The notes under the pieces were generated by a model that was not told the DNA's origin, made no database searches, and saw only the letters and a list, made by a program, of their open reading frames with translations. 32,621 nt of DNA from Anaerolineae bacterium. GTDB taxonomy: Bacteria > Chloroflexota > Anaerolineae > S140-20. The stretch is from positions 1-32,621 of the forward strand of contig JALUTT010000105.1 of assembly GCA_027021705.1 (NCBI GenBank), read 5' to 3'. Shown in pieces: positions 1-32,621 of this stretch (the first letter of the stretch is position 1; each line of letters begins with the position of its first letter). The translations under genes were made by a program, and so were the position numbers.

Positions 1-209
1 ATCCCCTGGAAGCGGGACTGGTTGACCATCCGGCCCGTTGGGAGTTCTCGAACTATCGGGAATGGGTGGGAGAGCGGAACGGCACATTGGTAGATCGGGC
101 GCTGGTGCGCGAGTGGTTTCCATCTCCCGGAGAGTACGAGCAGTTTGTGATGGAATACACCCCGCCGGCGAAAATAGAGGCGGTTATGGAGCGGTTCAGA
201 TTGGAGTAG
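1..209 (+). CDS. 3' end of a REP-associated tyrosine transposase (RAYT/TnpA-REP, IS200/IS605-like Y1 HUH family), partial at window edge
   Basis: Manual translation from base 3 gives PLEAGLVDHPARWEFSNYREWVGERNGTLVDRALVREWFPSPGEYEQFVMEY...RLE*, stop TAG at 207-209. This matches the C-terminal (N)PxxAGLVxxPxxWxxS motif of RAYTs. A GTAG-footed palindrome follows immediately. Confidence 0.8.
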   Translation, partial: PLEAGLVDHPARWEFSNYREWVGERNGTLVDRALVREWFPSPGEYEQFVMEYTPPAKIEAVMERFRLE

Positions 210-216
210 GTGCGAA

Positions 217-251
217 GTAGGTGCGACGCACTTTGGAAGTGCGTCGCACCT
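217..251. repeat. REP-like palindrome next to the RAYT gene
   Basis: Perfect 15-bp arms AGGTGCGACGCACTT (219-233) and AAGTGCGTCGCACCT (237-251) with a TGG loop and GTAG at 217-220. Partial arm copies at 206-215, 253-266 and 268-279. Confidence 0.8.
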
Positions 252-294
252 GGTGCGTTGCACCTGATCGTCGCACCTGAAAACGGAGAGACAA

Positions 295-2223
295 ATGCTG
301 CCCAATCTCTTTTGCCCTCAATGCGGACGTTACCTGAGCCTGCGGCGGGCCTGTGCCTTTTGCGGCTACGAACGGCCCCCCACCGACCCCACCCCCGGCC
401 CCAACGGGCTGCTGTGGCAGAGCCAGGCTGGAGAGGGCCGGGTGATGGGGCTGGCCCTCTCCGGAGACCTCCTTGCCGTCGCCCTGCTCGTTCCGCCGCC
501 CATCTCCGGCGGAGAGCGCGGCGGGCAGTTGGCCCTCCTGGAGGCCACCACCGGACAGGTGCGCGATACCCTCCCCCTGCCCGCCGCCCCCACCGACCCG
601 CCTGTCGTGCTGGACGATCGCCTCTTTCTCCGCCTGGAAGGGGGCCTTCTCCTGGCCCTGGCCCTCTCCTCCAGCGAGGTCCTCTGGCAGCGAAGGGAGC
701 CGACGCTGCACGGGCGCGGGACGATCCTCACCACCCGTCAGGCGCTCTACCTGGGCGACAACGATGGTCGTCTCCACGCCCTCTCCCCCACCGACGGTGC
801 TCCGCTCTGGCCCCATCCGCCGGTGGCCCGCAAGAGCATCACCGCCGTCCCCCTCCTCCACCGTCGGCGCCTCTTTTTCGGCGACCGGGCCGGCTTCCTC
901 TACGCCTGCGATCCGCGCAGCGGGCAGCTCCTCTGGCCGGAACCGCCGCAGGTGGGCCGGCGCATCGAGGCCCCGCCAGTCCCGGCCGGCGACTTCGTCC
1001 TGGCCGTCGGCTCCCGGCCCGGCGGCGGGGAGGCCTGCGCCGTAGAAATCCCCACCGGCGAGGTGCGCTGGCGGGCCAACCTGCCCGGCGAGGTGCGGGC
1101 CGCTCCCCTCATCGTCGGCCAAACCGTCCACCTGGTCACCCGGCGAGGGATGTGGGTGCGGCTGGGCCTGACCACGGGGGAGGAGTTGGGGCGGGAGAAC
1201 CTAGGGGCAGAGGTGGCCGCCACGCCTCTTCACACAGGCGGGGCCATCCTCTTTGGCCTGGGCGATGGGCGGCTGCTCTTTGTGGATGCTGCCAGCGGGG
1301 AGCGGATGGCCGTCTGGCGGGCGCGGGGCCGCATCCGGGCCACGCCGCTGGCCAAGGAGGGCGGCATCGTCTTTGTCGGAGACGACGCCGGCTGGGTCAC
1401 CGCCCTCCCCTGGCATCGCGGCCTCTGGGATTGGGCGGCGTCCTGGTACAAGTGTATGGGATCGCAGCCGGCTGCCGACGAGGCTGCCTGCCACGCCCTT
1501 GCCGGTGACAACACCAACGACCTGACAGAGCGGCAACGCCACCACGAAACCGCGCTGCGTCTCTGGCTTCAACACGACCCTCTGAAGGCGGCCCGCTTCG
1601 CCGAGGCCCTGCTGGACCGTCCGCCGGAGGAGGTCGCCGCCACGCTGGAGGATGCCGCGAACCGTCTGGCCCCTCGCCAGCCCTGGCGGGCGTCCGACCT
1701 CTTGTGGCGGGCCGCTGATCTGTATGAGAGGGCTGAGCGCTCTGCGGACAAGGAGCGGTGCCAGGAGGCCATCGCTCGCCTGGAACCGGCCCCCGATGTC
1801 GTCGTGCGCCTGCTGGCCTTACCCCATTTCGTCGCCGGTCAAGTCGGGATGGTTGCCCTGGCAGTGCACAACCGGGGCCACGGGATGGCGCAAAGAGTGC
1901 GGGTGCGGATGGGCGGCGTCCTGCGCGACTGCCTGACTTTTGTTCTGGAGCCCCTGCTTGCCGGGCAGGAGGTGGAACTGCGGGCGAACGTCGCTCCCAC
2001 TGGCCCCGGCGTGCTGCGAGTAGAGACCCGTTACCAGGATGAGCGAGGCCACATCACCTATGGCGTACCCCTGGAGCAAGAGTTGGATGTACTGCCGTCC
2101 GAACAGCCTATCCGGGTGCGGGGAGAGATGAACGTCCTGCTCGTGCGCTATCATAAGGGCACCTCGCCGCCCCAGGTGGAGATCGAGGGGGCGGTGGGCA
2201 CAGTGGAGTACGAGGCCATTTAA
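295..2223 (+). CDS. PQQ-like (BamB-type) beta-propeller repeat protein with N-terminal Zn-ribbon, helical (TPR-like) middle region and C-terminal Ig/CARDB-like domain
   Basis: CPQC..CAFC at the N-terminus. Repeated blades such as LYLGDNDGRLHALSPTDGAPLW and LFFGDRAGFLYACDPRSGQLLW. Ala-rich helices, then LAVHNRGHGMAQRVRVR...YQDERG. No signal peptide. GGAG upstream. Confidence 0.75.
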   Translation: MLPNLFCPQCGRYLSLRRACAFCGYERPPTDPTPGPNGLLWQSQAGEGRVMGLALSGDLLAVALLVPPPISGGERGGQLALLEATTGQVRDTLPLPAAPTDPPVVLDDRLFLRLEGGLLLALALSSSEVLWQRREPTLHGRGTILTTRQALYLGDNDGRLHALSPTDGAPLWPHPPVARKSITAVPLLHRRRLFFGDRAGFLYACDPRSGQLLWPEPPQVGRRIEAPPVPAGDFVLAVGSRPGGGEACAVEIPTGEVRWRANLPGEVRAAPLIVGQTVHLVTRRGMWVRLGLTTGEELGRENLGAEVAATPLHTGGAILFGLGDGRLLFVDAASGERMAVWRARGRIRATPLAKEGGIVFVGDDAGWVTALPWHRGLWDWAASWYKCMGSQPAADEAACHALAGDNTNDLTERQRHHETALRLWLQHDPLKAARFAEALLDRPPEEVAATLEDAANRLAPRQPWRASDLLWRAADLYERAERSADKERCQEAIARLEPAPDVVVRLLALPHFVAGQVGMVALAVHNRGHGMAQRVRVRMGGVLRDCLTFVLEPLLAGQEVELRANVAPTGPGVLRVETRYQDERGHITYGVPLEQELDVLPSEQPIRVRGEMNVLLVRYHKGTSPPQVEIEGAVGTVEYEAI

Positions 2224-2278
2224 GTACAGTAGGTCCATAAGTGCGATACATCAACTTGGCACAGAGGAGGTATTTGCG

Positions 2279-2530
2279 ATGAAACAACTGGTCGAATTCC
2301 CCTTGGAAGACGGTGGCACCATCCTGGTCGAAGTGGACGTGCCGGAGGAGCCGGGGATGGTTCCGGCGGCGCGGGGCGAAGTGATACAACGCGCCCAGCA
2401 GACCTTCGAGGCCGCGCTGGAGAAGATCCGCCCCGCCGCCCAGGCCATCATCGGCCAGCTCCGCGCCCTCCACGACCCGCCCGACGAGGTCGAGGTGGAG
2501 TTCGGCCTGAAGGCAGTCCGTAGTCCGTAG
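2279..2530 (+). pseudogene. Trypco1 / CU044_2847-family protein, C-terminally truncated
   Basis: LVEFPLEDGGTILVEV...TFEAALEKIRPAAQAII...PDEVEVEFGLK is typical Trypco1. The usual tail (roughly xAEAGAxIA...ANFKVTLTW) is missing: right after EFGLK the frame enters a heptamer array and stops. Strong RBS GGAGG. Confidence 0.75.
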
Positions 2531-2560
2531 TCCGTAGTCCACAGTCCGCAGTCCACAGTC
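2514..2560. repeat. Heptamer tandem array (C/T)AGTCC(G/A), about 6.7 units
   Basis: CAGTCCG TAGTCCG TAGTCCG TAGTCCA CAGTCCG CAGTCCA CAGTC read directly. Confidence 0.9.
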
Positions 2561-2680
2561 AAGTGTTCACCCTCCCGCAGGTTGGGCGCGTTGCCGATGC
2601 GAAACCGTGCTTCCAATAGCCCATCGGGGCTGAAAGCGCCCTCGACCGGTGACCTGCGGGAGGGTAGGCTGAATGGGTGC
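2559..2680 (+). mobile_element. 122-bp MITE-like element, copy 1 (ends degenerate)
   Basis: Colinear with 6696-6817 and with the reverse complement of 25638-25759. Internal 14-bp inverted repeat ACCCTCCCGCAGGT/ACCTGCGGGAGGGT. Confidence 0.8.
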
Positions 2681-2870
2681 TATTCGTTCCGCCATTCGTT
2701 GACCGAGATGCCCGGCCTTTTGCGTCCGGGCGGGGATGGATATACTGCGGCGGGTGGGGGCGCGGGGGCGGCGCTGTCGGGGGCGAACCGGGCGGTGGCG
2801 GGAGGGACGCCGGGGGCAGGATGGCTCCGGGAGGGTCCGTCGGGGCGCGGGCCGGAGAGGGGCCGAGGCC

Positions 2871-3347
2871 CTACTCCCGGCCGCCCCGCTTCCCGGTCCG
2901 AAAGAGCCGGAGCCAGGATTCAACCTCTTCCGGGCTCAGGCGAATCGCCTCGCGGCGCTCCGGCGAGGCCGGGACCGAGGTCAACTCGGCGGCGAAGGTC
3001 TCTGAACGCATCACCCGGATGCCGCGCTGCTGGGCAGCCCGGATGATGGCCTGGTCCGAGGAGACGACGACCATCCCCTGGGGGTTGCGGGTCTGGCGGA
3101 GACGCCGGATGATCATCTCGTCGGCCGTCTGGCCCTGGGGCGCGAAGATGACCTGGACTCCGGCGGTGGAGAGGTCTCGGTCGGGGCCGCCGGGCAGGCC
3201 GGCGTCGAAGAAGACGGTGATCTGCCTGCCTGTGCGGGCCCGGTAACGGCGCAGTCGCTCCACCAGCCGGGCCTCGTCATCGGGGTCGTCCAGGCGCAGC
3301 CCCGGCGTTTTGGCGATCAGGTTGTGGCCGTCAATCAGGAAGGGCAT
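2871..3347 (-). CDS. NYN-domain (YacP/Rae1-like) ribonuclease
   Basis: MPFLIDGHNLI, VFFDAG, QTADEMI, VVVSSDQAI are the conserved acidic PIN/NYN motifs. AGGAG RBS before ATG at 3347. Confidence 0.85.
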   Translation of the reverse strand: MPFLIDGHNLIAKTPGLRLDDPDDEARLVERLRRYRARTGRQITVFFDAGLPGGPDRDLSTAGVQVIFAPQGQTADEMIIRRLRQTRNPQGMVVVSSDQAIIRAAQQRGIRVMRSETFAAELTSVPASPERREAIRLSPEEVESWLRLFRTGKRGGRE

Positions 3348-3378
3348 AGGGAACTCCTGGGACAGCAACTCGCCCATC

Positions 3379-3620
3379 TTTGGAACGGATGGCTGTCAGC
3401 GGATTCAGGAACGGATTGAGCGGATGAGGGCAATCCGTTCAATCCGTTCCCCAATCCGTTGACATCTCGTCCGCTCCGGCCACGGTGGGAGACACGAAGG
3501 ACACCAAGAGCTCAAAGAGCACGAAGCGGTGCGAAGGTCTGGACAAGCCCTCTTGGGAGCACCACCCCATCCGTTCCAAATCCGTTCAATCCGTTCCCCA
3601 ATCCGTTGACAGCTCGTCCG
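3379..3620. repeat. Nested palindromic repeat cluster built from ATCCGTT units
   Basis: Perfect 14-bp IR 3379-3392/3567-3580. Imperfect 32-bp IR 3394-3425/3433-3464. About 42-bp direct repeat 3432-3473/3579-3620. A CACGAAG/CACCAAG tract lies at about 3492-3526. Confidence 0.8.
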
Positions 3621-3639
3621 TCCGCCAACCAAGCCCCCA

Positions 3640-3781
3640 GAATCACTGAAGCACTGAGGGAGATGAAGACACTGAGCCTTGGGCAGAGCGGCCCAGGTCG
3701 TCGGCAAGGCCGTGACCCGACACCGGGGAGGGGGTGCATAACTCCTCAGTGAGTTCATTTCTTTCAGTTGCTCAGTGATTC
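3640..3781. repeat. Imperfect 37-bp inverted repeat (CACTGA units) around a 68-bp spacer
   Basis: GAATCACTGAAGCACTGAGGGAGATGAAGACACTGAG (3640-3676) vs CTCAGTGAGTTCATTTCTTTCAGTTGCTCAGTGATTC (3745-3781). Confidence 0.7.
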
Positions 3782-3806
3782 AACAGCTTTTGGTCACGCT
3801 CGAATG

Positions 3807-3836
3807 AAAAAAACCGGCCTTTGGGACCGGGCCGGT
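3807..3836 (-). terminator. Rho-independent terminator of the tRNA-Gln transcript
   Basis: Minus strand: ACCGGCC stem, loop, GGCCGGT, then a T run, about 40 nt after the tRNA. Confidence 0.75.
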
Positions 3837-3873
3837 GAGCGGGCAGCCAAGGCCACCCGGGCGATTCTCTAGG

Positions 3874-3944
3874 CTGGGGGACGTGGATTCGAACCACGAC
3901 TGACGGATCCAGAGTCCGCTGTTCTACCGTTAAACTATCCCCCA
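3874..3944 (-). tRNA. tRNA-Gln (anticodon CTG); CCA not fully encoded
   Basis: TGGGGGATAGTTTAACGGTAGAACAGCGGACTCTGGATCCGTCAGTCGTGGTTCGAATCCACGTCCCCCAG: acceptor stem, D-loop GG, anticodon arm GCGGA-CTCTGGA-TCCGT, T-loop TTCGAAT. Followed by CCT. Confidence 0.95.
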
Positions 3945-3961
3945 GAGCTTTCAGCGCCTAT

Positions 3962-3989
3962 ATTTTACCACAACTTCCCGATCTGGCAA
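3962..3989 (-). promoter_or_regulatory. Sigma70-type promoter for tRNA-Gln
   Basis: Minus strand TTGCCA-N16-TAAAAT, with an extended -10 TGn. Confidence 0.7.
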
Positions 3990-4042
3990 GGGCAGCATCG
4001 CGGTGATTACCTATAAGTGAGCGAGAGAGTGGTCCGTAGCAG

Positions 4043-4119
4043 GCCGTCCACGAATTCCTCACCAATGCACGAATGAGGCGGCCCTTCATTCGTGTATTCG
4101 TGCCCCATTCGTGGACGGC
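4043..4119. repeat. Palindromic element built from ACGAAT/ATTCGT units
   Basis: Outer perfect IR GCCGTCCACGAAT (4043-4055)/ATTCGTGGACGGC (4107-4119). Inner IR 4064-4076/4086-4098. A related right half lies at 2682-2703. Confidence 0.75.
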
Positions 4120-4209
4120 TAATCACCGGGTAGGGCTGGAGCACCGAAGATTCCCGAGGTCTATCTGGGTCCTGCCGCAGCATGGCCCCAACGGGCCGTT
4201 GACCCAGAC

Positions 4210-4238
4210 TTGACAGGAGTCCAAGCCCGGTCTACAAT
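4210..4238 (+). promoter_or_regulatory. Sigma70 promoter for the transglutaminase gene
   Basis: TTGACA-N17-TACAAT. Confidence 0.8.
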
Positions 4239-4307
4239 GGGGACAGGTGAACGGGTGGGCGGGCGGTGCGGCCGACAAAGGCGGACGGACGGGAAAGGGA
4301 AGATGCA

Positions 4308-6587
4308 ATGGAAGGAGAGAGGTGGCTACGCGAGGGATGGAGCACTTTGTTCCTGCTGGTCGGGGTCGTCCTCACCCCGGCTGTGGCCGTTGCTGCCTCC
4401 GAGTGGAGTGAGGGGCTGTACAACCCGGTCTGGGCAGGACTGGTTGGTCTGCTGGCCGGCTTGATGCTGGCCAAGAGCCGGTTCCCCGCCCCCATTGCCC
4501 ACCTTTTCAGTATGGCTTACGGGGGAACCTTAGTCGGCTACCTGGTCGGTCGAATGATCGGGCCCGGCCTCACCTGGCAGGAGCGGGTGCTCAACCTGGG
4601 GGAGCGGGTGGGGCGATGGGTCTACATCGCCGTGCGGGGGGGCATCAGCCGGGATAACCTGATCTTCATCCTGGCCCTCTGCGTCCTCTTCTGGGTCCTG
4701 GGCTACCTGGCCTCCTGGTACACCTTCCGGCGACGGCGGGTCTGGCGGGTGATCATCCCGCTCGGCGTCGTGCTGCTGGTCAACTACTACTACTACTTCG
4801 GCCCTCGCGATCTGACCCCCTACATCCTCGTCTACCTGGTCAGCAGCCTGCTCTACGTCGTTCGCATCCACCTGCTCTTCCGAGAGGAGCAGTGGCAGGA
4901 TGCTCACGTCCGCTACAGCAGCGAGATCCATTTTGATTTCCTGCGGGCCGGCCTGCTCGTGGCCCTGGTCGTGATGATGGTGGCCTGGCTGACGCCGCCG
5001 GCCTCGGACAACATCAGCCTGGGGCTGACGGTCACCTCCTTGGACGACCGCTGGCGGGAGGCCCAGCGGCGGGTGGGGCGGCTCTTCGCCTCGCTGCGCT
5101 CCTACCGCCGGGTCTACTCCAACCCCTACGGCCCCAGCCTGCCCTTGGGGGGAGCCCGCTTCCTGGGCGATGCCGTGGTGATGGATGTCTATGCGCCGCC
5201 GGGAGAGCGCTACTACTGGCGGGCCGCCTTCTACGACTTCTACGATGGGCGCTCCTGGGACCTCTCCGAGCATCGGATGACGGTCTTCGACACCGGTCTG
5301 GTGCCGAAGAACCCGATGGACCTCTCCATGCGCAAGGTGGTCACCCAGACGGTCATCCTCTACCTGCCCAGCGTGACGGAGCTCTTCGCCGCTCCGGAGC
5401 CCTTCCGGCTCAGCCTTTCGGTGCGGGTGGAGGGGCCGGGGCGGCCCGATGGCCTGCCGGAACCGGCGATCCTCTACAGCCGTCAGGTGATGCGGCCCGG
5501 CTACGGCTACCGGGTCCGCTCGGCCATCTCCGTCGCCGACCAGACCAGCCTGCGGATGGCCGGCCGCGACTACCCGGCTTGGATTCGGCAGCGCTACCTC
5601 CAGCTTCCCGAGACCATCTCGCCCCGGGTGAAGGCCCTGGCCCGGCAGATCGCCGGTCGCTATGACAACCCCTACGACCAGGCGGTGGCCCTGGAACGCT
5701 ACCTGCGGGAGAACCTGGACTACAACCTGGACGTCCCGCCGCCACCGGAGGGGCAGGACTTCGTGGATTTCACCCTCTTCGACCTGCGGGCCGGCTATTG
5801 CGACTACTATGCCTCCTCGATGGTTGTGATGGCACGCCTCCTGGGCATCCCGGCTCGGATGGCGGTGGGCTATGCCCAGGGGGAGTACCTGGCCGACAAG
5901 GGGGTCTACCGGGTGCGGGAGCGGGATGCCCATAGCTGGCCGGAACTCTACTTCCCCGGCTATGGCTGGATCCCCTTCGAGCCCACCGTCATCCAGCCTC
6001 CCTTGGTCCGTCCTGTGGGAGAGCCCCGCCTCACGGTGACGCCAACGCTGACGGCTCCCCCGGCCGGGGGGGGAACCCGCCCGACCCCTGATCGGGGGCG
6101 GGATTGGGATCGCCTGCGCGAGTTGCTGGGTGAGGACTTTCCCCAGGAGACGGACGTCCCGTTGCCCTCTCCGCCGGCATCGGCTCGCTTTCCCCTCTGG
6201 TGGGGAGGGGTGATGCTGGCCCTGGCTGCGGTGGGAGGCTTCGCCTACTGGTGGTCGGAGAGGCGAGGAATGGCCGGGTTGACCGTCGTCGAGCGAGCCT
6301 ATGCCCGGATGGAGCGCTTTGCCCGCTGGATCGGGGTGACTTTGCAGCCCTATCAAACCCCTTACGAGCGGGCTGAGACGCTGGTCACCGCCGTGCCCCG
6401 GGGGGAGGCTCCGATCCGGCGCATTGCCCACCTCTACGTGGCCGAGCGCTTTGGTCACGCCAGGGGCGATCCCGAGGAAGTGGAGTCCCTGTGGCGCTCC
6501 CTGCGCCCACTCCTCTGGAAGGGCTGGTCGGAGCGCCGACTGGCTCTGCTGGTGCGACGGCTGAGGACCCTGCGCAGGAGGCGCTGA
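4308..6587 (+). CDS. TgpA-like membrane transglutaminase-domain protein (N-terminal TM region, C-terminal DUF4129-like region)
   Basis: Several N-terminal TM helices; YYWRAAFYDFYDGRSW; catalytic motifs GYCDYYASSM, DAHSWPE, WIPFEPT; C-terminal QTPYERA...LYVAERFG. Start set at ATG 4308. Confidence 0.85.
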   Translation: MEGERWLREGWSTLFLLVGVVLTPAVAVAASEWSEGLYNPVWAGLVGLLAGLMLAKSRFPAPIAHLFSMAYGGTLVGYLVGRMIGPGLTWQERVLNLGERVGRWVYIAVRGGISRDNLIFILALCVLFWVLGYLASWYTFRRRRVWRVIIPLGVVLLVNYYYYFGPRDLTPYILVYLVSSLLYVVRIHLLFREEQWQDAHVRYSSEIHFDFLRAGLLVALVVMMVAWLTPPASDNISLGLTVTSLDDRWREAQRRVGRLFASLRSYRRVYSNPYGPSLPLGGARFLGDAVVMDVYAPPGERYYWRAAFYDFYDGRSWDLSEHRMTVFDTGLVPKNPMDLSMRKVVTQTVILYLPSVTELFAAPEPFRLSLSVRVEGPGRPDGLPEPAILYSRQVMRPGYGYRVRSAISVADQTSLRMAGRDYPAWIRQRYLQLPETISPRVKALARQIAGRYDNPYDQAVALERYLRENLDYNLDVPPPPEGQDFVDFTLFDLRAGYCDYYASSMVVMARLLGIPARMAVGYAQGEYLADKGVYRVRERDAHSWPELYFPGYGWIPFEPTVIQPPLVRPVGEPRLTVTPTLTAPPAGGGTRPTPDRGRDWDRLRELLGEDFPQETDVPLPSPPASARFPLWWGGVMLALAAVGGFAYWWSERRGMAGLTVVERAYARMERFARWIGVTLQPYQTPYERAETLVTAVPRGEAPIRRIAHLYVAERFGHARGDPEEVESLWRSLRPLLWKGWSERRLALLVRRLRTLRRRR

Positions 6588-6599
6588 GAGGAACCCCTT

Positions 6600-6628
6600 T
6601 TGCCGGGAAACCGAAGCGGGGGTATAAT
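6600..6628 (+). promoter_or_regulatory. Sigma70 promoter for the adenylate cyclase gene
   Basis: TTGCCG-N17-TATAAT. Confidence 0.75.
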
Positions 6629-6695
6629 GGGACTGTGGGAGCAGGAGGGCGGGGGGCCCTACCACCGCCGGTCCTGAGATGCTGATAACGCTGGC

Positions 6696-6817
6696 GAAAC
6701 TGTTCACCCTCCCGCAGGTTAAGCGCGTTTCCGACGCGAGACCGTGCTTCAAATAGCCCATCGGGACTGAAAGCGCCCTCGACCGGTGACCTGCGGGAGG
6801 GTAGGCTGGATAGATAA
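6696..6817 (+). mobile_element. 122-bp MITE-like element, copy 2, with target-site duplication
   Basis: GATAACGCTGGCGA occurs at 6684-6697 and 6813-6826. The core (A)CGCTGGC outside the element ends gives a 7-8 bp TSD. Confidence 0.85.
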
Positions 6818-6838
6818 CGCTGGCGAGGAGTGGAACCG

Positions 6839-8641
6839 GTGAAGGATAGGATTACACAGACCTTTATCTCGTCTAGAGACAGCCTGACGGCGTTGGAGGA
6901 AGGGCTGAAAAGCCTCGCTGCGGGGCTAACCCAGCAACGGGCCACACTGGAGCACTTTGGAACGGCCCGCCCCGGTACGCCGCTCGCCCGATTGCAGTCC
7001 GCCGTCGTGTTGATGGAGCAGTTGCTTCCCCAGATGGAGAAGGCGCTGCGGCGTCTTCAAAAAGCGGTGGACGAGCAGGAGCGAGAGCGGGAGGAGCTGG
7101 AAGCCCTCTTCCACGTCAGCAGCATCGTCAACTCCACCCTGGATCTCTCGGAGGTCCTCAACTACGTGATGGACCAGATCATCGAGCTGACGGGGGCAGA
7201 GCGGAGCTTCCTGATGCTCATTAACGAGGAAACGGGGACGATGGAGTTCAAGGTTGCTCGCAATATGGATCGGGAGACGATCAGCGGCTCCTCCTTCGAG
7301 ATCAGCCGGACCATCGTCCACAAGGTGGCTCAGGAAGGGGAGCCCATTGTCACCACCAACGCGCAGATGGACCCCCGCTTCAGCGCCCAGGAGAGCGTGG
7401 TTAGTTACAGCTTGCGCTCGATCCTATGCGTTCCCCTGAAGGTGAAGGACAAGATCACCGGGGTGATCTACGCCGACAACCGCATCAAGGCGGGCCTCTT
7501 CACCGACCGGGATCGAGACCTGCTGGCGGCCTTCGCCAATCAGGCGGCGGTGGCCATCGAAAATGCCCGCCTCTTCGAGAGCGTGGCCAACGCCAAGCGG
7601 CTGATGGACAACATCTTCGCCTCCATCACCAGCGGCGTGATCACCACCGATGTCCAGGATCAGATCACCCTCTTCAATCGGGCGGCCGAGCGCATCTTGA
7701 AGCTGTCGGCCGGGAAGGCGATTGGGCGTCCGCTGCCGGCGGTGCTCCCTCCCCCTCTCCAACCGGTGCTGGTTCCCATCGTGCGGCGGGTACGGGAGCG
7801 AGAGGAGTTCGTCATCGCTCAGGAGTTCGAGCCCGAGGTGCCGGGGCGAGGCCAGGTCAACCTGAGCATTACGGCGTCTCCGCTGAAGGACGCCAACGAT
7901 GAGACGCAGGGTGTGGCCATTGTCGTGGATGACCTGACGGAACGGCGACGGCTGGAGGCCAAAGAGCGGTTCATCCGCGAGACCTTCAAGCGGTACGTGG
8001 CCCCGGCCGTCGTCGAGCGGTTGATTGAGGACCCGGACAGCCTGAAGCTGGGGGGGCGGCGGCAGGAGATCACCATCTTCTTCGCCGACATCCGGGGCTT
8101 TACCTCGTTCAGCGAGCGGCACGACCCGGAGACGCTGGTGGAGATCCTGAACAAGTACCTGGCCATCGGAGCCGAGGCGGTGTTGCAGGAAGAGGGGACG
8201 TTGGACAAGTTTATGGGCGATGCGGTGATGGCCTTCTTCAACGCTCCCCTGCCCCAGCCGGACCACACGCTCCGGGCGGTGCGGGCGGCCCTGGCGATGC
8301 GGGAGAGGATCCGGGCCCATCACGAAACGGTGGAACCTCAGTATCGTCTGAGCTACGGCGTGGGCATCAACGTGGGCGAGGCGGTGGTGGGCAACGTGGG
8401 AACAGCCCAACAGCTCAACTACACCGCCATCGGCGATGCGGTGAACTTGGCCAAGCGGCTCCAGGAGAACGCCCGGCCCAACCAGATCCTGCTCAGCCAC
8501 GCTGCCTACGAGCGGGTGAAGGATTACGTCGAGGTGAAGGCCCTGCCGCCCATCCGGGTCAAGGGGCGGCAGGCGACAGAGCAGCTTTACGAGCTGATCG
8601 GGCTGAGAGAGGGTGAGTCCTCCGACCTGATGATCACCTGA
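6839..8641 (+). CDS. Class III adenylate cyclase with coiled-coil, GAF and PAS domains
   Basis: GAF region ending NQAAVAIENARL, a PAS domain, and cyclase motifs FADIRGFT, DKFMGDAVMA (Lys specifies ATP) and YTAIGDAVNLAKRLQ. AGGAG lies 8 nt before GTG 6839. Confidence 0.9.
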   Translation: MKDRITQTFISSRDSLTALEEGLKSLAAGLTQQRATLEHFGTARPGTPLARLQSAVVLMEQLLPQMEKALRRLQKAVDEQEREREELEALFHVSSIVNSTLDLSEVLNYVMDQIIELTGAERSFLMLINEETGTMEFKVARNMDRETISGSSFEISRTIVHKVAQEGEPIVTTNAQMDPRFSAQESVVSYSLRSILCVPLKVKDKITGVIYADNRIKAGLFTDRDRDLLAAFANQAAVAIENARLFESVANAKRLMDNIFASITSGVITTDVQDQITLFNRAAERILKLSAGKAIGRPLPAVLPPPLQPVLVPIVRRVREREEFVIAQEFEPEVPGRGQVNLSITASPLKDANDETQGVAIVVDDLTERRRLEAKERFIRETFKRYVAPAVVERLIEDPDSLKLGGRRQEITIFFADIRGFTSFSERHDPETLVEILNKYLAIGAEAVLQEEGTLDKFMGDAVMAFFNAPLPQPDHTLRAVRAALAMRERIRAHHETVEPQYRLSYGVGINVGEAVVGNVGTAQQLNYTAIGDAVNLAKRLQENARPNQILLSHAAYERVKDYVEVKALPPIRVKGRQATEQLYELIGLREGESSDLMIT

Positions 8642-8665
8642 GCAGCGATCATCCGACCGCTCACC

Positions 8666-10345
<1,680 letters not shown>

Positions 10346-10373
10346 CGTGTTCCCCCCTCCTAGGTGTGGCGTA

Positions 10374-10446
10374 TGCGAATTGCGAATTGCAAATTGCAAA
10401 TTGCAATCTGCAATCTGCGACCTGTAACCTGCAACCTGCAACTTGC
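10374..10446. repeat. Heptamer array TGCnAnn, about 10 units, quasi-palindromic
   Basis: TGCGAAT x2, TGCAAAT x2, TGCAATC x2, TGCGACC, TGTAACC, TGCAACC, TGCAACT. Confidence 0.9.
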
Positions 10447-10449
10447 CCC

Positions 10450-10824
10450 CTACCCTGTCCCCAGCACTTCTTCGACCTTGCGCATCAGCGCCAGCGGGCT
10501 GAAGGGCTTGACGAAGTAATCGTCGGCACCGACAGCGAAGCCTTTCTCCTTGTCCACTTCCTGGCCCAGAGCGGTCAACATCACCACCGTCGTCTCCCGG
10601 GTGGCCGGATCCCGCTTCAGCCGACGGCAGACCTCGAAGCCGTCTATGGAACTGTTGGGCATCATCACGTCGAGCAGGATCAGGTCGGGCTTCTCCCGCC
10701 GGGCGATCTCCAGGGCTTCGTCGCCGGAGGCCGCCTGGAGGATCCGGTAGTCCCCGATACGCAGCGTCACGTCCACCAGAGTACGCACTTCCATCTGGTC
10801 GTCCACAATCAGGATCGTCTTCAT
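10450..10824 (-). CDS. Single-domain response regulator (receiver only)
   Basis: ILIVDD, LLDVMMP, MLTA and KPF motifs; no output domain. Confidence 0.9.
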
Positions 10825-10924
10825 CCTCACACCCCTTTCTACATCCCCCTAGTCTTGATCCCAGGGACCCTCCCCCAGGTTTCCCCCGGGAAGGGTGAGT
10901 CGCCGGCCGATGGTGATCGGCGCA

Positions 10925-13900
10925 TCACAGCGATTCCAGAGCCCGCTGCACCCGGACGATCAGTTCGCTGTAGTCGAAGGGTTTGACCAGGAACTCGACG
11001 GCACCGGCCTTGTGGGCGGCCTCGATCACCTGGCGCGACGATTTGGCCGAGACGATGATCACCGGGATGTGGGCGGTCACCCGTGACCGTTTCAGCCGCT
11101 TCAGCACTTCCTGTCCAGAGATCCCCGGCATCATCAGGTCCAGGAGGATCAGGTCTGGATGTTGTTCGGCGGCCAGCCGAAGGCCTGATTCCCCTTCAGG
11201 GGCCTGGAGCACCTGATAGCCCTCAGCCTCCAGCAGTTCGGCCACAGCCTGGCGCATCACGGCGTCATCCTCGATGATCAGGATGGTGGTCTGCCGTTCG
11301 ACCAGGGGGACCGTGAAGGTGAAGGTGCTTCCCTTCCCCGGTTCGCTCTCCACCCAGATGGCTCCTCCGTGGGCCTCGACGATGTGCCGGACGATGACCA
11401 GCCCCAGCCCGGTGCCCTCGGCTGCCGTGTGCGAGGCATCACCCCGGTAGAACTTCTCGAAGAGGTGGGTCATCTGCTCCTCGGTCATCCCGATCCCCTG
11501 GTCCTGGACGCTCACTTCCAGGTAACCGCCTACAGGGCGGACTGAGACGACGATCTCTCCCCCTTCGGGGGAGTACTTGGTGGCGTTGGAGAGCAGGTTG
11601 CGCAGCACCTGGGTTAGCTTGGCGGCGTCCCCGACGATGGTTGGCCATCCCTCGGGGCCCTCGATGCGGTAGGTATGGATGGCCGACTGCTCCTGAAAGA
11701 CGGCCACGGTCTCCTCGATCACCGGCTTGAGGTCCATAGGGCGCAGGGCGATCTCAAAGCCCTTGCCCGACTCGATGCGGGCCACATCCAGCAGATCGGA
11801 GACGATGGCCGAGAGGTGGACGGCGTGGTGGTGGATGAACTCGATGAAACGCTGGTGCTCCTCGTCACTCAGGTCTGAGCGGCTGGCTAGGAGCTCGCTG
11901 AAGCCCTGGATGATGGTGAGCGGGGCGCGGAGCTCATGGGCGGCGGTCGCCAGAAACTCCGTCTTCATCCGGTCCAGTTCCTTGAAGCGGGTGATGTCCC
12001 GCTGGCTGAAGACGAGGTTGACGATCCGGCCAGCCTCGTCTCTAACGGGGGCTACCGTTAGGTCGGCATCGTACAGGGTGCCGTCTTTGCGCCGGTAAAC
12101 CACCTCACCCCGCCAGACCTGACCGGACCGGGCGGTCCGAAGGGCTTCCTGGTGCTTCTGAGCGGTCGTTGGGTCGCCGACCAGGAGGTGGTGGGTCTGC
12201 CGCACAACCTCGCTGGCCGTGTAGCCGGTGAGCTTCTCAAAGGCGGTGTTGACGTACTGGATCATTCCTTCGGGGTCGGCGATGGAGATGGCGTCGGCGA
12301 CGCTGGCCAGGATGGCCTGGGTCTTCTCCTGCTCCCGGCGGGTGGCGATGGCCCGCTGCTCCACCTCCCGCAGGAGCCGGACGCTCTCAAAGGCGGCGGC
12401 GGCCTGGTTGGCGAAGAGCTCCAGGGTTTCCACCTCGCCCAAGCTGGGCTGCTGGCCGCCGGCCGGCCGTCCAACAGAGAGGAACCCCAACAGCCGATCG
12501 CCCGCTTCGATGGGCACGTGCAGGAGATCGCCGGGCTGCCAGAGGGTGGGAGGTCCTGTCCACAGAGCTTTCGGGCTCTCGTCCTCCTGATCGGGGGATG
12601 ACGATCTCATCGAGGTGGCGTGGGCAGGGACGAAGAAGGAGCGGCTGATGCGGGCGGCATTCTCGCGGATCGAGGAGAGGGTCTTGTCGGCGATGGGGGA
12701 TTCCACGCCGACCTGAGCCATAGGGCGCAGCAGCCCCGTGGTCGCATCGTAGAGGGAGACAGTCACCTTCTGCCAGCCCAGGGCCTTCTGGATGCTCTCG
12801 CACAGGAGGTCGGCCACGGCCTCCTCGGTGCGGGACTGGCGCAACTGGTCGGCGAAGGCCCGCAGGGCGGCATTGAGGCGTAGGAGTTCCTCGCGCTGGC
12901 GGGAGACCCGCTCGTAGAGGCGGGCGTTTTCGATGGCGATAGCGGCCTGGTTGGCGAAGGACTGGGCTAGGGCGATGTTGGAGGCTGAGAAGGGGCGGAT
13001 GCGGTCGCGGTAGAGGGCCAGAGCCCCGATCGCCTCGCCTCCTACGATGAGGGGGAGCACGGCATAGGTATGGAACCCTTCTCGGCGTATCACTTCGTGC
13101 AGGGATGCCGTCTGAGGGTCTCGCTGGGCATCCAGAACCCAAAAGGGCTCGTGGGTCTGGAAGATCTGGCTGCCCGGTGCATCCCGGTAGCGCCGGAGGA
13201 GGGTCTCGATGTACTCGTTGGAGAGCCCTGTCGCGTAAGCGCACCGCAACTGTCCGCTCTTCCGGTCCAGCAGGTAGATGGCTCCCCGGTCGCTCTCCAG
13301 AACCTCCATCAGCTCCCGGACGACTTCGCGCAGGGTGACCTCCAGGTTGAGGCCGGCGGTGATGCGTTGGGAGGCGATGGCTAACCGTTCCAGCCGCCCC
13401 ACCCGCCGGCGGTCAGCGGCGTGGAGCCAGGCGTTGTGCAAGGCTGAGGCGGCCTGGAGGCTGAAAAGGGAGAGGCGCTGTAGCGTTTCCCCACGAAAGT
13501 AGCCCCGCTGGGAATGGGCACAGAAGATCACCCCCAGAGGCTTCTCGCCTTGCCCCTGGATGGGGAACCCCACCAGGGAGCGCATCCCTATCTCCAAGGT
13601 GATCGGGTTGACTTCCGGTCGGGTAGCCACGTCGGCGACCACGACGGGTTTGGCCTGACGGAGGATCTGCTCGGTGAGCCCACCGGGCCGTGGGGAGAGG
13701 TCGGGTAGGCTCTGCGCCCGTTCGGGGGGGTCGGTGGTGACGGCCCACCGGTACGTGCCCAGGTGGTCATCGTAGACGATGACGATGCTGACCTCCGCCC
13801 TGGTCAGATCGCGGGCCCCTTGCGCGATGCGTTGCATCACCTCGTCCAGTTCCACGGCGGTGGCCAGGGAGACCCCCGTCTCGTAAAGCTGGGCCATCTC

Positions 13901-15766
13901 TTGGGTGCGACGGCGCTCCGTCGTGTGGAAGCGGGCGCTCTCCATCGCCACGGCGGCCTGGTCGGCCAGGAGTTGGAGCAGTTGTTCGTCGTGCGAGGTG
14001 AAGGCATCCACCTCGGGGCTGCTGACCGACAGCGTTCCCAGGGGGCGTCCTTCGATGGTCAAGGGGGCGACCATCAGGGAGCGGTAAGGGGGAGGATCCT
14101 CGACTCGGAGGTAGCGGGGGTCGTTGAGCACGTCGGGGACGTTGAGCAGCCGGTTCTCCCGGACGGCGTGGCCGGCGATGCCCTCCCCCGGGCGCATCAG
14201 GAGCACTTCTTTGCGGGGTTTGGGCCCCCCGGCGGCGGCGCGGGTGTGCAGCACCAGCCCCTCTCCTTCCTCTTCCAGGAGCTGCAGAGTGGCATAGGTC
14301 GCAGAGCGGATGATGAGGACAGCGGTCTCCGCCGTCTTGTTCAACACGGCATCCAAGCTGTGGGTGCCGGCCAGCATCCGGCTGACCTCCAGCAGCCGGG
14401 AGAGTTCCTGGGTCCACTTCTTGGTCTCTTGATAGAGGCGGATGTTCTCCAAGGCGACGGAGATTTGGTCGGCAAAGGCGGTGATGGCCGGAACCTCGGC
14501 TTCGGTGAGGTGGGGCGAGGCGACGGCCAAGAGACCAATGGTCTCCCCGTTGTGGGTGATGGGGGCCAGGATGAGGTGTTGTTGCGCCGCCCATTGGAGG
14601 CTCTGCCGTGGGGTCTGAGAACCAACGCGGCTGAAGACCTCCAGTACTTCGGAGGCACCGGAGACGAGCTGCGTCTCTCCGGTGCGGATGGCCATCTGGA
14701 GGGGCGTGGGCTTGCTTTGGGGTTCTGGGGGCTCGATGGTGAAGGTGTAACCCTCAACCCGGCTCTCCTCCCAGCCGGTCTGGCGTATGGTCTCCTGGCT
14801 CAGAGCGATGTGAGCGATCCGACCGTGCTGCCGGTCGGGCTCCAGCAGCAGGATGGCGCTGTCCAACTGGATCCGGCGTAACTGCTCGGTCACCGCCTGG
14901 AAGAGGGCCTCAGGAGTGCGTGTTGCCCGTTGGGCGGCGGCAGCAGCAGCATTCAGGGCGGTCAGGATCTGGTGGGCGCGTTCCCGGGTGGTTAGGTCCC
15001 GTACAATGCCCACGGTCTGGATGGGCCGCCCTTTCGAATCCCGGATAACGGCCAGGTGCACCCCCAGAGTGCAGGGTTGACCGTCGGGCTTGTATCCTCG
15101 GAGCTCCAGGGTCTCTTCGCCCGCCTGGATGGACTCTTGCACGTCGGCTGCTGAAGGATGGGTGAGTTCGAAAGAGCTGAAGATCTCCGGAGTGGTGGCC
15201 CCGACCAGTTCTTCGACCGGTCGTCCGACCAACTCCGCAATGGCCGGGTTGGCCAGCAGGATTTTCCCCTGGGAATCGGTCACGAGGACGCCGTCGGCGC
15301 TGTGCTCGATGATCCTGGAGAGGAAGGCGTGGGCCTGGGCCAGCTCCTCCTGCAGGCGGTGCTCGACGGTGATGTCCCGGAGGGTGCCGATGATCGCTGG
15401 ACGGCCCCGGTAGATGACCCGACTGCCCCAGACCTCGGCCAGGAAGGTCGTGCCATCCTTGCGCAGTCCGGTTAGGGTGTAGTGGATGCTCTCTTCCTCT
15501 CCCTCGATGCGCCGACGGATCTTCTCGGCCACCATCTCCCGGTCTTGGGGGGCGACCAGGTCCAGCGGGCCACGCCGGTTGATCAGTTCCTCGGGGGTGT
15601 AGCCGAAGGTCTGGGCCAGGGCAGGGTTGACATAACGGAAGAGATCATCCTGGATCAGGTAGACGCCCACGAGGGAGTGATCGGTGATGGCCCGGTAAAG
15701 CTCCTCGGTCTCCGAGTTCTTTTGCGTCTGATCTGAGGGGGGGGCAGGCTGGACAGCAGTGTCCAC
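10925..15766 (-). CDS. Soluble hybrid histidine kinase (PAS-PAS-GAFx5-PAS-HisKA-HATPase-REC)
   Basis: PAS ends RDIT/RDLT; five GAF ends of the AxENARL type; H-box AAHELRAPL; NLLSNATKYS, DQGIGM, GTGLGL; receiver IIEDD..LLDLMMP..KPF. Confidence 0.9.
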   Translation of the reverse strand: MDTAVQPAPPSDQTQKNSETEELYRAITDHSLVGVYLIQDDLFRYVNPALAQTFGYTPEELINRRGPLDLVAPQDREMVAEKIRRRIEGEEESIHYTLTGLRKDGTTFLAEVWGSRVIYRGRPAIIGTLRDITVEHRLQEELAQAHAFLSRIIEHSADGVLVTDSQGKILLANPAIAELVGRPVEELVGATTPEIFSSFELTHPSAADVQESIQAGEETLELRGYKPDGQPCTLGVHLAVIRDSKGRPIQTVGIVRDLTTRERAHQILTALNAAAAAAQRATRTPEALFQAVTEQLRRIQLDSAILLLEPDRQHGRIAHIALSQETIRQTGWEESRVEGYTFTIEPPEPQSKPTPLQMAIRTGETQLVSGASEVLEVFSRVGSQTPRQSLQWAAQQHLILAPITHNGETIGLLAVASPHLTEAEVPAITAFADQISVALENIRLYQETKKWTQELSRLLEVSRMLAGTHSLDAVLNKTAETAVLIIRSATYATLQLLEEEGEGLVLHTRAAAGGPKPRKEVLLMRPGEGIAGHAVRENRLLNVPDVLNDPRYLRVEDPPPYRSLMVAPLTIEGRPLGTLSVSSPEVDAFTSHDEQLLQLLADQAAVAMESARFHTTERRRTQEMAQLYETGVSLATAVELDEVMQRIAQGARDLTRAEVSIVIVYDDHLGTYRWAVTTDPPERAQSLPDLSPRPGGLTEQILRQAKPVVVADVATRPEVNPITLEIGMRSLVGFPIQGQGEKPLGVIFCAHSQRGYFRGETLQRLSLFSLQAASALHNAWLHAADRRRVGRLERLAIASQRITAGLNLEVTLREVVRELMEVLESDRGAIYLLDRKSGQLRCAYATGLSNEYIETLLRRYRDAPGSQIFQTHEPFWVLDAQRDPQTASLHEVIRREGFHTYAVLPLIVGGEAIGALALYRDRIRPFSASNIALAQSFANQAAIAIENARLYERVSRQREELLRLNAALRAFADQLRQSRTEEAVADLLCESIQKALGWQKVTVSLYDATTGLLRPMAQVGVESPIADKTLSSIRENAARISRSFFVPAHATSMRSSSPDQEDESPKALWTGPPTLWQPGDLLHVPIEAGDRLLGFLSVGRPAGGQQPSLGEVETLELFANQAAAAFESVRLLREVEQRAIATRREQEKTQAILASVADAISIADPEGMIQYVNTAFEKLTGYTASEVVRQTHHLLVGDPTTAQKHQEALRTARSGQVWRGEVVYRRKDGTLYDADLTVAPVRDEAGRIVNLVFSQRDITRFKELDRMKTEFLATAAHELRAPLTIIQGFSELLASRSDLSDEEHQRFIEFIHHHAVHLSAIVSDLLDVARIESGKGFEIALRPMDLKPVIEETVAVFQEQSAIHTYRIEGPEGWPTIVGDAAKLTQVLRNLLSNATKYSPEGGEIVVSVRPVGGYLEVSVQDQGIGMTEEQMTHLFEKFYRGDASHTAAEGTGLGLVIVRHIVEAHGGAIWVESEPGKGSTFTFTVPLVERQTTILIIEDDAVMRQAVAELLEAEGYQVLQAPEGESGLRLAAEQHPDLILLDLMMPGISGQEVLKRLKRSRVTAHIPVIIVSAKSSRQVIEAAHKAGAVEFLVKPFDYSELIVRVQRALESL

Positions 15767-15881
15767 GGCCTACGACTCCTCAAGGTCGGTCGTTGGGAGA
15801 ACCCGGTGTGGAAGGGCTCCTCCAGGCCCGATTCCGGTGTCCGGGGACACCGTCCGCCCACAGGTTCTCGCGTGCCGAAGC

Positions 15882-17045
15882 TCAGTGGTCGTTCCCATTC
15901 GTTGCCGAACCGTTAAGTGTAGGGAGTGCGATGTAGAAGGTGCTCCCCTCGTTCAGGCGGCTCTCGGCCCAGATGCGTCCTCCGTGGAGTTCGACGGCCC
16001 GACGGGCGATGGCCAACCCCAGCCCCAATCCACCATAGCGGCGGGTGTTGTGCTCTTCAACCTGGTAGAAGGGCTCGAAGATGCGGCTTAGTTCCACCTG
16101 GGGGATGCCGATGCCCGTATCGGCGACGGTGATGAGGTGGATTCCTTCTTCCTGTCCCAGCGTCACCCTGACCTCTCCCTGGGGCTTGTTGTAGGTGATG
16201 GCGTTGTCCAGGATGTGGATCAGCGCCTTGCGCAGGCTGGCCCAGTCTCCTTGCATGATAGCGGGTTCATCGGGCAGCGTCAGGTCCAGGGTGACCGATC
16301 TCCGTTGGGCCAGAGCGGTCACGGCCATCAGGGCATCCTGGACCAGGTCTCGCAGGTCCAGGGGTTCGCTGGTGAAGGGGAGGTCGGCGACCTCCGTGAA
16401 GGCGATCAGCTCGTCTACGATCCCCTTGAGCCGGTCGGCGGCCTCGAGGACGTGGTCGAGGAGCATGCGCCCGTCGTCATCCAGCCGGTCGGCGATCTGG
16501 TCGGCCAGGAGCTGGGCATAGCCGATGATGCCGGTCAGGGGGGTGCGGAGTTCGTGGCTGGCGATGCTGACGAATTCGTGTTTGAGGTTGGCGGTCCGTC
16601 GTTCTTGGGTGACATCGTGCAGCACGATGACCCAACCGGCGTGAGAGGGCTTCTCCAGTCGGGAGACGCGGGCGATCAGCGTTCGCTCCTGGGGATGGAC
16701 GAGTTGGATCTCGTGGGTTTGAATGGACTGGTCTCTCTGCCGGATCTGATCAGGAAGGGTGGGATCAATCCCGGGCATCGCCTCCGTCAGGGGAAGGCCG
16801 ATGAGCTCGTCCTCCTCTCGTTCGACCAGGGCGCAGAAGGCCGGGTTGACCTCGGTCACCCGGAAGGCTTGGTCCACAACGACCAAGCCACTGGCGATGC
16901 TCTGAAGGATGGCCGAGAGTTTTTGATGGGCCAAGGCCAGTTGTTCGCGCTTCTCCCGCTCCTGCTGGTAGAGCCGGGCCAGGTCCTGGGCGTAGCGCAG
17001 GGCCTGCTCTTGGGCCAGGGTGAGGGCCTGGGTCAAGTCGTCCAT
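15882..17045 (-). CDS. Soluble PAS-domain histidine kinase
   Basis: N-terminal coiled coil (QALRYAQDLARLY), PAS, H-box ASHELRTPL, DNAITYN, DTGIGI, GLGLGL. Confidence 0.9.
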   Translation of the reverse strand: MDDLTQALTLAQEQALRYAQDLARLYQQEREKREQLALAHQKLSAILQSIASGLVVVDQAFRVTEVNPAFCALVEREEDELIGLPLTEAMPGIDPTLPDQIRQRDQSIQTHEIQLVHPQERTLIARVSRLEKPSHAGWVIVLHDVTQERRTANLKHEFVSIASHELRTPLTGIIGYAQLLADQIADRLDDDGRMLLDHVLEAADRLKGIVDELIAFTEVADLPFTSEPLDLRDLVQDALMAVTALAQRRSVTLDLTLPDEPAIMQGDWASLRKALIHILDNAITYNKPQGEVRVTLGQEEGIHLITVADTGIGIPQVELSRIFEPFYQVEEHNTRRYGGLGLGLAIARRAVELHGGRIWAESRLNEGSTFYIALPTLNGSATNGNDH

Positions 17046-17140
17046 AGGTGCTCTCGATCCCGTCGTTCCATTGGCCCCTCCGCAAGCACATCGGAGGTCC
17101 GCGGGGGCAATCCCCTCCGGTTTTGTAAACCCACTAGAAT

Positions 17141-17169
17141 ATCATACCCTCAATCGCGTCAGATTGCAA
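17141..17169 (-). promoter_or_regulatory. Sigma70 promoter for the signalling cassette
   Basis: Minus strand TTGCAA-N17-TATGAT, about 95 nt upstream of the kinase ATG. Confidence 0.7.
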
Positions 17170-17218
17170 GTCGAAAGGGGGGCTCGCGGGGTGTGGGGGC
17201 GTTAAAGACGCATAAAAA

Positions 17219-17370
17219 TGGTCGGGTGGTCGGGTGGTCACGTGGTCGGGTGGTCGGGTGGTCGGGTGGTCGGGTGGTCACGTGGTCGGGTGGTCGGGTG
17301 GTCACGTGGTCGGATGGTCGGGTGGTCACGTGGTCGGATGGTCGGGTGGTCGCGTGGTCGGGTGGTCGGG
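17219..17370. repeat. Octamer tandem array TGGTC(GGG/ACG/GGA/GCG), 19 units
   Basis: Read directly. A 15-mer near-duplication (CGGTGCCTCATC..) follows at about 17381-17410. Confidence 0.95.
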
Positions 17371-17461
17371 TGGGCGGGCTCGGTGCCTCATCCCTCGGTG
17401 CCTCATCTCCCGGGGCTGCCTCTTTAGTCCTCCTTCGGCGGCCGGCAATCGGTGGTCCAGG

Positions 17462-17998
17462 CTAACCCACTCTTCTGGAGGTCCGCGACCGCAGGGTCCG
17501 CAGGAAGGTGAAGATCCCCTCGCGGGCTGCTTGGCTGTTGATGGCCAGGCGGCGTCGCAGACGGCGCATCGCCTCCAACCGGCGTTGAGGCTCTTCCGGC
17601 GTCAGTTCGTAGAGCTCCACCAGGACGCCGAAGGCGCTCTTGGGATGGATGAAGGCGATCTTCTTGCCCCCCGTGCCAATGATCGGCTCTTCGTTGATGA
17701 GACGTACCCCCCGGTCCTTGAGGCGGGCCAGGACGGGCTCGATGGCCTCTACCTCTAGGCAGAGGTGGTGCATCCCCGGCCCTCGCTTGGCCAGGTAGCG
17801 GGCCACACCGCTGGTCCCCGTGGTCGGCTCGACCAGTTCGATCTCGCTTTCGCCGGCGGGCAGGAAAGCCACGATGGATTCCTGGTCGGGCACTTCTTCC
17901 ACGTGGCTGACCTCCAGCCCCAGGGACTCTTGCCAGAAGGCCAGGGCCTCTTCGATGTCCTCGACGACGATGGCGATGTGGTCAATTCTTCGGATCAC
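17462..17998 (-). CDS. mce: Methylmalonyl-CoA epimerase with C-terminal extension
   Basis: IDHIAIVV, IELVEP, GPGMHHLCLEV, AFIHPKS..GVLVEL (VOC metal ligands); gene context. Confidence 0.9.
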   Translation of the reverse strand: MIRRIDHIAIVVEDIEEALAFWQESLGLEVSHVEEVPDQESIVAFLPAGESEIELVEPTTGTSGVARYLAKRGPGMHHLCLEVEAIEPVLARLKDRGVRLINEEPIIGTGGKKIAFIHPKSAFGVLVELYELTPEEPQRRLEAMRRLRRRLAINSQAAREGIFTFLRTLRSRTSRRVG

Positions 17999-18012
17999 GC
18001 TCGTTTCCCTCT

Positions 18013-18168
18013 TGGTCGGTTGGTCGGGTGGTCGCTTGGTCGGGTGGTCCTTGCCTCTTGCCCCTTGCCCCTTGTCCCTTGCCTCTTGCCCCTTGTCCCT
18101 TGCCCCTTGTCCCTTGCTCCTTGCCCCTTGCTCCTTGTCCCCTGCCCCCTGCCCCTTGCCCCTTGCCC
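18013..18168. repeat. Octamer array TGGTCGnn (about 4.5 units) fused to heptamer array CTTGCCC (17 units)
   Basis: Octamers at 18013-18049; heptamers C(T/C)TG(C/T)(C/T)(C/T) at 18050-18168. Confidence 0.95.
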
Positions 18169-18223
18169 CTCAATCCTCAGCCCGCTGCCACGTCGCCAGG
18201 CCGCTAGGCCGCTTGAAGGGAAG

Positions 18224-19905
<1,682 letters not shown>

Positions 19906-19909
<4 letters not shown>

Positions 19910-20043
19910 CGGGTTCTCCGGGTCGGTGGGTTGGATTTACGGAATCGGTCGAACCGGTGGATGCGCCAGCCCGTGGGCGTGCGTTCGATCCCCCAGCGTT
20001 CGCGGGTCCGGGCGGCCAACTCCTCGATCTCTTCCCAATCGGT
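19906..20043 (-). pseudogene. Start-less 45-codon gene remnant between BCCP and the mutase
   Basis: TDWEEIEELAARTRERWGIERTPTGWRIHRFDRF...TR*. It is in frame right after the BCCP TAA, and its TGA overlaps the mutase ATG (ATGA). Confidence 0.45.
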
Positions 20044-20537
20044 TTATACCAAGACCACTAAGGTTGCGTGCTGGTCTACGTTCTGGCCGGCTTCGACCCG
20101 GACCCGCTGGACGGTGCCGTCCCGAGGGGCTTTCAGCTCGTTTTCCATCTTCATAGACTCCAGGATGACGACGGTCTCGCCGGCCTTGACCTCCTGGCCC
20201 TCGACGACGGGGACGGCGACGACGAGGCCGGGCATCGGGGCCGTGATGGCGACCTCGCCGGTGGGGGGGGCGAAGCCTCCGGTCGCCTGGGCCAGCCGGA
20301 TGGCCCGCTCGTCCTGGACCTGTACTTCGTATAGCCGTCCACGCAGCAGGACCCGATAGGTCCCTTTCTCCTCCTCGACGAAGACCTCGTAGGAGTGGTG
20401 GTCCATCAGCAGGGAGTAAAGGGAGGTCTCCCCGATGCTGCGGAAATCCACCTGGTGCGGGGTTCCATCCACGATGACCTGGCCGTCCCTGCCGATCTCG
20501 ATGGTGTAGCGCTGGTCTCCCACTGTGGCAATGTACT

Positions 20538-20541
<4 letters not shown>
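20044..20541 (-). CDS. Biotin carboxyl carrier protein (with N-terminal BT-like domain)
   Basis: ITAPMPG...ILESMKMENELKAPRDG biotinylation motif. ATG 20541 overlaps the accC stop. Confidence 0.9.
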
Positions 20542-22031
<1,490 letters not shown>

Positions 22032-22045
22032 CCGTTTCCCGTCCT

Positions 22046-22513
22046 TTACCGCTTGTGGGGGCCTGTAATCACGGCACCTCGATAACCAAATTCCGCCCAC
22101 GCCGCCAGGAATCCGTCCCAGGATACGCTTACAGGTCCTCTTGGCTGTGCCGGATCATAGATCCAGACATGATCTCCCTGGGCGATGCCAACTACAACGA
22201 CGGCATGGGCTACGTCTCGTCTCCAGTGGTCGAGAAATCCGGTGCGCACGAAGGTGATGACTGGGCATCCAGAGGCCAGAGCATCGGATAGCTTGGATAG
22301 TGACCACTCCTGATAGAGGACCTCAAGCCCCCATTGCGTGAGCTGGCGAATGGCAAAGCTGGGTGTGCCAAAGGCTTGCGTACCAAGCAGATGGCTGATT
22401 TCGGCCTCGGAACGCTCGACTTGCAGGTAGGCTAACACCATGCGGACGCAGGCTGGCAGACAGTACCCATCGGTTGATTGCTGGAAGTGGGGTATGGGAA
22501 GAGGACGGCTCAT
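22046..22513 (-). CDS. Stand-alone C39-like (papain-fold) cysteine peptidase
   Basis: IPHFQQSTDGYCLPAC (oxyanion Q, catalytic C), HAVVVVG (H), IYDP (D); no signal peptide and no ABC-transporter domain. Confidence 0.8.
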   Translation of the reverse strand: MSRPLPIPHFQQSTDGYCLPACVRMVLAYLQVERSEAEISHLLGTQAFGTPSFAIRQLTQWGLEVLYQEWSLSKLSDALASGCPVITFVRTGFLDHWRRDVAHAVVVVGIAQGDHVWIYDPAQPRGPVSVSWDGFLAAWAEFGYRGAVITGPHKR

Positions 22514-22911
22514 GGCTCTTGATGGGCCTGTCTGGCAAGACGTCGTGCCTGCTCGGTTATCCGGCTCAGTAACCCCTCATCATAGCGGACTTCCCCGTAC
22601 TGGGCGTCCACCTCTATCTCCCCCACCCGTCCTACTCGTCCCAGCGAGGGCAGGGTCAGATCCACGGGCACACGCCATATCCAGCACCCATTGGCATCTT
22701 GGCGCAATTCAGGCTCTCCAGCCAGGAGCAGGTTGCTGACCTGCTCCAGCATCAGCACGTTGACCTTCTGCCGGGCGATGAAGGCCGAAATGCGCACCGC
22801 CGGGTCCAAACCGGCTGCTCGTAGGCGTGCTTCCAGCCACTCTACAAAATCTTGGGCCACAACTTCTCCCCAGGCCCGCCGGACGGAGGGAGGCAGAACT
22901 CCTTTACGCAC
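22510..22911 (-). CDS. Uncharacterised protein with PepSY-like C-terminal pattern
   Basis: Strong RBS AAGGAGG before GTG; WRVPV...VGEIEVDAQYGEV; ATGA overlap with the peptidase gene. Confidence 0.65.
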   Translation of the reverse strand: MRKGVLPPSVRRAWGEVVAQDFVEWLEARLRAAGLDPAVRISAFIARQKVNVLMLEQVSNLLLAGEPELRQDANGCWIWRVPVDLTLPSLGRVGRVGEIEVDAQYGEVRYDEGLLSRITEQARRLARQAHQEP

Positions 22912-22958
22912 GGTTTGACCTCCTTAAGCCAATACTCTGGTATTGTCCGGCTCGGCGA

Positions 22959-25613
22959 CTATCTCTCGATCTCCACGGTGCCCCGGCTTCCGTCTACTCG
23001 CAACCGCTGACCGTCCCGAAAGAGGCGGGTGGCGCCGGGGACGTGGAGGACGGCCGGGATGCCGTACTCGCGGGCCACGACGGCTCCGTGGGAAAGCAGC
23101 CCCCCTTCTTCGATGACCAGCCCGGCCACCAGGCTGAAGAGGGGCAGCCAGCCGGGGTTGGTGTAGGGGGCGACCAGGATGTCGCCGGGCTGCACCTTGT
23201 GGGCCTGGCTCAGGTCGGTGACGATGCGGGCCGGCCCCACGGCCACGCCGGGGCTGCAGGGCACGCCGGTGTACCGGGCCTGGCCCGGTCGGGCCTCGTG
23301 GACCTGCACCCGCACGTCGGCCCCCATCACCCCCGGCGGCTGGAAGTTGCGGTAGCAGGTCCTGAGCCGCCGGTAGGCCTCGATGCTCTCGCGGGCAGCC
23401 TGGGGTGAGAGCCGTCCAGCCAGGCCGTCCAGAACCTGCTCCCGGGTGAGTAGGAAGACCTCCTCGGGCCGTTCGATGAGCCCCCGATGGGCCCACCGCC
23501 GTCCTAATTCTACCAGAAATCGGCGAGTTTGGTAGAAGGCGCGGGAGGCGATCTCCCGGGTCTCCTCCCGCCACCAGATGTACCGCTGGACCAGGGCCAG
23601 TTGGCCGAAGAACTGGCGGCGTCGGAAGGGGAGGAGCCGCCCCAGCACCCCCCGTGAGAGGAGACGGGCGGCCCGTGCCTCTTCCTCCTCCCGGATCGCC
23701 GTCTGCTGGGCCCAGCGGGGATGGCGGGCGTGGGCCTCGTCCCCCAGCAGGAACTGGCGCAGGAGGGTGAGGGGGTAGGTGGGGTCCTCGTCCCAGCGGG
23801 GCAGGGAGAGGTCTTCGTCGTTGGCCGCCATGTAGCGGAATTCGCCCAGGAAGGCTTGGAGGGCTTGGTAGAAGGGTTGGGCTTCGGGCTGGACGGCCAG
23901 CCGGTCCAGCACCCGGTCCGGGGGGGCCTCGGCGAAGGTCTGGACGACGGCGGGCTCCCGGCGGCCTGCCTGGGCCAGCTCCCAGAGCCGCTCGATGGGG
24001 CGACCGGTGCGCACGTCGGAGAGGCCGGTGAGCAGCCGGCCCTCGGAGATGGGCTCCTCGTCGGGGGGAAGCGAGGCGTTGAGGGCCTCCAGCATCGGGC
24101 GGAAGTCGTCCTGGGCCTGGACGGAGAGGTAGGTGGTGATGAGGGCCACCCGGTTGGCCTCCCAGTGCAGGGCGATGACCTGCCGCACCCGCTCGGCCAG
24201 AGCCTCGTCGTCCAGGGCGGAGGGGTCCACGGCGTCCCAGGCCGGCTCGATCTCCTCTCGGAAGCGGCGGCAGTAGGCGTCGGCCTCCCGCCACCAGGTG
24301 CGGAAGGCGCGGTTGAGCCGCAGCAGGATGGGCAGGCCCCGCAGGATGGTGCGGGGGGTGAAGGGGACGACCAGCCCATCGCCTTCGTAGGCGGGTTCGA
24401 TGCCCACCGTGTGGTCGAACTCCCGCTCCTTGAAGCCGGGCAGCCGCTGAAGCAACTCCTTGAGCCGGTCCACCCGCCAGTAGACGCGACCGAAGAAGAG
24501 CCGCCCTTCGGTCACCGCCATCCCCGGCGGGGCGATCCCCATCTGGGCCAGGAACTCGTTCAGGCTGCGGACGTACTCGTAGGCGACGCTGATGGAGAAG
24601 GAGAGAGGGCTGACGAAGCCGGGCATCACCTCCTCGAAGTTGGCCGAGGTCCAGATGCCCTCCTCGGGGGCGAAGGTGATGGCCGTCAGGGGGCGGCTCT
24701 GGAGGATGTGGAACTGCCCATCGTGCCAGGCCCATTCCACGTCCTGGGGGGCCCCGTAGTGGGCCTGGATCCGGTAGCCCAGTTCGACCAGGGTGAGCAC
24801 CTGCTCATCGTCCAGGGTCGGGGCCAAGCGCCGGTCCTCGGGCACGGGGAGGGCGGCGGTACCTCCATCCACGGGCACCACCATCACCTTCTTGTCCACG
24901 ATCTCCCGGCGGAGGATGCGGCGGCGCTGCCAGTCCACGACGTAGCGGTCGGGCGTCACCCTGCCGCTGACCAGCCCCTCGCCCAACCCCCAGGCCGCTT
25001 CGACGACCATCTCGTTCTCCCGCCCGTTGAGGGGGTTCAAGGTGAAGAGGACGCCGGAGGCCTGGGCCGGCACCTGGGGCTGGAGCAGGACGGCCATAGC
25101 CAGGTCGGTGGGGGCGATCCCCCGCTCGCGACGGTAGGCGACGGCGTGGCCGTTCCAGAGGGAGGCCCAGCAGGCCCGCACGGCGTCGGCCAGCTCCTCC
25201 AGGGAGCGGACGTTCAGATAGGTCTCGTACTGGCCGGCGAAGGAGGCGGTGGCGAGGTCCTCGGCAGTAGCCGAGGAGCGGACGACCAGGGCCTTGTGGG
25301 AGGAGAGAGCTTGATAGGCTTCTTCCAGCGCCTCCATCACGGGCGAAGGTAGGGGATGCCGGCGGATGGCCCGCTGGAGGTCGTCCACCGTCTCCTCAAA
25401 GCGGGGAGAGGTCGGTTCCAGGGCCGTGGCGAGGGTGGTCAGATGGCGGCTGAGCTTGGCCTCTTGCAGGGCCAGGCGATAGGCTTCCGCCGTCAGGACG
25501 AGGCCGGGGGGCACGAGGAAGCCGGCCTGGGCCAGTTCGGCCAGCCGCAGCGCCTTTCCACCCACCCGGGGGGCGTCTTCCGCCGTCACCTGAGAGAGGT
25601 CCAGGAGGTACAT
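22959..25613 (-). CDS. PEP-utilizing/dikinase-family enzyme with rifampicin phosphotransferase/PigC-like domain order
   Basis: N-terminal ATP-grasp (VGGKA, VRSSATAED, SFAGQYET, PQDVEW, LQSRPLT), large central substrate domain, C-terminal phospho-His domain GGLLSHGAVVAREYGIPAV. Confidence 0.85.
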   Translation of the reverse strand: MYLLDLSQVTAEDAPRVGGKALRLAELAQAGFLVPPGLVLTAEAYRLALQEAKLSRHLTTLATALEPTSPRFEETVDDLQRAIRRHPLPSPVMEALEEAYQALSSHKALVVRSSATAEDLATASFAGQYETYLNVRSLEELADAVRACWASLWNGHAVAYRRERGIAPTDLAMAVLLQPQVPAQASGVLFTLNPLNGRENEMVVEAAWGLGEGLVSGRVTPDRYVVDWQRRRILRREIVDKKVMVVPVDGGTAALPVPEDRRLAPTLDDEQVLTLVELGYRIQAHYGAPQDVEWAWHDGQFHILQSRPLTAITFAPEEGIWTSANFEEVMPGFVSPLSFSISVAYEYVRSLNEFLAQMGIAPPGMAVTEGRLFFGRVYWRVDRLKELLQRLPGFKEREFDHTVGIEPAYEGDGLVVPFTPRTILRGLPILLRLNRAFRTWWREADAYCRRFREEIEPAWDAVDPSALDDEALAERVRQVIALHWEANRVALITTYLSVQAQDDFRPMLEALNASLPPDEEPISEGRLLTGLSDVRTGRPIERLWELAQAGRREPAVVQTFAEAPPDRVLDRLAVQPEAQPFYQALQAFLGEFRYMAANDEDLSLPRWDEDPTYPLTLLRQFLLGDEAHARHPRWAQQTAIREEEEARAARLLSRGVLGRLLPFRRRQFFGQLALVQRYIWWREETREIASRAFYQTRRFLVELGRRWAHRGLIERPEEVFLLTREQVLDGLAGRLSPQAARESIEAYRRLRTCYRNFQPPGVMGADVRVQVHEARPGQARYTGVPCSPGVAVGPARIVTDLSQAHKVQPGDILVAPYTNPGWLPLFSLVAGLVIEEGGLLSHGAVVAREYGIPAVLHVPGATRLFRDGQRLRVDGSRGTVEIER

Positions 25614-25637
25614 CGGGGGTCCTCTTGCATCTCAGTT

Positions 25638-25759
25638 GTATCTATTCAGCCTACCCTCCCGCAGGTCACCAGTCGAGGGCGCTTTCAGCCCCGATGGGCT
25701 ATTGGAAGCACAGTTTCGCGTCGGAAACGCGCTTAACCTGCGGGAGGGTGAACGGTTAC
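25638..25759 (-). mobile_element. 122-bp MITE-like element, copy 3 (best-preserved ends)
   Basis: Ends GTAACCGTTCACCC...GGCTGAATAGATAC (imperfect TIR). Flanks TCTCAGTT/TCTCGGCT match 6 of 8. Confidence 0.85.
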
Positions 25760-25794
25760 TCTCGGCTTCACGGGTTGCGTGGTGCGTATGAAGG

Positions 25795-27036
25795 TTACGC
25801 CAGGGTTGCGCAAGCTCGGTCTAGGGCGGCCAGCACCATCTCCACCCCCTCCGGCTGGATGATGAGGGGCGGGAGGATGAGCATTGTGGCGGGGAAGTTG
25901 TTGGCGAAGTTGGCGATGACGCCTTGGCGGGCCAGGGCAGCGGTGAAGCGCATGCCGTAGGAGTCGTCGGGCAGCTCCAGGCCGATGAAGAGCCCCCGCT
26001 GGCGGATGTCGCGCACCAGGTCGGGGTAGCGGCGCTGGAGCCGGGCCAGCCCGTCGGCGAACTGGGCGGCCATCGCCTGCACGTGCTCCAGGAAGCCGGG
26101 CTCGGTGATCTGGTCCAGCATCGCCATGGCCGCGACGCAGCCCAGGTCGGCCCCGCCGAAGGTGGAGAGGTGGCTGAAGGGTTCCCGCTCGAAGAAGTCG
26201 TTGAGATGGGGGCGGTAGCAGGTGGCGGCCATGGGGTAGACGCCGCCGCTGAGCCCCTTGCCCATCACCAGGATGTCGGGCACGACCTCCCACTCCTCGA
26301 TGGCCCACATCCGCCCGGTCCGGCCCAGCCCTGTCTGCACCTCGTCGAGGATGAGCTGGGCGCCCCGCTCGTCGCACAGTTGGCGCAGGCGGGGATAGTA
26401 GTCGTCGGGGGGGATGAGGACGCCGCCGACGGCGGGGATGGTCTCCAGGATGACGGCGGCCGTCTGGTCGTCCACCATCTCCTCCATCGCGGCGATGTCG
26501 CCGAAGGGGACGTTGTAGAAGCCGGGGGGGATGGGGCCGAACTTGCTCTTGAAGAAGTCGCTGCCGGCGGCGAGGGCGAAGCCGGTGTGGCCGTGGTAGC
26601 CCCGGCGGGCGGAGATGATCTTGGGCCGCCCGGTGTAGGCGCGGGCCAGCTTGATGGCGATGTCAATGGCCTCGGCGCCGCCGGAGGCGAAGGTGGTGTA
26701 CTGGATGTCGCCCGGCGTCAGGTCGGCCAGCCGGTGGGCCAAGGCGGCCCGCTGCTCGCTCATCAGCAGGTGGTCGCCCACGTCGAGCTCGTCCAGGGCT
26801 GCCTTGACGGCGGCGACGACGCGAGGGGGCCGGTGGCCCAGGTTGAAGACACCGCCGCTGGTGCGGCAGTTGATGTAGCGGTTCCCCTCCAGGTCGTAGA
26901 GGTAGATGCCCTCCCGTCGTCCCGGCACGATGGCGGCGTCCAGGGCTTTGTAGACGGCCACGCGGCCCGAGGAGACGTAGGTCGCGAACTCTTCGATAAC
27001 CTCCGCTTGAGGCTTGCGTCCGATGAAACGGGACAT
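25795..27036 (-). CDS. Class III PLP aminotransferase (putrescine/ornithine/PigE-like)
   Basis: SGGAEAID, GYHGHT, LILDEVQTGLGRTG, PLP lysine in MGKGLSGG, STFGG. Confidence 0.9.
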   Translation of the reverse strand: MSRFIGRKPQAEVIEEFATYVSSGRVAVYKALDAAIVPGRREGIYLYDLEGNRYINCRTSGGVFNLGHRPPRVVAAVKAALDELDVGDHLLMSEQRAALAHRLADLTPGDIQYTTFASGGAEAIDIAIKLARAYTGRPKIISARRGYHGHTGFALAAGSDFFKSKFGPIPPGFYNVPFGDIAAMEEMVDDQTAAVILETIPAVGGVLIPPDDYYPRLRQLCDERGAQLILDEVQTGLGRTGRMWAIEEWEVVPDILVMGKGLSGGVYPMAATCYRPHLNDFFEREPFSHLSTFGGADLGCVAAMAMLDQITEPGFLEHVQAMAAQFADGLARLQRRYPDLVRDIRQRGLFIGLELPDDSYGMRFTAALARQGVIANFANNFPATMLILPPLIIQPEGVEMVLAALDRACATLA

Positions 27037-27075
27037 CAGGACCTCCTGGTCAGGGTGGTGGTGGGAATCGGTGTC

Positions 27076-27357
27076 CTACCGTGATGCCGATGCGACAGGA
27101 CGCTCCAGAATGGTGATTTGGACCTGGTATCCCAGTCGTGAGAGGAAGGATTCACAGTCTTCCCAGGTGATCCCAAAGGCTCTCACGTCTGCCAGGCCGA
27201 GGCGGCTGACAATATCCCGTAGTGTCTCGAAGTCTTGTTCCTCGAAGTCTCCTTCCATCATCACCTGCTCTGCCCAATCTACAAGCTCTTCCAAAGTGAT
27301 ACGATGGAGGAGATAGTCCTTCAGTTTCTCGGCTACTTCTCGTCGGGTAATCTTCAT
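27076..27357 (-). CDS. Small acidic helical protein, candidate immunity/antitoxin
   Basis: 93 aa, D/E rich, ITLEELVDWAE pattern; GGAGG RBS; ATGA overlap with the upstream gene; lower GC than flanks. Confidence 0.7.
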   Translation of the reverse strand: MKITRREVAEKLKDYLLHRITLEELVDWAEQVMMEGDFEEQDFETLRDIVSRLGLADVRAFGITWEDCESFLSRLGYQVQITILERPVASASR

Positions 27358-27614
27358 TGTTCCCCTCCTTGGAGCTTGATGTGCCCCTTGTCCACCGGAT
27401 ATTTCTCGTGTATTTCCACCAAATGGCCTTCTTCATCGTAGATTTCCTGATAGAACCGGATGGTTTGCTCAGAAGCGTCTACCTCTTTGACATAACGGGC
27501 CTTCCAACCTCGAAGGCCGAGGACTTCGTAGAAGTAGCGGCGTCCTCCGTTAGGCAGCTCCTCCCACGATCCGAATTTCTTCTCGTTCCTCCTGCGTTTG
27601 CGTTCGATGTCCAT
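27354..27614 (-). CDS. Small beta-rich protein, candidate ribonuclease toxin
   Basis: 86 aa from ATG 27614 (GAGGAG RBS); LPNGGRRYF...RYVKEVD...QEIYDEEGHLVEIHEKYP. Confidence 0.7.
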   Translation of the reverse strand: MDIERKRRRNEKKFGSWEELPNGGRRYFYEVLGLRGWKARYVKEVDASEQTIRFYQEIYDEEGHLVEIHEKYPVDKGHIKLQGGEQ

Positions 27615-27657
27615 GCTTGGGCTCCTCGGACCGCTCACCGACGCCTACGATTACAAA

Positions 27658-29208
27658 CTACAGAGGAATGTTCCCATGCTTCTTGGGCGGGTTGCTGTCC
27701 CGCTTGTTCTGGAGCATCTCCAGCCCGTTGATGAGGCGGGGCCGGGTCTCGTGGGGCTCGATGACGTCGTCAATGTACCCCCGGCCGGCGGCGATGTAGG
27801 GGTGGGCGAACTGCTCCCGGTACTGCTGCACCAGCTCCCGCCGCTTCGCCTCCGGGTCCTCGGCCTCGGCGAGCTCCCGACGGAAGATGATGTTGACCGC
27901 CCCCTCCGGCCCCATCACGGCGATCTCGGCCGAGGGCCAGGCCAGGTTCAGGTCGCCCCGGATGTGCTTGCTGCTCATCACGTCGTAAGCGCCTCCGTAG
28001 GCTTTGCGGGTGATGACGGTCAGCTTGGGCACGGTCGCCTCACAGTAGGCGTAGAGGAGCTTGGCCCCGTGGCGGATGATCCCGCCGTGCTCCTGGCCGA
28101 CGCCGGGGAGGAAGCCGGGCACGTCTACGAAGGTGATGATGGGGATGTTGAAGGCGTCGCAGAAGCGGACGAAGCGGGCGGCCTTGACCGAGGCGTCAAT
28201 GTCCAGGACGCCGGCCAGCACGGCCGGCTGGTTGCCCACGATCCCCACGCTGTGCCCGCCCAGTCGGGCGAAGCCGACGACGATGTTCTGGGCGTAGTGC
28301 TCGTGGATCTCGAAGAACTTCCCTTCATCTACGATTAGCCGGATCACCTCTTTCATATCGTAGGGCTTGCTGGGGTCGTCAGGAACGATGGTGTCCAGCT
28401 GCTCCTCGGTGCGGAGGGGGTCGTCGGTGGTGGGGACGAAGGGGGGGTCCTCCATGTTGTTGCTGGGTATGTAGCTGAGCAGTTCCCGAACCAGGAAGAG
28501 GGCGTCGGCCTCGCTCTCGGCGGCGATGTGGGAGACGCCGCTCTTGGTGTTGTGGGTCATTGCGCCGCCCAGCTCCTCGAAAGTGACCTCCTCGTGGGTG
28601 ACCGCCTTCACCACATCGGGGCCGGTGATGAACATGTAGCTGGTGTTCTTGACCATAATGATGAAGTCGGTGAGGGCGGGCGAGTAGACGGCCCCGCCGG
28701 CGCACGGTCCCATGACGACGCTGATCTGGGGGACGACGCCGGAGGCCAGGGTGTTGCGCAGGAAGATGTCGGCGTAGCCTCCCAGGCTGACGACACCCTC
28801 CTGGATGCGGGCACCGCCGGAGTCGTTGAGCCCGATGACGGGAGCGCCGTTCTTCAGCGCCATGTCCATAATCTTGCAGACCTTCTCGGCGTGGACCTCG
28901 CTGAGGCTGCCCCCGAAGACGGTGAAGTCCTGGGAGAAGACGTAGACCAGCCGTCCGTCAATGGTCCCCCAACCGGTGACGACGCTGTCGCCCAAGTACT
29001 TCTTCTTGTCCATCCCGAAGGCCGTTTCCCGGTGGACGACGAACATGTCGAGTTCGCGGAAGCTGCCCTTGTCCAACAGCAGGTCAATCCGCTCACGGGC
29101 GGTGAGTTTGCCTTTGGCGTGCTGCCGCTTGATGCGCTCCGGGCCGCCCCCCAGGCGGGCCTTCTCCCGGAGTTCCCGCAGCCGTTGAATTTTCGGATCC
29201 AGGCTCAT
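27658..29208 (-). CDS. pccB: Acyl-CoA carboxylase carboxyltransferase (PccB/MmdA-type)
   Basis: [43 protein letters not shown]-terminal KKHGNIPL. Confidence 0.92.
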
Positions 29209-29678
29209 TGTCTGCTCCCACTGGTAATGGCTTGATCAAGAAGGGGTGCCCGTTTTTCTGACGACGTGCTTCCCCGCAGGAGCCAGAGAGCTCCCGCGAT
29301 CACCAGGACGGAGTTGAGGGCGGCCAGGGGCCAGCGCTGGCGGGCGGCCTCGCTCTGGTCGAAGACCAGGTGGTTGATCCAGATGTGCAGGTGGTAGAGG
29401 CCGATGAGCAGCAACGTGAGCCGCCGCCCCCGGGGCCAAGCGCGCCAGAGCACCAGCCCTAGGCCCAGGAAAAGCCCTCCCCAGACGAGGCTGCTTCCCA
29501 TCAACAGCCAGGGGGAGAGGGCGAAGGGAAGCTCTGGCAACGTGCGGGCCTGATGAAAGGCCAGGCCCGCACGGATGAGGTTCACACCTCCTCCTAGGAA
29601 GAACACCAATAGGGCGAGGATCGTTACGCGCCGACGGCGGGAGGAGGGAGACGGTTGGGCGTCCCGGGGAGGCATCAC
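29205..29678 (-). CDS. Hypothetical membrane protein, about 4 TM helices
   Basis: Four hydrophobic segments; 4-bp overlaps with both neighbours. Confidence 0.65.
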
Positions 29679-30127
29679 AAGGTCTTCAACAGGGCCACAC
29701 GGGTGTTGCGCAGCCGGCTGCTGATCACCTCAGCGATCTGCCGGAAGATGCGGAATCCCATCTCCGGGTTCTCTTCTAAGAGGCGCATGCAGGCATCCCC
29801 TTCGATGGACAGCAGGCGGCTGTCGGCTTGGCAGATGGCCGTGGCCGTGTAGTGGCGGGGAGCGACCAGTCCCGACCACCCCACCACCTGCCCGGGCTGG
29901 TTGATCACCCCGACGGTGATGCTCTCCGGCCGCGAGGTAAGCTGCACCTGAATGGTCACCACCCCTTCCAGAAGGATGTACATCTTTTTGGCCGTCTCGC
30001 CTTCGCGAAAGAGGATCTCCCCTCGGTGACAGGTCACCTCCTGACAGAGGCCGGTAAGAGCCTCCAGGTCTTCTTGGGGGAGACCTTCGAAGAGGCTGAG
30101 GCGGGAGAGGGTCTCGGTCGTTACCAT
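29675..30127 (-). CDS. Stand-alone cyclic-nucleotide-binding (CNB) domain protein
   Basis: LFEGL..LFREGETAKKMYILLEGVV..PGQVVGWSGL..YTATAIC; no HTH; GGAGG RBS. The true start is about 30127-30130, not 30553. Confidence 0.8.
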   Translation of the reverse strand: MVTTETLSRLSLFEGLPQEDLEALTGLCQEVTCHRGEILFREGETAKKMYILLEGVVTIQVQLTSRPESITVGVINQPGQVVGWSGLVAPRHYTATAICQADSRLLSIEGDACMRLLEENPEMGFRIFRQIAEVISSRLRNTRVALLKTL

Positions 30128-30189
30128 CATTTCACCTCCCAACGGTGTGCAGCAACGAATAAGGTCAGAGACGTCCTGGTCCACCGGGC

Positions 30190-31221
30190 TCAGGGTACGA
30201 GCACGATCTTGCCGAACTGTTCGCCTCGTTCCAGGAGGGTGGTGGCTTCCTTCCCTTCGCTCAGGGGCATCACCCGGTCTATCACCGGCTTGAGCTTGCC
30301 CGCCCAGACCAGGTTCATCACGTCGCGGAAGTCCTGGTGGGAGCCCATCGTGCTCCCGATGAGGCTGATCTGTTTGGCGAAGAGGAACCGTAGGTCCACC
30401 TCGACGTGGGGGCCGCTGGTGTTGCCGACGATGACGATGCGGCCACCCCGGGCGACGGCGCGGATGCTCTGGGCCAGGGTCGCGCGGCCCACGTTGTCCA
30501 CCACCACGTCCACACCGCGCCGGCCCGTCATCTGGTAGATCGTCCGGCTCCACTGGGGGTCCTCCCGGTAGTTGAGGACCACGTCGGCGCCCAACCGGCG
30601 GGCCCGTTCCATCTTGGCCGGGCTGCTGGTCAGGGCGTAGACGGTGGCCCCGGCCAGCTTGGCGATCTGGAGGGCCATGCTGTTCACGCCGCCGCCGGCC
30701 CCGACGATGAGCACCGACTCGCCGGCCCGCAACCGGGCGCGGTGGATCAGCATACGCCAGGCGGTGAGCCCGACCAGGAGCGGGGCAGCCGCCTCAGGGA
30801 AGTCGAACCCCTCGGGGAGGGTCAGCAGGTTGGAGGCCGGGACGACGACGTACTCGGCACAGCCGCCCCACCGGTGCTCGCCCAGGATGGTGTAGCCGGG
30901 GCTGACGCTCGCCTCCCCCCGACGGGTCCACTCGTCCTCGCGGGTGATGATCCCGGGATCCACGACGACTCGCTGGCCCACCTCCCAGCCGGTCACCCCC
31001 TCGCCCAGGGCCGCGATGACGCCGGCCACGTCCGATCCCCCCACGTGGGGCATGGGGAGCTTGAGGCCCGGCCAGCCCCGCCGCACCCAGATGTCCAGGT
31101 GGTTCAGGGCGCAGGCTTTGACCTGCACCAGGACCTCTCCCGGCCCCGGCCGGGGATCGGGCAGGTCGGTGTACCGGAGGACGTCCAGTTCGCCGTGTTC
31201 GTAGAAGCAAAGGGCTTTCAT
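30190..31221 (-). CDS. MDR-family NAD(P)H-dependent oxidoreductase (quinone/enoyl reductase type, zinc ligands absent)
   Basis: ALNHLD, PHVGGSDVAG, VGAGGGVN, GSTMG, FGKIVL. Confidence 0.85.
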   Translation of the reverse strand: MKALCFYEHGELDVLRYTDLPDPRPGPGEVLVQVKACALNHLDIWVRRGWPGLKLPMPHVGGSDVAGVIAALGEGVTGWEVGQRVVVDPGIITREDEWTRRGEASVSPGYTILGEHRWGGCAEYVVVPASNLLTLPEGFDFPEAAAPLLVGLTAWRMLIHRARLRAGESVLIVGAGGGVNSMALQIAKLAGATVYALTSSPAKMERARRLGADVVLNYREDPQWSRTIYQMTGRRGVDVVVDNVGRATLAQSIRAVARGGRIVIVGNTSGPHVEVDLRFLFAKQISLIGSTMGSHQDFRDVMNLVWAGKLKPVIDRVMPLSEGKEATTLLERGEQFGKIVLVP

Positions 31222-31295
31222 CGTGCTCCTCGCCTCCCTGTCTTGGGTTGCTCCTCACGCGGCCTGGTTCCGCTTCCGGTGCTCTCGTTCCGGTG

Positions 31296-32459
<1,164 letters not shown>

Positions 32460-32487
32460 CGGTTTCCTCCTCAGTGTGGGTGTCCGC

Positions 32488-32621
32488 TCAATACTCGTAA
32501 AATCCCCGTCCGCTCTTGCGTCCCAGGTAGCCGGCGGTCACCATCTGGCGCAGCAGGGGCGGCGCGGCGTAGCGGGGATCGCGGAACTCTTCGTACATCG
32601 CGTCGGCGATGAAGAGCGCCG
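32488..32621 (-). CDS. 3' end of 3-hydroxybutyryl-CoA (3-hydroxyacyl-CoA) dehydrogenase, partial at window edge
   Basis: Manual translation: ALFIADAMYEEFRDPRYAAPPLLRQMVTAGYLGRKSGRGFYEY*. Confidence 0.88.
   Translation of the reverse strand, partial: ALFIADAMYEEFRDPRYAAPPLLRQMVTAGYLGRKSGRGFYEY

Follow-up and report, generated by a model that had tools for sequence, protein, structure and literature searches.

Two small coupled genes lie between a carboxyltransferase and an aminotransferase gene

On the minus strand of the window, the whole stretch of 32,621 nucleotides of Anaerolineae DNA that was analysed, two small genes follow one another. Open reading frames and translations place gene 1 (86 aa) at 27354..27614 and gene 2 (93 aa) at 27076..27357, stop codons included; on that strand the codons of gene 1 run from 27614 to 27357 with a TGA stop at 27354-27356, and those of gene 2 from 27357 to 27079 with the stop at 27076-27078. 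An in-frame GTG at 27638, upstream of the gene 1 ATG, would lengthen gene 1 to 94 aa, and the 86-aa form was taken to be the right one because homologues begin at the same Met. The stop codon of gene 1 overlaps the start codon of gene 2 in the four bases ATGA (27354..27357, minus strand), an arrangement that implies translational coupling. Each gene has a strong Shine-Dalgarno-like site ahead of it: GAGGAG (27622..27627, minus strand) lies 7 nt 5' of the gene 1 ATG, and AGGAGG (27364..27369, minus strand) lies within the end of gene 1, 6 nt 5' of the gene 2 ATG. A sigma-70-like promoter was looked for around the pair and none was found, and the same region also lacked a minus-strand terminator and any convincing repeat at its flanks.

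The pair is set within a same-strand array of metabolic genes, and both of its neighbours lie outside the module. Upstream is an acyl-CoA carboxyltransferase gene of the mmdA/pccB family (27658..29208, minus strand), the product of which matches TIGR01117 mmdA, a carboxyltransferase family that takes in PccB (3e-261; 867.6 bits, below the curated cut-off of 998.8). Downstream is a class-III aminotransferase gene, assigned by family match (25795..27036, minus strand). Gaps of 43 nt and 39 nt separate the carboxyltransferase gene from gene 1 and gene 2 from the aminotransferase gene, respectively. Just upstream of the carboxyltransferase gene, a 157-aa ORF with hydrophobic stretches (29205-29678, minus strand) had no NCBIfam match at E<=1e-10. 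In 200-nt windows the GC content is 0.48-0.53 across the pair and 0.68-0.72 in the adjoining genes, and overall it is 0.523 for the pair against 0.663 for the remainder of the window.

The N-terminal helix of the gene 1 protein is basic (+3.5 over residues 1-16) in a protein of nearly neutral pI (6.8; family median 8.1), and the gene 2 protein is acidic (pI 4.7, charge -7.4). Gene 1 contains the motifs ELPNGGRRY, YVKEVD and EIYDEEGHLVEIHEK, and gene 2 contains ITLEELVDWA. A preliminary description of this DNA, made from the letters alone, had portrayed two small ATGA-coupled genes, lower in GC than their flanks and inserted right after pccB, of which the first has its own ribosome-binding site and start and is basic at its N-terminus and the second is acidic; these points, together with all the motifs it quoted, were borne out.

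The two genes stay together across bacteria and archaea

Neither protein was assigned to a family by Pfam, NCBIfam, PADLOC or PHROGs, the sole row being a chance MerR match at E 0.052. At E<=10, Pfam, NCBIfam and PADLOC had no relevant match for gene 1, Pfam gave no colicin D, RelE or immunity match and no family for gene 2, and a Pfam scan of gene 2 gave no HTH, RHH or AbrB match, which agrees with the earlier remark that no HTH or RHH domain is recognisable. Sequence-profile searches of the PDB returned chance rows only for both proteins, and that of gene 2 did not retrieve 1v74 or 1tfk. Using hhalign, gene 1 was aligned with the HigB-like toxin found at one of the loci described below (L066) at a probability of 0.1%, and showed no relation to gene 2. 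Four peptide motifs of the two proteins had no match in a literature search that is thin in subscription journals.

In a set of 5.8 billion proteins, 1707 clusters at 90% identity were found for gene 1 and 797 for gene 2, and the best matches, 65-82% identical, came from Chloroflexota, KSB1, Thermodesulfobacteriota and others. HMMER over all 1.84 billion representatives yielded 361 gene 1 relatives (E<=0.001), the best 150 of which are 53-173 aa long, and a collection with one genome per species (185,579 species) held 278 stretches that encode gene 1. Across 80 loci from other genomes, representing at least 18 named phyla, identity to the window proteins was 60-82% for gene 1 and 44-79% for gene 2, so that gene 1 is the more conserved of the two. 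Two of the 80 loci are archaeal (Methanoperedens and an Aenigmatarchaeota MAG). Identities of 60-80% across phyla are unusually high for toxin-antitoxin (TA) families. Near-invariant residues of gene 1 include R25, Y27, Y41, K43, E49, T51, Q56, E67, H69, K71, P73, D75 and H78, and W28, G54, D57, F61, L75 and G76 are invariant in gene 2.

In 80/80 loci gene 2 lies directly 3' of gene 1 in the same orientation, and this two-gene arrangement recurred in nine more loci, six of them metagenomic and three in genomes of the same class. This pairing is far beyond chance, and with the varied flanks described below it upholds the proposal that homologues co-occur in this order at varied loci. The ATGA overlap of the window (spacing -4) recurs in 23 loci, while 14 loci have a gap of 9 nt and 7 a spacing of -1; the spacing does not exceed 13 nt in 76/80, and the loci outside this range include L013 (215 nt) and two that have a nonsense codon in gene 1.

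Five 93-94-aa homologues of gene 2 (P0134, P0135, P0138, P0142 and P0145) are named by JGI as, for example, 'cobyrinic acid a,c-diamide synthase' or 'arsenate reductase-like glutaredoxin'. An ArsA/CbiA-type ATPase gene lies downstream of the pair in L001, L002, L009 and L013, and these names look like spill-over from such a neighbouring gene.

The pair behaves as a self-contained, horizontally transferred cassette

No third gene is conserved beside the pair: 74 upstream and 70 downstream neighbour ORFs were diverse, with housekeeping genes mixed with other elements. In raw, uncontrolled counts, the neighbours included TA genes (two PemK, ParE, HigB, HicB, a RelB-like gene, two PIN, UPF0175, DUF433 and DUF2283), restriction-modification genes (HsdM, Type ISP and Eco57I) together with one SIR2_2, and mobile genes (four recombinases or integrases and one IS DDE transposase). 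Decayed remnants of additional copies were also seen. Gene 2 fragments occur at L066:4500-6400, in a small TA island beside a HigB/HigA-like pair, and at L068:8056-8223, and at L098:3001-3174 the C-terminal half of gene 1 is joined to the C-terminal end of gene 2.

In the genome of the window the pair is single-copy. Protein-level searches detected gene 1 in 14/301 genomes of the same class, the window's own counted, and in 0/3 genomes of the same family, which are 91, 86 and 64% complete. DNA homology to pccB in 29 relatives stops at the pccB stop codon; an empty insertion site could not be defined, since pccB and the aminotransferase gene were not adjacent in the 30 relatives searched. The GC content of the pair is below that of its flanks in 62/80 loci (means 0.487 and 0.527) but still correlates with host GC (r = 0.86), which indicates that amelioration has had time to act on most copies. 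For a tree, the two proteins were joined into 77 rows, with L009, L036, L039 and L079 excluded for missing starts or nonsense codons. It required 33 phylum changes, where the minimum would be 17 and shuffled labels gave a mean of 53, and the Methanoperedens pair was nested among bacterial pairs. Near-identical pairs with end branches of 0-0.07 were seen in MAGs that bear different phylum labels (L016/L023, L007/L011/L019 and L074/L076), and therefore reflect either very recent transfer or errors of binning or labelling. A gene 1 homologue was absent from 72,556 plasmids, 50,697 phages and IMG/VR. These results support a self-contained cassette with a patchy, cross-phylum spread that has been transferred horizontally.

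Modelling predicts a heterodimer of the two proteins

AlphaFold2 models of both proteins were built with family alignments. The gene 1 model (pLDDT 89.5) consists of a helix at residues 3-14 followed by six antiparallel strands in a beta-meander, and the gene 2 model (pLDDT 89.8) of four helices and a small sheet formed by its ends, as expected from the earlier description of the first protein as beta-rich and the second as helical. Foldseek retrieved nothing from the PDB at E<=0.001 with either model, and nothing from BFVD at the same threshold with gene 1. The top fold rows for gene 1 were generic beta-meanders, for example Rhs shells and OspA, a single-layer beta-sheet. The preliminary description had likened gene 1 to the BECR-fold tRNase tips of contact-dependent inhibition (CDI) toxins. 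This likeness was not supported, because Pfam, NCBIfam and the PDB gave no sequence match and no BECR protein appeared among the 50 matches listed by each of three fold searches of gene 1 (Foldseek-PDB, VIA-wide and VIA second look).

Among 48,161 chains, the one ranked first for gene 2 was ImmD, which inhibits the colicin D tRNase; this match lies below the reliability bar of the tool. XRE, HigA and HipB rows appeared in the Foldseek search of the PDB only at E>1, with TM 0.27-0.41. In the ESM Atlas, both proteins matched unnamed clusters only, save for weak structural matches of gene 2 to a portion of an Imm33-domain protein (TM 0.67) and to a portion of a 3-dehydroquinate dehydratase protein.

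A multimer model, proposed earlier as a check on the pair, passed, scoring 0.81 in three runs against 0.02 for the best of three controls. The pass mark is reached by 116/157 solved complexes and by 2/215 mismatched pairs, counts that hold here only roughly because our own alignments were used. The runs share at least 95% of their contacts, and the pLDDT of the partner is at least 88. The model thus supports binding, without demonstrating it, and predicts a tight heterodimer. In gene 1 the predicted interface comprises residues 9, 12-13, 29, 31, 33-37, 39, 41, 43, 51, 54, 56, 58, 60, 67, 69, 71-72 and 78, among which A39, Y41, K43, T51, F54, Q56, I58, E67, H69, K71 and H78 are near-invariant. 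In gene 2 it comprises residues 30-31, 33-38, 43, 47, 51-52, 55, 57-58 and 60-62, with E30, M33, M34, F38, R47, R52, D57, V58, F61 and G62 near-invariant. In the model, gene 2 thus covers the face of gene 1 that carries the conserved His, Glu and Lys residues.

Alleles, fusions and variant architectures

A single in-frame nonsense codon interrupts gene 1 beside an intact gene 2 in 2/80 loci, whereas gene 2 is disrupted in 0/80. In the cultured Neomoorella stamsii DSM 26217 (L039:4001-4266) the nonsense codon replaces the conserved E49, and at L079:466-720 it replaces the conserved E44; the remainder of gene 1 is conserved in both. The asymmetry of 2 against 0 is too small for significance. Separately, the near-invariant His69 is replaced by Tyr (IYEKY) at L006:2272-2514, which is the same locus as G045:C255, and in P0395; H69Y may be an inactivated allele.

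Rare single-ORF fusions of gene 1 to gene 2 were found in metagenomes (P0373, P0395, P0396 and P0397; 173-228 aa, one or two members each). The HEKYPxDxGH motif is degraded in three of the four, and they could be real fusions or sequencing errors. Nine longer gene 1 relatives of 176-279 aa comprise four with junk-like N-terminal extensions, three gene 1-gene 2 fusions and two with a 212-aa N-terminal domain. None of the nine carries an RHS, CdiA or other trafficking domain, an absence that counts as weak evidence with this tool. The suggestion that homologues also occur as RHS/CdiA C-termini thus found no example among the best 150 of the 361 relatives or among these nine.

A different, derived arrangement was recovered at a single full-length metagenomic locus, L090:1293-4839, which encodes in order an SLFN/AlbA_2 protein, a 276-aa protein, a 244-aa protein and a Type II methyltransferase (4e-198). 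The C-terminus of the 276-aa protein, which belongs to a cluster of 70 members, is the gene 1 beta-domain without its basic helix, and its N-terminal domain matched no family and no PDB sequence. In the 244-aa protein, residues 1-78 form a gene 2-like domain that is fused to a Type II restriction endonuclease, itself complete (PADLOC REase_II, 4e-45).

Discussion

Our data are best explained, with a probability that we put at about one half, by a hitherto unnamed family with the behaviour of a type II TA system or a small defence module. To the heterodimer and the genomic behaviour, both computed here, this explanation adds a toxicity, an RNA target and a trigger that we infer. The shared ATGA implies that gene 1 and gene 2 are made together, and their products are predicted to assemble into a tight heterodimer. 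Gene 1 would be the effector, and the solvent-facing side of its sheet (Y41, K43, T51, Q56, E67, H69, K71 and H78) would be its substrate-binding or catalytic surface. The most likely activity of such a protein would be that of a metal-independent RNA endonuclease, or else RNA or ribosome binding. An RNA activity is favoured because His, Glu, Lys and Thr residues stand on an open sheet, the N-terminal helix is basic and the partner resembles an RNase inhibitor; cleavage of RNA in particular is suggested by the types of these residues and their place on the modelled sheet. Gene 2, an acidic four-helix protein with ImmD as its nearest structural analogue, would neutralise gene 1 by covering this face, and its release or loss would free gene 1 and lead to growth arrest, for example in addiction or abortive infection. 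The nonsense alleles, H69Y, the order of conservation and the charges of the two proteins fit an effector encoded by gene 1 and a neutraliser encoded by gene 2, the counts being small. If gene 1 is a toxin, conservation of this unusual degree would suggest that its target and its interface with the partner are both very constrained. Several findings weigh against a TA-like reading: the identities across phyla are higher than is usual for TA families, the Pfam and Foldseek searches gave no DNA-binding domain that could serve autoregulation, the plasmid, phage and IMG/VR collections yielded no gene 1 homologue, and the searches of sequence and structure gave gene 1 no significant relative whose function is known.

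The main rival, to which we give a clearly smaller share of the probability, is that the two proteins are a non-toxic obligate heterodimer in which each needs the other to fold and the helices of gene 2 cover the exposed sheet of gene 1. Such a heterodimer would have an accessory regulatory or stress role, for example through binding of a conserved cellular partner or of nucleic acid by the basic N-terminal helix. In both proteins the conserved residues fall on the predicted interface, and since the conserved face of gene 1 is itself that interface, its conservation could reflect binding alone. The nearest folds of gene 1 are single-layer sheets such as OspA, which fits the need for a partner that covers the sheet, and the very high cross-phylum conservation, the natural single-ORF fusions, the lack of a matched DNA-binding antitoxin domain and the position of the pair in a same-strand metabolic array without a sigma-70-like promoter of its own also favour the non-toxic heterodimer. 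However, a patchy spread across phyla and domains, low GC and variable flanks are typical of selfish or defence cassettes, not of accessory regulators; TA, restriction-modification and recombinase genes are frequent neighbours in the raw, uncontrolled counts; and the nonsense alleles affect gene 1 only. Furthermore, R7, N10, E11, R25, Y27, E49, E57 and D75 of gene 1 are near-invariant and lie outside the interface.

Less probable still is the explanation favoured by the preliminary description, in which the pair is a detached polymorphic-toxin cassette, with gene 1 a BECR-fold tRNase akin to the colicin D and CdiA-CT tips and gene 2 an ImmD-type immunity protein, living as a solo module. What stands of it is a two-gene cassette that is self-contained and resembles TA modules in its genomics; no link to CDI ribonucleases emerged. 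The toxin-first, immunity-second gene order and the predicted ImmD-like fold of gene 2 would suit it, although the ImmD match falls short of the reliability bar. Zhang et al. 2012 (PMC3482391) describe the BECR core as a helix followed by an antiparallel sheet, which is the layout of gene 1, and note a conserved S/T at the start of strand 4, where gene 1 has the conserved T51; according to PMC9086364, moreover, BECR members are often recognisable by structure alone. On the other hand, the three fold searches listed no BECR protein, Pfam gave no colicin D, RelE or immunity match at E<=10, and the hhalign probability against the HigB-like toxin was negligible (0.1%). Among the Tox-ColD motifs given in PMC3482391 ([KH]K, Hxx[ED], [ST] and [TS]xxK), a comparison by eye of column conservation recovered K12-K13 and T51, with no helix His, no Hxx[ED] and no [TS]xxK. 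No long fusion of the RHS/CdiA type was seen, the best 150 of the 361 relatives being at most 173 aa long and the nine longer ones without a trafficking domain, and the sequences are conserved, not polymorphic, with 60-82% identity of gene 1 across phyla being the opposite of what polymorphic toxin tips display.

The gene 1-gene 2 fusions and the L090 variant are as compatible with docking partners as with a toxin and its antitoxin. L090, with the gene 1 beta-domain in the 276-aa protein and a gene 2-like domain on a Type II restriction endonuclease, would suggest a portable docking pair that couples or controls effectors in defence systems and of which the free small pair is a minimal or regulatory form instead of a toxin and an antitoxin; this is very improbable, as one full-length locus of this type was recovered, the fusion could be a secondary capture, and 80/80 genome loci hold the plain small pair without an adjacent conserved effector.

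A bolder extension of the TA-like or defence-like reading, which we regard as rather unlikely, is that gene 1 would represent a new structural class of small RNA-targeting toxin, built of one helix and a six-stranded meander with a His/Glu/Lys/His face, and that a four-helix inhibitor resembling ImmD would keep it in check. In that case the pair would bridge, in evolutionary terms, colicin-type immunity proteins and chromosomal TA or defence cassettes, and defence islands would have reused both domains to control other nucleases, as at L090. If this were true, the high conservation in bacteria and archaea would point to a universally conserved target, for example the ribosome or a tRNA.

What is new here is a pair with no family entry and no solved relative, with uncatalogued folds and an unusual degree of conservation. 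If gene 1 is a toxin, the pair would constitute a TA or defence family that is new and has two folds not yet catalogued; it spans at least 18 phyla, its bacterial hosts mostly uncultured, extends to archaea, and is invisible to Pfam, NCBIfam, PADLOC and PHROGs. The ImmD-like partner and the restriction-enzyme fusion also offer concrete hypotheses for the movement of small inhibitor domains between bacteriocin, TA and restriction systems. If the two proteins are instead a non-toxic heterodimer, they would still merit a family entry as a widespread pair of proteins that lacks a name. Both are shorter than 95 aa and have confident models, and are therefore easy to study.

Comparison with known systems

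Type II TA modules in which the toxin gene comes first are those of the higBA, hicAB and brnTA type. Unlike these, the pair has no sequence or profile match to the TA families of Pfam, NCBIfam and PADLOC, its conservation across phyla is unusually high, and neither an HTH nor an RHH domain was detected in its presumed antitoxin, an autoregulatory DNA-binding domain being common, but not universal, in such modules. With polymorphic toxin systems such as CDI and Rhs it shares a putative immunity gene directly 3' of a putative toxin gene, in 80/80 loci. In contrast to those systems, gene 1 and gene 2 are not hypervariable (60-82% and 44-79% identity, respectively, across 80 loci and at least 18 phyla), and the gene 1 domain was not seen as the C-terminal tip of a large secreted protein. 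The order would be toxin then immunity as in CdiA-CT/CdiI (for example K. pneumoniae 342, PDB 6cp9), and both proteins are likewise small. With the colicin D tRNase domain and ImmD (PDB 1v74 and 1tfk) there is no sequence or profile match, and ImmD is the first-ranked fold match of gene 2 at a level below the reliability bar. The features that the pair has in common with toxin-first type II TA modules are two small, co-directional, translationally coupled genes that stay paired at unrelated loci, horizontal spread, often beside other TA, restriction-modification and recombinase genes, a predicted direct binding of the partners, and a first protein that is more conserved than the second.
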